The notes beneath the pieces are model-generated. The model was given only the letters and a program-made list of their open reading frames with translations. It had not been told where the DNA came from and ran no database searches. Below, in pieces: positions 1 to 64,000 of a stretch of DNA of 64,000 bases; position 1 is the stretch's first letter, and each line of letters starts with the position of its first letter. The stretch is taken from IMG/VR virus record IMGVR_UViG_3300046501_000246; one strand, written 5' to 3'. Source of the DNA: a virus. Both the position numbers and the translations under genes were made by a program.

Positions 1-12
1 GACGATGGATTG

Positions 13-21
13 TGGTATAAT
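13..21 (+). promoter_or_regulatory. extended -10 element (TG-G-TATAAT); any -35 lies outside the window
   Basis: TGGTATAAT at 13-21, upstream of AAAGG and the ATG at 49. Confidence 0.45.
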
Positions 22-48
22 TATCACATACAATCAGGATTAAAGGCG

Positions 49-237
49 ATGTGGATCATCGCTCCTTTCAAGCAAAAGCGTGATGTACTTGTTTATGCTC
101 AGAGTTTGAACGAATCACCGATAGACTGGCATGTCAATAGTGAGATTCAACTACTTGAGAAGAATGATGTAGATCGTGTACACACTATTATGTCGCGAAT
201 TTCTCGCGCCATAAAACAAGACCTTGGCCTAGATTAA
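49..237 (+). CDS. hypothetical protein (ATG 49 preferred over TTG 10)
   Basis: ORF track; SD-like AAAGG before ATG 49. Confidence 0.55.
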   Translation: MWIIAPFKQKRDVLVYAQSLNESPIDWHVNSEIQLLEKNDVDRVHTIMSRISRAIKQDLGLD

Positions 238-253
238 CGGGGGATTTCTGAGA

Positions 254-490
254 ATGGCTCGCTTTACTGCATTTGTGACCTATAGAAAAACAGACGACGT
301 AAATGGTAACACTGTCATTGACTATGACGAAGACGGACAACTAAGCGCGGAGCTAGAAAAAAGACACATAAGCCTATTCAACATCGTTGGCGAAATCAGG
401 CTTATGTATAACGGTCATATGGGAATGCCTATCTCAATGGCTCAATGCTTCGCAGATGGAGATTTTGTACCCACTGGCATGCATCACTAA
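254..490 (+). CDS. hypothetical protein
   Basis: ORF track; co-oriented, followed by a terminator. Confidence 0.6.
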   Translation: MARFTAFVTYRKTDDVNGNTVIDYDEDGQLSAELEKRHISLFNIVGEIRLMYNGHMGMPISMAQCFADGDFVPTGMHH

Positions 491-504
491 AATACCAGAA
501 ATCC

Positions 505-549
505 CCCTCTCCTTTGCAGCTGTTAGCAGGGAGAGGGTCTTTTTATTTA
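505..549 (+). terminator. intrinsic terminator
   Basis: CCCTCTCC/GGAGAGGG stem (505-512/530-537) followed by TCTTTTTATTT. Confidence 0.7.
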
Positions 550-563
550 AAGGATAACATTTT

Positions 564-962
564 ATGACTATTAGAAATAATTGTGAATGGCTTTGGAACG
601 GCGTACTTCATGCAACGGCTTCGGTGGATGAAGATGGCGTGATTCGCCTTACAATGACTGGCGGCTATGATCCAACGGATAAATATACCAGACTTGGAGA
701 TAGTTGGATTTGGGGCGGTTCGGTAGAAGATTTTCTTGAAGCTTGGGTTTTTGTCAAAGAAATCGAGCCAGAAGTGGAACAGACACCTTTAGCTGAAACA
801 TGGCTCATTGTTTGCCGATTCCGCGACGGCGTTGATTTCAATGATGGGCTTTATTTCAGCCGTGAAGAGGCGCAGAAAGCTTATGACGAAGAACCTTACG
901 ACATTGCCACAGGCGAGCGCGTAGAACTACTCGACATTGTCAGGGTGCCATATTATGGCTAG
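564..962 (+). CDS. hypothetical protein
   Basis: ORF with AAGGA SD. Confidence 0.7.
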   Translation: MTIRNNCEWLWNGVLHATASVDEDGVIRLTMTGGYDPTDKYTRLGDSWIWGGSVEDFLEAWVFVKEIEPEVEQTPLAETWLIVCRFRDGVDFNDGLYFSREEAQKAYDEEPYDIATGERVELLDIVRVPYYG

Positions 963-1599
963 GCAGCTGACCCGCGTCATTGGCGATTGTCATGGCAAAT
1001 ATAGACGTTTCAAAAATATCATCAGAAACGCATCTAGGTCTATTTGTGTGGGCGATATGGGTGTCGGATTCAGATATTATGACGCGGGCCGCGAACTTAG
1101 GCACGCAGCCAATCCTCCTCATGATGCAATGGTGAAACGCAACTGTCGATACATACGTGGAAACCACGATAACCCTAACGTGTGTCGTAATCAATCTCAG
1201 TGGATTCCAGATGGCACGGTCGAAAATGATGTAATGTATATCGGTGGCGCTCTGTCTATCGATATCCATCTCAGAACTGAGGGCTTGTCGTGGTGGGCCG
1301 ATGAAGAATGCTCGCTGGCTCAGCTGAATCATTTTGTAGACGTGTACGACATGGTCAGGCCTCGCGTCATGATTTGCCACGAGTGCCCCGAAAGCATCGC
1401 GGACACGATCATGAAAGGTCACAACAAAAATAAAATCTTAAGACCGTCGCGGACTAGGCAGGCCCTTCAAGGAATGCTGGAAATTCACAGACCAGAAATA
1501 TTTTTATTCGGTCATTGGCACGTCGATATCGATCAAGTCATTGATGGCACTAGATTTATTTGCTTAAACGAACTTAGTTATATAGATTTGGAACTATGA
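955..1599 (+). CDS. calcineurin-like metallophosphoesterase
   Basis: motifs IGDCHG, VGDMG, RGNHD, CHE, FGHWH. Confidence 0.85.
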   Translation: MARQLTRVIGDCHGKYRRFKNIIRNASRSICVGDMGVGFRYYDAGRELRHAANPPHDAMVKRNCRYIRGNHDNPNVCRNQSQWIPDGTVENDVMYIGGALSIDIHLRTEGLSWWADEECSLAQLNHFVDVYDMVRPRVMICHECPESIADTIMKGHNKNKILRPSRTRQALQGMLEIHRPEIFLFGHWHVDIDQVIDGTRFICLNELSYIDLEL

Positions 1600-2165
1600 A
1601 AATAGAATTAACTCAAGATATCCTAAAAGAACTGATACATTACGAACCTCATACTGGCCATTTTTATTGGAAATTCAGAGACAAAAAATGGTTTGACAAC
1701 CCAACTGGACCGGGATCAGCTAGTTGGAACAGTCGTTATGCCTATGCTAGGGCTTTTACTTCAAATGATAAAGATGGTTACAAACTTGGGACCATTTTCA
1801 CAAAAGGGTATAGAGCGCATAATATTGCTTGGCTCTATGTTTATGGTTCATGGCCGAATGGAATCATTGATCACATCAATGGGAAACCTTGGGATAATCG
1901 AATTGAAAATCTACGAGATGTGACTAAAATTGAAAATGACCAAAATAAATCTTTAGCCAGAAATAACAAAAGCGGAATTATAGGTGTAGATTTTTGGCCT
2001 TCTGCCTCCCCTCCTAAACAATGGGTAGCACGTATTTCAACAGGAGACGGCAAACGCAAATTTTTAGGTTATTTTCTAACTAAAGAAGAAGCAGCTGAAT
2101 CCAGAGCTAAAGCAGAAATCGAGTATGGCTATCACGAAAACCATGGAAAACGAAAATGTCAGTAA
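1596..2165 (+). CDS. HNH homing endonuclease with C-terminal AP2-like DNA-binding domain
   Basis: RAHNIAW, IDHINGKPWDNRIENLR, C-terminal WVARI...FLGYF.TKEEAA; overlaps both neighbours. Confidence 0.85.
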   Translation: MKIELTQDILKELIHYEPHTGHFYWKFRDKKWFDNPTGPGSASWNSRYAYARAFTSNDKDGYKLGTIFTKGYRAHNIAWLYVYGSWPNGIIDHINGKPWDNRIENLRDVTKIENDQNKSLARNNKSGIIGVDFWPSASPPKQWVARISTGDGKRKFLGYFLTKEEAAESRAKAEIEYGYHENHGKRKCQ

Positions 2166-2380
2166 TTGATTTTAATCTTTTTAAAGCCAAAGTTGAAACT
2201 AATCCTAAACTTTATAACAAAGAGACGGAAGAATTTTGCTACACCATTGAGTATTTTCACGACGGCAGGAAATTTGTGACCGACCTGTGGGCCAAGACGT
2301 GGACCGACGCGGAACTTAAATTGAAGTCAATTCAAGATACAGCGGTTGTGGTAGGAAAATTAGTTGAGCGAGAGGATTGA
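2156..2380 (+). CDS. hypothetical protein
   Basis: ORF track. Confidence 0.6.
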   Translation: MSVIDFNLFKAKVETNPKLYNKETEEFCYTIEYFHDGRKFVTDLWAKTWTDAELKLKSIQDTAVVVGKLVERED

Positions 2381-2405
2381 CACGTGCTCACAATCATTTT
2401 ACTAA
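2377..2405 (+). promoter_or_regulatory. sigma70-like promoter upstream of pnuC
   Basis: TTGACA-N17-TACTAA. Confidence 0.5.
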
Positions 2406-2473
2406 GCATCATTGTCTATTTATTGGTTGAGATAAGAGACAGAATGAAAAAGTAAACCGCAAAGGAGATTTAG

Positions 2474-3121
2474 ATGAATAAATATTGGGCTAGCTTGGGT
2501 TGGGGCACAAACCTTACCATTATCACTTATGTAATGGGCGCGGCACTTGGTCTCGTTGATGTGCATAATTTTAACTATGTCGAATTCTTTGCAATTTGGA
2601 CCAGTTATGTCTGCACTCTGATGTGCGTGTTCCAAACGAGATGGAATTACCCGCTCGGCGCGGTTTCCACCATTCTTTATGCCATTTTGTCTTACAGAGC
2701 CGATCTACCTGCGGTCGGCCTGTTCAACATCCTCCTATCGATCAACCTGATTTATGGCTGGTTCCGCTGGCGCAGCGATGACGTGACCCGCCCCGTTACT
2801 AATCCGAATGCGGCTTGGTGGCTCGGATATGTCGGAATCGGGCTTGCCACTTATTTGATCCTGACCATCGTCAATGGATATTTCGGCTACGAGCAGACTT
2901 GGGTAGATGTTACGACAGCTGTAGTCTATGCCGTGGCTCAAGCCATGCTCGACAATAAGCATCGCACATCGTGGGCCGTATTCTTTGTCCTCAATGTCTT
3001 GTCGATCTACCTATACTTCAAGCAGGAAGCTTATTTCGTGGTGATCCAGTACATTTACTTCCTCGGAAATACACTTTATGGTCACTTTGAGTGGCGTAAA
3101 TCTGAAGAAGTCTTCAACTAA
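2474..3121 (+). CDS. pnuC: PnuC-family nicotinamide riboside transporter
   Basis: multi-TM 215 aa; NYPLG, YGWFRW, W.DV.T, W.VFFVLNVLSIYLYF, YGHFEW pattern; AAGGAG SD; nadR nearby. Confidence 0.8.
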   Translation: MNKYWASLGWGTNLTIITYVMGAALGLVDVHNFNYVEFFAIWTSYVCTLMCVFQTRWNYPLGAVSTILYAILSYRADLPAVGLFNILLSINLIYGWFRWRSDDVTRPVTNPNAAWWLGYVGIGLATYLILTIVNGYFGYEQTWVDVTTAVVYAVAQAMLDNKHRTSWAVFFVLNVLSIYLYFKQEAYFVVIQYIYFLGNTLYGHFEWRKSEEVFN

Positions 3122-3179
3122 ATGATTGACAGTAGCCCCTAACGGGGCTACACTTCTATCTAGAACAAAGGAGGGTGTT

Positions 3180-3612
3180 ATGAAATTTCTAATAATTTAT
3201 GGCCTTATCGCTTTTGGGACGTGGGCCGGATATGACAGAATTTATAGAGAAGCTTGCCCGTCAGAAAAGTTTTCATACGGGCCGGTCATGGCAGGGATTG
3301 TGTGGCCCTTCTTCGCCGGTCTAGCAATTACTAGCGCCACGACCGATAGAATTTCAAAACCAGTCACATGCGGAAATCTTTTTTAAAAGGAGGAATGTCA
3401 TGCGTTTGAATAAAAAATGGACCACGGCGCATCTCCTGAATGTTGCCCTATCATCTCCCAAGTTCAGCGCTGATGTGAATTCCGGTGAAGATGTAATTTC
3501 CGTTGACGTTGATAAAAACACAGGCTTCGTGACTTGGTGGCATAATTATGTCAGAGTTACGGAAGGCGATATTGCGAATGTATTGGCTCGATGGGCCGTG
3601 GAAGGAGTTTAA
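3180..3612 (+). CDS. two small hypothetical proteins (3180-3386 membrane-associated; 3400-3612)
   Basis: ORF track; GGAGG-type SDs before 3180 and 3400. Confidence 0.55.
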
Positions 3613-3617
3613 ATTTT

Positions 3618-4091
3618 ATGACAAGAGACGAAGTTAAAGCGAATCGAATCAAGTGGGCCAATTTCCTTCTAAATAAAAAGAGGAAGAAAGCTATTAGTGT
3701 TCTTGATAAAGGCGACGGTGCTAGATGCTGCTTAGGTCATGGCGCGTATTGCTTAGGCGTGCCGCGCCGCAACATAGTTAATGGACTGGATAATGCGTGT
3801 TTCGAATATGGAGATGAGGACGCAGCATATTCCGCTCCTTCTGAATTGGTAGAGCTTGTCGGACTGTGGGACAGTGATGGCATGACTGAAGGCGAGGATT
3901 TAGTTATTAATGGTCTTAACTTTTCTTCATTAGCTGGTGCCAATGATGCTGATAGACATTATGCCTTTGAAACAGGCGTTGAAAGCAGCGAAATAAACAT
4001 CACTCCTCAAATGATTGGGACATATCTCCTCACCGTGATCGAAGGCGGCGATGACACTCCGTTTCGCCCACTGTCGGAGTACCCTGAATGA
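3618..4091 (+). CDS. hypothetical protein, CCLG-motif family (paralog of 9665-10006)
   Basis: W...L...DGARCCLG motif. Confidence 0.65.
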   Translation: MTRDEVKANRIKWANFLLNKKRKKAISVLDKGDGARCCLGHGAYCLGVPRRNIVNGLDNACFEYGDEDAAYSAPSELVELVGLWDSDGMTEGEDLVINGLNFSSLAGANDADRHYAFETGVESSEINITPQMIGTYLLTVIEGGDDTPFRPLSEYPE

Positions 4092-4541
4092 GCGCTGGTA
4101 AAGCATCGATTTGCCATTGGGATTTGAGGGCCAGATTCTTCACCAAAGAACAAGCCGTTAAAGCTATTAAACTTTTACTTGAGGAAGATATTGATTTCGA
4201 TATTGCGTATTCAGTTGAAATGGGTGATAGTCTGAATCGAACTGCTTATATCATCGATATTGACGGAATGTCTTGGGCCAATAATCTTGAAACCGTGGCA
4301 CAAATTTTAAAAGAAGTAGATCACAAATATGAATGAGTCTGAGCTACGCGAAAAGATTATTAAAGTTTTAGGACCAGAGCTATATGGCGCGTATGACTGC
4401 ATCCGAGTTTGGGAAGCTTGGTCATATGGTACGATGAGTCAGGATGATTTTGTTCCAGTTGAAGATCGGCTAGGCGAGATTGCTGAGAGCTTATTAAAGG
4501 AGATTTTGGGTGACAACTACGACGGGACTGACAGTAATTAG
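4088..4541 (+). CDS. two hypothetical proteins (4088-4336; 4329-4541)
   Basis: ORF track; overlapping start/stop junctions. Confidence 0.6.
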
Positions 4542-5526
4542 CGGCTTGCTTCCAACTCGTGGTCATCAATATCTAATTGATTTTGCATCTAAATTCGTTG
4601 ATCGACTCCACGTCATAGTCTGTATCAGATCGTTTGAGCCTCGTCTCACGCTGGATCGTGCCGAAGTTTTAGCAAAACATTATGCCGGTACGAATGTAAC
4701 AGTTCATGAGCATTACGCCGACGATGCGCCTCAAAATGACGATGGCACGACGGAGTTTTGGGACTATTGGGCCAATCTTGTAGATAAAGCCGTCACTAAA
4801 CGCAAAAAGATTGATTATTTCTTCGCCTCTGAAAAGTATGGCGCTCGATTTGCTGAAGCTCTTGGCGTCACTTTTGTTCCTGTCGATATTGGCAGGGAAA
4901 TCCTGAGCGTCACAGGAACGCGTGTGAGACAAAATCTCGCTGAGAATTTTAAATATATCCTCCCCGAATACCAAGGCAAATTGGCAAAAACGGTTTGCCT
5001 CTACGGACAAGAATCGGTAGGCAAAACCACAATGTCAAAGTGGCTCGCCACGAAGCTTGAAGGCCGTTGGATTCATGAATGGGCCAGACCTTATCTTGAA
5101 GAAGTCGGCGCTGAAGTCACGGATGAAAAAATGTTAAACATTGTGCGTGGTCAGTACGCTGTCATGGTTTCCGCACCTACTGCATTGTTTAATATAAGAG
5201 ATACTGATCTCCTTTCAACCATTGGATATTATAAAATCTACGGCGGTAAAATGCCTGAAGAACTTATCCAAAAATTTAACTTGACAAAAAGCGATCTTTA
5301 TGTAATGTTAAATGACAATATCCCTTTCGAGCCCGATCCTTTGAGATATGGCGGAGATAAGAGGGAAAGTGAGATGCAGTTCTGGATCGACCTTCTGGAC
5401 GAATATGACTGCAAATATCATGTCGTGGAAAGCACTGACATTAAGAAACAGCGCAAAGAAGTTGTAGAAGCTGTTTACGATTTTTTCACTGATCTACGAG
5501 AGATAGAGGAATTCATTCGTGACTGA
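4510..5526 (+). CDS. nadR: NadR-like NMN adenylyltransferase / ribosylnicotinamide kinase (no HTH)
   Basis: PTRGHQYLI (HxGH-like), PVDIGREILSVTGTRVR, Walker A GQESVGKTT, HEWARPYLE, DTDLLST, FEPDPLRYG. Confidence 0.85.
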   Translation: MTTTTGLTVISGLLPTRGHQYLIDFASKFVDRLHVIVCIRSFEPRLTLDRAEVLAKHYAGTNVTVHEHYADDAPQNDDGTTEFWDYWANLVDKAVTKRKKIDYFFASEKYGARFAEALGVTFVPVDIGREILSVTGTRVRQNLAENFKYILPEYQGKLAKTVCLYGQESVGKTTMSKWLATKLEGRWIHEWARPYLEEVGAEVTDEKMLNIVRGQYAVMVSAPTALFNIRDTDLLSTIGYYKIYGGKMPEELIQKFNLTKSDLYVMLNDNIPFEPDPLRYGGDKRESEMQFWIDLLDEYDCKYHVVESTDIKKQRKEVVEAVYDFFTDLREIEEFIRD

Positions 5527-6032
5527 ATACAAAAAAGGTGACAAAGTTATCTTTGTCGATCCAAATCACAGGTACGGTGGCTGGAATTTTACGGTAGGAA
5601 AGATCTACACCGTTGGTGGAAAGTTTTTCCAAGATTTTCCTGACATGTTGGGAATTGAGGCTGACGACTCTGGTAATCCTAATGGACACGAGTTTGAGTT
5701 TTTCGTCTCCGCTCCTGCCGATGAGCAAACGTTCTGTTCTTGGTGGAACAGCTATTATCCTCAAGAATATGGCCACAACGCCGAATTTAGAAACATTGTG
5801 GAACGCCACGCCGAAGCGGCATATCTGGCGGGAAAGAAGTCAAATGCCGTCACATAGCTTATTTTTTCTTTGGCTTAAGTTACTCTTTATCGATCTCGTA
5901 TTCTGTGCCGGTATTTTCTTTGGAATATATGGTCTCGCCTTATATTTAGATGTCACGGTTCGTGACTTCGTTCCACTACTAATCACCGCATTCGCAGTCT
6001 ATAGCGCAACGGCGCGTTACAAGGAACTTTGA
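5519..6032 (+). CDS. two hypothetical proteins (5519-5857; small membrane protein 5844-6032)
   Basis: ORF track; ATG 5844 gives a hydrophobic 62 aa product. Confidence 0.55.
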
Positions 6033-6033
6033 T

Positions 6034-6441
6034 ATGAACTACAAATGGCTTACCTTCAACTGCGTCTCGCTCTTCATCATGGCATTTCTGATCCAATTTT
6101 ATGACGCAGCTAACTTTATCTGGACCATGGATAAGACTCACATCACGCTGGTAATTCTGGCACTTTATGTGACCTGTTCGGCCTATTTAGGGATTATGGG
6201 TGATAAAATCAACTTTAAAAAAATTAGATTTCATCTAAATCGCTTTACGATGTGGGGCCTGATTGGCACCATGACAGGCCTTATTCTAATGTTCATGGGC
6301 GCTGACGATATGGAGGCTTTTAGACAGAATATCTTGACCGAAGTTGGTCCAGTTTTCCTCACTGGCTTGTTTGGCCTAGCCAGCAGCATTGCCCTTGATT
6401 ATCAGATCGCGCTATGCTTCGATAATTATGACGAAGTTTAA
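6034..6441 (+). CDS. MotA/TolQ/ExbB-like proton-channel membrane protein
   Basis: four hydrophobic segments; GLIGTMTGLILMF and FLTGLFGLASSI resemble the two conserved ExbB/MotA TM helices. Confidence 0.6.
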   Translation: MNYKWLTFNCVSLFIMAFLIQFYDAANFIWTMDKTHITLVILALYVTCSAYLGIMGDKINFKKIRFHLNRFTMWGLIGTMTGLILMFMGADDMEAFRQNILTEVGPVFLTGLFGLASSIALDYQIALCFDNYDEV

Positions 6442-6461
6442 TTTTTGAAAGGAAGAGCCTA

Positions 6462-7046
6462 ATGAAAGGCCCTGTCAAAATTGCATACATTGATGTACTT
6501 CAATGCCTTATAGCAGTATTTTTCGTTGTAATTATTCTCTCTACGCCGAAGAAGGAAGAATCAAAGGGAACGATCATTGATCCGTCTCAATTCCTAGTCG
6601 AAATGACGTGGACCGATGATAGTCCAAACGATGTTGATCTCTGGATGAGTAATCCAAATAACGACATTGTCTACTATCACACCAGAGAAATCGGCGGCAT
6701 GACCCTAGACACAGATAATCTAGGCAGAAATAATACTTTTACTGACCCTAGCGGCAACCTAATTGTTAATCACACACGCCGAGAGGTAGCCAGCATTAGA
6801 GTAGTCATGGCAGGCACTTACACCGTCAATGTAATGCTTTTTGATAAACCAACTAAAGGACCAGAAACGGTCAAAATCAGGGTCTTCAAGCTAAATCCTT
6901 ATAAAGATATTATTGAAAAAGTGGTTGTACTGGAAACTGTTAAACAGGAATCCACTATTTTACAGTTCGATATCGACAAGGATGGCAACTTTATTAGTAA
7001 GTCTGAAGATGAACAGATTTCTCTCTTTGCGAGGCTAAAGGCATGA
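6462..7046 (+). CDS. ExbD/MotB-like single-TM protein with periplasmic beta-rich (YfaP-like) domain
   Basis: IAYIDVLQCLIAVFFVVIIL TM with Asp in an IDV context; TWTDDSPNDVDLWM...LDTDN, GTYTVNV motifs. Confidence 0.55.
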   Translation: MKGPVKIAYIDVLQCLIAVFFVVIILSTPKKEESKGTIIDPSQFLVEMTWTDDSPNDVDLWMSNPNNDIVYYHTREIGGMTLDTDNLGRNNTFTDPSGNLIVNHTRREVASIRVVMAGTYTVNVMLFDKPTKGPETVKIRVFKLNPYKDIIEKVVVLETVKQESTILQFDIDKDGNFISKSEDEQISLFARLKA

Positions 7047-7510
7047 TCATTCCATCTATCATCATTCTTGGACTTCTACTTGTTACAGTTTTTGTCGGCT
7101 TCCGATATAATTGGAAGCTCTCACTGGCTATTTTCATTCCAATGCTTTATCTCGGTTATTGGACCGTAGCCACTCAGGTTCCAAAATACTTTGGCTATGC
7201 CGTGCCAATCAATTTCGCTGAAATGGAAAACCAAGCCCTAATGATCAGCGGTTATGACGGCGGTAAGTCTATCTACCTTCTCATCATAGAGAAAGGCGTC
7301 AAGGAACCACGTCTCGTCAGCATGCCAAATAATGCTGAAAATAGGGCAATATTTAACCAGCTTACCAAAAAAATCAAGAACGGCCAAGCCGCCATTATTA
7401 AGAAAAACAATAAAAAAGGTAAAATGGGCAAAGGTGAAGGTCAATCCAGTATGGGCGATATCGAAGGCGTAGAGATGAAGGATCAAAATATCCTTCAGAA
7501 GGAAGGATGA
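7043..7510 (+). CDS. membrane-anchored hypothetical protein, third gene of the trio
   Basis: two N-terminal TM segments; ATGA overlap with upstream gene. Confidence 0.65.
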   Translation: MIIPSIIILGLLLVTVFVGFRYNWKLSLAIFIPMLYLGYWTVATQVPKYFGYAVPINFAEMENQALMISGYDGGKSIYLLIIEKGVKEPRLVSMPNNAENRAIFNQLTKKIKNGQAAIIKKNNKKGKMGKGEGQSSMGDIEGVEMKDQNILQKEG

Positions 7511-7966
7511 TCGTGAAACCTGCATATTACTTGATTGAAAACTGTAAGTGCGAAGCCTATGTCCAAGAAATTGCGGTCTGTATTTTCTGGCGCAGATGGT
7601 ATTGGAAGGCTAAATTTTATTACGAAGGCGAATGCACTCCGTATGACATTTTTGATGGAACAGAATTAACAGAGCAAGAAGCAATCGACTCTTGCCTCAG
7701 TAAATATGGGGAGTTGTTTCCTTCCGATGACTAAAGCTGTTGTAGTTTATCAAGCTGGCGACGAGAAACATAGTATTCAAGTCGCCTTAAGTAGGCGAGA
7801 TGGAAAGACTTTTGTTAGAGAATTTAAGCGCCATACCAGATTCGGAAAGAAGTGGGATACATGGCGCGAAACATCTTTTCCTGAAGTGATTGCACTAGGA
7901 TTTGAAGAATTTAAACGCGTCGATAAAGGTGTCAAAGTTGTCTTACCTATTCCCATTACTACTTAG
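7507..7966 (+). CDS. two hypothetical proteins (7507-7734; 7727-7966)
   Basis: ORF track; overlapping junctions. Confidence 0.55.
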
Positions 7967-8012
7967 TGTTGGCGTCAATATTACATGTTTCATGGCTTTT
8001 GCGGCATGGAAG

Positions 8013-8219
8013 ATGGGCCAAACCCCTCGTGACAGAGTAAGACATAAAGTCCGAGGCTCTTATTACGAAATCATAGGTTTTGCCACGGTCCAAACCGCTG
8101 ATGCACTTAAAGATGACGATAGAGTTTTTGTTTATCGAGATATTGACTCTGACGAAATGTATGTTAGAAAAGATAGTGAATTTGCAGATGGAAGGTTTGA
8201 ATTAATCAATGCCAAGTAA
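8013..8219 (+). CDS. DUF1653-like small SH3-type protein (start uncertain, 7992 or 8013)
   Basis: RHKVRGSYYEIIGFA...VYRD...MYVRKDSEF resembles DUF1653. Confidence 0.5.
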   Translation: MGQTPRDRVRHKVRGSYYEIIGFATVQTADALKDDDRVFVYRDIDSDEMYVRKDSEFADGRFELINAK

Positions 8220-8703
8220 TTTAAAAACTATGATCCTCGTCAAAGCTGCTCTATCTGGCCAATACGACAAGCAGAAAGTATCTAAGTACGATCACTGTGT
8301 CAGGGTTTCTAATAATGCATTAATGCTGGTGAAGCGTTACGACATTGCGGACGAAAAGCTCGCAAGTGATATTTATCAAGTCGCACTGCTCCACGACGTA
8401 CTTGAAGATAGCGATATTACGGCTTATGATCTCCATCTCTATGGATATAGCAATGCCATTATCGACGCGGTAGAGCTTTTGACTCACTATAACGAAGATG
8501 GAAGTTATTCAGACTATATCGATACGCTCTGCGCCAGCGGTAATATCACTGCTCTGATCGGCAAGCTGGCCGACAATATGGATAATACATCAATTGGACG
8601 CAATGCTGATCTTGATGATAAGTTTAAAGCCTACCTCAACAAGAGGTACGCTGGTGTGAGAGAGAAGCTTGAAGCAGCGATTGAAAAGGTTTTATCAGCA
8701 TGA
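8209..8703 (+). CDS. HD-domain hydrolase, RelA/SpoT-hydrolase (Mesh1/SAH)-like
   Basis: YDHCVRV, ALLHDVLEDS, AVELLT, KLADNMDN. Confidence 0.75.
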   Translation: MPSNLKTMILVKAALSGQYDKQKVSKYDHCVRVSNNALMLVKRYDIADEKLASDIYQVALLHDVLEDSDITAYDLHLYGYSNAIIDAVELLTHYNEDGSYSDYIDTLCASGNITALIGKLADNMDNTSIGRNADLDDKFKAYLNKRYAGVREKLEAAIEKVLSA

Positions 8704-9672
8704 AACTTTTAAAGGAACATATCGAGTATTTTTTGGCTCAGGGCGCATTAAGCCCCGGAACTATACTTAAAATTTTTACTGATTTAAACTTCAATAAAAG
8801 AGATGTTCAAACTATTATTCACAGTGGTTTTGATCGCGGTTATTGGCACTTAGATAAAAACATGTACGTGTCACTAGGGCCGTGGATTGGCGAAGTAAAT
8901 GACTGAAGCTCAGATTAAACACATGGTTAACCGGTTTCTGACATGGAAACTGCCTGAAAACTTTAATCCAGACGCAGGAATTAGCTTTAAGCCAGATTTT
9001 AATGAGAACACTCCGTGGCCCAAGAAGCATCAACCCTATGGCACCAATCTGCTCGACGCGGTTCAAGCCGAAGCAATGGTCCGTCACCTTCTTGAAGGAA
9101 TTGAATAATGTGGCCCTCCGATCCTCTGACACAAGTCTTCGCCGTGATAGCATTGTATTTCACTGTGAAATGGATTTTAATAATTATTAACAACAAAATT
9201 AATGGTACGAAAGACACATTCGAATGACAAATAATGTAAGTTCTTCATCTTCAAGTGGTATTGGTTTCGTCGGTCTCCTCACCATTCTTTTCATCGCTCT
9301 GAAGCTAACCGGCTTCATTGCTTGGTCTTGGCTATGGGTACTGTCTCCGCTCTGGATCGCGCCCCTAGTAATTATCGCAATTCTCGTTCTTCTATTTCTA
9401 ATCGCTCTTAAAATTGATGGTTCAAAAAGACGATGACTCTATTAGATTATTATTTACTTTGGGCCGGTTCGGGGCTTTTGGGCTGTGTCATAGGATTCTA
9501 TATAGATTATTATCTAGGGAATGACTCTAGATTAAAGGATTTGCTAGGATTTATCACTCTTGCTCTAATTATTGGACCTTTTGTTGCCGTGATGGCTATA
9601 TCGTATTTCTGCTCAGAATTTAAAATTTTAGACAGAGTAATCATCCGTGGAAGGAAGAAAAATAATGACTGA
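8700..9672 (+). CDS. run of small hypothetical proteins (8700-8906, 8899-9108, membrane proteins 9224-9436 and 9433-9672)
   Basis: ORF track; 9224 carries GIGFVGLLTILFIALKLTG..AWSWLWVLSPLW, a hydrophobic phage membrane-protein pattern. Confidence 0.6.
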
Positions 9673-10006
9673 GCATAACCACAAAGAATTGCGCGCCAAG
9701 TGGACCGCTGCGCTGCGATCCGGCGAATATGAGCAGGGCAAGAAAGACCTATGCACCCCTGACGGGGCATATTGCTGCCTCGGTGTGGCTGGTAAAGTCA
9801 TTGGACTGAGTGACTATGAGTTACGAGATATCCGCAATATGTCTGTTAACCCTTACGCGCTTGTGGCTAAAACTTTTGGCCTTCGTGACGTGTTAGGGGA
9901 GTACAGCACGAATGCTTTGTTCCGTCACAACGACGTGGAAGGCTTGACCTTTGCCCAAATCGCGGATATAATCGACGCCGAACCAGAAGGTTTGTTTGTT
10001 GATTAA
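9665..10006 (+). CDS. hypothetical protein, CCLG-motif family
   Basis: KWTAALRSGEYEQG..DL...DGAYCCLGV; TFAQIADII. Confidence 0.7.
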   Translation: MTEHNHKELRAKWTAALRSGEYEQGKKDLCTPDGAYCCLGVAGKVIGLSDYELRDIRNMSVNPYALVAKTFGLRDVLGEYSTNALFRHNDVEGLTFAQIADIIDAEPEGLFVD

Positions 10007-10019
10007 AGGAGAACCAGAC

Positions 10020-11464
10020 ATGATTATCACAGCCCTCGTGCTAAGCGCTAACATCCTCTTCATCCAGAACGGGGAAATTAAGGTTGGTAAAGTGGTCAAG
10101 AAGTCTGGCTCTATTACTTACGTGCAAGATTGTGAAAACGAATCTCAGATTTACCGCATCCCTGTTCCTCGCGGGCAGGTCGTAGGTGCATATCGCGGCA
10201 CTTGTGCCGACTTCAGATCATTGAAAAGGGAACTTAGGTGACGGTGGATTTTTGGAGCCTTTTTGGCTGGTGGTTTTTTGTAGGAATTTGTGAATATTTA
10301 GGCCTTACATTGTATGCCTTTGTTATGTTCGCCGTCTCTGAACGTTATTTTGGACTAGGCGGCGCAATTCTTGTCGGTTACACGGTTTGGTGTTCAATTT
10401 TTATTCTGCCAATTGCTTGGCTATGTTACGGATTTTATTTAATTGGTACACAATTTTAGATTAAGGCTTCGGCTACTGGTTCGCCGTTGGGCCTATCCAT
10501 ATTACGACTGTGAAAATTGCATCGGCATGATAGAACATGGATGTTACTGTTCGTATTACGACGCTTATAGTCCCGGCTCAGGTGATATTCCTTGGTGGGC
10601 CAAAATTTTAAGAAAGATTTAGTTTATGAAAATTGTTTTAGTAAGTGGCGATGATTGGGAAGGTCTGTATATAAACGACTGTCTTATCACCGAAGGTCAT
10701 AAAGTCACTGTGAGAGAAGTTGTTCAGGCTATTTCTGAACGCTTGATTCGTCTAGACATTACGTATGAATGGAAAGAAGCTGACTATGAATGGCTTCATG
10801 TCCGAGGCGACTTACCCCAAGAACTTAAGAAGGTTAAATTTTTAAATGACAACGTATAAAGAATATCTAGAACTTGCGGACAAGTTTTTCGCCGCGAAAC
10901 GCGAACTTAAAGGTAGCCTCATCGAAGAAGGCATTACCGGTGTCCTGACCAATGTTCATTTCAAGACTCCCGGCCTTCCCATGAATGGCGCTCGTTATCC
11001 GAATCTTGGTGGCACGATTGAGATTGACACGAAGGGTCGATTTCTCGGCGGCGAGGTCATTTCTACAAGCAAAGTAGAAAAGATTTATGTCGAGAATGGC
11101 AGAACTTTTGCCAAGACCCATTATTCACTTTATGAATTAATTGATTTTGATCCCGAAACTATTCCAGAGGACTTCCGTTATGCCTTCCAAGACCTTTGAT
11201 AAGGAACAGCTTAAGCTGGTGATTTGGGAAGATTCTGAATTACTTGAACTGATTAAAGACGATATCACTGACACTGGCCGCTGGTCCGTACATCATGAAA
11301 TGGTTTTCAAAGACGTTGAGACTGGAAAATTTTACTTGACAAATTATTCTATTGGTGCTACAGAACAACAGGATGAGCGCCCATTTGAATATGGTCCAGA
11401 TGAAATTGAATGCGACGAAGTTGCTCAGGTGGAACGCACTATTTTAGTTTACGAAAAAATTTAG
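10020..11464 (+). CDS. run of hypothetical proteins (10020-10241, 10238-10459, 10443-10622, 10626-10859, 10846-11199, 11180-11464)
   Basis: ORF track plus manual translation of 10443-10622; tight overlaps. Confidence 0.55.
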
Positions 11465-11475
11465 AAGGAGCTTAA

Positions 11476-11807
11476 ATGTCTAAAGTTAATGAAACGCGCA
11501 CCGAAAAGATGAAGAAGAAGAGCACGGAAGAGCTTAAGGCAATTATCCAGAGCGGAAGCCTTAGCTCAGCTGCGGCGGAATATGAAATGCAGCGCAGAAT
11601 GAAGGGTGGTGGGAAGTAAGAAGCTTCCCCACTTAAGTCACAACAACCACTGAAAAGGAACTAAATATGTTTATCCTCGATCTTATCCTCCTCGCCCTTG
11701 TTGGTTATGCCGTTTATACTGCGTATTCAACTTACACTGAACGCGGAAATTCTGTTTCCCCTCTCGATGAATACCTTGGAGCTTTCTGGAAGAAGCTCCT
11801 GCGTAAG
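11476..11807 (+). CDS. two sub-60 aa ORFs (about 11476-11619 MSKVNETRTE...; about 11667-11807 MFILDLILLALVG..., one TM)
   Basis: manual translation; AAGGAG and AAGGAA SDs. Confidence 0.55.
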
Positions 11808-11833
11808 TAATCTAGCCTTTGATTTTACTTATG

Positions 11834-11872
11834 AAAGTCCTGTCAAGCCATTGTCAGGACTTTTTATTTTTT
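11834..11872 (+). terminator. intrinsic terminator
   Basis: AAAGTCCTG/CAGGACTTT stem plus T tract. Confidence 0.7.
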
Positions 11873-11892
11873 AAAAATGGACCTAGAAAGTA

Positions 11893-11921
11893 TTGACTTT
11901 TTTGGTTTTTTGTGCCATATA
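11893..11921 (+). promoter_or_regulatory. sigma70-like promoter for primase-helicase
   Basis: TTGACT-N17-CATATA. Confidence 0.55.
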
Positions 11922-11947
11922 ACAAGCATGTGAAAAAAGGCATAATA

Positions 11948-14900
11948 ATGAAGATTACTGAAGACGAGCTTGAAAGGCTTGTTGCTGGTTTATTTGGTGA
12001 CGGTCTTACTCAGGGCAATATTGAATTTTTTAATGATAAAGACGACGTTCCGCTTCAAACTCGCGATTTAGACGAAGTCATTGATTTTGATCCCACTCAC
12101 ATCAGCTTAGAAACGACGGCCAATGAGCTTGTAGGCTTTGGCCTGCCCGCAGATGAAGTCCCTAGTCACTTCCCCGCACCTTCAGCTGAAGGCGGCGGTT
12201 TGAAGCTATGGTTTTACGAAAGCGCCATTGATGGTGATCTCATTCCCCAATATGGCGAGCCTGTCGTAGAGATTCCTCTTATTTCCTACACCTTCAACGA
12301 AGACAATTTCTACGAGACGTTTGATTTCGAGGAAGTAGTCAAGGATTCTAAGCTCCTATCCAAGGTTGATAAATCAACAAAAATCTCTATCGCATTGGCT
12401 CCCACTGCTGCGGCTAAGAAGGGCGGCTGGAAAAACGTTGAAGGCACCTTCGGCGGCGTTATTGAAATGCTTACTCTCCACCAAGAGGGTAAGAAGGATG
12501 GAACTTGCTTTCTTCAAGGCGAATTGGCCGGGAATGATCGTTCCGGTAACGCTCTGGTCAAAAACTATTTTATCGGCTTCGATCTGGATACAGGTGAAAC
12601 CGCCGAAGAAATTGACGCCCGTTTGGCTGAGACTGGCCTAGCTTATGTGCGATACACGACTCACTCGCATATGAAAGACGAATCTGAAGTGAAGCGTGAT
12701 GCTTTTTTCAGATGGAGCGGAAGAGATGCAACAAAGAACGTTGAAATCAATCTTCTCAGGAAGTACCTGATCTCTGAGAGAGGTTTCCTCCCTCGCGTTG
12801 TTGAAACTCTCGACATTATCGAAGATGCTAAGGTGTCACAAGAGGGCACACTGACGATTATTAGGCACAAGCAGATGCCTAAACATCGTATCATTTTCTT
12901 CCTTTCAGAGCCTTTTGTCTTCCAAGGCAAGGCCAATCAAAGAGAAGAACAGAAGGCGTGGAAAGAGCATTATCACGGCTTAGGCACTGAGTTAGGCTTT
13001 GTGTATGACCATTCATGCACCGATCCGGCACGTCTATTTTATATGCCGCGCCATGCCAAAGATAGCCCATATGAAACTAGATTCGTAGACGGCGAATATG
13101 TTGATCTACGCTCTTACGACCGCATCGAAATGAAGCGCGGCGACAAGTCTGATGCGAGTAACGCTTTCCAAGACGCAGGTAAGTCACTAGGCGCGAAGGG
13201 CGAAGGTCTTTACGTTGATGGCTACAACTTGAAGCGTTGGATCGCAACAAGAGACTGTGAGATTGTTGATCTCATTGAAGAGTATTATCCAGACGCTATT
13301 AGAACGCCGCGTACCAATGGTCCCGGCTTCCATATCGAATGCCCTTTCGAAGATGAGCATAGCAAGGCAGGCGGCGCAGGAACTTACGCTATTAACGCCT
13401 CAGACGGCGATACTGGCTTCATGATTCACTGCACCCATAACTCATGTGCGGGCCGAAACAAATTAGAATATGTGCAGGGCATGGTCGAGCTTGAATGGTT
13501 CACGGTTGATGACCTTCAGGACGAACGCTTTTGCCCTAGCCTTATCAGGGAAGAGCCTGAAGAAAAAAGTGACGAAAAGAAGCCGCTAACTCAAGCCGAA
13601 GTTAACATTCCAGCACTGATTGATTCAATATCGCAAGCCAGTCAAAAAGACGACGTAATTGATATTGTAAGGCAGATTGGCCGTTTAGACGATTTAGATG
13701 AGGACGATTTCGAGGTTTACCTTTCAAAAATAAGTAGAAAGACAAAAATACCTAAGAAAATTCTAAAGAAGCATCTCCCAACTAAATACGAAAAGACTGA
13801 GGAAGACAAGAATAAAAAGCTTGACGAATTGGACAAAAGGCTTCACAAATACAATGAACGATATGCCATGGTCGATACTGGTTCTAAAGTAGTTATCATG
13901 GATTCCCATAAAAAAGATATGACTTTTACCGGTCGAGATGACTGGAAAGCCCTTAAAGCGAATGAGAAAATTTTGATCCACGAAGGAAATGAACCACGAT
14001 TGGAGCACGTTTCAAAGCTTTGGCTCGAATGGGAACAGCGCCGTACCTATGAAGGTGTCACGTTCGATCCTCGTCCCAATCCTGATCCTTCAAAGTTTAA
14101 TCTTTTCAAGGGTTTTGAGACAATTGCCCGAAAAGGTAATTGGGACAAGCTCAAAAATCACATCTTCGAAGTGATTTGCCATAATAATGAAGAGCATTAT
14201 CTATGGGTATTGACGTGGCTCGCACACATCGTTCAACGTCCTTGGGAAAAGAAGGGCTCAGCCATTGTTGTGCGCGGCCTAAAGGGTGTCGGTAAGTCTC
14301 TTGTCTTCACTATCTTCCAAGACATTATGGGCAAGTACGGCATGAGTTCGGCCAACGCGTCTCACATTACGGGCCAATTCAACTGGCACTTTAGAGACAA
14401 GCTGTTCATGATCGCTGAAGAAGGTCTATTCGCCGGTAATGCCAGAGAAGACTCAATCCTTAAAGAACTGATTACAGGTTCGTCTCTTCTCATGGAGCCG
14501 AAGGGTATCGATGCGTTCCAGATGGAAAACTATCTTCGCATCGTCATTATCTCAAACGAAGAATGGGTCGTCAATGCTTCATCCGATGAGCGTCGATATT
14601 TTGTGACTGAAGCTTCAGACAAATATAAAGACGATATCGTTTACTTCAAAGGCATCATTGAACAAATGGAAAATGGTGGCAAGGAAGCGATGATGTATGA
14701 CCTTCTTCACTTTGAGCCACAGGGATCAGCTGGTTGGGACGTTCTGAGACAGCCTCCAAAGACTGATGCTTTGAGACAGCAAGTAACACAATCAATGCAT
14801 GTTTGGGAGAAGTTCTTTGTCACTCTCGTAGAAAATATGGGCATTGATGAAGTATCTTCACAAGATTTAGATAAGGTAGAGTTAGATTATGGCATAGATA

Positions 14901-15148
14901 ATTGGGTAGACCCTAAAATTCTTAGACAACATTATTATAATAGTTTGAAAACATCCCAATCCAGATATAAAGCCGATCCAAAAACATTCCAAAAGCTAGC
15001 CGATCAATACTTGCTCGCAAAAATGGTTAGAAGGAAGAGACAAAATAACGAAGTTTGGATGAAACTACCTCCTCTAGAGACTATTATGGACCACATTCAA
15101 AATAAATTAAAAATCAAACTTGACATGATTAACATTACGGAAGAATAA
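11948..15148 (+). CDS. DNA primase-helicase: AEP primase domain, zinc ribbon, SF3 (DUF5906/D5/NrS-1-like) helicase
   Basis: FIGFDLD, YTTHSH, KHRIIFFL, DPARLFYMP (AEP); CPFEDEH...HCTHNSC (Zn); GLKGVGKS Walker A, AEE, ISN, ERRYFV. Confidence 0.85.
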   Translation: MKITEDELERLVAGLFGDGLTQGNIEFFNDKDDVPLQTRDLDEVIDFDPTHISLETTANELVGFGLPADEVPSHFPAPSAEGGGLKLWFYESAIDGDLIPQYGEPVVEIPLISYTFNEDNFYETFDFEEVVKDSKLLSKVDKSTKISIALAPTAAAKKGGWKNVEGTFGGVIEMLTLHQEGKKDGTCFLQGELAGNDRSGNALVKNYFIGFDLDTGETAEEIDARLAETGLAYVRYTTHSHMKDESEVKRDAFFRWSGRDATKNVEINLLRKYLISERGFLPRVVETLDIIEDAKVSQEGTLTIIRHKQMPKHRIIFFLSEPFVFQGKANQREEQKAWKEHYHGLGTELGFVYDHSCTDPARLFYMPRHAKDSPYETRFVDGEYVDLRSYDRIEMKRGDKSDASNAFQDAGKSLGAKGEGLYVDGYNLKRWIATRDCEIVDLIEEYYPDAIRTPRTNGPGFHIECPFEDEHSKAGGAGTYAINASDGDTGFMIHCTHNSCAGRNKLEYVQGMVELEWFTVDDLQDERFCPSLIREEPEEKSDEKKPLTQAEVNIPALIDSISQASQKDDVIDIVRQIGRLDDLDEDDFEVYLSKISRKTKIPKKILKKHLPTKYEKTEEDKNKKLDELDKRLHKYNERYAMVDTGSKVVIMDSHKKDMTFTGRDDWKALKANEKILIHEGNEPRLEHVSKLWLEWEQRRTYEGVTFDPRPNPDPSKFNLFKGFETIARKGNWDKLKNHIFEVICHNNEEHYLWVLTWLAHIVQRPWEKKGSAIVVRGLKGVGKSLVFTIFQDIMGKYGMSSANASHITGQFNWHFRDKLFMIAEEGLFAGNAREDSILKELITGSSLLMEPKGIDAFQMENYLRIVIISNEEWVVNASSDERRYFVTEASDKYKDDIVYFKGIIEQMENGGKEAMMYDLLHFEPQGSAGWDVLRQPPKTDALRQQVTQSMHVWEKFFVTLVENMGIDEVSSQDLDKVELDYGIDNWVDPKILRQHYYNSLKTSQSRYKADPKTFQKLADQYLLAKMVRRKRQNNEVWMKLPPLETIMDHIQNKLKIKLDMINITEE

Positions 15149-15153
15149 CATAA

Positions 15154-15405
15154 ATGCGTAGGTCACTATTTCAGCAGTACATTATTGAAAATCTAGACGA
15201 CATGTCGGAAGCTCTTGAGGGCTATGAAATTGATGAATTTCATGTCTCAATTGATTATGATAAAGAAGAAGGCTATCGAGCATATTTTTGGCTCACAGCA
15301 GACGGCGAACCACTCGCGGAAACAGAAGGTTGGGGCAAAGATAAGAACCAGCTAATTCAAGATATTATTTCTGTTTTTGGCGAAGAAGTCGATATCGTAT
15401 TTTAA
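15154..15405 (+). CDS. small acidic hypothetical protein
   Basis: ORF track; 21 D/E in 83 aa by manual count. Confidence 0.65.
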   Translation: MRRSLFQQYIIENLDDMSEALEGYEIDEFHVSIDYDKEEGYRAYFWLTADGEPLAETEGWGKDKNQLIQDIISVFGEEVDIVF

Positions 15406-15427
15406 TTTTTGAGAAAGAAGATTCCAC

Positions 15428-15456
15428 TTGACAAAAGTGGAATCTTCTGTTATAAG
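15428..15456 (+). promoter_or_regulatory. strong sigma70-like promoter for nadM-nadV
   Basis: TTGACA-N17-TATAAG with TG extended -10. Confidence 0.7.
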
Positions 15457-15494
15457 TTGCACGTTAAATGAAATGGCAAGAGAAGGAGTTTCAA

Positions 15495-16559
15495 ATGCCG
15501 GGTATTAAATACGACTATGGCGTCTTCATTGGACGTTTTGCTCCCATCCACGACGGCCACGTCAAAGTAATGATGGAAGCGCTTGCGAAATGCGATTATC
15601 TTATCGTAGTTTGCGGTTCCGACAACTTGGCGCGGAACACAAGAACCCCCTTTACAGCTTTGGAACGTCAGGAAATGATTCGTATCGCTACGAATCACGA
15701 CGAACGGATTCTGCTCACAAGTGTTGGTGATTATCCGTATAACGATAATCTCTGGCTCGCGGAAGTTCAACATGCCGTAAATAGCGCGATTCGTAATCAT
15801 GAACCAGTAGCGAAATATACAAATCGCGGTTTCAAGGATTACACTCATTCCATCGCGCTCGCCGGTATGTCGAAAGACGAGACTAGCTTCTATTTGAAAC
15901 TATTTCCTCAGTACGAGTCAATAGCCGTTAGTCCAGCGGATTACGAAGGCGAAGTGCTTAGCGCTACAGCTGTTCGAGAATACCTTTTCGCTGGTAACAT
16001 CGCAACAGCGCCTCACCTTGATCCGAGAGTGAAAACCGCAATCGGTAATCATATTAAGGTTAAACCCGAGATTTGGGAAGGTCTGCGATCTGATTGGGAA
16101 TATGAGAAGGGATATGAAGCGGCATGGGGCCGTGGTCCACACACCACGGTAGACAGCGCAGTGATTCAAGCTGGTCACATTCTCCTTATTAAACGTGGAA
16201 ATGATTATGGCCGCGATCTGTGGGCCATGCCGGGAGGCTTCGTTAATCGCGAACGTCTGATTCATGCCGCTGTTCGTGAACTGCGTGAAGAGACAAGACT
16301 GAAAGTACCTGAAAAGGTTCTGTTTGGATCATTGCAAGCCTCTAAGGTTTATGACAACCCTTTCAGGAGCAACAGAAGTCACATCATCTCTCATTGCTTC
16401 AAGTTTGTTCTTGAAAATGTGAAGGCTGGATTGCCTGAAGTGAAAGGGTCCGACGACGCGAAACATGCTCAGTGGATTCCTATTTCAATGCTGCCCACTA
16501 TGCGTGGTCAGTTCTTTGAGGATCACGAACAAATTATTAATGATATTATCAACGCATAA
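15495..16559 (+). CDS. nadM: bifunctional NMN adenylyltransferase / ADP-ribose pyrophosphatase (NadM-Nudix, NatV-like)
   Basis: FIGRFAPIHDGH, RTPFTALERQEMI, LSATAVRE; Nudix box GGFVNRERLIHAAVRELREET; GSDDAKHAQW; AAGGAG SD. Confidence 0.9.
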   Translation: MPGIKYDYGVFIGRFAPIHDGHVKVMMEALAKCDYLIVVCGSDNLARNTRTPFTALERQEMIRIATNHDERILLTSVGDYPYNDNLWLAEVQHAVNSAIRNHEPVAKYTNRGFKDYTHSIALAGMSKDETSFYLKLFPQYESIAVSPADYEGEVLSATAVREYLFAGNIATAPHLDPRVKTAIGNHIKVKPEIWEGLRSDWEYEKGYEAAWGRGPHTTVDSAVIQAGHILLIKRGNDYGRDLWAMPGGFVNRERLIHAAVRELREETRLKVPEKVLFGSLQASKVYDNPFRSNRSHIISHCFKFVLENVKAGLPEVKGSDDAKHAQWIPISMLPTMRGQFFEDHEQIINDIINA

Positions 16560-16576
16560 GCGAAGGAGTTTCTAAT

Positions 16577-18001
16577 ATGCTACTTACACGTTCACTAATT
16601 ACCAGTACCGACAATTACAAATTTAGCCATCCGTTTGTGGTCCGAAAGGATATTACAGGCGCTACCTCTTATATCGAAGCGCGCAAGACGGCTTACACCG
16701 ACGAAATCGTCTTCTTCGGCCTTCAGGCTTGGATCAAGGAATATCTGACCAAGAGGTTGTCTTGGGTTGATATTGACAGAGCGGAACGCCATGCCAAGTC
16801 GGCAATGGTCCCGTTTCACCGCAAATTGTGGGAACGTGTCGTCAATGAATATGGCGGTTATGTTCCGGTAAAGATTGAAGCTTTGGCCGAAGGCACTGTC
16901 GTTAGTCCCGGCGTTGTCGTGGTCCAGGTCAGTTCCGATGCTATGCCTGAAATCGTAGCTGATATCGAGACTAGTTTGCTTCGTGCGATTTGGTATCCTA
17001 GCACGGTCGCAACACTGAGCCGCAAAATCAAGCAAACAATCGCCAGTGCTTATAAATACACGTCCGATCTTGACATTAAAGACCCTATGACACTGGCTTG
17101 CGCCCTCAATGACTTCGGCGCTCGTGGCACATCATCCGGTGAAACAGCAGCACTTGGCGGATTAGCGCATGCCATTAACTTCCTCGGTTCCGATACTGTC
17201 GAAGCAATTGGTGCGGCTGAAGATTATTATGAACATGATCTTGAGCGAGATGGTCCTGTTATCATTTCAGTGCCAGCTACCGAACATAGCGTAACGACTA
17301 TGAATGGCGAAGCAGGGGAATCTGCCTTCGTTGGACGTGTAATTGATACGTTTACCGAGATGGGATATCCAATTATCTCAATCGTTGGAGATAGTTACGA
17401 TCTTGACCGCTTCGTGTCTCAGTACATCGGCATGGATCATAAGGAAAAGATTGAGGCTCGTGACGGCTGGATCGTGGTCCGACCTGATAGTGGTGAACCG
17501 ACCGAAATCGTACCTCATGTTCTAGAACTTCTGGATGAAAAGTTTGGCAGCACGATCAACTCTAAGGGCTTTAAAGTATTAAATCCTAAAGTTCGTGTCA
17601 TCCAAGGCGACGGCGTAAATCTCAATTCTATTGAAGATATTCTTGAAGCTGTGGAAGATTTTGGCTTCTCAGCCGAGAATATTTGCTTCGGGATGGGCGG
17701 ACAGCTTTTGCAGGCTCCAATGCGCGATGATTTCTCTTGGGCCATGAAGACGAACGAAATTCGTATCGGAAATGAACGAATCGAGGTTCAAAAGAAGCCT
17801 AAGACCGACATGAGCAAGTCGAGCAAGGGTGGCCGTCAAGCCGTGGTTCACAACGGCACCAAGCTAGTGTCTGTCAAGTTCAGTGACTTGGCTAATGCTT
17901 CACATGGGACCGAGAATTACCTAAAGCCTATTTGGAACACAGGTAAATGGCTGAAGCTACCAATCACGTTCACAGAGGTCAGGGCTAACGCTTCGATCTA
18001 A
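16577..18001 (+). CDS. nadV: nicotinamide phosphoribosyltransferase
   Basis: STDNYKFSH, FFGLQ, ETSLLRAIWYPSTVAT, DFGARG, HAINFLGSDT, PATEHS, RPDSG, IQGDG, FGMGG. Confidence 0.92.
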   Translation: MLLTRSLITSTDNYKFSHPFVVRKDITGATSYIEARKTAYTDEIVFFGLQAWIKEYLTKRLSWVDIDRAERHAKSAMVPFHRKLWERVVNEYGGYVPVKIEALAEGTVVSPGVVVVQVSSDAMPEIVADIETSLLRAIWYPSTVATLSRKIKQTIASAYKYTSDLDIKDPMTLACALNDFGARGTSSGETAALGGLAHAINFLGSDTVEAIGAAEDYYEHDLERDGPVIISVPATEHSVTTMNGEAGESAFVGRVIDTFTEMGYPIISIVGDSYDLDRFVSQYIGMDHKEKIEARDGWIVVRPDSGEPTEIVPHVLELLDEKFGSTINSKGFKVLNPKVRVIQGDGVNLNSIEDILEAVEDFGFSAENICFGMGGQLLQAPMRDDFSWAMKTNEIRIGNERIEVQKKPKTDMSKSSKGGRQAVVHNGTKLVSVKFSDLANASHGTENYLKPIWNTGKWLKLPITFTEVRANASI

Positions 18002-18008
18002 AACATTT

Positions 18009-18030
18009 AGCCCGCTTCGGCGGGCTTTTT
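18009..18030 (+). terminator. intrinsic terminator after nadV
   Basis: AGCCCGC-TTCG-GCGGGCT followed by TTTT. Confidence 0.85.
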
Positions 18031-18048
18031 GCTGTCCTGAATGTAGTC

Positions 18049-18074
18049 AAAAAGAAAGCCCGCTGACGCGGGCC
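18049..18074 (-). terminator. intrinsic terminator of the minus-strand cluster
   Basis: GCCCGC-TGAC-GCGGGC preceded on + by AAAAAAGAAA. Confidence 0.8.
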
Positions 18075-18113
18075 TACACTAGTTTATTGAATTGTTATCG
18101 CACTACTTTTGTG

Positions 18114-18375
18114 CTACCAATCCCCATCCTCATCATCTCTCTTACCGGCATAAGCACTGAAATCATCGTCATCAGTATTGTTAAGCTCTTCCATAATCGC
18201 AGCATATTCGTCCAAAATGTCTGCTTCGCGCTTCGTAACTGGATTACCCATTGATTTCGTTCTCCTTGATCAGTTCTTTAAGTTCTTTTTGGTAGATTTC
18301 GTTGCCTGTCGTATCGTACTTGTGGCAAAGAAAATCTATAATACTTTCAAGTTGGTCTTTTTCTGCGTTAGCCAT
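18114..18375 (-). CDS. two small minus-strand ORFs (18114-18251, 45 aa, acidic; 18244-18375, 43 aa)
   Basis: manual translation; AGGAGA SD before ATG 18251; overlapping junctions. Confidence 0.6.
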
Positions 18376-18757
18376 AAACTTCTACTAAGTTCCTGATTGC
18401 TGTTTTGATGTAGGTGTCGATTTTTGGGGCACGTGTGGGAAGTTCAGAGAGGCCAGTGCCTAGGCCGTCGAGCGGGACGATGACTGTACCCTTATGGTCG
18501 AGATGGCTATAAACCATTTCCATGTCAGCAAGGTAATTCTCTTCAAACAGATCGAAGTCATCATCGCTGAAAAAGCTGTTATCATATTGAGATGGGAGTT
18601 TCTTTGTCGCGATGCCAACGGCATTTGGTTCGCCTCGCATTTCTTTGGCCTGTCCACCCATGCCTTGTCGCTTAAGGTTGTCTCCGAAGAGATATAGGAC
18701 GAAGGGGTTAGCTTGAAGATCGGCACGGTAAATGAATTTTTGGTAAATTACTGGCAT
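18368..18757 (-). CDS. conserved phage protein, possibly macrodomain-like
   Basis: LYLFGDNLKRQGMGGQAKEMRGEPNAVGIATKK and GLGTGLS glycine-rich loops. Confidence 0.55.
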   Translation of the reverse strand: MPVIYQKFIYRADLQANPFVLYLFGDNLKRQGMGGQAKEMRGEPNAVGIATKKLPSQYDNSFFSDDDFDLFEENYLADMEMVYSHLDHKGTVIVPLDGLGTGLSELPTRAPKIDTYIKTAIRNLVEVYG

Positions 18758-19157
18758 TCAATTACTTCCGCAATTTTGTCAGAATTAATTACAAAAACAC
18801 CAATCCCGTAAGCCTTGCTCAGTGGAATAATTGTGCTGTCAAATTCGTAGTTATGAGTGTCGAAATCTACGCCTGCCACAAGCTCTCTGGTTTCATCAGC
18901 AAACACGTCAGCCTCTCCTTCAATATCGAACGGCGAGGAGACATACGAAAACACCCCGTCCTTAGTAATCATTCTCAGCACTACGTAATATTTCATTCCG
19001 ACTTTTCCTCATTTTCAATACGTTTAAAACCGTGAACGGCACAATCTTTGTGATACCGTGCCACTATCTTACCGTCTGGTCTGATGAAGTCAATAGCTTC
19101 GGAGGCTTTAATGTTCCCTTGAACAGGATCACATGTGCAAATTTTTTCTTCAGTCAT
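18748..19157 (-). CDS. two minus-strand hypothetical proteins (18748-18996; 18993-19157)
   Basis: ORF track plus manual translation (MTEEKICTCDPVQG...); ATGA overlap. Confidence 0.6.
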
Positions 19158-19171
19158 TATGTTCTTTTATC

Positions 19172-19200
19172 TTGACAAAGTGATTATGCCATGATATCTA
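19172..19200 (+). promoter_or_regulatory. sigma70-like promoter toward rIIA
   Basis: TTGACA-N17-TATCTA with TG extension. Confidence 0.6.
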
Positions 19201-19223
19201 GCACAAAATTTAAAGAAAGTCAA
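19195..19223 (-). promoter_or_regulatory. sigma70-like promoter for the minus-strand cluster
   Basis: on minus strand TTGACT-N17-TAGATA with TG extension. Confidence 0.6.
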
Positions 19224-19231
19224 TACCTTAA

Positions 19232-19456
19232 ATGATTTTAGCATTTAATAATTTCCAGTGGATTCCCTTCTTTGAAATTGTCGAAGAGTATGGAGTCTCT
19301 GGCCGCGTCATGACTGAACCATGCCCCGTAACCGGCGATCCTATTATTCACGACATAGAAATTGACGAAATTTGGGACATGGAACAAAATAAGAACTTGA
19401 CAAAAGTCGTTGGGCATGATTATATAATCGAGCATTTAAATAATCTTATATTGTAG
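19232..19456 (+). CDS. hypothetical protein
   Basis: ORF track. Confidence 0.6.
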   Translation: MILAFNNFQWIPFFEIVEEYGVSGRVMTEPCPVTGDPIIHDIEIDEIWDMEQNKNLTKVVGHDYIIEHLNNLIL

Positions 19457-19463
19457 GTAATTA

Positions 19464-21575
19464 ATGATTTCTAATAACGCGTTAAGTGCCGACGTGATTG
19501 TTCACGGCGCGGCAGACACAGGCAATTTTTCCATCGACGCAAATGGAAAAGCATTCAAAATCCTAATCGACGGCCTTTATTCCAATAAAATTCAAGCCAT
19601 CATCAGAGAGCTAAGTTCAAACGCTTATGACGCTCAAATTGCAGCTGATCGTAGCGACTTCGCTTTCGAGGTTCAGCTTCCCAATCTCCTTGACCCTATT
19701 TTCTCGGTTCGAGACTATGGCACCTCATTGTCTCACGAAGACATTATGGGCCTTTATACCACCGTGTTCCGCAGCACGAAGGAGAATACGAACCTAGCGA
19801 TTGGCAAGTTTGGCCTCGGATCGAAGACGCCTTTTGCTTACACCGATAGCTTCACCGTCACTGCGTTTATGCGCGGCACGAAGCGTGTCTATGGTGCTTA
19901 CCTTAATCCTCAAGGCATTCCTCAAATCTCGCTCATGATGTCAGAAGACACAAACGAGCTAGATGGCTTGATGGTATCGTTCCCTGTCAACTCTAAGGAT
20001 TGTGAACGCTTCAGGCAGGAGATGGAGCGCGTCTTAGAGGGTTTCGACGTTGTTCCCAACATCCGTGGCGGCGAGGTAAAACTCAAAACGCGTGGCGAGC
20101 CTTTTTATACCGGTTCAAATTTTGAAATCTTTAAAGGCGTCGGCAAGGCCCGCGCCAAGCAAGGTTGCGTAATTTATCCCATTGATACTGATGCCTTGGG
20201 CAAACTGACCTATGCTCAGAGGGATATTTTAACATCTAATATTCTCATTGATTTTCCTATAGGGCAACTCGACGTAACGCCGAGCCGTGAATCTCTCAGC
20301 TATGACGACGCAACGATTCAAAATATCGTTGATATGGCTGATTGTGTCAGTGAAGAAATTACCAAGGACTACAAGGAAAAGTTCTCCAAAATCAAGACGA
20401 TGCATGAGGCGCGCTGCTTTGCTGCTGAGCATCAACATTCTGTTATTGCATGTGTCAAGAGCTATATCGCCCATCTGAGATTTAACGATAAGCCGGTTAA
20501 CGTGGCATCAGCAATGAATCGCGACAGGATCAGACAAGTCTACAACGTCGCGATTCATTATACCAGCGCTTATGATTTTAGAAATAAAAACCTTAAATTT
20601 AGTGAGAAGGAATACACAACTAAGTGGAGTGTCGATAGTGATACTATGTTCTTGGTTGAAGATTATACCAAAGCTAAAAAAGTTAAATTAATTAATGCTA
20701 GGGTCAAAAATAATATCGGAGACCACGATAACGTTGTCTGGATCAGAGACTATGGTGCAAGTCCTGAACAATTAAGAAAATTAAAAAAGCTTTTAGGTTA
20801 TCCGCCGAAGTTCTACCGCCTAGAAGATTTCAATCTTCCTGAGCGCGAAAAGCCCGATCCATCATCTTATCTGCCAAGGATTAAACATAGCGAGGTAAGA
20901 GTTGTCGGCTTTGGGATAGGTGATGCTGTCCTAGACCTGAAAAACTTAACGCCTGACACTCGTTATATTATTACACACAACGGAAGTTTGTGGGTAGACG
21001 AGTCTTACGATAAATACGTTTACAACCACACAATACATAACCTGTTCGAAGATAAGACGAATATTTTTGTTGTCAAGCAGAAGTCTCTTAATAAGGTCAA
21101 AGCGGCTGGCGTGACAAACGCGCTGACCGAGGCTCGCGACGAATTGGCCAAGGGTCTAGATTTCAAGTCTTTTGTTGAGAAAAGCAATCTAGAAAAGGAA
21201 ATGAATCATTGGCTCAAAAATTACGCCGAAGAATTAAGCGTTTTAGAATATGAAAATGATACTTCATTCAAAAAAGTGCTTGACTTTATGCGTAGATATG
21301 CTAAGAGCGAGGATGAACAAACAGAGAACGCGAAAAACATTCTGCTTTGGCAGCAACTTGTCCCGCCCCAAGTTTATAGCGAAAAGATAGCTGAATTCAC
21401 GATAGAAGTTTCTTCTGATGAGGCCCTAAAACATTGGGTCACAAAGATCAAAGAAGATTATCCGTTGATCGACAAATACATTATTTCCTATGATGACGGC
21501 ACGTTCTTAAATAATTTGAATAATATTTTTAATTATATTAAAATGGTAGATAGAGAGAATGAGCAACATGCATGA
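19464..21575 (+). CDS. rIIA: rIIA-like protein (N-terminal GHKL/Hsp90-like ATPase)
   Basis: LYSNKIQAIIRELSSNAYDA, VRDYGTSLS, STK, IGKFGLGSKTPFAYTDSF; followed by rIIB-like gene. Confidence 0.85.
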   Translation: MISNNALSADVIVHGAADTGNFSIDANGKAFKILIDGLYSNKIQAIIRELSSNAYDAQIAADRSDFAFEVQLPNLLDPIFSVRDYGTSLSHEDIMGLYTTVFRSTKENTNLAIGKFGLGSKTPFAYTDSFTVTAFMRGTKRVYGAYLNPQGIPQISLMMSEDTNELDGLMVSFPVNSKDCERFRQEMERVLEGFDVVPNIRGGEVKLKTRGEPFYTGSNFEIFKGVGKARAKQGCVIYPIDTDALGKLTYAQRDILTSNILIDFPIGQLDVTPSRESLSYDDATIQNIVDMADCVSEEITKDYKEKFSKIKTMHEARCFAAEHQHSVIACVKSYIAHLRFNDKPVNVASAMNRDRIRQVYNVAIHYTSAYDFRNKNLKFSEKEYTTKWSVDSDTMFLVEDYTKAKKVKLINARVKNNIGDHDNVVWIRDYGASPEQLRKLKKLLGYPPKFYRLEDFNLPEREKPDPSSYLPRIKHSEVRVVGFGIGDAVLDLKNLTPDTRYIITHNGSLWVDESYDKYVYNHTIHNLFEDKTNIFVVKQKSLNKVKAAGVTNALTEARDELAKGLDFKSFVEKSNLEKEMNHWLKNYAEELSVLEYENDTSFKKVLDFMRRYAKSEDEQTENAKNILLWQQLVPPQVYSEKIAEFTIEVSSDEALKHWVTKIKEDYPLIDKYIISYDDGTFLNNLNNIFNYIKMVDRENEQHA
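21280..21307 (+). promoter_or_regulatory. possible internal rIIB promoter within rIIA
   Basis: TTGACT-N16-TAAGAG with TG extension. Confidence 0.3.
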
Positions 21576-22545
21576 ACTAGGTTTTATTCTGACCGCAAAA
21601 GGCGTCCTTTTGTTTTTTGACGGTAAGTCAGTACCCGTTGATAAGACACATCTTTATTTCGAAGACATTGTTACCGAACTGAAGAAGGGTCACGGCAATT
21701 TTGATGTGGCCCGCGTCAAGGAACTTTCAAATATTCCTGAGACGATCAAAGGTAAACTCTTTGGCGACGTGACTGTCACAGATGGCCAGATTTACTACAA
21801 GAACAGACCGCTTCACAATACTTTGACCACTAAGATGATTGAAGTCATGAGAGAAGGTTGGGACATTGCCATTTGGGCTAACTTCTTGAATAATGTGATG
21901 AAGAACCCTTCACAAACTGCTATTGACGAACTGTATCTGTTCCTTGAAGCGGCGCAAATGCCTCTAACATCAGATGGTCACTTCCTAGCATTTAAGAAGG
22001 TAAATAATGACTATACCAGTATTTACGACAACAAAACAGATAACAGTATTGGCTCAAAGCCTTCTATGCCTCGTGAAACGGTCGATCCCAACCGTAATTC
22101 TACTTGCAGCCGTGGTCTACATTTTTGTGCTCATAGTTACTTAACTCATTTTGGTGATGCCTCAAAATCACGTGTTGTTGTCGTTAAGATCAATCCCGCT
22201 GATGTTGTGGCTATCCCTTCGGATTATGCTAATGCCAAGGGCAGGGCTTGGACCTACGAAGTCGTAAGCGAAATCGATAATCCCGGCGACGGCGAGCGTG
22301 AAAAGCGTTTTGATGTTGCGGTAGATGATTCGTGGGATGCGCCAGAGGAAGACACAGCTGAACTAGCTCTTGGTGATACTCCTAGTGATCTTCTCTTTGG
22401 CGACATTTACACGGCACAGGAAATCCTTGACAAAGTGAATGAAATCGGTTCTATCAGGGGTGCGGGTCGAGCCCTCAGAATTGCTAAATCCACATTTGGC
22501 GATTGGGTCAAGAAGGCGAAGGAAATCACTTCACAGGAGGATTAA
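21559..22545 (+). CDS. rIIB: rIIB-like protein with C-terminal HTH
   Basis: NFLNNVMKNPS..AIDELYLFL, LTSDGHFLAFKKV, CSRGLH, VVVKINPADVVAIPSDY, KGRAWTYEVV. Confidence 0.85.
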   Translation: MSNMHELGFILTAKGVLLFFDGKSVPVDKTHLYFEDIVTELKKGHGNFDVARVKELSNIPETIKGKLFGDVTVTDGQIYYKNRPLHNTLTTKMIEVMREGWDIAIWANFLNNVMKNPSQTAIDELYLFLEAAQMPLTSDGHFLAFKKVNNDYTSIYDNKTDNSIGSKPSMPRETVDPNRNSTCSRGLHFCAHSYLTHFGDASKSRVVVVKINPADVVAIPSDYANAKGRAWTYEVVSEIDNPGDGEREKRFDVAVDDSWDAPEEDTAELALGDTPSDLLFGDIYTAQEILDKVNEIGSIRGAGRALRIAKSTFGDWVKKAKEITSQED

Positions 22546-22929
22546 ATGAAATTTCGTTACAAGGTTCTACTAGGTGTGGCGGCTATCATGGCCGTCACCT
22601 ACGGCGTGAGATACATATATGTAGCTGCGACGACAACCACAGTCACTGACACGTTCACGCGAGACAGTGAGCGTGTCTGCTCCCAAGACGATGCTCAGAA
22701 GTGTAAGTACATCGCATTTGGGCAGAACGAAACTTACGAAAATACCGATGAATGGGTTTTCCTAAAATATAATTCTTCGGACGTAAATCGTTTTCTCGTT
22801 AAAGGCGCGACATGCACCATGAAAGTTTATGGTAAGCGCATCAAGTGGCTGTCTTGGTACAGAAACATTATCACGGCGGATTGCGCCGATCCTATTAAAT
22901 TTAGAATAGAGCCTAAACTAAATAAATGA
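22546..22929 (+). CDS. membrane-anchored exported protein (DUF1523-like)
   Basis: N-terminal TM; YENTD.W.FLKYNSSD, YGKRI.WLSWYRNII. Confidence 0.55.
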   Translation: MKFRYKVLLGVAAIMAVTYGVRYIYVAATTTTVTDTFTRDSERVCSQDDAQKCKYIAFGQNETYENTDEWVFLKYNSSDVNRFLVKGATCTMKVYGKRIKWLSWYRNIITADCADPIKFRIEPKLNK

Positions 22930-22943
22930 GCGCTTCGGCGCTC
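22928..22943. terminator. cUUCGg hairpin (terminator-like; no clear U tract)
   Basis: GAGCGC-TTCG-GCGCTC directly after the stop codon. Confidence 0.5.
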
Positions 22944-22971
22944 CCTTCCCGTTTCAAAATTAAGAAAAATT

Positions 22972-24108
22972 ATGATTTATAAAACTTTATATCACCGCGA
23001 CAATAATGATAATATTCGCATCTGGTTCATGGAGCAAGAAGGTTCAAAATTTCGAACCCACTCAGGCATTGAAGGCGGCAAGATCGTCATCTCTGAATGG
23101 AAACAGGCAAATGCTAAGAACGTAGGCAAGACGAATGCCACGAGCGATGAGAGCCAAGCCACAGCTGAAATTGAAGCTCTCTATCAAAAGAAGTTGGATC
23201 GCAAATACAGCCTCACGGCTGACACGGCTCAGCGATCAAACTTTGTCCAGCCCATGCTAGCCGATAAATTTCACGAAATCAAAACTTTTAAAACGAAGAA
23301 GACTTGGTTCCTTCAGCCAAAGTTTGATGGCCTTCGTTGCGTCATGGATGAAGATGGCGGCACGTCCCGCGCCGGTAAGCCTTTCCATACCGTGGAACAC
23401 CTTGTCACCGATCTGTCTGAAGCCGCATTAAAATATAACGTCACATTCGATGGCGAACTTTATAATCACGATTACAAAGAAGATTTCGAAAAAATCGTTT
23501 CTCTGGTCAAGAAGCAGAAGCTTTCAAGCCTTAGCGAGGAAGAACTACAAGAGATTGCGGAAAAAGTCCAGTTCCACATCTACGACGTAATTTTTTGGGA
23601 CGATTTGGAACGCCCGTATCGAGACAGATTTGATTTTCTTGAAGAGATTTTTGAAGAAGACTTTTTAGATATTAAAAATATTAAACTATGTAAGACTATT
23701 CAAATCGATGGCCTTGATCTTGAAAGAACACAGCAGGCTCACGACAATTTTTTTGCTGATGGTTATGAAGGACTGATGCTTCGTGACGCTGATTCCCCTT
23801 ATGAATTCAAGCGCTCAAAAGGCCTTCTAAAATATAAAAACTTTGACGAAGATGAATTTGAACTTTTAGATATCATTGAAGGTCAAGGCAATTGGAGTGG
23901 CGCTGCCAAAGCAGTCGTTGTTAAAACTCCTCACGGAGAATCCGAAGCCGGTGTTGCTGGCACCTATGAACGCAATAAAGACATTTGGGAAAACCCTAAA
24001 AAGTATATCGGCGGACAAGTTACCGTTAAATATCAAGGGTATACCAAAGACAATAAGTTGCGTTTCGGTGTAGTCAAAGCTTTCCATGAAGGCAAAAGAG
24101 ATTACTGA
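22972..24108 (+). CDS. lig: ATP-dependent DNA ligase
   Basis: motifs QPKFDGLRC, FDGELY, FHIYDV, EGLMLR, LLKYK; C-terminal OB fold. Confidence 0.9.
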   Translation: MIYKTLYHRDNNDNIRIWFMEQEGSKFRTHSGIEGGKIVISEWKQANAKNVGKTNATSDESQATAEIEALYQKKLDRKYSLTADTAQRSNFVQPMLADKFHEIKTFKTKKTWFLQPKFDGLRCVMDEDGGTSRAGKPFHTVEHLVTDLSEAALKYNVTFDGELYNHDYKEDFEKIVSLVKKQKLSSLSEEELQEIAEKVQFHIYDVIFWDDLERPYRDRFDFLEEIFEEDFLDIKNIKLCKTIQIDGLDLERTQQAHDNFFADGYEGLMLRDADSPYEFKRSKGLLKYKNFDEDEFELLDIIEGQGNWSGAAKAVVVKTPHGESEAGVAGTYERNKDIWENPKKYIGGQVTVKYQGYTKDNKLRFGVVKAFHEGKRDY

Positions 24109-24431
24109 TGTACGGATTAGAAAAAATAACAATACACCAATATCAATACGATGACATGCAACGAAAGATAGCCAAGCTAAAAGCTCTTGAAGATGCTGGC
24201 GTCCAAAATTGGGGCATGTACACCATTGCCTTGGAAGAATGGCAGAAGAAAGTCGATATTGAAGATTCGATTCAGACCGCAATCGATGATGTTAACGATC
24301 TACTGACTGAAGCCGATATTGATCAACCTGCTGGTTCGGGTTGCGGTTATGCCATTTCTTATGACGAAAAAGCTATGGCCAAAATTCTTAATTCATTTTA
24401 TGAACGCCATTCAAAATTAAGGTTACTATGA
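24108..24431 (+). CDS. hypothetical protein
   Basis: ORF track. Confidence 0.6.
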   Translation: MYGLEKITIHQYQYDDMQRKIAKLKALEDAGVQNWGMYTIALEEWQKKVDIEDSIQTAIDDVNDLLTEADIDQPAGSGCGYAISYDEKAMAKILNSFYERHSKLRLL

Positions 24432-24913
24432 CTCAATATTACGCGGGAATCGGGAGCCGTCAAACCCCTGACGAGGTTATAGAAGAAATGAGAACCATCG
24501 CCGCTATTTTGAGAGAGAACGGTTATGTTCTCAACTCAGGAGGCGCTGATGGAGCCGATACAGCATTCGAAGATGGTGCAGGCGATCAGAAGCAAATCTT
24601 TCTGCCATGGAATGGTTTTAATGGCAGAGAAGACGGTATTGTGGCGGGCGGCAGAACTTTTGCCAAGAAGATCGCAATGAGGGTCCACCCTTATTGGGAT
24701 AACCTGACCCAAGGCGGGAAGAAACTGCATACCAGAAACGTTTGCCAAGTCCTCGGTAACGACTTTAAGACTCACGTCGATTTTGTCGTGTGCTGGACTC
24801 CAGATGGCAAGCCGAGTGGCGGAACCAGAACGGCCATCGTCATTGCTGAAGAATATAGCATCCCTGTATATAATTTAAAGAATGGGAAATTTCCCATTGA
24901 CAAATTCCTCTGA
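24428..24913 (+). CDS. SLOG-superfamily (DprA/Smf-like) nucleotide-binding protein
   Basis: YAGIGSRQTP, LNSGGADGAD.AFE, IFLPW.GF, RN..QVLG, GGT..A. Confidence 0.75.
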   Translation: MTQYYAGIGSRQTPDEVIEEMRTIAAILRENGYVLNSGGADGADTAFEDGAGDQKQIFLPWNGFNGREDGIVAGGRTFAKKIAMRVHPYWDNLTQGGKKLHTRNVCQVLGNDFKTHVDFVVCWTPDGKPSGGTRTAIVIAEEYSIPVYNLKNGKFPIDKFL

Positions 24914-24924
24914 TGTGCTAACTT
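24897..24924 (+). promoter_or_regulatory. sigma70-like promoter
   Basis: TTGACA-N16-TAACTT with TG extension; AAGGAG SD before ATG 24962. Confidence 0.45.
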
Positions 24925-24961
24925 TTCCTTACATTCACAAAACGGAACAAGGAGACACGTC

Positions 24962-25826
24962 ATGCAGGAAATCACTTATCGCGCCGCCCTTCGCAAGCTC
25001 ATTCTCGCTGGTGGCAACATTATAGGCGCTACCTTCGTGAAGAAAGACGGCAAGATTCGTGACATGACGTTTCGCCGCAATGTCGCAACTCTGGTCAAGA
25101 ACAATCCAGACAACGCTAAGAACGACAGCCGCGAGCGAGTACGTCGCGGTTCACTCATTACTGTTGTCGAGATGGATGGAACGCAGGACAGGAAGTGGAA
25201 GACGGTTAATCTCCGCACCATGACTGAACTTCGGATCAATAAGGAAAGTTATAAAATTAAATGAACCAAGAATACATTGACAATGTCGTGGAACAAGTCA
25301 AAACTGGTTATTGTGAAGGAAATTGGGACAAAGTTCTGAATCATTTTGGCGAAGAAGCCGCCGATGATCTTGACTTAATGGCCAAGTTCGATTATGACGA
25401 AGTTTACAAAAGAGGTGATGTAAAAGAGTGTGAAGTGTTTTACCACATCGCCTTCGTTCAACGGACGTTGATTACGCTCCTGTTCGACATAGCCGAAAAC
25501 GAAGAAGCTATGACGACTTACGTCTACCTAGAATATTGGGTTTATAAACTATTTGATAAGTGCTCAGGAGTGGATAAGGAACTATGGCTTCAATAATTAA
25601 AAAGACCGCAATCGTATGTGCCGACGTGATGGAATTTGAGGATTTGACTAAGTTCCGTCACAAAGAGGGAGTAGAAGAATACATTCATGTGGATACGCTT
25701 GCCGACCTAGAAACGATTGACATTCTTACAAACGCCGTCTACCTTAGATCGGCTAAAGATTTAGAAGAATTCACTCAGATCAAGGCGGCAATTGGTGCAA
25801 AAGGAGTATCGGAACGATGGCAGTAA
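24962..25826 (+). CDS. three hypothetical proteins (24962-25264 SH3/Sm-like; 25261-25596; 25584-25826)
   Basis: ORF track; TFVKKDGKIRDMTF pattern in the first. Confidence 0.6.
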
Positions 25827-26401
25827 AGCGCGCTAAGATCATCGAATCTAAGGATTTGAAGGTTGTCTTTAAATTGATAGATTCCACTAAGGATTATAAG
25901 ACCAAGACGCGCGACAAGGTTGCTGTGCTTCTTAGTGTCAAAGCTGGTCTGCGCGCCGCTGAAATTGCTGGCCTCCGTTGGATCGATGTTACTAAGCCAG
26001 ACGGCACTATTGCTGATGTCATGCATATCGGACACCATATCACCAAGGGAGGGAAGAAGGATCGACAAGTCCCAATTCATCCTGAGTTGAAACACTACCT
26101 TGAAATCCTCAGAAAGCAACGCCCTAACGATGAGATTATTCGATTCGGTGACTACAAGGAGACCATGACGCCGAATGCTATGACGGTTTGGTTCTCCCGC
26201 CTGTATCAAGCTGCTGGCCTAGAGGGATGTTCGTCCCACAGTGGCAGGCGTACCTTCATCACATCGGCGGCACGGCAGGCAAACCTATACAACGCCTCGC
26301 TGCGCGATGTGCAGGACTTGGCAGGCCATGCCAGCTTGACCACGACAGAGCGCTACATCGATCCTAGCGATGGCGTGAAGGCTCTGGTGTCCTCTCTATG
26401 A
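25817..26401 (+). CDS. tyrosine recombinase, catalytic domain only
   Basis: GLRAAEI (R), TKGGK (K), HSGRRTF (HxxR), LAGH (H), TERY (Y). Confidence 0.88.
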   Translation: MAVKRAKIIESKDLKVVFKLIDSTKDYKTKTRDKVAVLLSVKAGLRAAEIAGLRWIDVTKPDGTIADVMHIGHHITKGGKKDRQVPIHPELKHYLEILRKQRPNDEIIRFGDYKETMTPNAMTVWFSRLYQAAGLEGCSSHSGRRTFITSAARQANLYNASLRDVQDLAGHASLTTTERYIDPSDGVKALVSSL

Positions 26402-26897
26402 CAACGGCAGACGACATTCCAGTATTTGAATACGTCGAGACATTTGAGATCAGCGGGAGAGGGACACTTTATTGTGGCCCTTCTCCTTTTGACGACCCGT
26501 TGCGTGTCATGGAATGGATCGGAACCAAGGTCATGATCGACGGCGAGATTCGCACGATTCGCGGCACTGAAACACTCATGTCATTCATAGGCCCTAGAAA
26601 GGGAAGCCCTATCGGCCTGCTTTTTACTGCTGAAAATAAGGAAAATTTATGACTACTGTAACTATTAAAAAATTTGATATTTTGGATAGCCTAAACGCAG
26701 CTGAAGATTATGGGTATTTCAAACCAATCCTCCTAGAAGAGCTGGTGAAATGGCACGGCCCTATCACTGTAGCAGAAATTGAATCCTTTGCCGAAAGCTA
26801 TCTAGAAGAAGACGGCTATGGTGAAGACGACGTAGCGGCTGCTATCGAAAATATTACTTACATTTTTAAGATGTATGGGAAAATTATTGATGCGTGA
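26398..26897 (+). CDS. two hypothetical proteins (26398-26652; 26649-26897)
   Basis: ORF track; ATGA overlaps. Confidence 0.6.
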
Positions 26898-27324
26898 TAT
26901 TATTGTCGATCTAGACGGCACGGTAGCTGATTGCTCGCACCGTCAACATTACGTGCAATCCAAGCCTTCCAACTGGAAAGCTTTCGAAGCCGGAATCCCT
27001 CACGATCCTCCACATCAGCATGTCATTGATTTGGTCAACACGCTTTATGCCGCTGGCTGGCGCGTCGTGCTTTGCTCTGGCCGTGGCGAGCAGTCTAGGG
27101 ATCACACAGAGGAATGGCTGCGGAATAGGGTCAACTATCACGCTCTCTATATGAGAGCGAAGAACGATAGCCGCCGCGACGATATCGTTAAGATGGAACT
27201 GCTGGATCAAATCATTGCAGATGGATTCAATCCTAGCTTTGCGCTTGATGACCGTGACCAAGTCGTTGCGGCATGGCGAGCCAGAGGTATTCCCTGCTTC
27301 CAAGTCGCGCCGGGGAACTTTTGA
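26890..27324 (+). CDS. HAD-family phosphatase resembling the T4 Pnkp (PseT) 3'-phosphatase domain
   Basis: DLDGT, SGRGE, MRAKNDSRRDDIVK, DDRDQVV. Confidence 0.85.
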   Translation: MRDIIVDLDGTVADCSHRQHYVQSKPSNWKAFEAGIPHDPPHQHVIDLVNTLYAAGWRVVLCSGRGEQSRDHTEEWLRNRVNYHALYMRAKNDSRRDDIVKMELLDQIIADGFNPSFALDDRDQVVAAWRARGIPCFQVAPGNF

Positions 27325-27572
27325 TGGCAGAAATTCCTCAAATTATTATGGAAGCTCTGGCACAAGTTAGCGACGATGTACCGGTGGCTTATAATAGCGA
27401 TTGTCTCTATGTCCACGTCCTTAACGAAGACGAAACTGAATATACTGAAATGGGTTTTGGTCTTCACAATGAGCGTTGGCTACTTTACAGCTGCACCGAA
27501 AATATTCCTGAAGGCTGGTGGGAAACCATTCAACTGTACCTCATGAAACATCAATCTGATTGCGAAAATTAA
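27324..27572 (+). CDS. hypothetical protein
   Basis: ORF track (ATG 27324). Confidence 0.55.
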   Translation: MAEIPQIIMEALAQVSDDVPVAYNSDCLYVHVLNEDETEYTEMGFGLHNERWLLYSCTENIPEGWWETIQLYLMKHQSDCEN

Positions 27573-27576
27573 AAAA

Positions 27577-27903
27577 ATGAAAATGTACATCGCCGTACTT
27601 GACGAGTTTCCTGACTACATGGTCCCGACGCTTGTCGCGCACTCCGTGCTAAGTGCTCATCTAGAATTTCAAAACCAGCCTAGGTATAAGGGCTGGCTCA
27701 GCATGTCTTTCAAGAAATGTGTGGTCCGTGTTAATCAGCGCGAATTCGATAAGATTGCTGCGCTAGAGCACGTCTACCTCGGTCACGAGAATAAGACTCT
27801 TGAGGGTCGCAAGGCTTGTGCCGTTGTGCTTCCTAATTTAGAGGAAGATGATCCAAACGTGCTAAAATTTGCTAAGTTGTGGAAGCCAAAAGTAAATGAT
27901 TAA
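27577..27903 (+). CDS. peptidyl-tRNA hydrolase 2 (PTH2)-like protein
   Basis: MKMYIAV...TLVAHSVL...W...FKKCVVRV...AVV.P layout resembles the PTH2 fold. Confidence 0.5.
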   Translation: MKMYIAVLDEFPDYMVPTLVAHSVLSAHLEFQNQPRYKGWLSMSFKKCVVRVNQREFDKIAALEHVYLGHENKTLEGRKACAVVLPNLEEDDPNVLKFAKLWKPKVND

Positions 27904-27992
27904 ATGGTATTACGGCTTAGTTCTTAAGTCTAATAAATCTTTTAAAGAACTACTTAATGACGCGTTGAAGCGTTTAGAAGAAAAAGAAGAAC

Positions 27993-28526
27993 ATGGGAAA
28001 ACGTAGTAATTTTGACAAAATACCCAAAGATTATTATAGAACTATTGATCCTAGAGCGGTACAAGCGCTTAAAGCATTTATACCCTCTGGAACTAAATTC
28101 GTAGAACCTTGCGCGGGCGATGGCATTCTCACTAAACAGTTAGCGGGTGTAATGGGCCTAATTTGTGTAGCGGAATATGACATTGAACCGAATGCGCCTC
28201 AAATTAAATCACTTAACGCATTGACAATTGAAGAAAGCCATGTTAGTGATGCAGACCTAATCATAAGTAATCCGCCGTGGACCAGAAGTTTGCTCCACCC
28301 AATGATCGAAAGGTTTGCATCTCTTCGCCCCACATGGCTTCTGTTTGACAGTTCGTGGCCTTTCACAAAACAATCTTCCACATTGATGGAAAAATATTGT
28401 ACCGATATCGTTGCAATTGGCCGTCTTAAATGGATCGAAAATACAACCATGTCTGGTAAGGATGATTGCTCTTGGTATCGTTTCGATATAAACAAATTAG
28501 GAGGCTGCAAGTTCCATGGCCGTTAG
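27993..28526 (+). CDS. amino-DNA methyltransferase (N6-A or N4-C)
   Basis: KDYYRT, motif I VEPCAGDG, motif IV ISNPPW. Confidence 0.8.
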   Translation: MGKRSNFDKIPKDYYRTIDPRAVQALKAFIPSGTKFVEPCAGDGILTKQLAGVMGLICVAEYDIEPNAPQIKSLNALTIEESHVSDADLIISNPPWTRSLLHPMIERFASLRPTWLLFDSSWPFTKQSSTLMEKYCTDIVAIGRLKWIENTTMSGKDDCSWYRFDINKLGGCKFHGR

Positions 28527-29585
28527 AGAAATGAATGAGGTAGAGAAAGCCGAGTGTGAGGCTATCACTAAGGAGATGCACTCTCAGGCAAGAAATATTT
28601 TGAAAGATAAAGAAAAAACTGTGTGGCTGTTTAAACCTAAGCCGCCTGAGCCGGTTGGCTACATAACTACCCCGATGGGCGAATACCAAACATCAGCCTC
28701 AATCGCGAAAGAGGTTCAAGAATTCTTTGATTCGACCCGCAGAGAGAATACGGGAGCAATCGGCGGTCAATATAGTTATATATTTACTGACACGCAGCTA
28801 GGCCTCATCCTAGAAATCAAAGACGGTTTTACCAATAGAACTATCAACGCAACTGACTTCAGTGATTTTTAAGTGCAGAAAGGGAAATGCGAAATGAAGC
28901 CTGAAATTTATTACGAAAACAAGAAAGACCGGATCGCCAAGCTCTCGGTACTGGTAAACCTCTCTATCCCCCGCGCCGCCAAGTATGGCGGGAAGGACCT
29001 GAATATCCTTCGTGGTCACGTCCTAGATTTTATCGCGATGACGCCCGACGTTACTGACGATTACACAGATACTACGTGGGTCGCATGTTGGAAGACCACT
29101 TATGCCCGCATCTCTGACGCGATCCGAGACATTAAGGAAATCGGGGATTATCGCTTGGATCAGAAGCGTAAGGAACTTGCCACTGTTGCAAATTCTCTTC
29201 TGCCACCGCGCCGCGCCGTATTCTGGATCGATTAACAAAGTAGTTTTATTTTATGAAACCCTTTATTCATGCAAGGTCAAGTGCCGCCAAGTTTGGCGGC
29301 ACTCCTTCAGATTATATTAAAATTCATGAATATTTCGACAGCACAAAATCAAGTCATGCCGATGTGCGTCACAGAGCAATTCTTCATACCGCGTTCGGCA
29401 TTTATCTAGTGGCAGACGTGTTTGGTCATCATATCACGAACAGTGATGGCAAAACTGTCTCAGTCAGAGATATTGGCGAGCAACACGTTATGGAAGACTT
29501 GGGTCGAATCCCCTCAATGTCTGATTATTTAAATCATATGACAATTGAAGATTGGATGATGGGACCGCATTCACGGACACGATAA
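28516..29585 (+). CDS. three hypothetical proteins (28516-28872; 28891-29235; 29253-29585 DUF6915-like)
   Basis: ORF track; HARSSA.KFGG...IHE.FD.TK...RHRAILHT pattern in the last. Confidence 0.6.
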
Positions 29586-29606
29586 GCACTTAGAAAGTTT
29601 AATTTA

Positions 29607-30788
29607 ATGAATTACGAATTCCCTCGGATCGTTCACATTCAGCAAGCGCTTGATGCAATCAAAGGCGATGAAGACCTTTTCTACGTCGTGGAAAAAGATG
29701 GCTACACCGTCATTAACTACAAGCTGCCATGCAACAAGACATTTCCGCCTGTTGTAGATCGTAACACTGCGATTCGTAGGGAACTTCGTGGCATTAAGTT
29801 TGACAGCACAACGGGCGAGACTATATCTCGTGTTTACCATAAATTTTTCAATGCGGGAGAACGTGAAGAAACTCTTCTTCCCTCTATCGATATTTCAAAA
29901 ATCTATAATCGTTTGGAAAAGCTTGATGGGTCTATGGTTCATCCGTTACGAATCAGGGGTGCTCAACGTTGGGCCACCAAAATGGGTATTACTGATACCT
30001 CAATGCAAACCGAGAATTGGCTGGTCGCTAATCATTTTCAGGAAATTATTGAATTTTGCAACGAAGCTATGGATGACGGCTTTACTCCTATTTTTGAATG
30101 GTGCAGCCGTTTGAATAGAATTGTTGTGGATTATCCAGTAGATAGGCTTGTGCTGACTGCTGTTCGCCACACCTTTGATGGTTGGTACATGACCTACGAC
30201 GAAATGGTTAACTGTGACTCGGTAAAAGAATACGGCATCGAAGTTGTGAGCAAAAACGAAGCTCCCCTTCATTCTATGGCAGAATATGTTAATTTCATCT
30301 ACGAACTGAAGTCCGACGAAATGACTGAAGGTGAAGTCCTTCGCTTTCACGACGGCCACATGGTCAAGGTGAAGACGCAAGATTATATCAATCTTCACCG
30401 CACCAAGGATAAGATTCAGAAAGAAAGACACTTCGTCGCTATCCTCTTGGCTCAGCAACTAGACGATCTAAAGCCATTCATGCTAGCCGAAGATTTGGCT
30501 CGTGCAGAGGCTTACGAGATTCAATTAAACAAAAACATTGCAGAGCTTGGCAATACGCTGTTCGGTGAAGTCAACGCTATTTTGAAGCAGCGCCTTCCGC
30601 GTAAGGACTTCGCAATAAATTCAAAGGCTCCTCCATTGATTAAGTCCATCATTTTCCACCTATGGGATAAAGATTTTCCATTGGATGAGATGGAAGATGA
30701 AATAATGAACCGGCTCCGAGAGGCGTGTGAATCTGAGCAGAAATTTGAACGAGTCAAACCCTTAATCTTGAAAGGATGCGAGTGGTGA
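29607..30788 (+). CDS. RNA ligase 1 (T4 Rnl1-like)
   Basis: RELRGIKF, YHKFFN.GE, motif I EKLDGS, TPIFE, EGEVL, VKVKT.DY. Confidence 0.88.
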   Translation: MNYEFPRIVHIQQALDAIKGDEDLFYVVEKDGYTVINYKLPCNKTFPPVVDRNTAIRRELRGIKFDSTTGETISRVYHKFFNAGEREETLLPSIDISKIYNRLEKLDGSMVHPLRIRGAQRWATKMGITDTSMQTENWLVANHFQEIIEFCNEAMDDGFTPIFEWCSRLNRIVVDYPVDRLVLTAVRHTFDGWYMTYDEMVNCDSVKEYGIEVVSKNEAPLHSMAEYVNFIYELKSDEMTEGEVLRFHDGHMVKVKTQDYINLHRTKDKIQKERHFVAILLAQQLDDLKPFMLAEDLARAEAYEIQLNKNIAELGNTLFGEVNAILKQRLPRKDFAINSKAPPLIKSIIFHLWDKDFPLDEMEDEIMNRLREACESEQKFERVKPLILKGCEW

Positions 30789-31036
30789 AGAAGTTTATAA
30801 TCTTTGGTCTTATTGCTTTAGGTCTAACGTCTTGCGCCGAAGATGTTAAAGTGGGCGATTATGTATATGCTCGTAAGTTTAACGGTATGCTCAGCGACGA
30901 TACTGCTATATTTGGCAAAGTAGTGTCTAAGCAGGAGTGGGGCGTTCAGACAATTGTAGAGACTTGCAACGGAGAATTTTTCTTCATTGATAATGACAAA
31001 CTGTCTCTAGATATTTCCGGAAAGACTTGCAAATGA
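30785..31036 (+). CDS. lipoprotein paralog 1
   Basis: signal peptide with lipobox LTSC. Confidence 0.75.
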   Translation: MKKFIIFGLIALGLTSCAEDVKVGDYVYARKFNGMLSDDTAIFGKVVSKQEWGVQTIVETCNGEFFFIDNDKLSLDISGKTCK

Positions 31037-31257
31037 AAAACATTCTAGTTTTAGCAATCGTTGCTTTAGGTCTAACGTCCTGCATCGATAAGGGTGATTT
31101 TGTCTATGTCAGAAGCGCAGAAGGCCCAACTAATTTTGGTTACGTCGTAGGAATGAACCCTGATTCTTTAATCTTTGTAAAACTTTGTGACGGCACAGTG
31201 ATTAGCGCATCTAGCGGCTACATGGCTGAAGCCCCTGACGGGGAAGTATGCCCATGA
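31033..31257 (+). CDS. lipoprotein paralog 2
   Basis: signal peptide with lipobox LTSC. Confidence 0.75.
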   Translation: MKNILVLAIVALGLTSCIDKGDFVYVRSAEGPTNFGYVVGMNPDSLIFVKLCDGTVISASSGYMAEAPDGEVCP

Positions 31258-31490
31258 GCAGCACGGTTAAACTTTTAATCTTTGGCCTAATCACTTTAGG
31301 CCTCACATCTTGTGGTCCTGAAGTTGGACAGAATGTTTACGTCGGTGCTAAAGGCGGACCAACCCTTTTGGGAGTCGTTGTTGCTGGTGGATACAATAGG
31401 GATTTTTCTGTCGTGAGACTTTGCGATGGCCAAACTTTCTCCGTGAAGACTGACAATCTCATTGTCACTGACGAAGTCTGCTCCCAATGA
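31254..31490 (+). CDS. lipoprotein paralog 3
   Basis: signal peptide with lipobox LTSC. Confidence 0.75.
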   Translation: MSSTVKLLIFGLITLGLTSCGPEVGQNVYVGAKGGPTLLGVVVAGGYNRDFSVVRLCDGQTFSVKTDNLIVTDEVCSQ

Positions 31491-33041
31491 GTGAGTGCCA
31501 AGGTTGCGACACTTGCCCCTTCACTGAGACGGTCGAAACACTTCATTACGAAATACATGTCACTGTAGATCACCGTGAGACTTTCGTAGACGATTGCTAT
31601 GCCATAGGGGTTAAGCCTGTCATCATTGACATGGGCGACGATGTGCCTACTCATTCTATGACTAGCTCGACGTTAAAAGATTCAAATGACACTGCGGCAT
31701 TTGTCACGGCTCACTCCATCGCAAAAGCCTTGGAAGATATTGGTTACGACGTAGAACGTATCAAAATCGAAACGGTTCCATGGCACCCTAAAACTTCCAA
31801 CCCTGAGCCGGAACAATATTTTGAAACGCATTTCGCGTTCAAAGTTGAAGGCGACGGTTACATGCTTAACCAAATGCTTAAGATGGCGAAATGGCTTCAT
31901 CCTTCACGTAATCTCTTGAAGAAGGGTGAGGATAGAATTCAGATGGTCACTTACCGAAGGCATGACGTTGATTCTAAAACTTATTTAGAATCAATTGACG
32001 ATATGCAGAAGGTGTTTCTAGACAATCACTTAAAGCTCGACAAAGTGATTACAGAATTCGCCCTCTATGACACAAACGAAAGAATGGACGATCCGTGGTT
32101 AAGGTCCAGTTTTAAAAGAAGAAAAGATTAAAATGACTGAATATTTGTACAATCCTGATATGGCTCTTGTGGACCAGTTTGATTTCCTAAGAGATAACAT
32201 TCGCCCCACGGCTTATACAGATGCTGCAATTGCCGATGCGATGGAACGACTCTATGACGCCATCGTGCCAGTTATGCAGGGTTATCGCGACACGTTGGCC
32301 GAAGATGATCCCCTTGCGATCTATCTAAATTACTTCACCCGCACCGCCATTGATATTTTGGAGGATGAAAATGCTGAACCCGAACTTTATGCAACAGTAC
32401 CACTTGGAAGCGTCATTGAAGGGAAGTTCACTAAAATCCCTGCTCTGTCTACTGTTCGCATCACTGCTGCCTCCCCTCTTGGTGATGTTGGCGTCACTCG
32501 TAATCTATCAGCATCTCGTGGCTTTGAAACTCGCGTCTTTTGGGACAGCCTGACAGATTACCGCGTAACCGCTGAAAAGGAAATCAAAAATGAAGTCGAA
32601 TGAAGAAATCCGTGCCGCCTATTCGCAGTTCCGTTTAGATTATAACGATTATCTAAATTCAGAAGCCCCACAAGAAGAGAAGGAAGATATGTTCGAACTT
32701 CCCGTTGGTATTAATGTCATTTGGGCCAGTGGCGATGTTAATGCCGTGCCACTTGACCCTGCCGAACGCCGATATTTTACTTTCTTTGGAGCCTGATAAT
32801 GACTGAGACGCCTGTCACTGAAATTATTCTTGTAGATGCAGACACTTATGTAGGCATTTACGTCAACGGTGAACTTTATTTTTGGGGCGACCGTTACGAC
32901 CTAGATTTTGATTACGGCCTAGAGTTGGGCGCTGCCAATCCTGATTACAGTCTTACTTACAAAGATGTTGATTTTGAGTGGCTAGATGCAATCGGCGGCG
33001 GTAATATGCCTGAGAAATTGGAAGATGTTAAATTTGCCTAA
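31487..33041 (+). CDS. hypothetical proteins (31487-32131, 32133-32603, 32590-32796, 32799-33041)
   Basis: ORF track; tight packing. Confidence 0.65.
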
Positions 33042-33549
33042 GAAATTTTTGATCATGTTAGTCGGCTTACCCTGTACCGGCAAGTCCACGTTCCGCCAAA
33101 GATTGAAGCAAGACTTTGAATTCCTTACCATTTCCTCCGACGATTATATTGAATCGTGGGGCAGGGCGAAAGGAAAAACTTACAGCGAAGTGTTTCCCGA
33201 CTATGTCAAGGATGCTACTCACCGTATCGAAGAAGATGCACGTGTGGCTAAAATTAAAGAGCTTGACGTGGTTTGGGATCAAACTAACTTAACCGTTTCG
33301 AAGCGGAAGAAAATCCTTGACAAATTCGATAATTATGTTAAGATATGCGTACATTTTGAAATCGATGTTCATTTGGAATGGATGAGACGGTTGTACCGTA
33401 GGGCAGGAGAAGAAGGGAAGTATATTCCTTTTCACGTCTTGGAAAGTATGGACCGCTCCTCTGAATATCCACAATACTCAGAAGGTTTTGATTGGATCGT
33501 AGATGATGAAGATTTTCGTGCCGATTTTGTGAAGGAGTTAATTAAGTAA
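33034..33549 (+). CDS. P-loop kinase, Pnkp-kinase/AAA_33-like (start 33025 or 33034)
   Basis: VGLPCTGKSTF, ISSDD, VVWDQTNLT...R. Confidence 0.8.
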   Translation: MPKKFLIMLVGLPCTGKSTFRQRLKQDFEFLTISSDDYIESWGRAKGKTYSEVFPDYVKDATHRIEEDARVAKIKELDVVWDQTNLTVSKRKKILDKFDNYVKICVHFEIDVHLEWMRRLYRRAGEEGKYIPFHVLESMDRSSEYPQYSEGFDWIVDDEDFRADFVKELIK

Positions 33550-34094
33550 TGCCTAACGTTTACTTCACCAGTGATACCCACTTGGGCCATGCCAGAATTG
33601 TCACTATCGGCGCGGGTCGCCCCTTCAAAACCATTCAGGAACACGACGCCGAATTGATTAAGCGGTGGAACGAACGTGTCAAACCTGATGATGTTGTGTT
33701 CCATCTCGGAGATTTCAATTACAAGTCTTCTGTTGACGCTGATTTCTATCTGAAGCAACTCAACGGCAGGAAATTCCTTATCGTTGGAAACCACGACAAG
33801 CAAAAGACCATCACAGCTGATGGTTGGGAAGTTGCTCCGCTTCCGTACCAAGAGCTTGAACTGAATGGCATGCTGATCACACTTTGCCATTATCCCATCG
33901 AAGAGTGGAACGGCTATCACAAGGGCTCGTGGATGCTGCACGGCCATGTCCATGGCATGACGAAAACTGTTCCGATCAGGAAGAATAGAGTAGATGTAGG
34001 CGTTGATAATTTTAATTTTGCGCCTGCAACGTTTGAAGAAATTCAGGAGTTTAATAGAAAGGCTTTAAATGCCGAAGTACCTGCGTCAAGTTAA
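33549..34094 (+). CDS. calcineurin-like metallophosphoesterase
   Basis: FTSDTHLGH, HLGDF, VGNHD, LCHYP, LHGHVH. Confidence 0.88.
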   Translation: MPNVYFTSDTHLGHARIVTIGAGRPFKTIQEHDAELIKRWNERVKPDDVVFHLGDFNYKSSVDADFYLKQLNGRKFLIVGNHDKQKTITADGWEVAPLPYQELELNGMLITLCHYPIEEWNGYHKGSWMLHGHVHGMTKTVPIRKNRVDVGVDNFNFAPATFEEIQEFNRKALNAEVPASS

Positions 34095-34320
34095 TCAAGA
34101 GGTGGAGGCTTTTAAAATTGGAAATGATGGACCTACGCCTGTCCCTGACTGGTTTCCTTCCAATTATGAAATAGTCAGAGTTGGCATTGTGTTCGAATCT
34201 TCAAAGGGAGATTACAGTTTAGCTCCTTGGGGAAGTTACATAGTGAAATATGAAGGCGAAGATTTATTAGGAGTAATGAGTGCTCAGACATTTGAGTATC
34301 ACTTCACTCTAGTTCCATAA
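34069..34320 (+). CDS. hypothetical protein
   Basis: ORF track. Confidence 0.55.
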   Translation: MPKYLRQVNQEVEAFKIGNDGPTPVPDWFPSNYEIVRVGIVFESSKGDYSLAPWGSYIVKYEGEDLLGVMSAQTFEYHFTLVP

Positions 34321-34355
34321 CAATAATAAAAACAAAATAGAATAGGAATGGGCAT

Positions 34356-34856
34356 TTGACCACAATCGCATTTCGTGACGGCGTACTAGTTTCAGATTCA
34401 AAAATTACTGGTAATGGTATTTTTGTGGGGGAATATCAGAAGATTTTTAAACTAACCGTAGAAGAGCAGCTGTCATGGATCGACAGAATTGTTTTTCGAA
34501 AAGAGCCGGAACAAATTGATTATTTGGTAGGCGCTGCTGGTTCAGTTGAAGATTTTAACGATTTTATTGAGTGCATTTTCTTTGGGGCGCAACGAGAAAA
34601 AGCAGAATATGACTGCTCCGTGATTGCCGTCTCCTGCGACGAAAATGATGAATACTCAATCAGGATGTACGACGGCACCAATCTAAAGGGCTTCGAAGTC
34701 AAGGCAAAATATGCCGCAATCGGCTCAGGTTCCCCCATTGCATTAGGAGCGTTATATCAAGGCGCTACGGCCGAAGAAGCGGTACAAGCCGCGATGCATC
34801 ATGACAATGGCAGTGGTGGTGAAATTCAAAAGGTGAGTTTCACAGAAGATGAATGA
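34356..34856 (+). CDS. Ntn-hydrolase / HslV-proteasome-beta-like protein
   Basis: N-terminal (M)TTIA...DSK; AIGSGS..ALGAL, A.EAV..A..D..SGG; TTG start. Confidence 0.7.
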   Translation: MTTIAFRDGVLVSDSKITGNGIFVGEYQKIFKLTVEEQLSWIDRIVFRKEPEQIDYLVGAAGSVEDFNDFIECIFFGAQREKAEYDCSVIAVSCDENDEYSIRMYDGTNLKGFEVKAKYAAIGSGSPIALGALYQGATAEEAVQAAMHHDNGSGGEIQKVSFTEDE

Positions 34857-35024
34857 AAAAGAAAGAGACTACGGCGAGCTTACCAAATATTTCAATATGC
34901 TTCGCGAAGGAAACGCAATCGCGTCTCGGTTCCACAACAATATCATTTCGGAACATAGTGCAAAGACTCTGTTTGTCAAGATGATTGAAAATATGACGAA
35001 GCAGGTTTTGAAAGATAATAAATA

Positions 35025-35375
35025 ATGAATATTATGATTGATTACGACGCGACCTATACAGCTGATATTTCTCTGTGGAGAATGGTCATACCTATGTTTT
35101 TGGACCACGGCCATAAGGTCTATCTAGTCACATCAAGGGGAAGAGACACGCCGGTTGAACTGGTTAATGATTTCACTCCCCTAAATATTCCCATCATCTA
35201 TTGCACGTACCGAGCCAAGAAAAAAGTCTGCGAGGCTCAGGGAATTAAAATTGATATTTGGATCGATGACGATCCCTATTACATCGTACATGGATTCATT
35301 GAAGATGCTGAAGATATTCAAAACGGACCCGGAGACAGTAACACCGTTTGGCATTTGGCTGGCGGTAAGGCTTAA
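35025..35375 (+). CDS. HAD-like small protein
   Basis: IDYDATYT, LVTSR, IDIWIDDDP. Confidence 0.65.
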   Translation: MNIMIDYDATYTADISLWRMVIPMFLDHGHKVYLVTSRGRDTPVELVNDFTPLNIPIIYCTYRAKKKVCEAQGIKIDIWIDDDPYYIVHGFIEDAEDIQNGPGDSNTVWHLAGGKA

Positions 35376-35790
35376 CCGAGGCGTAAACTTTATTTGGCCC
35401 TTCGTGCGCCGCGAGAAATATGAAGACGCGCTGGCACGAAACAGGCAAATCAGCTTTGAATTATATCAAAGCCTAGAAAATTTGGAAGAGTTGGAAAAGT
35501 TTCAATTTACTAAAGGCCAACGATACCTCCCGTTTCCTGATTATGAATATTCGTTCAAGCATCAGGAAACGGGAGATGAGCGCCCCTTTACCCGAATAAG
35601 TTTAAGCGCCAAACCTCTTCAAAGTCATTATCATGTTGATACCTATCGATTAAATTTTGAAGAGAGTTCAGACTATATTAAAAATTTATTGATACGCCAA
35701 GCCGGTGAACTTTTCAGAAAAAAGGGAGAGGCTGATATGCGTCAAGTTATTGAAAGTTTATCCCAAAATGACGACAGGAAAATTTATTAA
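35251..35790 (+). CDS. hypothetical protein (true start unclear, probably near 35350-35390)
   Basis: ORF track; fills the gap before Rnl2. Confidence 0.5.
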   Translation: MIFGSMTIPITSYMDSLKMLKIFKTDPETVTPFGIWLAVRLNRGVNFIWPFVRREKYEDALARNRQISFELYQSLENLEELEKFQFTKGQRYLPFPDYEYSFKHQETGDERPFTRISLSAKPLQSHYHVDTYRLNFEESSDYIKNLLIRQAGELFRKKGEADMRQVIESLSQNDDRKIY

Positions 35791-36760
35791 ATTCCCTTCT
35801 ATCGAAGCGTTTTCAAGTGTTAATGCAACGGTTAAAAGACGTTTTGAACTTGACAATCGGCCAAAGGTGGTGTACCGTGGCAAAGTCAAACTTCACGGAA
35901 CGAACGCCGGAATTCGCGTCGATCCAGATGGCACAGTGACTTGCTTCAAGAGAACCGGAGTCTGCAACGTCGAGAACGATAATGCGGGATTTGCTAATTG
36001 GGTGGAGACTGTTAAAAAGCAGCTGTTCACGTTCGGCTTCAGTTATGTAATTTATGGTGAGTGGGCCGGTCCCGGAATCCAGAAGAAAGTAGCTGTATCT
36101 CAAATTGAGAAGAAAACGTTCTTTGTTTTCGCCATTTTAAATATGCACACGAATAAAATTGTGGTAGACCCGGATCGCATAAAGGCGTGCCTTGGTAAAG
36201 AAATTTTGCCATTCGAAATTATTCCTTGGGCTAAAGGAACTGACGTAGAGGTCGATTTCCGTCTTCAAAGTTCAATGGAAGCCGCGACCAAAAACATTTC
36301 TTCTTGGGTAGAAGAATGTGACAAGGTTGATCCTTATATTAAAGAGCGTTACGGGATTGAAGGCATTGGCGAAGGGTATGTTTTTATTCCTCTAGTTGAT
36401 GAGATGTCATTCGATGTTTACAGCGATTACATTTTCAAGGCTAAAGGTGAAAGTCATCACGTCTCATCTTCGGAGAAGAAGGTTTCGATCCAAATCGATC
36501 CAGCCGTGTTAGAAGGTGCAGCGGCTTTTGCCAAGGAGTTTGTTACTCAAGGTCGCTGCGAACAAGGCGTAACTGAAGCTTGCGGCGGGGAAGCCGTGAT
36601 GAAGAATATGGGCGCTTTCATGAAGTGGATCGGCCAAGACGTGCAGAAAGAATCCGTTAATGAGTTGGAAGCTTCTGGCCTAGATTGGAAGAACGTTTCT
36701 AAAGCCGTAAACCAACAAGCGAGAGATTGGTATATCCTCGCAACTGAGAGGAATTTATAA
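35768..36760 (+). CDS. RNA ligase 2 family (Rnl2-like)
   Basis: KFPSIE, motif I KVKLHGTNAG, IYGEWAGPGIQK, FVFAI, EGYV, FKAKG. Confidence 0.8.
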   Translation: MTTGKFIKFPSIEAFSSVNATVKRRFELDNRPKVVYRGKVKLHGTNAGIRVDPDGTVTCFKRTGVCNVENDNAGFANWVETVKKQLFTFGFSYVIYGEWAGPGIQKKVAVSQIEKKTFFVFAILNMHTNKIVVDPDRIKACLGKEILPFEIIPWAKGTDVEVDFRLQSSMEAATKNISSWVEECDKVDPYIKERYGIEGIGEGYVFIPLVDEMSFDVYSDYIFKAKGESHHVSSSEKKVSIQIDPAVLEGAAAFAKEFVTQGRCEQGVTEACGGEAVMKNMGAFMKWIGQDVQKESVNELEASGLDWKNVSKAVNQQARDWYILATERNL

Positions 36761-37629
36761 TGTCTAATGAGTCTTTTAATGATTACGTACTTTTTGATCT
36801 CGAAACCTTGAATCAAGTTCATGGTAGCGACTTTTATAACATTTCTTATGTACCGCCTTCACCCGAAGTAGTTCGTGAGGCAGGCGAACTTAACGCTCTC
36901 GATAATGATTATGCAGTTGTAGGGGATAAGTTCTACGACGCCCTAGCCGGTGAAATTGAAGTAATTTTTGTTTCTGAGTTTGGCCAGATCGTTGCTAAAT
37001 TTAGTGACGGCTCTATCTCGCTGTTTGAAAGTGTAGAAGATATTGAGGATGACGGTTTTGTCAAGATTATGGAAACTGATGGCTGGATCAACGTGATTCG
37101 CGACACAGATTTCAACGATATTTTCTTTGACGAAGGCGTTTATGTCACGAAGGATGACGCCGTAAATGCTTTCGAAGACACTAGGTTGTCGTCTTGGGAA
37201 CTGCTTGATACGACTTACATCTCGTGGAGCAATATTAAGAATGACTGACAAACCAGAGATTTGGGTAAGTCACGGCAATACGGAAAGTGGCGATCCCATC
37301 GCCATTCTCCTTTGGCCCAAGATGCCACTTCGTAGCGAAGTAAAGAAAGTTTATATGGAGCTTTATCCTGATGAGTACGAAGAAGTTGGCCAAGTTTACT
37401 TCGATATCGAACTAGCAAGTTGGGGAAATAAATAATGAGATACGAAGATAGAATCATTATCTTAAAGGGAATTCGAGATTTACTTGACGATGCCATAGAT
37501 ATGCACGAGACTAAAATGTATTCTCAAGAGGGTAGAGAATTTGTTGTTGCATTATATGAACAGGCTGACAAAAATATCGAAATTGCAAAAGAATTTTTGA
37601 ATACGTTGGAGCCTTGGGACGCGCTATGA
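36760..37629 (+). CDS. hypothetical proteins (acidic 36760-37248; 37241-37435; 37435-37629)
   Basis: ORF track; TAATG/ATGA junctions. Confidence 0.6.
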
Positions 37630-37886
37630 GCAAAGCAAAAATCGGCTATCATCTCACCGAAATCAAGAAGGGCGTCTTGGGTCAAAGCTCAAAGATTTTA
37701 GAAGAAATTCTTGAACTTCAGGATGCGGAACGACAGGGCTGTAGGGTTATGGCCCTTGTTGAATTATCTGACATGGTAGGCGCGATTCAGGCTTACCTAG
37801 ACAACAAGTATCCCGATATGAATCTTGCCGATCTAATGATAATGGCAGGAATTACGAAGCGAGCTTTTGATAATGGCCGAAGATGA
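37626..37886 (+). CDS. small MazG-like all-alpha NTP pyrophosphatase-fold protein
   Basis: GYH...KG.LG..SKILEE..E..DA...LVELSD (EExxE / ExxD pattern). Confidence 0.55.
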   Translation: MSKAKIGYHLTEIKKGVLGQSSKILEEILELQDAERQGCRVMALVELSDMVGAIQAYLDNKYPDMNLADLMIMAGITKRAFDNGRR

Positions 37887-38049
37887 TGAAGATTACCAGC
37901 GCGTAAGAGAATTACTATTGGAACAGTTGCGCCATCTGGACCAAGAATATAAAATGCGGGCCAGACCAATTATAGATAAACTTGCGCAGCTTGAAGCTTA
38001 TCGACCTTGTTCATTTTTAAGAGAGTTGTCATGGAAGACGATAACCTGA
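37873..38049 (+). CDS. hypothetical protein
   Basis: ORF track. Confidence 0.5.
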   Translation: MAEDDEDYQRVRELLLEQLRHLDQEYKMRARPIIDKLAQLEAYRPCSFLRELSWKTIT

Positions 38050-38582
38050 TCCGGTACGACTTAATCGCCGAAGCTTTAGATTATTACAAATCAAAAGGTT
38101 ACGTGGAGATTAATGTTCCTTGGCATGTCAGACCCGAAATTTCGGCGCTGACTTGCCCAAGTCCCGACAGAGCCTATCCATTTGAGGATGGCGTCTTTGT
38201 CGGCTCGGCTGAACAATCTATGATCCAAATGGCTGTGGATGGCGAGCTAGTTGAAGGCGGATATTATGTTTCTTGCTCGCCATGTTTCAGGAATGAGCCT
38301 GTCTTAGATCAACTCCACCAAAAATATTTTATGAAGGTCGAACTGTTTCATTTCGGAACAGACCAAGACCCTTACAACAAAATCCGCAGAGACGCCTACA
38401 ACTTCTTTAGAACTTTAACTAATAAAACTATTTATTGGACGTTCGAAAACGAGTCTGAGACAGATACGGATTTCGAAATCGACGGTGTCGAAATCGGCTC
38501 ATACAATTATCGAACCGGCTTAGGCATTACGTGGACTTGTGGTACTGGCCTCGCATTGCCGAGATTTACGAAGGTGATGTGA
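38031..38582 (+). CDS. stand-alone class II aminoacyl-tRNA-synthetase-like catalytic core (SerRS-like)
   Basis: motif 1 EINVP, GSAEQ, motif 2 SPCFRNE...HQKYFMKVEL, EIGSY, motif 3 CGTGLALPRF; only about 184 aa. Confidence 0.7.
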   Translation: MEDDNLIRYDLIAEALDYYKSKGYVEINVPWHVRPEISALTCPSPDRAYPFEDGVFVGSAEQSMIQMAVDGELVEGGYYVSCSPCFRNEPVLDQLHQKYFMKVELFHFGTDQDPYNKIRRDAYNFFRTLTNKTIYWTFENESETDTDFEIDGVEIGSYNYRTGLGITWTCGTGLALPRFTKVM

Positions 38583-38709
38583 TGTTCCAAATTGCTTGGG
38601 TAATGTTTGACGGTTCATTTGAACTTGCAAACGAATTTGCCTCATTGAGTGAACTACATGAATGGGCCAGAAAATGGCCATCGTCAAAATATGTTTGGAG
38701 ACAAATCTG

Positions 38710-39067
38710 ATGACCATCAAATTATTTGATTATAAGCTTTCTAAATTAACAGAGAAACGAGACGTGGCGATGAGTGCCGGTGCAACAGCCGTCGCGTTGA
38801 GACTGACATACGAAATTCTTGAACTAATTAATAATGAAAAGACTTTAAGAAAATTAGTATATAATGTATAGAGAATTTCATTGTAAAATAGTTAGGGACG
38901 AACTTCCAAACGAAGAGGGAAGATGGGTTTCCTATATTGTAAAAGAGGGAGAAGATATCCCTACTTATGATACAATTATTAGAAATGGATGCCATATAGT
39001 CGCTTTGAGGGAAATCAAACCCGGACCCTCGGATCAGCCGGGGTTTATGGGTCAAGTTAATTTATAA
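38710..39067 (+). CDS. two small hypothetical proteins (about 38710-38871; 38864-39067)
   Basis: ORF track. Confidence 0.5.
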
Positions 39068-39070
39068 AAT

Positions 39071-40810
39071 ATGACAATAAAAATTGACAGACTGAACGGG
39101 CTTTATGTTGCGCGATGCACCTATGAAGAACGCTTAATTCTAAAACGCGTAGGCTTTAAATTTAATGGTACTCGTTGGGTCACTGAAAATGATGACACGG
39201 CTAGGAAGCTTTATGATAACTGCGTCGATGCGGCAAAAGAACGTCTCGATAACTTAGACGAAATCAAGCGCCAACTCGTAGAGGCTAGTTTCGCAGATGA
39301 TTATGACGGACACCTTCTTGCACCCGATGGCCTGACCTACCTCCCGTTCCAGCGCGCCGGTATTGCGTATGCGCTGGAACGCCCTGATACATTGATCGCA
39401 GACAGTCCCGGCCTTGGCAAGACGGTTCAAGCCCTTGGCGTTATCAATAACTTATCCGACGTAAAGAATGTTCTACTTGTTGTGCCTGCCTCGCTCAAAC
39501 TTAATTGGGAGAAAGAGGCAAAGAAATGGGTCAGACCTGAACTAGGCCTGACCATTGGCACCGCTCATACCAAACCTAAAATCATTATTGATGCCGAAGG
39601 CACAAAGAAATCCATAACGGAATACATTTGGCCCGACGATAATATTGTAATTATTAATTACGATATGTTGGAGCAGTTTCATGACGAGGTAAGATCGCGC
39701 AAGTGGGATGTTCTGGTCTGTGACGAGGCTCACGTTCTAAAAAATAAAGAAGCCCGCAAGACCAAGCAAGTCATTGGTTACGAGGGAAAGCGTCGTAAAG
39801 ATAAAATCAGCGCTATTGAAGCTATCAAGAGAATTTTCCTGACCGGCACTCCTATCCTCAACAAGCCGCTCGACATGTTCTGCGTCATTTCAGCGTTTGG
39901 TTTTGAAAACGTATTTGGCAATTACATTAAATTTATCAAGAAGTTTTGCGCCGCGTTTGAAACCCCTTGGGGCCATTGGGATACGACTGGCACAGACAAT
40001 TTGGAAGAGTTTCAAGAACTTCTCCGCAGCACGTTTATGATTCGTCGCCACAAGAACGATGTGTTGAAAGAGCTTCCGCCTAAGCGCAGACAGATTATCA
40101 CTCTACCTCAAGACGGCCTTTCCAGACTTGTCAAGAAAGAAAAGCAAATCTTTCAAGATAATTTGAAAAGCCTTATGATCCTAAACGGCGAAAAGACCGA
40201 AGCAGATTACGAGGAAATGACTGACCTTCAACTCAGGCATCTTATTGATAATATTCACGAAAGAACAAAAAATTTCAGTGATGTAGAAGACTTTGATAAT
40301 TATGAGGCGACCCACTTCGAAGCCATCGCCAATGCCAGAGAAGAAATCGGCTTAGCCAAACTTCCTATGATGATTGAATATATCAGGTCATTGTTAGAGA
40401 GTGGCGAGAAAGTAGTTGTGCTGGTGATCCACAGAACTGTGGCCCACAGAATAGCGGATGCGTTTGAAGGCAGCGTAAAATTCATTGGTGGCATGAGCGA
40501 CAAGGAGAAAAACGCTTCAGTTGAACGTTTTCAAACCGATCCTGATTGCCGAGTTTTTGTCGGTAATATCAATGCGGCTGGCGTGGGCATCACATTGACT
40601 GAGGCGTGGAACTTGGTCATGGGAGAGCTTTGTTTCGTACCAGCATTGTTGGAACAGGGCGAAGATAGAATTCATAGAATCGGCCAAACCGCGCATGCCC
40701 TGATTCACTATCTCATTGTTTCCGGTTCGTTGGAAGAACGGTTGATGGAGATTGTGTTAGAGAAGCTAGAAATGATTCACGTCGCATTAGATAGGAAGAA
40801 AAATGTCTGA
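39071..40810 (+). CDS. SNF2-family (SMARCAL1/HARP-like) helicase
   Basis: ADSPGLGKTVQAL, VVPASLKLNW, DEAH, LTGTP, QGEDRIHRIGQ. Confidence 0.9.
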   Translation: MTIKIDRLNGLYVARCTYEERLILKRVGFKFNGTRWVTENDDTARKLYDNCVDAAKERLDNLDEIKRQLVEASFADDYDGHLLAPDGLTYLPFQRAGIAYALERPDTLIADSPGLGKTVQALGVINNLSDVKNVLLVVPASLKLNWEKEAKKWVRPELGLTIGTAHTKPKIIIDAEGTKKSITEYIWPDDNIVIINYDMLEQFHDEVRSRKWDVLVCDEAHVLKNKEARKTKQVIGYEGKRRKDKISAIEAIKRIFLTGTPILNKPLDMFCVISAFGFENVFGNYIKFIKKFCAAFETPWGHWDTTGTDNLEEFQELLRSTFMIRRHKNDVLKELPPKRRQIITLPQDGLSRLVKKEKQIFQDNLKSLMILNGEKTEADYEEMTDLQLRHLIDNIHERTKNFSDVEDFDNYEATHFEAIANAREEIGLAKLPMMIEYIRSLLESGEKVVVLVIHRTVAHRIADAFEGSVKFIGGMSDKEKNASVERFQTDPDCRVFVGNINAAGVGITLTEAWNLVMGELCFVPALLEQGEDRIHRIGQTAHALIHYLIVSGSLEERLMEIVLEKLEMIHVALDRKKNV

Positions 40811-41598
40811 CGATCATGTATTTAAACTTCTTATTTTCATTTTGGCGAAGAGGAATGGCGGAACATTGGTTATCGACAAGTTTGACTTGTTGCAATTTTC
40901 TCCCTCGGTGACAGAAAGACTTTACTTCAACGAAGACAGGGAACATCAACACTGGATATTGGAAGTCAGAGATGTATAGAAAAAGAAGTGAATGCCGGTG
41001 CATGTGTCACACATTGGGAGGAATGCACTTCGTTGCGTGTTGCGTCCCTGATGAATATTTCAAAACAGAGGAAATTAAAGAAGATGAAGTTCAAAGAAAA
41101 CGTTGAACCACTGGTCACGTCAGAATTTTTCTATGACCTGTTTGATGGCGGCTATATCGAGCCCTCCGATCTTTTGGTTGCCGAAGATGCGAAGCGCGTC
41201 AACGAAGCTGTCAGGCTCATCCTAGAATTTAGGGATAGGTTGGAAGAAGAAGGCATTATGGAATATTGCTGATGAAGTTTAGAAAGTATGATAAGACGTG
41301 GGTTGATATGGACGCGGATTTTGATTTCTATGGCCTATTAGCCGAAGAGTCAGGCGTCCCACGTCGTGCCGCAAAGCTTCTTTTTTGGAACGTGGTATAC
41401 CATGCCAATGACTTGAGGCTAGGCGCGGCGGCTCAGGAAGTTAGAATTGACGAAATCTTGCCAGAGGATGGTGCTAAATATTCCCTTACAGGGAGCTACG
41501 TCAGACCCATTGCAACGCATTACATTATAGAGCGCATGAGAGTTTTGGATAAATTAGGCAAAATTAATTACGAAATGTCTGTTGACAGCCGAATCTAA
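40803..41598 (+). CDS. small hypothetical proteins (40803-40979, about 41083-41272, 41266-41598)
   Basis: ORF track plus manual translation. Confidence 0.5.
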
Positions 41599-41610
41599 AA
41601 CGACTATATC
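41582..41610 (+). promoter_or_regulatory. sigma70-like promoter
   Basis: TTGACA-N17-TATATC; TAAGGAG SD before ATG 41658. Confidence 0.6.
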
Positions 41611-41657
41611 AACAATGCGTAAACGAATTCCGCATCAACTAACTAAGGAGATATTGT

Positions 41658-42569
41658 ATGATTAAGAAAATGATTTTGGGTGCTGCTCTCGCTCTTGCCA
41701 CAATGGCTGGAACTGCTGCAATGGCTCAGGAAACCCCCACGCTGAAGTTTTGCTCCGGCACTAAGGGTGGAGTTTATGACTTTACCGCTGAAGTACTGAA
41801 GCAGCAACTTGCCGGTACGGTGAATGTTGTCAACGTCAATACCGAAGGATCGGGAGATAATCTCAAGAAGATCGCTAGTGGCGATTGCGATGCATCTATG
41901 GCGCAGAGTGATGCTCTATATCTGTATGGCAAGGAAAATCCGAACGCTCTCGATCTGATCGTTCTGGAAAGTAACCTTTACACCGAGTATTTCCACCTGA
42001 TTTGTAATCGAAAGTCTGGTGTGACGCAGTTCTCCGATCTTAACAAGAGCACTGTTGTTTACTCTGGTGGGAAAGACTCTGGCCATGCTATTACGCTTCG
42101 TGGCCTCATCGCGGCTGACGTGGAAAATGGCGGCGCGGATTACAAGGAAGTTCCAATCGATAATGGCGGCGGCGCAGCTGCTTTGATTAAGCTGAACGGC
42201 GGTAAGGGTGCTTGCCTCGCTTATACAGGCGCTCCGGGTGGCAAGTTCGTTACTGGTGAAGCATCTAAGTTCGCTGAAACTCTGGTCCTTGTGCCGGTAG
42301 AAGATAAGGACTTCAACGACGCGGAATACACCGACTCCAATGGTGTGAAGCAGTCGGTTTGGACCAACGTGGTAATGCCTTATAGTTCTTATGGCAAGCT
42401 CATGCCTTCCGGTACGTTCGGTCGTAAGGATGTCAATACCATGGGTGTCGCGTCTGAAATCGTTATCTCTTCGGCATGGTCCACAGCAAATCCCGATGCC
42501 TTTGGCGAAGTAGGTCTCTCGATCCCCGACGTGAAGAATTTGGTCCGCTCGACCAAGAAGCTTCAGTAA
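41658..42569 (+). CDS. TAXI-type TRAP solute-binding-protein-like periplasmic protein
   Basis: signal peptide ending AMA-Q; SGTKGGVY, NTEGSGDNL..IASG..D.SMAQSDA, LYTEYFHLI, FSDL, GGKDSGH. Confidence 0.75.
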   Translation: MIKKMILGAALALATMAGTAAMAQETPTLKFCSGTKGGVYDFTAEVLKQQLAGTVNVVNVNTEGSGDNLKKIASGDCDASMAQSDALYLYGKENPNALDLIVLESNLYTEYFHLICNRKSGVTQFSDLNKSTVVYSGGKDSGHAITLRGLIAADVENGGADYKEVPIDNGGGAAALIKLNGGKGACLAYTGAPGGKFVTGEASKFAETLVLVPVEDKDFNDAEYTDSNGVKQSVWTNVVMPYSSYGKLMPSGTFGRKDVNTMGVASEIVISSAWSTANPDAFGEVGLSIPDVKNLVRSTKKLQ

Positions 42570-42570
42570 A

Positions 42571-42967
42571 ATGTTCTCGGACTATAAGATTGAAGGTGAA
42601 GGCGGCGAAAGTCGCCTTCATTTTTCCGTTAGGGAAGAGTTGAGAAAGCAGATACTTAGGGCCTCTGCCAAATTTATAAGGCCACGGCTTGACTTTGTTT
42701 ATAACGAAAAAACTCATATGCTGACATATACTATCACAGAAACGGCACATTTAAATGACGAAGAAAAGAAATGTTTACGTATGGGTGGATAGACCCACCG
42801 CAACCGTCATCGTCCATAAGAATATATCATCATTCTTAGATTTTGAAGGACGATTGACAGTTGAATACAATTTCTACAAAGAAGCGCAGTGGGGCGCTGA
42901 CAAGTACGACAAAGCAGTTTATCCCGCTGGCACTTATCTCAGGTACGAAGTTAGATACGAGGAGTAA
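42571..42967 (+). CDS. two hypothetical proteins (42571-42792; about 42755-42967)
   Basis: ORF track. Confidence 0.5.
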
Positions 42968-42971
42968 AAAA

Positions 42972-43973
42972 GTGAAACAATTGATTCGTCTTGAATTTGG
43001 CTCATCGCTTTACGGGACGCGCACTCCTGAAAGCGACACTGATTATAAGGGCGTTCACGTTCCGGAAGCTCGCGATTTGATTATGCAAGACGCGGCTCGT
43101 GTTATCTCCAATTCAACCGGTAGTGATAAGACGAAGAACACTAAAGAAGATGTAGACGACGAAAGTTTCTCTCTCCTGAAGTTCTTCGACATGCTGAAGA
43201 AGGGCGATATGGTGGCCCAAGAGTTGCTTCATGTTCCTTTCGACAAAGCTATTACCGTTTCCTCGGAATGGAAAGACCTGATCATCCCTAATCGCCACAA
43301 GCTTGTGGCTCGCGATATTAAGGGCTTTGTAGGATATATCAGGACGCAGTCAAACCGCTACGGGATTCGAGGCTCGCGTGTCGCCACGGCTCGCAACGCG
43401 ACGGACCTGTTCTCATTTTGGGTCGCGAGTTATGGCGCTAACACCAAGATCAAAGACGTTCCCATGTTCCACGAAGAGCTTGAGCGTTTCATCGTAGTCA
43501 ATGAGCATTCCCAATTCGTTGAGATGCCTGTGGCTAAAGGTTCGACCGAGACAGTCGAATATTTCGAAGCGATTAACCGCAAGGTTGGCTACACCATTGC
43601 TTTGAAAGAGGCTCACGCGATCTACAAGCGTAGTTTCGATGAGTATGGCTCTAGGGCGCTCATGGCGGAACAGAATGAAGGTGTGGACTGGAAAGCATTG
43701 TATCACGCCATACGGGTCTCTGAGCAGGCCATGGAGCTACTTCAAACAGGTGAAATCACTTTCCCGCGTCACAATGCTACTGAGCTTCTAACGATTAAGC
43801 GTGGCGAACATCCCTACAAAGATATTGCCTCTCAGTTAGAAGATAACCTTGACAAATTAGAAAAATTAATGTTAGTATCTGATTTGCCAGAGAAGGTAGA
43901 TGAAAATTTTATGGACGAAGTTGTTCATGATCTTCACCTCAACGAGATTTACGAAGAGTATTTTCATCTGTAA
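42972..43973 (+). CDS. Pol-beta superfamily nucleotidyltransferase (RlaP-like)
   Basis: FGSSLYGTRTPESDTDYKGV, KALYHAIR, LL.IKRGE; GTG start. Confidence 0.8.
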   Translation: MKQLIRLEFGSSLYGTRTPESDTDYKGVHVPEARDLIMQDAARVISNSTGSDKTKNTKEDVDDESFSLLKFFDMLKKGDMVAQELLHVPFDKAITVSSEWKDLIIPNRHKLVARDIKGFVGYIRTQSNRYGIRGSRVATARNATDLFSFWVASYGANTKIKDVPMFHEELERFIVVNEHSQFVEMPVAKGSTETVEYFEAINRKVGYTIALKEAHAIYKRSFDEYGSRALMAEQNEGVDWKALYHAIRVSEQAMELLQTGEITFPRHNATELLTIKRGEHPYKDIASQLEDNLDKLEKLMLVSDLPEKVDENFMDEVVHDLHLNEIYEEYFHL

Positions 43974-43986
43974 GCATTAAGGAAAC

Positions 43987-45023
43987 ATGGTGGATAATTT
44001 AGATACGCCTTTAGACGTAGAACGATACCACTTCGAAAAACATTTGGTTGGCCTAGACTGGCAACCAAATGTTTGGTGGGACGAAGATTATTTAGAAATC
44101 ATTTACGAGTGGATCAGCAAAGATAGAACGCGACACGTCGTTGTCACTTTAGATGGCACGGATGGACGCTACAGGTATTGTTATCTCCTCGGCGGACTGT
44201 TTGTAACTGGCAGAGAATTTGACCCGCTAGTGACGCATTTCCCCAATGACTTAAGGGAGTATCTTAATGAATAAAATTTATTATGTACTTCAAAAGCGTA
44301 CCGAGGGTAGTTTTTTCAATGTCGGGATTGTGGATGACATTGAGTTAGCCAAAGCTTGGGTAGAAATGGCTTTGGCTTTAGGTTATCGTCGTTTCGACAC
44401 ATTAGAGTTAAACAAGGAAGAACTATTTAAATGATTCGTTATAAATCCGGCGACGTGCTTCAGTTCAAGAATTGTAAAGAAATTAAAAGAATTATCATTA
44501 AAGCCACCAGCGATGGCTACATATTTACAAAGGAAGTTTCCGGCCTAGCGGAAGATAGCTCTGATTCTAACGACCCTTTCTTCGAAGACGGATGGAGAAT
44601 TTATGATAACGATTAAAGTAGAAGAGCGCGACGATTATTGGGAATGTGGCGATAGATGTTGCTCCAATTACGACACAGTGAGTGTGTTCCATTATAACGG
44701 TGAAACATACGAGTATCGCAGCAGTGATGCTCATTACAATTTTAGAAATTTTGCCGAAGAAGTTTTAAAAATTAAGTTTGAGTATGATTATGTGGAGTAA
44801 GTTTGAAACGGAAACCCCCGTACCGGGGAGTAAAATTGTAATTGTCTCGGAACGCGGCGCGTCTTGTTACGCCGCTTATGTTAATAAAAACGGTGACATT
44901 CTATATGCTGAAGACGGTGAATCACTTAGCGGCGGCGGATGGGACAGAACCACGCTCTGGACCTATCTGCCCAATGATCATCCGATTCAATTTATGGAAC
45001 AGACAGACGCGGATTGGTACTGA
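43987..45023 (+). CDS. run of small hypothetical proteins (43987-44274, about 44450-44616, 44603-44800, 44787-45023)
   Basis: ORF track. Confidence 0.55.
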
Positions 45024-45183
45024 TGACAGAATTTTACGAAATCCTTTTGAGACAACTTAAAAATAAAGAAGCTTTAGATTCTCCTCGCGTTGAACTAACT
45101 CATCACGATCTTAGAATTTTTATTGCTTTAGTGGAAAAAGAGATTCGCAAAACATACGAACAATGGGAGTGGAACGGCTCGTA

Positions 45184-45750
45184 ATGGCTAAATTACATTT
45201 TTTCTACAGCGTAATGAACGCTGGTAAATCAACTGCCTTACTCCAAGCCGCACATAATTATGAAACTAAGGGTTGGAAGGTTTATTATTTCACTTCTGCT
45301 ATTGACAATCGCGACAAAGTAGGTTACATCAGTTCCAGAGTAGGAATTAAACGCGCCGCCGTGGCCCTTACTCAAACTGATTTGTTTGTAGAAAATGTCT
45401 CAATGCATGATTGGGAAAAGTCTGTCATCTTCGTTGATGAGATTCAATTTTTTACCGCTAAACAAATCAAAGAACTTGCTGATATAGTTGATTATTTCAA
45501 AATCCCTGTTCTCTGCTACGGCCTCAAGAATAATTCAAATGGTACGCTATTTGGACCCGCCATTGAAACCCTCCTCGCACTTGCCGATCAAATCAAAGAA
45601 ATAAAAACGGTATGTCGGTGTGGCGCTAAAGCAACTCAAATTTTAAGACACAGTAACGGCAGCCCTGTAATCACTACTGACGTAGTTGAAGTCGGAGATA
45701 GTGAATATGAGTCGGTTTGTCGATTCCATTGGAAAGAAGCTTTTAAATGA
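45184..45750 (+). CDS. tdk: thymidine kinase
   Basis: YSVMNAGKSTALLQ, FVDEIQF, PVLCYGL, CRCG..AT, YESVCRFHW. Confidence 0.92.
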   Translation: MAKLHFFYSVMNAGKSTALLQAAHNYETKGWKVYYFTSAIDNRDKVGYISSRVGIKRAAVALTQTDLFVENVSMHDWEKSVIFVDEIQFFTAKQIKELADIVDYFKIPVLCYGLKNNSNGTLFGPAIETLLALADQIKEIKTVCRCGAKATQILRHSNGSPVITTDVVEVGDSEYESVCRFHWKEAFK

Positions 45751-46070
45751 CTGAAGAAGAAGAAAAGTCCGTTTCATCTATTGCCGTATTTTTTGCTCTA
45801 ATTATTGTACCATTTTCTGTATTTCTGAATGCCTATACTTTATCCTATCTCTGGCTCTGGTTCATTGTCCCGCTAGGAGTTCCTGTAATTGGTATGGTTC
45901 ACGCCCTAGGGCTGATTGCGCTTAAGGGTTTCTTGACTTTTAATTTTGTCGCTCCCAAAACAGAAAACGGGAAGTCGCTGGCAGATAAGGTGGTTAGCAA
46001 CACAGTCAAAAGTATTGCTGTTCCGCTCACCACCTTAGCGCTTGGTTTTATTTACCACAGCTTTATGTAA
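45747..46070 (+). CDS. membrane protein
   Basis: three hydrophobic segments. Confidence 0.65.
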   Translation: MTEEEEKSVSSIAVFFALIIVPFSVFLNAYTLSYLWLWFIVPLGVPVIGMVHALGLIALKGFLTFNFVAPKTENGKSLADKVVSNTVKSIAVPLTTLALGFIYHSFM

Positions 46071-46087
46071 TTGGAAATTTTAATTTA

Positions 46088-46606
46088 ATGGGTTATATTA
46101 CAACATTTACGGGGATTGATTTTAATCCCCTCAAATTCACTGAAGACGATTTTGATATTGAAGATATTGCCCACGCCCTTTCGATGAATTGCCGTTGGGC
46201 CGGTCATTGTAGCGCGTTCTATAGCGTGGCACAGCATAGTGTTTATGTCGCTCGCTTCATGCAACGAAATCAAATGCTTGGTCTTCTTCATGACGGCAGT
46301 GAAGCTTATGGCTCAGACATGCCAACGCCATTCAAGAACATTCTTCCCGACTTTAGAAAGTTGGAAGATAATATTCAGGCAAAAATCTATAAAAAATTCC
46401 TTGGTAAAATCCCTACGGAAGAAGAGCATCGTTACCTTAAAGTTTACGACAAGCTTTTGCTTGACTTTGAAGGCACGACGTTTATTAAGCATTGGGGTGC
46501 TCCAATTGACACCTCAATCATTAGACAGGTAGATGAGAAGTTTCATCCTTGGACCCCGGCAGAGGCGAAGGAGAAGTTTCTTAAAGAGTTTAGGAAGTTG
46601 ATTTAA
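46088..46606 (+). CDS. HD-domain phosphohydrolase, YfbR/5'-deoxynucleotidase-like
   Basis: IEDIAHALS..CRWAGH, YSVAQHSV, LLHDGSEAY.SD.PTPFK. Confidence 0.85.
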   Translation: MGYITTFTGIDFNPLKFTEDDFDIEDIAHALSMNCRWAGHCSAFYSVAQHSVYVARFMQRNQMLGLLHDGSEAYGSDMPTPFKNILPDFRKLEDNIQAKIYKKFLGKIPTEEEHRYLKVYDKLLLDFEGTTFIKHWGAPIDTSIIRQVDEKFHPWTPAEAKEKFLKEFRKLI

Positions 46607-46608
46607 TA

Positions 46609-47892
46609 ATGGACCTTTCTTCGATTACTACTGTAGCAGAATCGCAGTTTCATATTTGGCTACAGTCTCAGCTTAAAAACGATTTCCTCATTGCTGGTAT
46701 TGGCACGGTAGCGCTTTCAGGAATTATGTACACTCTGAAAAGCATTCCCGGCAAGATTTGGAACGCGGTATATCATCGCTCCACCATTACGATCAATGTC
46801 TTCAGTGACAACGATAATTTCGTTGACGTTGTCACTGAATTTAATAAAAACACTATCAATTTCCTGTCCCGCCAAAATATTTTGGACGGGGATAAGATGA
46901 GTGTTGGACTAGGCACGTCTTGGACCAGATTTCGCGGCCACATCGTTAAGCTGGAGCGTCAAAAAGAAAAGTCAGACAGCAAAGATTTCAAGCAAGACCT
47001 GACTGTCACGCATTTTTTCACGTCGAAGAAAAAAGTATTAAAGCTTTATGAAGACTTCTTTGAAGAGAAGAAGGCGAAAAATAAAGATAAAATTAAAATC
47101 TACAGCCTGACCAAGGATTGGGTTCAGCATCTGAAAGATATGCCGAAGCGTAACAGAGACGGCGTATTTATTGATCCAGACATTCTTGTGCATATCGAAA
47201 AAAGAATTAAATTCTTTCAAGATAATAGAACTTGGTATGAGGATCGCGGCATCCCTTATAAATATGCCATCCTTCTCCATGGTGTTCCCGGTACGGGAAA
47301 AACCACGCTCGCCAAATATATCGCTTCGATTACGAACCGTCACGTTGTCATGGTTAGCCCGACTCGCTTGCCGGGGCTAGCGCTAGCGCTAAACGGTATT
47401 TATGATCCAGACGACAGGCAGGAGCATGAACGCGCTTCTTATCTAGGAATCATGGAAGATATTGATTGCGACAACATCACGGCTAAACGTGACGAAGCGC
47501 CGGATGATGACGATGATGACGACAACAAAGTTACGGGAAGCAACGGCGAAGAGTTTAGTCTGATCTCCTTGGCCGACCTCCTTAACGCAATCGACGGCAT
47601 TAATGCGCCTGAGAATTTCATCCTTGTCGCGACAACCAATCACTTAGGTAAGCTCGATCCTGCTCTTTTCAGGAAGGGCCGGTTTGACGACGTGATTGAA
47701 ATTAAGCCGCTCGAAACGCCTGAGATTATCCGCATGGTTAAGTTCTTTTTTGAAAGACAGGACGCGGAAGGTTTTGCCAAGGAGTACGGACCGATCCCCG
47801 GCGCTGTGCTACAAGACATTATCCTGCAATATTATGACGATGGCGTTGATAAAGTTATTGAGGTTTTGAATGAAGAATTTAGCAGAGTTTGA
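46609..47892 (+). CDS. BCS1-like membrane-anchored AAA+ ATPase
   Basis: N-terminal TM; WY..RGIPYK..ILLHGVPGTGKT, MEDID, LLNAIDG, TTNH..KLDPAL.R.GRFD. Confidence 0.85.
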   Translation: MDLSSITTVAESQFHIWLQSQLKNDFLIAGIGTVALSGIMYTLKSIPGKIWNAVYHRSTITINVFSDNDNFVDVVTEFNKNTINFLSRQNILDGDKMSVGLGTSWTRFRGHIVKLERQKEKSDSKDFKQDLTVTHFFTSKKKVLKLYEDFFEEKKAKNKDKIKIYSLTKDWVQHLKDMPKRNRDGVFIDPDILVHIEKRIKFFQDNRTWYEDRGIPYKYAILLHGVPGTGKTTLAKYIASITNRHVVMVSPTRLPGLALALNGIYDPDDRQEHERASYLGIMEDIDCDNITAKRDEAPDDDDDDDNKVTGSNGEEFSLISLADLLNAIDGINAPENFILVATTNHLGKLDPALFRKGRFDDVIEIKPLETPEIIRMVKFFFERQDAEGFAKEYGPIPGAVLQDIILQYYDDGVDKVIEVLNEEFSRV

Positions 47893-48622
47893 TTATCTAA
47901 AAAAGCTGGAAGACAGTGTCGAGACTTATATCCCGGCTGATCAATATATGGTGGCCCGTTTAGATGGTCACGGCTTCCACAATTTCACCAAAGGCTTGAA
48001 GCGCCCATTTGATGGAACGCTTCGCGAGACAATGGCGGATGTAACAAAGCTGCTGATGGAACGCTATGGAGCGACTGAAAGCTATACGCAGTCCGATGAA
48101 ATCACTTTGATCTGGCATCCCCGCATGAACCGTAACGGTACTGGTTGGGTAGAGCATCCACATTCGGGCCGTGTCATGAAGCTCGCAACTCTCATGGCAA
48201 GTTTTTGCTCCACAGAATTTTATAAATTAATTCAAGGATATAAGGTCACAAACTATAACGGCTTCGACTGCCGCGTCTACGGAGGAATGGAGAATGTTGC
48301 GATAGACAGTAAGAGATTTAGGTTCATTGACTGCGCCACGAACGCGTATCAACAAGTCGCGCAATCGTTGTGGAGCCAGAAACAGTTAAACGGTGTCAGC
48401 ATTCAGCAAATCAAAACGATGCTTAGCGAGAAAAACATTAATGTTTGGCAAGCCTATGGCGATGACGCAATGTTAGGTGTTTATTTTTATAAAGAAGAAG
48501 TTATTGTCCCTAGTGAACGAACATATAATCTTTTTGGTCACGAGGCTAAAATTATAAACAAAACAGGTCGTTACAGAATCGTTAGATCAAACGGTGCTGA
48601 AATGATGCGGAGATTAAAATAA
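47870..48622 (+). CDS. thg1: tRNA(His) guanylyltransferase Thg1/TLP family 3'-5' polymerase
   Basis: ARLDGHGFHNFTK...PFD, YTQSDEITL, FDCR, DC..NA. Confidence 0.85.
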   Translation: MKNLAEFDYLKKLEDSVETYIPADQYMVARLDGHGFHNFTKGLKRPFDGTLRETMADVTKLLMERYGATESYTQSDEITLIWHPRMNRNGTGWVEHPHSGRVMKLATLMASFCSTEFYKLIQGYKVTNYNGFDCRVYGGMENVAIDSKRFRFIDCATNAYQQVAQSLWSQKQLNGVSIQQIKTMLSEKNINVWQAYGDDAMLGVYFYKEEVIVPSERTYNLFGHEAKIINKTGRYRIVRSNGAEMMRRLK

Positions 48623-48626
48623 TATA

Positions 48627-48655
48627 TTGACTTTTTAATTTTTATATGATACGCT
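48627..48655 (+). promoter_or_regulatory. sigma70-like promoter
   Basis: TTGACT-N17-TACGCT with TG extension. Confidence 0.6.
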
Positions 48656-48692
48656 TACCACGATTTTAACATAGAGTAGAAAAATAAAAAGA

Positions 48693-50276
48693 ATGAATTT
48701 ATCTGATAAGGAAATTTTTCATGCCATCAAAAAGTATGGCAGTGCCCGCAAAGCAGCAAAAGAATTAGGAATTCCAAAGTCAACATTCTCAGACGCGGTA
48801 CGCAGAATCCGCACCGGAAATCTTACCGAAACTAAAGTCATTAAGCCGGTAGTTTTTAAAGCTCCTAAAAAGAAGGGTGGAGTAAAGCGTTACATCTTGA
48901 CCAGTGTTCAAGATGGAACTAAGATTCACCCTTTCTTTGATGCTCTAAAAGTTTATGCAGACTATCTCGATGCCCAACTGATGGTATCGGGTTACACTTA
49001 TAATAAGTCTCTGTTTCAAGAGCACAGCAAGCACAAAGTAGTTTTTCCAGACTCAGTACTCCCTTACCTCACAAATGATCGCGTCCTGCTAGGTGACAAC
49101 GTTGTGTTTGCAGGCGAGATGAATATCTTGCCGACAGCCAGCGATCCTTTGCTCGGCCTAAAAACCTACACTGAAAATAAATGGGGAATTATTCCTCACG
49201 CAAAAATTAGACTTGAGAGCGTACCGATGATGAAAGGCGATCCGGCAAAGATCGTCATGACCACAGGTACAATCTCAAAGCCTAACTATGTGCAGAAGCG
49301 CGCCGGTCTGATCGCAGAATTTCATCACACCTATGGCGCTGTGTTGGCCGAAGTCTGTTCCAATGGGGAATTCTTCTGCCGCCACCTCATGGGTGAAGAC
49401 GATACAGGTAATTTCTATGACCTGACACGCTATGTCACGACAGAAGGTGTGGTCGAAGGCAATCGCGTAGCGAGTATTACGTGGGGAGATATCCATTACG
49501 AGAAACTAGATGAAACCGCGTCTATCGCCGCGTTTGGTTACTCTCCTTCAGTGAAGGGTAATGTCTCCTCCAACTGTCTTCTCGATATCCTGAAACCTTA
49601 CCATCAGTTCTTTCACGATACTATCGATTTTCGTGCCAGAAACCACCACTCTATCAACGACCCACATTTCCGGTTCGAAATGTGGGTAAATAATACTGAG
49701 AACGTGGAGAACGACCTTGCGGATGCGGCGTTGTTCCTCCGTGAGACTAAGAGGGCTTGGTGCTCTAGCGTTGTTATCGAATCGAATCATGATACTGCCT
49801 TATCTAAATGGTTGAAGACTGGTGACTACAGGCAAGACCCTGTAAACGCGATCTTTTTCCTTGAGACGCAACTTGGCAAGTACAAAGCCATCCGAGACGG
49901 CGATTCCAAATATAACATCTTTTGGGAAGCAATCAAGCGCTACAGTCCAGATAACGCGGCGGGGTTGAAATTTGTTCCAGAAGATGACTCCTATAAAGTC
50001 TGTGGCATTGAAAACGGAATGCACGGCCACCTAGGGCCAAATGGGGCACGGCCTTCACCACGATCCTTCTCCCGCATGGGCACGAAGGCTAACACGGCTC
50101 ACACACATAGCGCCAGCATCTTCGATGGCATTTGGACCAGTGGCGTAATGGGTAAACTCGACATGGGCTACAACAAGGGCCTTAGCTCTTGGAGTCCTAC
50201 GCATACCATCACTCATTTAAACGCGAAGCGCCAGATGCTGACCATGAGCCCAAGCGGTAGATTTTATGCTGAATGA
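48693..50276 (+). CDS. N-terminal HTH plus calcineurin-like phosphoesterase-domain protein
   Basis: GSARKAAKELGIPKSTF HTH; WGDIH, HDTID, ESNHD, MHGH, HTHS metal-binding motifs. Confidence 0.75.
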   Translation: MNLSDKEIFHAIKKYGSARKAAKELGIPKSTFSDAVRRIRTGNLTETKVIKPVVFKAPKKKGGVKRYILTSVQDGTKIHPFFDALKVYADYLDAQLMVSGYTYNKSLFQEHSKHKVVFPDSVLPYLTNDRVLLGDNVVFAGEMNILPTASDPLLGLKTYTENKWGIIPHAKIRLESVPMMKGDPAKIVMTTGTISKPNYVQKRAGLIAEFHHTYGAVLAEVCSNGEFFCRHLMGEDDTGNFYDLTRYVTTEGVVEGNRVASITWGDIHYEKLDETASIAAFGYSPSVKGNVSSNCLLDILKPYHQFFHDTIDFRARNHHSINDPHFRFEMWVNNTENVENDLADAALFLRETKRAWCSSVVIESNHDTALSKWLKTGDYRQDPVNAIFFLETQLGKYKAIRDGDSKYNIFWEAIKRYSPDNAAGLKFVPEDDSYKVCGIENGMHGHLGPNGARPSPRSFSRMGTKANTAHTHSASIFDGIWTSGVMGKLDMGYNKGLSSWSPTHTITHLNAKRQMLTMSPSGRFYAE

Positions 50277-50650
50277 CGGTACTTACATTAAGTGCGCTGG
50301 CTCAGATTGCGCCAACCTTTGCACACTCATTGTTTGGTCCGAAGGCCCTTTAAGTGGCTTCTGGTGTGAAACATGTTTTGAAGAAGCTGACTCTAAAATC
50401 TACGAAAGCGAAGAAGTTCAAAATGGCTGATTACGACGGCGATCCTGCTAAGCAACCACCAGAATGTAAATCTGTTTTCACGCCATTCTCAGACGATTTT
50501 CCAAAAAGTCTGTGGGACATAGGTGATGGTAAATGGTCCAAGTGCCCCAACATTTATGAAGACACTAGTTACATCGATATGGATGGCGAGCAATATTATT
50601 GCGACGTTTGCGGTAAGCATTACTATCTCGATTATGAGGATATGAAGTAA
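50266..50650 (+). CDS. two small Cys-rich proteins (50266-50430; 50423-50650)
   Basis: manual translation; CxxxxC...CxxC and C...C...CxxC patterns. Confidence 0.55.
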
Positions 50651-50652
50651 AT

Positions 50653-50677
50653 GAGCGCCAGATTTGATCTGGCGCTC
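50653..50677. terminator. hairpin between convergent genes (likely bidirectional terminator)
   Basis: GAGCGCCAGA-TTTGA-TCTGGCGCTC perfect 10-bp stem. Confidence 0.7.
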
Positions 50678-50692
50678 TACCATCAGATTACT

Positions 50693-51025
50693 TTATTCCT
50701 CGATAGAAGATTCCTTCAATTCGTAGATTGCGTCTGAGACTTCAAAACCGTGTATCAAGTCTTGAAGAATCATCTGACCTTCGAAACATGTCTCGAAATC
50801 TTTTTGATTAAAGGTCATATCAGGAAGTTTTTCCATTCTGGCCGCATAGAGTACGCCCATGCCATCAACATAAGCGTCTTTTGTTACGGCGCGGAGACTT
50901 ACAGTGACTTTGTCGGCACGGAGTCTGCCAAAATTTTTGGCCCAATTATTAAGAGCCTCGATTGAGCTTTCTCCTTTGCCCCAAGACTGGCCACCAACTG
51001 CCATGACGTGAGTAAGCTGTTCCAT
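50693..51025 (-). CDS. hypothetical protein, isolated minus-strand gene
   Basis: ORF track; AAGGAG SD; own promoter and terminator. Confidence 0.75.
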   Translation of the reverse strand: MEQLTHVMAVGGQSWGKGESSIEALNNWAKNFGRLRADKVTVSLRAVTKDAYVDGMGVLYAARMEKLPDMTFNQKDFETCFEGQMILQDLIHGFEVSDAIYELKESSIEE

Positions 51026-51061
51026 TTACGTTTCTCCTTATGTAATGAACTAACAAAACCC

Positions 51062-51090
51062 AATGTAAGGAAAATCAATGCGTTTGTCAA
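51062..51090 (-). promoter_or_regulatory. sigma70-like promoter
   Basis: on minus strand TTGACA-N17-TACATT. Confidence 0.7.
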
Positions 51091-51118
51091 CACCTAAAAA
51101 TTTAACCTATGGTGACAT

Positions 51119-51498
51119 ATGAAAATAATTATTAGAGATAACTATGGCAGAGAGAGTGTAGCAGATAAACTCGTTGCTGAAAATGTTAATAAAAATTATG
51201 CGGATTTTATCGCAGACAAGTTAAATGGCTATTTTGGTGACGATGACTATTTTTCTGTCGAGCAAGATGATTATGTCCTCTGGCGCGGCATGGAAGAATT
51301 AATTTAATGACCAAGAAATCAGAAGAATTTGTTGAGGCAAATCAGCAGTTAGGCGTCATAGAAGGTTGGGCCACAGGTAGTGGTGGGCAAGGAGGCTCTT
51401 ATAAATTGAGTGATGGTAGAGTTTTTAAACTGTCGCTAGAGGATTGCTTAAGCCTTCCTCCCGAATATCCCATATGGGAATTTAGTAGAGGATTCTAA
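51119..51498 (+). CDS. two small hypothetical proteins (51119-51307; 51307-51498)
   Basis: ORF track. Confidence 0.55.
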
Positions 51499-51503
51499 AT
51501 AAA

Positions 51504-51959
51504 ATGACTTTACAAATTAAAAAATATGTGTTAGGGTTTGCGTTCTGGCGTGATTGTGTAGCTTTGATTTATAAAACCAAAGGCCCTTCCTATGTCATTT
51601 CGACATGGAACGGTATCGGCGGTAAGGTCGAAGAGCAGGATGATGGGTGGATCGAAGGCGCTATGATGCGCGAGTTTGCCGAAGAAACGCATCTCGTTAT
51701 CGGTCCCGATCTTTGGAAACATTTCGCTACTCAAAAAGGTTCCTCTTGGGACGGCGGAACATATGAACTTCATTGCCTTGCCGCTGAAATTCCAAATGAT
51801 TTTGACGCAGCCTATATTAAAAACACTGAAGGTGACGGCGAAACGGTTCAATGGTTTCAGATGCATAATCTGCCGAAGAACATTACACCAAACCTTTCAT
51901 GGCTCCTGCCTCTCGCCACGGATAAAACAACTGGCTACCTAGAGATTACAGAGCAATGA
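51504..51959 (+). CDS. Nudix hydrolase (MutT-like)
   Basis: WNGIGGKVE......AMMREFAEETHL Nudix box. Confidence 0.85.
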   Translation: MTLQIKKYVLGFAFWRDCVALIYKTKGPSYVISTWNGIGGKVEEQDDGWIEGAMMREFAEETHLVIGPDLWKHFATQKGSSWDGGTYELHCLAAEIPNDFDAAYIKNTEGDGETVQWFQMHNLPKNITPNLSWLLPLATDKTTGYLEITEQ

Positions 51960-52132
51960 TCGTTTTCGCCCTTGAACTTGAATATGAAGACGTAACAGGC
52001 GAAAGCCATTTTGAACTACGTTCGCTCCATGAAACTCATGACGACGCGTTGTGGTACTGGACTTGGCACGTCTCAGACGCGGACAAGAAATCAATCTATA
52101 AAAATTATCGCATCTCCAAGTGGACAATTTAA

Positions 52133-52411
52133 ATGTACTCCATCCGATATTTAATTAAAAAAGAAGGTTCTCAGATTGCGTTCTGGAACCACAATGCGAG
52201 CCATGATCTGGTCAAGGCGCTTGAAATTGCGTTCAAGTTTGGTACGGATCATAACAATACCGTCATGACTAATTCAGGTTGGATCAAGGAAGACAAAGAC
52301 CTTTATAGAATGAAGATTGTCTACGCCCTTACCCATCCTGAAGATACAACAAACTTCGCGCTCCATATCACGGTATCATTGGCAAGCGAAACGCACAAAT
52401 CAAACTTTTAA
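52133..52411 (+). CDS. hypothetical protein
   Basis: ORF track. Confidence 0.55.
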   Translation: MYSIRYLIKKEGSQIAFWNHNASHDLVKALEIAFKFGTDHNNTVMTNSGWIKEDKDLYRMKIVYALTHPEDTTNFALHITVSLASETHKSNF

Positions 52412-52412
52412 C

Positions 52413-52667
52413 GTGCCATCGGTTCACAATAAGTATCATAATACTTCCCCTAACGGGGCCGTATATTGTGGTCGTGGATCAGCATATGGAAATCCCTTTG
52501 TCATAGGAAGAGATGGAGATAGGGATGAGGTTTGCGATAAATTTGAATCTTTAATTCTTCCTACTCTCGACGTATCAAAATTAAAAGGCAAAGATTTGGT
52601 CTGCTTCTGCAAACCGAAACGCTGCCACTGTGATGCTATTCTATTAAAAGCTAATAAAGAAGAAAAA
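52413..52667 (+). CDS. DUF4326-like domain, in frame with DNA polymerase and with no intervening stop
   Basis: VYCGRGS.YGNPF.IGRDGDRDEVCDKF, L.GKDLVCFCKPKRCHCD.I; GTG 52413 follows the upstream stop at 52409-52411. Confidence 0.75.
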
Positions 52668-54809
52668 ATGAAACTTAGAACAGCAATATTCGACATCGAA
52701 GGCGATGGACTTTTGCAAAGCAAGTTCATCAAGTATGGAGACGATCTTATTGAAATTCCTCCTATGACAAAGATTCATTGTCTTTGCATCACGGAGTTTG
52801 AAACTGGTAAAAAGTTTAAGTTTGTCGGTCTAGAAGAAATTGAAGAAGGCGTAAGGCTTCTAGAAGACGCTGAAATGGTCGTGGGTCACAACATTCTCGA
52901 CTTCGACTTAAGAGCTATTGCCAAGGTTTTCCCATGGTTTGAGTTTCGTGGCAAGGTTCGCGACACGCTTGTTATGACGCGTCTGATGTTCTCGCACCAG
53001 AAGGAATTAGATTTCCGCCTTCACGAGCGCGACAGGCTTCCCTCTAAATTCATTGGCCGTCACAGCCTCGATAGTTGGGGGTACCGTATCGGTAAGTGGA
53101 AAGGTGATTATTCGGAACAAAGAGAAAAAGAGGCGAAAGAGCTTGGAATTACTAATCCTCTTGCAGTACATCTTCATGTTTGGGGAACCTACAATGAGGA
53201 AATGGGTTCATACTGCGAAAACGACGTGGACGTTACTGAAGAACTTTGGAAGATGCTCATTGAGCTTAACTATCCAGAATTTCCGATCATCTTCGAACAC
53301 GAAATTGCGGATCGATTGATTCAGCAAGAAGACAACGGTTTTCCTTTCAATACTGAAGCGGCGAACAAACTCAGACTAGAGCTTGAGGAATTCAGAGAGA
53401 AAATCAGGGTAGAGTGTGAGCAGAAGTTCCCCGGCAGAATGGAGCCCCAAAAGATTACGACTTACGGTAAACTCCGTGAGGAGTTTAATGCTGTAGATTG
53501 GGACGCGATTAATAATTTAGAGCTTGAAGATTCGGTCTACGAAATGTTGGTCGATCATCCAAGTGATAAACCAACGCCGCAGCTAATGATTCCGAAGCGA
53601 AGCATTAAGTATAAGGATGTGACGAAGGGTGATAGAATAGCTGGCGCACCCTTTACCCCGGTCTATTACAAAGAATTCAATCCCGGCTCGCGTCAGCAAG
53701 TCGCGGAACGATTGATCGAACTTGGGTGGAAGCCTACTGATTTTACCGAGAAAGGTCAACCGCAAGTCAACGAAATTACGCTGAAGCATGCCGCTGAAAA
53801 TATTCCAATTGCGGATTCGCTAGCCGATTATTTCGGGGTGCAAAAGACTTTGGGTCAGTTGGCCGAAGGTGATAATGGTTGGCTCAAGCTGGTCACGGCT
53901 GAGAATAAAATTCACCACCACGTCAATCCTTGCGGCGCGGTGACTGGTCGTTGTACACATGCTAACCCCAATTTGGGGCAGGTTCCTTCTATTTCTAAAA
54001 CAGATAAGAAGGATGAAAACGGCAATCTTATTCTGGACGAAAAAGGCGAAAAGATTAAAGTTCCTAAGTTAGGTCGTGCCGGTGGTTGGGGCTATGAGTG
54101 CCGCTCATTGTTCCACACAACCTCACCATTCGTCATGATGGGCTCTGACCTAAGTGGTATCGAGCTTCGCTGTTTGGCCCACTACATGGCTGAATTTGAC
54201 GGTGGCGAATATGCTAAAATTCTGCTTGAAGGTGATGTTCACTCTGTCAATCAGAAAGCCGCTGGACTAGAAAGCCGTGATCAAGCGAAGACGTTCATCT
54301 ACGCTACGTTGTACGGGGCAGGTCCTGCAAAGATAGGTAGTATCGTTTTACCTTTCGGATCAGAACACGAACAGGAGCGCATCGGTAAAGAACTTCTAGA
54401 TCGATTCCTTCGCAACATGCCAGCACTTAAAAAGCTCATGAAGAAGCTTAAGTCTGAGGCTCGTCGCGGTTGGATCGAAGGCATTGACGGGCGTCGTCTC
54501 TATATCAGGGCACAACACGCCGCGCTCAATACCTTGCTCCAAAATGCAGGTGCCATGATCGCAAAGAAGTGGTATCTCCTGTTTGAAGAATTTATGGAGA
54601 ATAAAGGGTATTCGCATTCGTGGGAACAAGACTTCGCCATGATGGCTTTCGTTCATGACGAAATTCAGGTAGCGGTGCGTGAAGAGATTGCACAAATTGC
54701 TGGCGAAACTTCTGTTGAAGCAGCTGCTGCATCTGGTGATTTCTTTAAATTCCAATTGCCTGTTGCAGCTGAATTTAAAATTGGTTTAACTTGGTCGGAT
54801 ACCCACTAA
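52668..54809 (+). CDS. polA: family A DNA polymerase with 3'-5' exonuclease (T7-like)
   Basis: FDIE, GHN...D, HSLDSWG, YCENDV; motif A DLSGIELR, motif B RDQAKTFIYATLYG, motif C VHDEIQ. Confidence 0.95.
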   Translation: MKLRTAIFDIEGDGLLQSKFIKYGDDLIEIPPMTKIHCLCITEFETGKKFKFVGLEEIEEGVRLLEDAEMVVGHNILDFDLRAIAKVFPWFEFRGKVRDTLVMTRLMFSHQKELDFRLHERDRLPSKFIGRHSLDSWGYRIGKWKGDYSEQREKEAKELGITNPLAVHLHVWGTYNEEMGSYCENDVDVTEELWKMLIELNYPEFPIIFEHEIADRLIQQEDNGFPFNTEAANKLRLELEEFREKIRVECEQKFPGRMEPQKITTYGKLREEFNAVDWDAINNLELEDSVYEMLVDHPSDKPTPQLMIPKRSIKYKDVTKGDRIAGAPFTPVYYKEFNPGSRQQVAERLIELGWKPTDFTEKGQPQVNEITLKHAAENIPIADSLADYFGVQKTLGQLAEGDNGWLKLVTAENKIHHHVNPCGAVTGRCTHANPNLGQVPSISKTDKKDENGNLILDEKGEKIKVPKLGRAGGWGYECRSLFHTTSPFVMMGSDLSGIELRCLAHYMAEFDGGEYAKILLEGDVHSVNQKAAGLESRDQAKTFIYATLYGAGPAKIGSIVLPFGSEHEQERIGKELLDRFLRNMPALKKLMKKLKSEARRGWIEGIDGRRLYIRAQHAALNTLLQNAGAMIAKKWYLLFEEFMENKGYSHSWEQDFAMMAFVHDEIQVAVREEIAQIAGETSVEAAAASGDFFKFQLPVAAEFKIGLTWSDTH

Positions 54810-54844
54810 TGGCAGAAAAAATTTAAATAATCGAAATTTTACGC

Positions 54845-54873
54845 TTGACATTTAGAATTTATTATGCTACTAT
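54845..54873 (+). promoter_or_regulatory. sigma70-like promoter
   Basis: TTGACA-N17-TACTAT with TG extension. Confidence 0.75.
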
Positions 54874-54914
54874 CCCCAACATAATAACAAAAGTAAAAAA
54901 TTAGAAACTGATAA

Positions 54915-55154
54915 ATGATTGAAAATATTGTAGATTATTGTGCCATCGCACTTACCATTTTGTTTGCCGTTGCAATTTATTATCTCATCATCGTTGTTGC
55001 AGTTAAAAACGGCTTATCACTGTTCGTAGATTCAGTTAGCGCTAAATCACAGCCTGACATCGAAACAGTCGAAGATTTCCAAAGCGAAATCACTCCCCCA
55101 ATTACTGAAGAAGAATCAGTAAAAATTCTACGCAACATGCGTGGAGAACAATAA
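54915..55154 (+). CDS. single-TM hypothetical protein
   Basis: ORF track; hydrophobic N-terminus. Confidence 0.55.
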   Translation: MIENIVDYCAIALTILFAVAIYYLIIVVAVKNGLSLFVDSVSAKSQPDIETVEDFQSEITPPITEEESVKILRNMRGEQ

Positions 55155-55747
55155 TGAAAACCTTAGTTTTTGATACTGAAACCACTGGCTTGGTCCATTG
55201 GGGTGCGCCTCCAGCTGACGAACGTCATTGTAAGCTGGTTCAGCTTGGTTGCATTCTATTTGACGAAGCTAAAAACGAAATAGCCACGGTAAAGACCATC
55301 GTCATTCCATCTGTTCCGATCAGCGAAAAGGCTGAAGAAACTCATGGCATCAGCTTAGAAATGGCTCTCGAACTTGGCGTGTCCGCTAATAGTGCGTTAG
55401 AAATTTTCTGTGACTTAGTTGATATAGCAGATGTTATCGTGGCTCACAATATGTCTTTCGATTCCCTCGTAATGAGGCATGCTGCTTACAAGGCCGGGAT
55501 GCCGGGAGACATTTTCGAAGGTAAAGAACTTCGTTGCACGAAAGAAGCCACAACAAAAATCCTACGCCTGCCAAAAGTTAAAGGCGGTAAAGGTTATAAA
55601 TGGCCGACGTTGCAAGAATGCATGACTTATTTTTTTAAAGAAAATATCGAAGGGGCTCACGACGCCATGGTTGACGTTAGAGCTTGCGCCAAGGTTTATC
55701 ACAACCTAGTCGAAAATTTTGAACCGAGGGAATTGAAATGGCAGTAA
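55154..55747 (+). CDS. DEDDh 3'-5' exonuclease (DnaQ-like)
   Basis: FDTETTG, THGIS, AHN..FD, AHDA..DV. Confidence 0.9.
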   Translation: MKTLVFDTETTGLVHWGAPPADERHCKLVQLGCILFDEAKNEIATVKTIVIPSVPISEKAEETHGISLEMALELGVSANSALEIFCDLVDIADVIVAHNMSFDSLVMRHAAYKAGMPGDIFEGKELRCTKEATTKILRLPKVKGGKGYKWPTLQECMTYFFKENIEGAHDAMVDVRACAKVYHNLVENFEPRELKWQ

Positions 55748-56829
55748 CAGGTTCTAAAATTCTAGATTTCGATAAAATCTTTAATAACTATATGGCTCAT
55801 GAGAGCAAGCAGAAAAAGTGGATGTACGACCGTGCCCTTTCCATGGGCGCGTCTGAAACTTTCGACTGTCTCAGGAAAGCCTTCTTCAAGAAGAAGGGCT
55901 TTGATCAAGACCCTGATTATTCTCAGTCTTGGGGTGCTATGGAACGCGGTAATCTAATCGAAGATTATTACGTTGTTCCTGCACTAGAATTAGGTCTTCC
56001 TGAAGGGATCGACCTAATCGGCGCTGGTCAGTCTGATCAGACCACATTCCTTGACGAAGAAAATCGCCTTAGCGCAACGCCAGACGGCTTGCTCGCAAAT
56101 CTGGAACGTGACGCTCTCAGTCTCTACGGCATTGATGACATTGAAAGTGACTGCATCACAGTCGAAGTTAAGTCAATCGATCCACGCGTCTCGCTCACAG
56201 AAGAGAAGGCGGTTCACAGGGGCCAAGTCAATATTCAGATCGGGCTAATCCGCGATCAGACCGACTTCAAGCCACGCTACGGCGTCATTCTATATGTTGA
56301 CGCTTCCTTCTTAGACAACATCACGCCTTTCATTATTCGCTTCGATGAAAAGACTTATGAAGCTGCTAAAGTTAGAGCTAAGAAAGTCTTCGCGGCTAAA
56401 ATCCCTAGCGACCTTCCTCCTGAAGGTAAAGTAACAGGGGCATGCAAACTTTGCCCTTGGTTTAAACAGTGCAACGGTATCAACCTCGCATCAGTTCCGC
56501 AAGAGTCCCTTGATAAAATCGCTCTCGATAAAGATCGCGCCATCATGGCAAAGTTTGTCGAAGATGAGCAAGAAGCCAAGGAACGCAAGAAGATTGCCGA
56601 AATGGACGAAGAGCGTATCCGCGTTGAAATGAAAGAATTCCTCAAGAAGCTTGGTACAAGAAATCTAAAAGCAACTGATGGTTCTTGGGCCGTGACTTAC
56701 TCCACGCAGAAGGGACGCACCGGCCTCGATAAAGAAAAGATGATTGAGGATGGCATTGATCTAACGCTTTATGAAAAAGAGGGCGAAGGTTTTGAAGTGC
56801 TACGTGTAACGACAAAGAAAGTTAAGTAA
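55738..56829 (+). CDS. PD-(D/E)xK exonuclease, Cas4-like with 4-Cys Fe-S signature
   Basis: DCLRK, ATPDG, EVKS, Q..IQ, CKLCPWFKQC. Confidence 0.75.
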   Translation: MAVTGSKILDFDKIFNNYMAHESKQKKWMYDRALSMGASETFDCLRKAFFKKKGFDQDPDYSQSWGAMERGNLIEDYYVVPALELGLPEGIDLIGAGQSDQTTFLDEENRLSATPDGLLANLERDALSLYGIDDIESDCITVEVKSIDPRVSLTEEKAVHRGQVNIQIGLIRDQTDFKPRYGVILYVDASFLDNITPFIIRFDEKTYEAAKVRAKKVFAAKIPSDLPPEGKVTGACKLCPWFKQCNGINLASVPQESLDKIALDKDRAIMAKFVEDEQEAKERKKIAEMDEERIRVEMKEFLKKLGTRNLKATDGSWAVTYSTQKGRTGLDKEKMIEDGIDLTLYEKEGEGFEVLRVTTKKVK

Positions 56830-57062
56830 TGACAAAACTAAATGACGACAATGTAGCCCAACTTATGATGAAGTTAGCAGAAAGTTTCTGTGAACACATC
56901 GTGGTTTTCGCTGAAACGGCAAAGCAGAGCGGCGCTTCCGAAGAGGATTATAGTGCAGCAGTTTACGCCACACTTACCGCCCTCGTGGCAGGCTTCGAAA
57001 CAGAAATGAATCCTGAAGTGCTCGGCTCGGTAAAGGAATTGATTAAGCAGGCTGACGCATAA
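56829..57062 (+). CDS. hypothetical protein
   Basis: ORF track. Confidence 0.6.
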   Translation: MTKLNDDNVAQLMMKLAESFCEHIVVFAETAKQSGASEEDYSAAVYATLTALVAGFETEMNPEVLGSVKELIKQADA

Positions 57063-57169
57063 AATATTTCTCCAATTGTCTCTAGGAGATTTAAAAATAA
57101 AAACACTGTAGAGATAAAAACACATAACTTAAACGAAAAACAAGAAACTAAGAAACGAGAAAATATAAA

Positions 57170-57949
57170 ATGGCAAATGAACTTACAACCCGTAACGAGA
57201 ACGCTGTCGCAAACAATGGCGCTTCAGGTAATCCATTCCTAAGTGCTGCATCCTCACTAGGCGGCGGTAACGATGGTCTAACTTTCGCTGGCTTCAGCGG
57301 CAAGACCGGCGATTACACTTACGGCGCTGAGAAGGAAGAGCTAGACGACGGTTGGGAAGGCGCAGTCAATATGAATTCTGCCAAGCAGGGCCATATTTGC
57401 TGGAAGGACTCTGAAGTCGTTGGCGAAGATATGACACGCATTCTCGACGGCAATCCTACGCCGAAGAGCCAGCTTGAAGATCATGGTCCTTACGATGACG
57501 ATGATGATGGTTGGCAGCAGCAGATCAGCTTTGAAGTAGCTGTACTTGAAGGCGGTGGTGATGCTGAAGGCGAAAAGCTCCTCCTCAAGAATAGTTCAAA
57601 GTCTGGCCTCCGTGCTTTTGGTAATCTCCTAGCCGCTTACGGTAAGGCGATCCAGAAGGGTCAGAACATTGGTGATGATGGTGAAGACCTACTCCCAATC
57701 GTTAAGTTTGAAGCTACCGAATTCACACCGAAGGGTGCGAAGAAGAAGGAAAAGGCTTACGCTCCTAAGTTTACCATCGTAGGCTGGATCAGCGAAGCAG
57801 AACTTGACGAAAAGTATGGTGGCGAGAATGACGCTTCTAACTACGAAGATGATGATTCTTCAGAAGCTGAAGCCGAAGTCAAGGAAGAAGTAGTCGAGAA
57901 GAAGGCTGAAGAAGCTCCCGCTACTGGTGGTCGTCGCCGTCGTTTCTAA
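57170..57949 (+). CDS. putative single-stranded DNA-binding protein
   Basis: replication context; aromatic beta-strand core (F.GKTGDY, W, YAPKFTIVGW); acidic tail; highly biased codons. Confidence 0.6.
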   Translation: MANELTTRNENAVANNGASGNPFLSAASSLGGGNDGLTFAGFSGKTGDYTYGAEKEELDDGWEGAVNMNSAKQGHICWKDSEVVGEDMTRILDGNPTPKSQLEDHGPYDDDDDGWQQQISFEVAVLEGGGDAEGEKLLLKNSSKSGLRAFGNLLAAYGKAIQKGQNIGDDGEDLLPIVKFEATEFTPKGAKKKEKAYAPKFTIVGWISEAELDEKYGGENDASNYEDDDSSEAEAEVKEEVVEKKAEEAPATGGRRRRF

Positions 57950-57974
57950 GATTTAAAATCTTAGAAATACAGGT

Positions 57975-58049
57975 GAAGATTTGATCGGTCATCCAACCTT
58001 AAATGAGTTGGGACGCTAACGGCAACCCTTTCAAGGTGGTCAAATCTTC
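57975..58049 (+). ncRNA. candidate structured RNA (multi-stem)
   Basis: 12-bp closing stem GAAGATTTGATC/GGTCAAATCTTC enclosing two or three hairpins; intergenic. Confidence 0.45.
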
Positions 58050-58057
58050 CGGTTAAT

Positions 58058-58085
58058 AAAAGGGCTATTCTAAGCCCTTTTATTT
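58058..58085 (+). terminator. intrinsic terminator
   Basis: AAAAGGGCT-ATTCTA-AGCCCTTTT followed by ATTT. Confidence 0.7.
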
Positions 58086-58107
58086 ATGACTTTAGAAGGA
58101 GATTGCA

Positions 58108-59442
58108 ATGTCAATTACTCTAACTGATCACCAAAATGAAGCCGTCAAAAAAGTTGTGGCGTGGTTTAAACAAGCTCAAACCGAAGAAGAGCCTAAGCCT
58201 TGTTATTTAGGTGGATATGCCGGTTCGGGGAAGACAGCAATTCTTCCTTTTATTGTTGAAGCTTGCGGCCTGACAACGACTGAAGTATTTGTTGTCACCC
58301 CTACGGGGAAGGCTGCTCGTGTGGCGGGCAAAAAACTGCGTGACGCTGGTGTAGATATTATCCCTAGCACGATTCATTCCGCGATCTATAGACCAAAGGC
58401 ACTCAAAGCTGAAGTGCTTGAATACAAAATAGCTGATCTTGGTAAGGCGCTTGGTTCAGCGGCTGAATTTAGTGCTCCAGATGTTTTCTTTGAGGGTAAA
58501 AAGTACAGCCTCAAAGATGCTCAGCGAACCCTTAAACTTTTAAACGAAGATTTGGACAAGGCTTATATTTCTACTGATGGTCCGACATGGCACCTCAATA
58601 CGGAAAGCTCTATCCGTGAAGCTTCACTTATTATCGTGGACGAAGCTTCGATGGTTGGCGAAATGATTCGTGATGATTTAAAATCTTTTGGTATCCCGAT
58701 CCTCGCCATTGGCGATCCGGGACAGCTTCAGCCCGTTAAAGACAATCCCGGATTTTGCATCGGAAAACCTGATGTTTTCCTGACCGAAATTCATCGCCAA
58801 GCCAAAGATAATCCTATCATCGCTCTTGCCACGCATATCAGAGAAGGCGGCGAACTGGAAGTCGGAACGTGGGGCGAGACAGTCAATATCGTTCGGAAGA
58901 AGAATGACGAAGACACATTAGATATGGATAAAGAAGTCCAAGTCCTTTGTGGTACAAATGCAACACGGTGGAAGCTAACCAAAAAAATCCGCAAAGCCGC
59001 TGGTTATGATTTAGTCGGTCCTATGGTTGGCGAACCTCTTATCGTTCGTAAAAATTCAAGAGTTGCTAAAGAGCTTGTCAATGGCATGTTCTTAACAAAT
59101 AATAAAGATTACGAATTGGTTGAAGGTCGCGCCACGTTCTACATGAATGCGACAGACGAAGATGGTATCGTTAGAAATATCACAGTCTGTCAAGCGCTTT
59201 TTGAAGAGCATTACGGAAGGCAAGCCGGATACTTTACCGGCGAAAAGAAAGAAGTCTTTGAGGCTAAAAAGAAGCAGCATCACGTCGATTGGGGCCATTG
59301 TATCACGACCCATCTAAGTCAGGGATCGCAGTGGCCTCATGTCGTTGTGCATGACGAAGGTTATGTTTTCAGGGACGATATAGACAAGTGGCGTTATACC
59401 GCCGTTACCAGAGCGGCAGAAAAACTTACAGTGGTAATTTAA
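58108..59442 (+). CDS. SF1B helicase (RecD/Dda-like)
   Basis: GYAGSGKT, TPTGKAA, TIHS, VDEASM, GDPGQLQPV, LTEIHRQ, ITTHLSQGSQW, YTAVTRA. Confidence 0.9.
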   Translation: MSITLTDHQNEAVKKVVAWFKQAQTEEEPKPCYLGGYAGSGKTAILPFIVEACGLTTTEVFVVTPTGKAARVAGKKLRDAGVDIIPSTIHSAIYRPKALKAEVLEYKIADLGKALGSAAEFSAPDVFFEGKKYSLKDAQRTLKLLNEDLDKAYISTDGPTWHLNTESSIREASLIIVDEASMVGEMIRDDLKSFGIPILAIGDPGQLQPVKDNPGFCIGKPDVFLTEIHRQAKDNPIIALATHIREGGELEVGTWGETVNIVRKKNDEDTLDMDKEVQVLCGTNATRWKLTKKIRKAAGYDLVGPMVGEPLIVRKNSRVAKELVNGMFLTNNKDYELVEGRATFYMNATDEDGIVRNITVCQALFEEHYGRQAGYFTGEKKEVFEAKKKQHHVDWGHCITTHLSQGSQWPHVVVHDEGYVFRDDIDKWRYTAVTRAAEKLTVVI

Positions 59443-60032
59443 TGGCAGAGAAGAAATTTAAACTTGTCGAAAATAGGATCGTAGGTTTTAGCGGCTATAA
59501 ACGTTCAGGGAAGGGCACATGTGCTGAAGCTTTAAAAGGCATGAGGTATGTGGATGTTCCCTTCGCTGGCGGTCTCAAGGCCATGCTAACGGCGTGGCTC
59601 GAATACAATGATGTTGAAGACCCAAGCCTTTACACTGACGATTGGTACAAAGATCACAGAAGTCGGTACTTCAATAATAAAGAATTTCGCTACGCGATGC
59701 AAACACTTGGTACAGAGTGGGGCAGAAATTTCATGGGTAAAAATTTCTGGATCGACGGCTGGAAGCGGAAAATTAAAAATTTGGATAGAGTTGCCGTTAG
59801 CGACGTGCGATTTCCAGATGAAGTTGATGCGATCCGGGAGCAAAACGGGATCGTCATCAAAGTAAGGCGACCTTCGTTCTACAACATGGATGAGCATGTA
59901 TCAGAAGCAAATATGGAATCTTTAAAATGTGATTATGAAGTCGTCAATATAGAAATTGAAGACACTAAGAAGCAAGTTAGAGAAATCGTAAAGAACCATT
60001 TTAAGGGTAAAGGAAATTTTATTCGTGACTAA
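59442..60032 (+). CDS. deoxynucleoside monophosphate kinase
   Basis: GFSGYKRSGKG, R..MQTLGTEWGR, DVRFPDE. Confidence 0.88.
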   Translation: MAEKKFKLVENRIVGFSGYKRSGKGTCAEALKGMRYVDVPFAGGLKAMLTAWLEYNDVEDPSLYTDDWYKDHRSRYFNNKEFRYAMQTLGTEWGRNFMGKNFWIDGWKRKIKNLDRVAVSDVRFPDEVDAIREQNGIVIKVRRPSFYNMDEHVSEANMESLKCDYEVVNIEIEDTKKQVREIVKNHFKGKGNFIRD

Positions 60033-60882
60033 ATTTATTACAGAGCCAACGGTTCATGTCGTAGCCGAGACAAAGATCAATTGGGAAGGCATTCAGAATT
60101 GGGCTCATGACCATAATCTAACTGAAGTTCTTCATGATGACGGCACACCACTTGGCGTGCTATGGAACGATCTTTATCATGACGAGAGAGATATTTCCCT
60201 AGATGCTTTGCCTGAATTTGCGGGACGCCACTGCTACCGTTCATTTTCAAAAGGGCGAGAAAGATCAGAATATATTAAAAATATCATTGACATGGAACAT
60301 GGTTCTGTGCTAGAACATTCTAATATCTCGTTCGCAATCTCTGGCGTTTCTCGTTCACTTACTCATGAACTTATTCGTCACAGGGCAGGCGCTGCACCGT
60401 CTCAGGAAAGCCAGCGCTACGTTGACGCAAAAGACGTTAACTTCGTTATTCCTCCTTTGATTCAGAGCTTGGACAATCGAGCCGTTAATTCTGTTGGTAA
60501 CATATTCGCCAGCACCTGTCTCGATGCGTTGCAGCAATATAAAAATTTAATTTCCTTCATGGAATCACTGACTACTTCTGGTGAAGGTTCTGAACTAGGC
60601 GTTAAACTCGCTACGATGCGCAAGAAACGAATTCTAGAAGCGGCACGTTCTGTCCTACCCAATGCAGCTGAAACGCGTCTGACGTGGACCATGAACATGA
60701 GAGCGGCCCGTCACGTCTGCGCCTTGCGTGGTGGTGAAGGGGCCGATCTAGAAATCCGCGTCCTTGCCGTTACAATGCTGAAAGAACTTCAGGAACGCGC
60801 TCCTATTATCTTCAATGATTTTTCAATCTACGATGCCCCTGACGGGTTCAAAGCTATTCATTGTGAGAAACCAAAGGTTTAA
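60025..60882 (+). CDS. thyX: flavin-dependent thymidylate synthase
   Basis: AGRHCY, HGSVLEH, SRSLTHELIRHR, SQESQRYV, ARSVLPN, EIR. Confidence 0.92.
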   Translation: MTKFITEPTVHVVAETKINWEGIQNWAHDHNLTEVLHDDGTPLGVLWNDLYHDERDISLDALPEFAGRHCYRSFSKGRERSEYIKNIIDMEHGSVLEHSNISFAISGVSRSLTHELIRHRAGAAPSQESQRYVDAKDVNFVIPPLIQSLDNRAVNSVGNIFASTCLDALQQYKNLISFMESLTTSGEGSELGVKLATMRKKRILEAARSVLPNAAETRLTWTMNMRAARHVCALRGGEGADLEIRVLAVTMLKELQERAPIIFNDFSIYDAPDGFKAIHCEKPKV

Positions 60883-60886
60883 TTAA

Positions 60887-61722
60887 ATGAACATTAAAGA
60901 AATGGTTAGCGACGGTAAGCGAGTCAAATTTAAATACTACCGAAGTGAAAATCTTTGGTACGAGACTGAGAACGGGTTTCTCTTTCCCGTACCGATCAGC
61001 GACATTGGAGACGCTACTTTCCTTGCCGAAGACAAGGCAATGCTCTTCATGCGCTACATCCGACAATATCTTAAATTTTTAGAAAGTTAAAACATGATTG
61101 CGTACATTAAACTTACGGACGAAGAAGATGGCAAAATCCGTATCGAAACCAGCTACGAATTCGAAAATGATGAAGAGCGTACCGGTCCCGTAACGAATGC
61201 GTCATTTTATGGTTATACCGTGGATTGGCTTTTCAAGACAGGGAAGATCAGAGATTACGCCCCCGAAGCTGAAGCCGATCTACTGATGGCTCAACAAGAA
61301 GAAGACGCTAAAAATAATGGCGAATAAGTTTAAATTCCAAGCCACGATTGTTACGCAATTTCAATTGACCAATACACTAAATAATTTGGTCAAGCAAGGC
61401 AGGGAAATTTATTCTATTCACAACATGTCCAATGATGATTTTACTATTGTTTCCACTGAGCCTGTAAAAGAATTTGATAAGGACGATGAGGGGATTAAAG
61501 ACTGGATCATCCAAGTTAAACTAGAAAAGGCTAAGACAAGTGGCCAGTAACTACGGAACACAATTTGTTGAAGGCGTGGAGGAATTAAATTCCTTCATCA
61601 CTTCGACCGACAAAGAAATTGTCAGCGTCAATAATCACGGTAATGGTTTTATTATTGTTTTTAAACACAGCGATCCAGAATTAGAAGACTGGATCAGAAA
61701 CATCCGCGTAGAACCAATTTAA
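60887..61722 (+). CDS. four small hypothetical proteins (60887-61090, 61094-61327, 61317-61550, 61540-61722)
   Basis: ORF track. Confidence 0.6.
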
Positions 61723-61738
61723 TTTTTAAAGGTATATA

Positions 61739-62245
61739 ATGACTATCACTACACAAGCACTCCTCGATCTTCAGACCGAAATTTTTGAAATTAATAAAGC
61801 TAACGGTTTTTGGGACATGGGCGTTGAGAACCGCTCCTTTGCTCAGCATATTTCCTTAGTCCATTCCGAAGTCTCAGAAGCTGTTGAAGCTGATCGTAAA
61901 GATTTGTGGGATGACAAGCTCCCGGAATATAAGGGCATTGCGGTTGAACTAGCCGACGTTGCTATCCGCATTCTCGACTGGACCGGCGCTAACAAGCAGG
62001 CTTATACCGTCGATGTGCCACAGGCTTACTTCCTCGACTATGCCGACTTCTCAGAATTCGCGGCTGAAATCCACCTCCTTATTTCGAAGTGGTATGCAAC
62101 GAAGGACGTTGCTTGGGGCTTCATCGTTCTGGATGAGATTGTCGATTATGCAAACGCCAACGACATTCCATTCATGGAAATTGTGGAGAAGAAGTTACAG
62201 AAGAATCGCGAACGTGGATATAAGCACGGCGGGAAGAATTACTAA
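61739..62245 (+). CDS. MazG-like nucleotide pyrophosphohydrolase
   Basis: LVHSEVSEAVEADR, ELADVAIRILD, K...N..R.YKHGGK. Confidence 0.8.
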   Translation: MTITTQALLDLQTEIFEINKANGFWDMGVENRSFAQHISLVHSEVSEAVEADRKDLWDDKLPEYKGIAVELADVAIRILDWTGANKQAYTVDVPQAYFLDYADFSEFAAEIHLLISKWYATKDVAWGFIVLDEIVDYANANDIPFMEIVEKKLQKNRERGYKHGGKNY

Positions 62246-62270
62246 TAGTTTTCAATTACTTAATAAATTT

Positions 62271-62302
62271 AAAGTTACCCGTCGCTTTGGCGGGTAATTT
62301 TT
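62271..62302 (+). terminator. terminator-like hairpin
   Basis: AAAGTTACCCGTC-GCTTT-GGCGGGTAATTTT. Confidence 0.6.
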
Positions 62303-62314
62303 ATGGAGATAAAT

Positions 62315-62602
62315 ATGGCAGAAGAAGCACAACAAGAAAAATTTTTTATGAAGCCTAAAGACATCGTTGAACTTTTTAAAAAGTATGAGATGGAAAAGAA
62401 GGATACTAAGAATCCGAAAAAAGTAAAGCCGACTGGCAGGAAGCGCCCAAAGAATCATGACGGCCTCCCGCTGATGGAACGCTGCCAAGCTATTTTAGGA
62501 CGCCGTATGAAAGAGCGTAAAGGCGTTGGATATATGCTTGATGGTGTACACGTTTCATGTGAACGACTATTGCGCGAAGCGGGTTTATTTTTGTTAGATT
62601 AA
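62315..62602 (+). CDS. basic hypothetical protein
   Basis: ORF track; GGAGA SD. Confidence 0.6.
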   Translation: MAEEAQQEKFFMKPKDIVELFKKYEMEKKDTKNPKKVKPTGRKRPKNHDGLPLMERCQAILGRRMKERKGVGYMLDGVHVSCERLLREAGLFLLD

Positions 62603-62624
62603 AATGTACAAAGTAATTTTCAAC

Positions 62625-62653
62625 TTGACTTTTTAGAAGTTTTGTGTTAAGAT
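62625..62653 (+). promoter_or_regulatory. sigma70-like promoter for nrdI-nrdE
   Basis: TTGACT-N17-TAAGAT with TG extension. Confidence 0.7.
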
Positions 62654-62711
62654 TTTAATCTTTCAATAATGAAAAATGGACGTTTTAAGTAGGCCAATAA
62701 GGAGGTGGCAG

Positions 62712-63101
62712 GTGTATAATATTGTCTTTTATTCCTCCGAAACTGGTAACACTCTTTCATTCATTAAGAAATTAGGTATGGAAGAAAACGCATTCCAGAT
62801 CAAGACTAGAATGCCAAATTTAGTAGAAATTTCAAGTCCTTACATTTTATTTATCCCGACCTATGCAGCAAATGACGGACGAGGGGCTATCCCAAAATCA
62901 ATAGTAAAATTTCTAAATAATCAAAATAACAGAACACACCTCAAAGGTATTGTGGCTTCCGGTAATAAAAACTTCGGGAGCAATTTTTGTCTCGCTGGCG
63001 ATCTGATCTCGAATAAATGTGATGTGCCAGTCTTATACAGGTATGAGCTACGCGGCACGCAACACGACGTAACAAATGTAATGGATATTTTCAATGCTTG
63101 A
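62712..63101 (+). CDS. nrdI: class Ib RNR flavodoxin NrdI
   Basis: [20 protein letters not shown]...N....[21 protein letters not shown]; GTG start after TAAGGAGG. Confidence 0.92.
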
Positions 63102-64000
63102 TTATCACTCTCTTAACGCACTACTGGCAATTCCCACTCATGACGGAAAAGTAAATTTCGACGCAGACAAAGAAGCAGCACGTCAGTATTTTTTGAATCA
63201 TATAAATCAGAATACCGTTTTCTTCCACTCTCTGGAAGAGAAGATCGCATACCTAATCGAGAATGAATATTACGAGCAGGACGTTTTTGATCTCTACAAA
63301 TTTGAAGATATTAAAAACCTATTCAAGACTATCTATGACGTAAAGTTTCGCTTCCCTTCGTTCATGGGAGCTTTTAAATTTTATACCCAATACGCGATGA
63401 AAACGTTTGATGGCGAACGCTATATCGAACGCTACGAAGATCGTGTCTGCATGACAGCGCTTTACCTTGGTCGTGGCGATCTAGCTCTGGCCCACGATAT
63501 TGCTTCAGCCATTGTCAAGGGCGAGTATCAGCCTGCTACGCCAACCTTCCTTAATTCTGGTAAGAAGCAGCGTGGCGAACTTGTTTCGTGCTTCCTCCTC
63601 CGTGTCGAGGATAATATGGAAAGCATTTCGCGCGCCATCAACTCTTCGCTTCAACTTTCTAAGCGTGGCGGTGGTGTTGCCCTCCTCCTCACAAATCTTC
63701 GTGAAGCTGGTGCGCCGATCAAGAAAATTGAGAATCAGTCTTCCGGCGTTGTGCCTGTGATGAAAATTTTAGAAGATTCATTCTCCTACGCAAATCAGCT
63801 TGGGGCTCGACAAGGCGCTGGCGCGGTTTACCTAAACGTTCACCACCCCGACATTTTGGAATTTCTTGACACAAAGCGCGAGAATGCTGATGAGAAGATT
63901 CGTATCAAGACACTTTCCCTCGGGCTAGTCGTACCAGATATTACGTTTGAACTGGCGAAGAAGAATGAAGACATGTTCCTGTTTTCGCCTTATGATGTTG
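63094..64000 (+). CDS. nrdE: class Ib ribonucleotide reductase alpha subunit (3' end outside window)
   Basis: manual translation: [64 protein letters not shown]. Confidence 0.95.

What the first reader, a model, noticed from the sequence alone, without database searches (positions are those of the whole stretch)
6034..7510. Phage-encoded ExbB/MotA-like + ExbD-like + third membrane protein: a candidate ion-driven motor module
Three contiguous membrane genes. (1) A 135-aa protein whose GLIGTMTGLIL and FLTGLFGLASSI helices match the two conserved channel helices of MotA/TolQ/ExbB, but which lacks the large cytoplasmic domain. (2) A single-TM protein with AYIDVL, matching the ExbD/TolR PLIDV motif with its essential proton-carrying Asp, followed by a YfaP-like beta domain rather than a peptidoglycan-binding OmpA domain. 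(3) A translationally coupled 2-TM protein in the position a TonB/TolA-like effector would take. Such 5:2 stator complexes power Ton, Tol, flagellar and Zorya systems. A stripped-down phage version has no role I can name. Possibilities (inference): superinfection exclusion by jamming host Ton/Tol or flagellar stators, PMF modulation or lysis timing, or interference with Zorya-type sensors.
Basis: partly seen in the sequence, partly recalled or inferred. Interest (0 to 1): 0.78.

Follow-up and report, generated by a model that had tools for sequence, protein, structure and literature searches.

The report
Phage-borne miniature MotA/ExbB-type motor trio
An uncultured large phage carries three tightly coupled membrane genes that look like a stripped-down relative of the ion-driven motors behind flagella and Ton/Tol transport; hundreds of phages and bacterial chromosomes keep the same trio together, and I found no study of what it does.

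Summary
Three coupled genes encode A (6034-6441, 135 aa, 4 TM), B (6462-7046, 194 aa) and C (7043-7510, 155 aa).

- **A** is a minimal MotA/TolQ/ExbB-family protein. The Pfam match is just under threshold for this copy and clear for relatives. Its closest folds are ZorA and ExbB. It has no cytoplasmic domain.
- **B** has a MotB/ExbD-type transmembrane helix. Its Asp is kept in 141 of 144 cluster representatives. The periplasmic domain has a TerD-like fold, not OmpA or ExbD.
- **C** is a 2-TM protein of no named family.

In 80 viral loci picked by B alone, A lies directly upstream in 75 of 76 and C directly downstream in 78 of 79. No other gene is shared by more than 26 loci.

The trio is not phage-specific. 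It also sits among ordinary chromosomal genes in Pelagibacteraceae, Polynucleobacter and Geminicoccaceae.

Against a close relative, the channel core (A TM2-4 plus the B helix) has been swapped as one block.

Best reading: an ion-driven 5:2-type motor whose output faces the periplasm. Assembly and function are unproven. This scan has met the same trio before on other DNA. I found no published study.

The parts
5844..6032 (+). Possible accessory gene: 62-aa ORF with two hydrophobic helices and an intramembrane Asp (LLFIDLVF). It ends 1 nt before A's start.
   Evidence: Read from the sequence. A homologous uncalled ORF lies directly upstream of A in relative L169, but not in L002 or L170. It is not part of the conserved trio.
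6034..6441 (+). A: minimal 4-TM MotA/TolQ/ExbB-family subunit with no cytoplasmic domain
   Evidence: Pfam PF01618 E=3e-4 over residues 72-120. 34 of 61 family members hit PF01618. AF2 pLDDT 90. Top structural matches are ZorA Z=10.2, ExbB Z=9.6 and ZorA Z=8.8 and 8.7. T79 and T110 align with PomA T158 and T185.
6462..7046 (+). B: single-TM MotB/ExbD-like subunit (Asp11 in AYIDVL), short linker, periplasmic TerD-like beta-sandwich (about residues 44-181)
   Evidence: Asp in 141/144 representatives. MotB_plug hits in 11 of 60 members and ExbD in 2 of 60. AF2 pLDDT 92.7. TerD structures 3ibz Z=11.7, 2qng Z=9.9, 2qz7 Z=9.3. 1737 representative clusters at E<=1e-3.
7043..7510 (+). C: 2-TM hairpin protein with a small conserved domain (G-x-P, IY-x-W, PR-x-Y..PY motifs) and a variable charged tail. 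Translationally coupled to B by an ATGA overlap.
   Evidence: Overlap read. C-like gene directly downstream of B in 78 of 79 viral loci and 64 of 74 genome loci. No Pfam, PHROG, NCBIfam or PADLOC family. Its nearest Atlas clusters are mostly viral and carry no Pfam family.

Best explanation
A, B and C are the subunits of one inner-membrane complex of the MotAB/ExbBD/TolQR/ZorAB kind. A forms the outer ring. B's transmembrane helix sits inside it, and its Asp11 binds and releases the coupling ion (H+ or Na+) next to A's Thr79 and Thr110. Ion flow down the membrane gradient drives relative movement of A against B. Phage A has only a few cytoplasmic residues, and B's beta-sandwich follows the membrane after a linker of about 15 residues. 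The work must therefore be delivered at the periplasmic face of the inner membrane, through B's TerD-like head and C's probably periplasmic domain, and not to a cytoplasmic rotor or directly to the cell wall. Shown here: homology of A and of B's helix, conservation of the ion-path residues, strict three-gene linkage, presence in phages and in bacterial chromosomes, and block replacement of the channel core. Inferred: the 5:2 assembly, rotation, C's topology and its membership in the complex. The role in infection is a guess: a self-contained cassette shared with bacteria that uses host membrane energy to act on the cell envelope, for example keeping up or altering an envelope function during infection.
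For: A belongs to the MotA/TolQ/ExbB family:
- Pfam E=3e-4 for this copy.
- 34 of 61 relatives hit PF01618, best E=6.5e-7.
- Chromosomal orthologs pass Pfam's threshold, at 30.9 and 34.9 bits.
- PADLOC ZorA E=2.6e-4.
- The best PDB sequence match is PomA TM3-TM4.
- The four best of 48,161 structural comparisons are ZorA and ExbB, Z=8.7-10.2.

Ion path:
- A T79 aligns with PomA T158, and T110/111 with PomA T185/T186.
- These positions are conserved in the family.
- PomA T158, T186 and PomB D24 are essential for ion conduction (PMC6677748).
- B Asp11 is kept in 141 of 144 representatives.
- Weak MotB and ExbD hits fall on that helix.

Linkage:
- A directly upstream of B in 75 of 76 viral loci, and C directly downstream in 78 of 79.
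- 68 of 78 and 64 of 74 in bacterial genome loci.
- No other gene family occurs in more than 26 of the 80 viral loci.

Co-replacement against relative L002:
- Flanking DNA is 83-95% identical, but 6109-6593 is only 39-52% identical.
- A residues 26-135 are 30% identical and B residues 1-37 are 30% identical.
- A residues 1-25 are 88% identical and B residues 38-194 are 95% identical.
- The membrane-embedded parts of A and B were therefore exchanged together, as expected for interacting parts.
Against: No direct evidence of assembly, stoichiometry, ion flow or rotation. This copy of A scores just under Pfam's curated cut-off (21.0 against 22.9 bits). Z-scores near 10 are within the range that helical bundles can reach by chance (note). 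B's window copy has no significant family hit of its own. C's topology rests only on the positive-inside rule, and C has no known relatives. No target, and no phenotype in any phage or bacterium, is known. The genomic context differs from phage to phage, so it gives no clue to the role.
Confidence: 0.62

Rival explanations
1. A regulated ion leak rather than a force-transducing motor. The A/B channel, gated by B's beta-sandwich and by C, lowers or senses the membrane potential. That would time lysis (holin triggering) or re-tune host energy metabolism.
For: The ion-path residues are conserved. Phage A has lost the cytoplasmic output domain. From established knowledge, unplugged MotAB/PomAB leaks ions and stops growth, an assay also used in PMC6677748. 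Earlier notes of this scan report copies next to lysis genes. One Atlas cluster of phage lysozymes has a part with weak structural likeness to C residues 46-153, TM 0.48.
Against: The same trio is a chromosomal fixture in free-living bacteria with small genomes, which argues against a lethal leak. None of the ten commonest neighbours in 80 viral loci is a lysis gene. In this window the trio lies in the early/replication region.
Confidence: 0.15
2. Interference or exclusion. The phage proteins mix with or block the host's own motors (Mot, Ton, Tol, Zorya or the chromosomal trio), or they block DNA entry by later-arriving phages.
For: A aligns best with the ZorA transmembrane core. Phage copies are truncated compared with chromosomal ones (135 aa against 173-253 aa). 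The channel core is swapped between close relatives, a pattern often seen in conflict genes.
Against: All three genes are kept together in phages, and the ion-binding Asp and Thr residues are kept too. A mere blocker would not need them. No Zorya-like partner genes or PADLOC hits for B or C.
Confidence: 0.12
3. Three unrelated small membrane proteins whose likeness to stator proteins comes from hydrophobic composition.
For: Individual scores for the window's own proteins are weak.
Against: The weak hits agree with each other and fall on the right helices. Relatives give clear Pfam hits. The Asp is near-invariant. Linkage is almost absolute across phages and bacteria.
Confidence: 0.03

Closest known systems
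TolQ-TolR-TolA and ExbB-ExbD-TonB (Tol and Ton inner-membrane energisers)
   Same: Three adjacent inner-membrane genes. One is a MotA/TolQ/ExbB-family subunit. One is a single-TM partner with an essential intramembrane Asp. The third is a membrane-anchored protein in the TolA/TonB position. Output probably faces the periplasm.
   Different: A has 4 TM helices and almost no cytoplasmic domain. B carries a TerD-like beta-sandwich on a short linker instead of the ExbD/TolR fold. C has a 2-TM hairpin, no His-bearing single helix, no long spacer and no TonB_C/TolA domain. No Pal, TolB or TonB-dependent receptor genes are nearby.
MotAB / PomAB flagellar stator units
   Same: A has MotA-like 4-TM topology. 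The TM3 and TM4 Thr residues align with PomA T158 and T185/186. B's I-A-Y-x-D-[VF] helix resembles the MotB Asp helix, and some relatives hit Pfam MotB_plug.
   Different: No torque-generating cytoplasmic domain between TM2 and TM3. No OmpA-like peptidoglycan-binding domain. No flagellar genes.
ZorA-ZorB of the Zorya anti-phage system
   Same: These are the best structural and PADLOC matches of A, and the loops between the transmembrane helices are short in both.
   Different: No long ZorA tail, no ZorB peptidoglycan-binding domain and no ZorC/D/E effector genes. Here the genes are carried by a phage.
TerD-family calcium-binding beta-sandwich proteins (PDB 3ibz, 2qz7, 2qng)
   Same: The fold of B residues about 40-194 (Z=9.3-11.7). 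B also has a cluster of invariant acidic residues.
   Different: TerD proteins are soluble and cytoplasmic. There is no Pfam TerD sequence match. B's domain is anchored to a stator-type helix and faces the periplasm.

Membership tests
MotA/TolQ/ExbB superfamily (Pfam PF01618), A subunit | Sequence homology of the two C-terminal channel helices to PF01618 | tested here: met
   Window A scores E=3e-4 and 21.0 bits against a curated cut-off of 22.9. 34 of 61 relatives hit at E<=0.01. Chromosomal orthologs found with the same profile score 30.9 and 34.9 bits, above the cut-off.
MotA/TolQ/ExbB superfamily (Pfam PF01618), A subunit | Conserved polar (Thr) residues lining the ion path in the inner helices | tested here: met
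   T79 aligns with PomA T158 and T110/111 with PomA T185/186. They are conserved in the family. Their role in PomA is documented in PMC6677748.
MotA/TolQ/ExbB superfamily (Pfam PF01618), A subunit | Fold of the transmembrane core | tested here: met
   The four best of 48,161 chains are ZorA and ExbB (Z=10.2, 9.6, 8.8, 8.7; 95-113 residues aligned). MotA scores Z=7.5 and TolQ Z=6.7. Caveat: these Z values are not beyond what helical bundles can reach by chance.
MotA/TolQ/ExbB superfamily (Pfam PF01618), A subunit | Pentamer around a dimer of the partner (5:2) | not testable with these tools
   Needs purification with native mass spectrometry or cryo-EM.
MotA or ExbB proper (orthologs) | Large cytoplasmic domain between the outer and inner helices | tested here: not met
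   The TM2-TM3 connection is a few residues long in the model (helices 37-58 and 61-88). The whole protein is 135 aa.
MotB/ExbD/TolR, B subunit | Single N-terminal TM helix with an invariant Asp | tested here: met
   Asp11 is present in 141 of 144 representatives that have the column. The modelled helix spans residues 3-27.
MotB/ExbD/TolR, B subunit | Sequence match to Pfam MotB_plug or ExbD | tested here: inconclusive
   MotB_plug hits in 11 of 60 members (best E=4e-4) and ExbD in 2 of 60. The window copy has only an NCBIfam MotB hit at E=0.1, on MotB residues 25-58.
MotB/ExbD/TolR, B subunit | OmpA-like (MotB) or ExbD/TolR-type periplasmic domain | tested here: not met
   The periplasmic domain is a TerD-like beta-sandwich. 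There is no OmpA match, and no ExbD match on this domain.
TonB/TolA, C subunit | Single N-terminal TM helix, long spacer, C-terminal TonB_C/TolA domain | tested here: not met
   C has two N-terminal hydrophobic helices, 155 aa in all, and no Pfam or NCBIfam family.
Zorya (ZorAB plus effectors) | ZorA with a long C-terminal tail, ZorB with a peptidoglycan-binding domain, ZorC/D or ZorE genes nearby | tested here: not met
   A ends a few residues after TM4. PADLOC gives no hit for B or C.
TerD family (domain of B) | TerD beta-sandwich fold | tested here: met
   3ibz Z=11.7 over 143 residues, 2qng Z=9.9, 2qz7 Z=9.3. The next unrelated row scores 6.1. Foldseek probability is 1.00.
TerD family (domain of B) | Sequence match to Pfam TerD and its calcium-binding motifs | tested here: inconclusive
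   TerD is not among the 25 Pfam families listed for the 60 members at E<=0.1 (29 matched in all). The invariant acidic residues D57, D59, D85 and E108 were not mapped onto TerD's calcium sites.
DUF2135 / YfaP | Match to Pfam PF09906 | tested here: inconclusive
   1 of 60 members at E=0.08. JGI labels two relatives YfaP. PPC (PF04151) hits 6 of 60 members, best E=1.1e-5.

The most novel reading that the evidence does not exclude
The trio is a distinct, unnamed functional class of ion-driven 5:2 motors. Its output is a membrane-proximal periplasmic head (a TerD-like, possibly calcium-binding sandwich plus the C protein). It works in many Proteobacteria, and phages carry it as a mobile cassette to spend host membrane energy on the cell envelope during infection.
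Probability: 0.5. Interest if true: 0.8.

Novelty: new variant of a known kind. Interest (0 to 1): 0.66.

Why it matters
Only a handful of functional classes of these small ion-driven motors are known: flagellar rotation, Ton uptake, Tol envelope maintenance, gliding/type IX secretion and Zorya defence. Each class revealed a new way cells use membrane energy outside the cytoplasm.

This trio has the motor core but two undescribed partner parts. It is common: at least 1737 sequence clusters, at least 410 viral contigs and at least 559 hits in bacterial genome contigs. It occurs in abundant marine and freshwater bacteria. Very different phages keep it intact.

Finding its target would define a new use of the proton-motive force and a new kind of phage auxiliary module. 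Culturable Rhizobium and Sinorhizobium phages that carry it make the question testable now.

Tried and rejected
- **Complex prediction** of A (4 copies, the tool's maximum) with B residues 1-45 (2 copies): no verdict, score 0.19 against a mark of 0.32, controls not run. It counts neither for nor against binding. A 5:2 job is not possible with this tool.
- **DNA search** of 5500-8000 against 50,697 phage records: no match.
- **PHROGs**: no family for A or C. B gave only a partial hit to an unannotated family.
- **Foldseek of A against the PDB**: nothing at E<=0.001, although the top rows were ZorA, PomA and ExbB.
- **PDB sequence search with the B profile**: only chance-level ribosomal protein S6 hits.
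- **Literature**: five full-text searches and a search within one evolution paper found no description of this trio. My recollection that HMO-2011-type phages are annotated with such a gene was not borne out.
- **Lysis link**: none of the ten commonest neighbour families in 80 viral loci is a lysis gene. None of about 60 C proteins in my sample is fused to a lysozyme. Only a weak Atlas structural row hints at such a fusion.
- **Sequencing runs**: no RNA holder listed. One DNA run holds a 0.05 share, too small to name a habitat.
- **Whole genome**: none is held for this window.
- **B tree**: this copy falls in a clade with Rhizobium phage copies, apart from the sampled chromosomal copies. The tree gives no direction of transfer.

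Full report
**What is there.** Window 6034-7510 holds three + strand ORFs: A (6034-6441, 135 aa), B (6462-7046, 194 aa) and C (7043-7510, 155 aa).
- B has a good ribosome-binding site, AAGGAAGAG.
- B/C overlap as ATGA, and so do C and the next small gene.
- The window is the early/replication part of a phage. The longest contig on record that carries A or B is about 181 kb.
- Nearby genes include primase, family-A DNA polymerase, helicases, ligases, rIIA-like and NAD-salvage genes.
- No DNA relative exists among 50,697 deposited phages.

**A is a minimal MotA/TolQ/ExbB-family protein.**
- The window copy hits Pfam PF01618 at E=3e-4, just under the curated cut-off (21.0 against 22.9 bits). The hit covers residues 72-120, the last two helices.
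- The same region matches PADLOC ZorA models (E=2.6e-4), NCBIfam MotP and PomA TM3-TM4 in the PDB.
- A profile that included Rhizobium phage copies found 94 small proteins of 96-183 aa. Of 61 aligned members, 34 hit PF01618 at E<=0.01.
- Chromosomal orthologs pass Pfam's threshold.
- The AlphaFold model (pLDDT 90) has four long helices and almost nothing in the cytoplasm.
- In an exhaustive comparison with 48,161 PDB chains, the four best are ZorA type I (Z=10.2), ExbB (9.6), ZorA type II (8.8) and E. coli ZorA (8.7). MotA (7.5) and TolQ (6.7) follow.
- Z values of this size are not decisive for helical bundles. They agree with the sequence evidence.
- In the PomA alignment, T79 matches PomA T158 and T110/111 match PomA T185/T186. 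These are residues needed for ion conduction (PMC6677748).

**B has a stator-type helix and an unusual head.**
- The AYIDVL Asp is present in every close relative that has an N-terminus.
- It is present in 141 of 144 diverse cluster representatives.
- In phage 16-3 p040 the automatic alignment puts a Gly there. An Asp six residues earlier, followed by a helix of the same length, fits equally well. That is my reading.
- Eleven of 60 members hit Pfam MotB_plug and two hit ExbD. The window copy gives a weak NCBIfam MotB hit on MotB residues 25-58.
- The model (pLDDT 92.7) shows helix 3-27, a linker of about 15 residues with lower confidence, and a beta-sandwich at 44-181.
- The sandwich matches TerD-family structures well above background: 3ibz Z=11.7, 2qng Z=9.9, 2qz7 Z=9.3, with the next unrelated entry at 6.1.
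PPC hits 6 of 60.
- W50, D57, D59, D85 and E108 are invariant. I read the acidic ones as a possible metal site, which is inference.

**C.**
- It has two N-terminal helices, a small domain with conserved G-x-P, IY-x-W and PR-x-Y..PY motifs, and a variable charged tail.
- It matches no library. Its nearest Atlas clusters are mostly viral and carry no Pfam family.
- The loop between the helices is the most positively charged part in the copies I read. I therefore place the domain in the periplasm, which is inference.

**The trio is a unit.**
- B's family is large: 1737 representative clusters at E<=1e-3, nearly all about 180-230 aa.
- From IMG/VR I took 80 loci chosen by B alone, out of 410 confirmed.
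- An A-like gene lies directly upstream in 75 of the 76 loci with room.
- A C-like gene lies directly downstream in 78 of 79 after one profile iteration. The one miss, L040, has a C-like gene at that spot that the script's longest-ORF rule skipped.
- No other gene family occurs in more than 26 of the 80 loci.
- The ten commonest neighbours are capsid, protease, Hsp20, ClpS-like, tail tube, UvsY, ribonucleotide reductase and helicase genes. None is a lysis gene.
- Among deposited phages, A and B are adjacent in Rhizobium phages of about 68, 154-158 and 171 kb. Of these I checked C only in the 68-kb and 156-kb phages.
- C follows B in RHph_N3_19 and P10VF. Temperate phage 16-3 has the trio with inserted genes (p038, p040, p042).

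**It is not phage-specific.**
- A scan of one genome per bacterial species gave at least 559 confirmed relatives. A is adjacent in 68 of 78 loci and C in 64 of 74.
- In a Pelagibacteraceae genome the trio lies between ABC-transporter, aspartate dehydrogenase and Suf genes.
- In Polynucleobacter victoriensis it lies between a DegP-like protease, cytochrome b561 and a porin.
- In a Geminicoccaceae chromosome (3.6-Mb contig) and another alphaproteobacterium it lies next to trehalose-phosphate synthase and GH15 genes.
- No phage genes were seen in those flanks.
- The chromosomal A proteins I looked at are longer (ORFs of 173-253 aa). The Pelagibacteraceae and Polynucleobacter copies have a real cytoplasmic loop.
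- The window's 135-aa A is the most reduced form I saw.

**A new piece of evidence for A-B contact.**
- I compared the window with its IMG/VR relative L002. DNA identity is 83-95% in the flanks but falls to 39-52% between 6109 and 6593.
- At the protein level, A residues 1-25 are 88% identical and A 26-135 are 30% identical.
- B residues 1-37 are 30% identical and B 38-194 are 95% identical.
- C looks nearly identical when the two sequences are read side by side.
- The membrane-embedded core (A TM2-4 plus the B helix) was therefore exchanged as one block. B's head and C stayed. This is what one expects if these segments work in contact.

**Mechanism.**
- The best-supported reading is an ion-driven complex of the 5:2 kind.
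- Phage A has no cytoplasmic domain, so the output cannot be a cytoplasmic rotor or tail as in MotA or ZorA.
- B's linker is short, so its head must sit close to the membrane rather than reach the cell wall as MotB and TolR do.
- The work is thus most likely delivered to C and to some periplasmic or membrane target.
- What that target is, and what the phage gains, is unknown.
- I rank a host-like envelope function first, a regulated ion leak second, and interference or exclusion third.

**Relation to earlier work.**
- Full-text searches found no paper on this trio.
- UniRef already labels some Rhizobium phage A proteins as MotA/TolQ/ExbB domain proteins.
- Earlier follow-ups in this scan reached similar conclusions on other genomes. 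I reached mine before reading them.
- I re-tested the shared claims: distribution and TerD-like fold were confirmed.
- In my sample no lysis gene was among the ten commonest neighbour families. The lysozyme fusion rests on a weak hint only. A CtrA box was not tested.

Noticed in passing
window 5844-6032 (+): An uncalled 62-aa ORF with two hydrophobic helices and an intramembrane Asp (LLFIDLVF, reminiscent of B's helix). It ends 1 nt before A's start. A homolog sits at the same place in relative L169, but not in L002 or L170. It could be an optional fourth subunit or a second B-like helix.
   Followed up: partly
window 6109-6593 compared with L002: Mosaic block. Between two otherwise 83-95% identical phages, the segment encoding A residues 26-135 and B residues 1-37 is only 39-52% identical in DNA. 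The cause (recombination with another allele or rapid diversification) is unexplained.
   Followed up: partly
window 7507-7734 (+): A 75-aa Cys-rich ORF coupled to C by an ATGA overlap. It is kept downstream of C in the close relatives L002, L169 and L170. I did not look for it in more distant phages.
   Followed up: partly
window 4510-5526 and 8209-8703 (+): A NadR-like nicotinamide-nucleotide adenylyltransferase with an AAA_28 kinase domain lies upstream of the trio. An HD-domain phosphohydrolase lies downstream. The relatives also carry an NMN transporter gene nearby.
   Followed up: no
window 19464-22545 (+): An rIIA-like gene (703 aa, phrog_612 E=2.6e-119) is followed by a 328-aa ORF that may be its rIIB-like partner. 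These are membrane-associated proteins of T4-type phages that could matter for any membrane-energy role of the trio.
   Followed up: no
window 9224-9672 (+): Two adjacent small ORFs (70 and 79 aa), each with two strongly hydrophobic helices, coupled by an overlap. Function unknown.
   Followed up: no
L005 (phage 16-3) 3247-5108: In temperate phage 16-3 the trio is interrupted: p038 (A-like), p039 (unrelated 96 aa), p040 (B-like), p041 (61 aa), p042 (C-like). A trypsin-like protease gene lies just upstream, as it does near the trio in RHph_N3_19 and in Polynucleobacter.
   Followed up: no

Follow-up and report, generated by a model that had tools for sequence, protein, structure and literature searches.

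A minimal seryl-tRNA synthetase-like core paired with a MazG-like protein in large tRNA-rich phages: a candidate two-part enzyme with an unknown acceptor

Large tRNA-rich phages, and a few microbes with tiny genomes, carry a seryl-tRNA synthetase (SerRS) core that almost always adjoins, or is fused to, a MazG/HisE-type partner, and the pair looks like an uncharacterised two-part enzyme for which the acceptor of the activated serine is unknown. We describe the pair in a 64,000-nucleotide stretch of viral DNA, IMG/VR record IMGVR_UViG_3300046501_000246 (the window), and in its relatives. We think it very probable that the two proteins are functionally coupled as a Ser-AMP ligase and an NTP-pyrophosphatase; our preferred reading, that they form one two-part seryl-adenylate ligase acting on tRNA or RNA 3′ ends, with both activities inferred, is tentative and held at less than even confidence, and a free-nucleotide product is almost as likely as a tRNA or RNA acceptor. 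In the literature we found no paper characterising the core family or its pairing with a MazG-like protein, fusions included. The genes concerned are:

37626..37886, + strand: MazG/HisE-like all-alpha NTP pyrophosphohydrolase-like protein, 86 aa (phrog_6408, E 2.7e-36)
37867..38049, + strand: small helical ORF overlapping the ends of both pair genes (no Pfam or PHROG match)
38031..38582, + strand: minimal SerRS-like class II aminoacyl-tRNA synthetase (aaRS) catalytic core, 183 aa (phrog_4806, E 6.3e-44)

An earlier note had placed all three here, and the placement, on the plus strand, holds.

A stripped-down SerRS catalytic core

The core is 183 aa long from an ATG at 38031, or 191 aa from a TTG at 38007, in a family of 166-200 aa; its nearest homologues in isolate phages are at most 38% identical, and megablast of the locus against isolate phages gave no match. 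The SerRS-like class II motifs 1-3 quoted in the earlier note are present in the translation, and across 64 homologues, down to 34% identity, S59, E61, Q62, P84, C85, R87, F100, K102, and E104 are invariant in the N-terminal half and D147, E154, G156, S157, Y158, G171, T172, G173, A175, P177, and R178 in the C-terminal half. Judged by this invariance across sequences, the motif matches are not due to chance. The motif 2 and motif 3 arginines, whose conservation had been singled out for checking, are R87 and R178, both invariant; E89 is conserved in at least 90%; the proline of a VPW in motif 1 aligns in 8 of the 8 sequences compared, and the dimer-interface element of motif 1 is kept. Conserved basic residues are confined to the active site.

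Alignment with a 431-aa SerRS (L090, positions 3798-5090) reveals what has been kept and what is missing. Specifically, i) E61, C85, F86, R87, F100, K102, E104, E154, G156, S157, T172, A175, and R178 are kept, and the serine/adenylate positions S59/E61, E104, E154/S157, and T172, invariant in the 64 cores, are the same in the aligned SerRS save for a conservative T-to-S change; ii) the N-terminal arm, the C-terminal tail, and a 6-residue piece of the motif 2 loop are missing from the core, as are three further insertions of about 16, 6, and 22 residues; iii) the core begins only about 10 residues ahead of motif 1; and iv) the coiled-coil arm domain (Seryl_tRNA_N, PF02403) is matched by the control SerRS (E 7e-26) but not by the core. 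S59/E61, R87/E89, F100, E104, E154/S157, T172, and R178 align with the positions that bind serine, ATP, and Mg in the Thermus thermophilus SerRS structures. In SerRS, the N-terminal coiled-coil arm binds the variable arm of tRNA-Ser and the motif 2 loop touches the acceptor stem. The core reaches no Pfam aaRS threshold, tRNA-synt_2b included, its sole match being to PF00152 (E 0.035; 13.6 bits, where 25 would be needed), and no relatives longer than 321 aa were found, hence no fusions with a classical tRNA-binding domain, which is weak evidence.

The proposed class II fold is supported by an AF2 model (pLDDT 95.3) that superposes on solved class II synthetases, with an antiparallel beta-sheet core and flanking helices (Foldseek E 2e-10, TM 0.75). 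VIA-align matched 181-182 of the 183 residues to SerRS catalytic domains at Z 20.4-18 and rmsd 2.3-2.9 Å; over SerRS, PylRS, HisRS, and HisZ together, Z was 17-20 over 173-182 residues, with HisRS and HisZ (Z 18.6-17.4) lower than the top SerRS matches. When the family profile was compared with the PDB, SerRS chains ranked first (E 2.3e-6; SerRS range 2e-6 to 2e-2), followed by AspRS, PylRS, LysRS, and AsnRS, whereas neither HisRS nor HisZ was listed at an E of 1 or less. "Histidyl tRNA synthetase", as the core is called in PHROG and GenBank, thus looks like a misnomer, since the profile matches SerRS and no HisRS. Database names for the core are inconsistent, being either histidyl- or seryl-tRNA synthetase. 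A single-sequence PDB search with the core returned only spurious thioredoxin matches around the CxxC-like "SPCF", and was superseded by the profile search.

The pocket resembles that of bacterial-type SerRS, not that of LysRS or of the zinc-dependent methanogen-type SerRS. The catalytic domain of bacterial-type SerRS shares its fold with the whole of the 183-aa protein, along with motifs 1-3 and the residues at the serine, ATP, and Mg positions, but it comes with an arm, a tail, and a longer motif 2 loop, all of which the core lacks, whereas the core has a MazG-like partner. We conclude that the gene encodes a pared-down SerRS catalytic core in which all serine and ATP positions are retained.

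The MazG-like partner and the small ORF

The MazG-like gene starts at an ATG at 37626 that overlaps the stop of the upstream ORF (ATGA) and gives 86 aa; a TTG further upstream, at 37614, would give 90 aa. Invariant in 37 homologues are Y8, H9, I13, G16, K23, E26, E27, E30, E46, D49, T77, and G84, which include the EExxE (E26, E27, E30) and ExxD (E46, D49) patterns that the earlier note had picked out; both patterns are also invariant in 25 cupin-fused forms. The protein has an N-terminal GYH and a C-terminal T-K/R-R-A-F..G.R, and its AF2 model (pLDDT 94.3) has three helices, with the acidic motifs on the adjacent helices H21-37 and H40-61. All the metal-binding acidic residues of a MazG/HisE-type enzyme are retained.

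Fold and family matches are weak. The top Foldseek rows were Escherichia coli MazG and HisE (best E 0.75, probability 0.84; range E 0.75-5), the best that its profile picked up in the PDB was a MazG-type protein from Sulfolobus (E 0.11), and Pfam PRA-PH and MazG matched the MazG-like proteins at E 0.007-0.1, under cut-offs; Atlas neighbours of the protein carry the PRA-PH and MazG families. The closest folds and families of the 86-aa protein would thus be MazG and HisE, below curated thresholds, and NTP hydrolysis is inferred only. MazG, HisE, and DCTPP1 share with it the EExxE...ExxD on consecutive helices; unlike them, it has only three helices in 80-90 aa and a family-specific GYH N-terminus and TKRAF..G.R tail. 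Both proteins of the pair are acidic (median pI 5.1).

The helical ORF that the earlier note had seen between the two genes is present (58 aa from an ATG at 37873, or 60 aa from a TTG at 37867), but it is restricted: homologues were found in the same position only in the five closest contigs, L002-L006 (jackhmmer E 1e-38 to 7e-20) and are absent from the other 75 loci. It is lineage-specific, lies outside the widely conserved pair, and has no assigned role.

Co-occurrence and fusion of the two genes

The prediction that the two genes would co-occur beyond close relatives was fulfilled. They occur together and in the same orientation in 78 of 81 viral loci (77 by jackhmmer and L015 by HMM; most commonly with a 4-nt overlap) and in 12 of 14 loci from species genomes. 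Isolate phages yielded 276 core and 269 MazG-like records with the same host breakdown, and in 5 of 5 records tested both genes were present or both missing. The 276 isolate phage genomes with the core include E. coli, Acinetobacter, Klebsiella, and Caulobacter phages, and the core also occurs in 151 tblastn-confirmed IMG/VR stretches. The complete 164-kb phage L029, which has the core and no MazG-like gene, counts against our preferred reading.

Natural fusions of the core and the MazG-like domain occur in both orders, accounting for 26 of 120 longer MazG-like proteins, and are found in Microcystis phages and DPANN archaea; when the two are fused, the motif 3 arginine and the GYH of the MazG-like domain are no more than 7-16 residues apart. 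Fusion of the MazG-like domain to a cupin-like metal-site domain, with the core gene following, is also seen in at least 25 protein clusters, and precomputed Pfam marks on other MazG-like fusions name a nucleoside deoxyribosyltransferase-like family and a methyltransferase. Pfam gave no match for the extra fused domains, nor did a PDB profile search with the cupin-fused form. Further domains without assignment are also fused to the MazG-like domain. A divergent core hidden in the long MazG-like forms was ruled out for four of them by hhalign.

No third conserved neighbour could be found, no family besides the MazG-like one occurring in more than 9-10 of 81 loci, and this bears on aminoacylation of a protein or carrier protein, as by EpmA/PoxA on EF-P or by amino acid:carrier-protein ligases. 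The latter are about 300 aa long, derive from the zinc-dependent methanogen-type SerRS, and adjoin carrier-protein genes; Mocibob et al. are said to have described such SerRS-derived ligases in 2010. They resemble the core in being SerRS-like with the tRNA-binding domain gone, but the core is smaller (170-200 aa), has a bacterial-type pocket, and lacks a conserved carrier gene; none was among the Foldseek and VIA-align rows shown for the core, an absence that cannot rule them out. Truncated class II paralogues with protein-directed roles do exist, and the carrier-protein ligases themselves have SerRS-like cores that lost the tRNA-binding domain and kept adenylation (PMC9437257). The small ORF between the two genes in this phage lineage speaks for such a role, but it is limited to five close relatives; the pair has no conserved third gene, carrier-protein-like or otherwise, the pocket is neither LysRS-like nor of the methanogen type, and the role of the MazG-like protein would be left unexplained. 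We therefore regard a protein acceptor as highly improbable.

Another conceivable role is that of a dedicated Ap4N synthase in which Ser-AMP would be an intermediate only and the MazG-like domain would present a second NTP, through its Mg-triphosphate site, to attack the adenylate, yielding RNA 5′ caps or alarmones. That several class II synthetases make Ap4A from an enzyme-bound aminoacyl-adenylate, as a side reaction, is established. Such a synthase would account for the kept serine and ATP sites, for the loss of the tRNA-binding parts, and for an obligatory triphosphate-binding domain 7-16 residues past the motif 3 arginine, and a NUDIX gene is a conserved neighbour of the Saccharibacteria copies. 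It is nevertheless very unlikely on present evidence, being purely inferential, and we know of no MazG-type protein that serves as an NTP presenter instead of a hydrolase.

Genomic context

The pair in the window lies within what its predicted genes mark as a tRNA-repair island:

29607-30788, + strand: T4 Rnl1-type RNA ligase (PF09511, E 6.6e-25)
32986-33549, + strand: P-loop kinase (PF13671, E 1.6e-16)
33549-34094, + strand: calcineurin-like phosphoesterase (PF00149, E 1.1e-7)
35705..36760, + strand: second RNA ligase, PF09414 family (PF09414, E 3.8e-13; phrog_548 "RNA ligase", E 4.9e-52)
42861..43973, + strand: RlaP-family Pol-beta nucleotidyltransferase, RNA 3′-end repair (PF10127, E 2.5e-13)
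47870..48622, + strand: Thg1-like 3′-5′ nucleotidyltransferase, tRNA 5′-end repair/maturation family (PF04446, E 1.1e-25)

The Rnl1-type ligase, kinase, and phosphoesterase (29607..34094) are, by their family assignments, an RNA end-healing and sealing set; like the other genes listed, they are context and lie outside the pair. In 10 of 81 loci the pair has, no more than 8 kb away, a homologue of RlaP, a family whose biochemistry has been described (bioRxiv 10.64898/2025.12.29.696909); RlaP is also near the pair in rV5-like, CR3, and Acinetobacter T4-like phages. Specific co-occurrence of RlaP or Thg1-like genes with the pair was rejected, these families having 1534 and 146 phage records with host breakdowns that differ from that of the pair.

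Other contexts also point towards tRNA. In a phi92-like phage, a YqeY-like gene lies directly 3′ of the core (PF09424, E 4.6e-7), and in CcrColossus an alpha-CTD-like HhH domain is fused to it (PF03118, E 3e-6). At 24 of 60 loci there are tRNA genes no further than 8 kb from the pair (suggestive only, there being no within-genome baseline), and in L008, L010, L012, and L040 it sits amid arrays of 19-23 tRNAs. Each of the 45 carrier contigs tested encodes tRNAs (median 34), compared with a median of 9 in 25 large RlaP-positive phages that are non-carriers; the density is 10.8 versus 5.3 tRNAs per 100 kb (p 0.004), with a control that is small and phylogenetically clumped. The genes beside the cellular copies have roles in translation: those in Saccharibacteria adjoin the rpsL-rpsG/fusA region, and those in DPANN adjoin serS, TruD, or aRF1. 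The earlier note had judged canonical tRNA charging unlikely; the arm is indeed absent, but because the genomic context points towards tRNA the question is not settled.

One DPANN copy is one gene from serS, and the motif 1 dimer-interface element is retained, as might be expected of a non-catalytic or regulatory protein that heterodimerises with host SerRS (like SLIMP with mitochondrial SerRS) or senses serine or ATP (like HisZ), for which SLIMP and HisZ are precedents (PMC9437257). We find such a role barely credible: serS adjacency was seen in that locus only, and catalysis is favoured over binding alone because the catalytic positions are all invariant from E. coli phages to archaea.

In other phages, the neighbours of the pair are ribonucleotide reductase (RNR), glutaredoxin, and kinase genes, and its neighbours at large include thymidine kinase and a P-loop kinase. 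These neighbours lend themselves to a nucleotide or small-molecule pathway, in which Ser-AMP would seryl-modify a free nucleotide or some other small amine or alcohol and the MazG-like enzyme would convert a triphosphate form to a monophosphate, the product being a modified nucleotide, cofactor, or signal. The model is HisE acting on phosphoribosyl-ATP after HisG/HisZ: there, a class II aaRS-like protein and a small all-alpha pyrophosphohydrolase, the latter acting on a modified ATP, belong to one pathway, and the fold matches of the core and of the MazG-like protein include structures of HisZ and HisE, respectively. HisZ, however, has lost adenylation and is HisRS-like, whereas the core has a SerRS-like profile and no HisG is present. 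Obligate coupling, fusions included, to an NTP pyrophosphatase-like protein that keeps its invariant catalytic acids argues for this pathway, as do the cupin-like fusions (at least 25 clusters), the deoxyribosyltransferase-like and methyltransferase marks, the NUDIX gene, the absence of an RNA-binding domain from most members, and the acidity of the proteins. All characterised MazG/HisE-type enzymes known to us act on free nucleotides. AsnA and MshC are aaRS paralogues that make small molecules (PMC9437257), and a survey of jumbo phages mentions MazG-like enzymes only as possible cleaners of the nucleotide pool (PMC7824862). Yet neither an acceptor candidate nor a further pathway enzyme is conserved with the pair, and the tRNA-linked contexts are left unexplained; a nucleotide pathway is thus a serious, if somewhat unlikely, contender. 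Also against it, no DNA or nucleotide modification has, to our knowledge, been described for the many isolate phages carrying the pair.

A possible mechanism

In our preferred reading, the two genes would encode one two-part enzyme, a single chain in some lineages. The core would form seryl-adenylate from L-serine and ATP; the seryl group would then be transferred to the last ribose at the 3′ end of an RNA, most likely a tRNA, as part of the equipment with which large tRNA-rich phages supply and repair tRNA; and, in the weakest of these inferred steps, the MazG-like subunit, near the nucleotide site, would hydrolyse or position a reaction-linked nucleoside triphosphate, which might be a triphosphate end or a by-product, for instance Ap4N. 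RNA might be bound in trans, through lineage-specific add-ons (the YqeY-like protein or the HhH alpha-CTD-like domain) or by dimerisation with host SerRS; in SerRS the arm works across the dimer. The retained active-site residues, the SerRS fold, the strict coupling, and the tRNA-linked context support this reading. GluQRS (YadB), a truncated GluRS that glutamylates queuosine in tRNA-Asp (PMC9437257), shows by precedent that an aaRS core can act on tRNA even when it has no anticodon-binding domain, but GluQRS is class I and has no nucleotide pyrophosphatase partner, whereas the core is class II and has no known modified-base target.

Several points stand against an RNA acceptor: i) about 95% of the family has no RNA-binding domain, the proteins are acidic, and basic residues are conserved only in the active site; ii) the motif 2 loop is 6 residues shorter than in SerRS; iii) the fusions of the MazG-like domain to cupin-like and other domains look more like small-molecule metabolism; iv) the neighbours include RNR, glutaredoxin, and kinase genes, and RlaP and Thg1-like genes do not track the pair; v) nothing in tRNA charging explains the need for a MazG/HisE-type partner; and vi) among known truncated aaRS paralogues (listed in PMC9437257), those that act on tRNA are a minority. 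Among the three hypotheses of the earlier note (a modified nucleotide or signal, an aminoacylated protein, and recharging of repaired tRNA), the evidence cannot choose, except that the protein acceptor is without support.

Significance

Whatever the acceptor, the pair is a clear two-protein system to test, and the core (166-200 residues) would be the smallest natural class II synthetase-type enzyme with a complete amino-acid and ATP site, none smaller being known to us; its size bears on the minimum protein needed for amino-acid activation. Were the pair a composite enzyme with two adjoining nucleotide sites and an unknown serine-dependent nucleotide product (a dinucleoside polyphosphate or a serylated nucleotide), which we consider quite unlikely, it would represent a new biochemical use of an aaRS core, making a signal, RNA cap, or counter-defence metabolite in large phages and a few CPR/DPANN symbionts. 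With tRNA as its acceptor, the pair would be a new element in the ways phages repair and supply tRNA; with a nucleotide, it would define a new metabolite or signal pathway common to phages and ultra-small symbionts.

The SerRS-like core and its MazG-like partner

Three overlapping or abutting ORFs lie within a single long + strand gene train of phage-like content; no close DNA-level relative of the locus could be found among 50,697 isolate phage records.

37626-37886, + strand: MazG-like gene, 86 aa; start codon (ATG) overlapping the stop codon of the ORF before it
37867-38049, + strand: small ORF of 58-60 aa between the pair
38031-38582, + strand: SerRS-like core, 183 aa

In Pfam the core gives only a below-threshold class II match (PF00152, E 0.035), and in PHROGs it falls into phrog_4806 (E 6e-44), where the family is named 'histidyl tRNA synthetase'. 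A search of 5.8 billion proteins returned 170 relatives at E <=0.001; the 120 listed range from 127 to 318 aa (most 166-230 aa), and twenty positions are invariant across 64 relatives down to 34% identity. Public labels for the family conflict ('histidyl tRNA synthetase', 'putative seryl-tRNA synthetase', 'aspartyl/asparaginyl-tRNA synthetase', 'hypothetical protein'), and the evidence supports a SerRS-like rather than a HisRS-like family. Specifically, i) SerRS chains rank first when a profile of the core alignment is run against the PDB (E 2.3e-6 to 1e-4), ahead of AspRS and PylRS, and no HisRS appears in the same search, leaving the 'histidyl' name unsupported; ii) Foldseek matches the AlphaFold2 model (pLDDT 95.3) to PylRS and SerRS catalytic domains (E 2e-10); and iii) on re-ranking by VIA-align the nine best entries are all SerRS (Z 20.4-18.6), superposing 181-182 of the 183 residues at an rmsd of 2.3-2.9 A.

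Aligned with a genuine 431-aa SerRS (PF02403 and PF00587) from L090, a DPANN archaeal contig, the core lacks both the N-terminal arm and the C-terminal tail, its motif 2 loop is six residues shorter, and three more insertions are missing. Common to the core family and this SerRS are E61, C85, F86, R87, F100, K102, E104, E154, G156, S157, T172, A175, and R178, which, by reference to the Thermus thermophilus SerRS structures, we take to include the TxE loop, the Arg and Glu of motif 2, the Phe that stacks on adenine, the Glu and Thr holding the hydroxyl of serine, the metal-binding Glu and Ser, and the Arg of motif 3. These shared residues, with the roles so assigned, argue for a seryl-adenylate site that is predicted from sequence to be intact. 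The earlier note had described 38031-38582 as a class II, SerRS-like protein that keeps motifs 1-3 and lacks the coiled-coil tRNA-binding arm, and on each point it is borne out; the motif 2 and 3 arginines (R87 and R178) are invariant. We regard as firmly supported that the core is a minimal SerRS-derived protein whose adenylation site is intact in sequence; the seryl acceptor is not established.

The 86-aa protein belongs to phrog_6408, of unknown function. The acids of the EExxE and ExxD pattern, by which it had originally been picked out, are invariant in 37 homologues; K23, a GYH at the N-terminus, and parts of a TKRAF..G.R tail at the C-terminus are invariant too. Its model (pLDDT 94.3) has an extended N-terminus followed by three helices, and the folds that it matches best are those of E. 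coli MazG, several HisE proteins, M. tuberculosis MazG, and DCTPP1, all with the weak scores expected of a short helical protein. A Sulfolobus MazG-type protein matches the profile at E 0.11, and several members give weak Pfam PRA-PH or MazG matches, in both cases below curated thresholds; the Atlas neighbours, which carry these two families, point in this direction as well. Of the two proteins the MazG-like one is the more strongly conserved, being 54% identical to its counterpart in a phi92-like coliphage versus about 34% for the core.

Pairing, distribution, and fusion

Among isolate phage records the core occurs in 276 and the MazG-like protein in 269, with a near-identical breakdown by host genus (Escherichia 112/113, Acinetobacter 61/59, Caulobacter 13/13, Pectobacterium 10/10, Cronobacter 8/8, Brevundimonas 7/7). 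In a neighbourhood sample of 80 IMG/VR loci plus the window, the MazG-like gene adjoins the core in 77 of 81, always on the same strand, and an HMM scan added L015; a 4-nt overlap is the commonest spacing, and the order is reversed in about 15 loci. The gene is absent from L029, a complete 164-kb genome, and from L034, and none was counted in L061, which is cut by the contig end. When same-strand neighbours were clustered, none of the remaining families exceeded 9 loci. The expectation that the two genes would co-occur beyond close relatives is thus met. All five records tested for the two genes have both or neither. A complete IMG/VR contig of 184,940 bp (G354), whose RlaP nucleotidyltransferase is 73% identical to that of the window, lacks both, which fits a pair that is gained or lost together.

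The great majority of occurrences are viral: only 14 prokaryotic loci were found (one genome each from 185,579 species), some of them clearly cellular. Four Saccharibacteria or related genomes (L084, L086, L091, L095) carry it at one shared chromosomal site, flanked by a NUDIX gene/fusA and by rpsG-rpsL-rpoC and lying on the opposite strand, with an AAA_28-type P-loop kinase just upstream in the last two; 9 of 301 genomes of this class have the pair. In two DPANN archaeal contigs (L087 and L090) core and MazG-like domain are fused, in that order, among housekeeping genes: serS, an XPD-type helicase, adenylate kinase, and TruD in one, aRF1 and thioredoxin reductase in the other. Both loci have a divergently transcribed neighbour of about 285 aa (40% identical) without a Pfam family, and the fusion gene of L087 overlaps at its end with a radical-SAM gene.

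L087:5008-5862, minus strand: DPANN fusion locus
L090:5084-5956, minus strand: DPANN fusion locus

Microcystis phage MaMV-DC ORF129L has the same order (hhalign probability 97.8%, E 8e-13), another protein (P0097) has the reverse, and the core is present in 26 of 120 longer proteins bearing the MazG-like domain. Both motifs could be placed in 13 fused proteins, and in these the motif 3 arginine is only 7-16 residues (median 10) away from the MazG-like GYH; we infer that the two nucleotide sites lie near each other in the folded protein. We consider it firmly supported that the core is coupled in function, and probably by physical contact, to a MazG/HisE-like protein that its invariant acids predict to be catalytically intact and whose hydrolysed substrate is not established, and that the pair is a mobile two-gene unit.

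Other domains have been added to either partner. At least 25 protein clusters have an extra domain of about 190 aa N-terminal to the MazG-like one, marked by conserved H.H...H and Cys motifs (FGLGF.Q.K, H.HRY, a later H, and CPF in the alignment of these fusions); this domain is phage-specific, occurs in many jumbo-phage contigs, matches no Pfam family or PDB sequence, and bears only a weak resemblance to cupins in its Atlas model. The MazG-like protein of Acinetobacter T4-like phages continues at its C-terminus into an unassigned domain of about 125 aa. An N-terminal extension of about 85 aa, similar to that of CcrColossus gp133, occurs on the core of Brevundimonas phage Kikimora (P0096) and metagenome relatives of 264-269 aa, and in a phi92-like coliphage a YqeY-like gene (PF09424, E 4.6e-7) directly follows the core.

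L016:7172-7999: ~190-aa domain plus MazG-like, directly preceding the core gene
L007:7067-8014: the same
L031:7106-8011: the same
L050:7189-7998: the same
L105:4342-4965: Acinetobacter phage Konradin gp118, MazG-like then ~125-aa domain; the core gene overlaps its end
L106:5248-6102: Caulobacter phage CcrColossus gp133, core with N-terminal RNA-polymerase alpha-CTD-like helix-hairpin-helix domain (PF03118, E 3e-6)

Possible seryl acceptors

The surroundings of the pair in the window are a tRNA/RNA-repair island.

29607-30788: T4 Rnl1-type ligase
32986-33549: P-loop kinase
33549-34094: calcineurin-like phosphoesterase
35705-36760: second RNA ligase (PF09414)
42861-43973: RlaP nucleotidyltransferase
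47870-48622: Thg1-like enzyme (3'-5' polymerase)

The repair set is unusually complete, kinase and phosphoesterase forming a split end-healing pair. RlaP adds nucleotides to damaged RNA 3' ends (bioRxiv 10.64898/2025.12.29.696909); its gene is no more than 8 kb from the pair in 10 of 81 loci and is also nearby in rV5-like, CR3, and Acinetobacter phages. ARAGORN found no tRNA genes in the 64-kb window. Elsewhere, 24 of 60 loci have tRNA genes at a distance of 8 kb or less from the pair; in several loci one is its immediate neighbour, and in L008, L010, L012, and L040 the pair lies inside arrays of 19-23 such genes. All 45 carrier contigs tested have tRNA genes (median 34); the median is 9 in 25 large RlaP-positive contigs without the pair, and densities are 10.8 versus 5.3 per 100 kb (Mann-Whitney p 0.004; size-matched p 0.008). 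Since the control set is small and dominated by T4-like phages, we regard this richness as supportive but not decisive. The tRNA arrays of three carrier phages include CTA-anticodon genes (reading UAG; labelled 'Pyl' by ARAGORN), which could point to amber suppression or stop-codon recoding.

L008:1989-2062: CTA-anticodon tRNA
L031:1120-1276: CTA-anticodon tRNA
L052:13016-13090: CTA-anticodon tRNA

Given the repair island, the tRNA arrays and tRNA-rich genomes, the YqeY and helix-hairpin-helix additions, and the translation-gene neighbourhoods, we rank first, tentatively and at somewhat less than even odds, an RNA or tRNA 3' end as the seryl acceptor. Some of the context points elsewhere: RlaP and Thg1-like genes have a far wider or different distribution; ribonucleotide reductase genes and a helicase neighbour the pair in phi92-like and Phapecoctavirus phages, as do glutaredoxins in XacN1 and Acinetobacter phages; both proteins are acidic (median pI about 5.1); and no recognisable nucleic-acid-binding region is present in some 95% of cores. 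The second reading, a product that is a free nucleotide or small molecule, is possible if doubtful; the kind of partner and the cupin-like fusions of the MazG-like domain speak for it. The core might also be a dedicated Ap4N-type synthase, which we rank third and think unlikely, or might aminoacylate a protein or carrier, a fourth and decidedly improbable reading: the family does not meet the definition of a carrier ligase, having no carrier gene and a bacterial-type pocket. A regulatory role ranks last, with very little probability.

Recognised SerRS paralogues comprise albomycin-resistant SerRS2, SLIMP, and the amino acid:carrier-protein ligases (PMC9437257), and the core family is none of these; nor, in the absence of the arm, does it meet the definition of a SerRS. 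It is like the truncated paralogues GluQRS, EpmA, and AsnA in working principle, and the nearest analogy is HisZ/HisG-HisE, in which a class II fold works with a small all-alpha pyrophosphatase. No paper was found on the activity of the core family or on its pairing with the MazG-like protein. We conclude that the pair is real and widespread and looks like an uncharacterised two-component enzyme within the aaRS-derived ligases.
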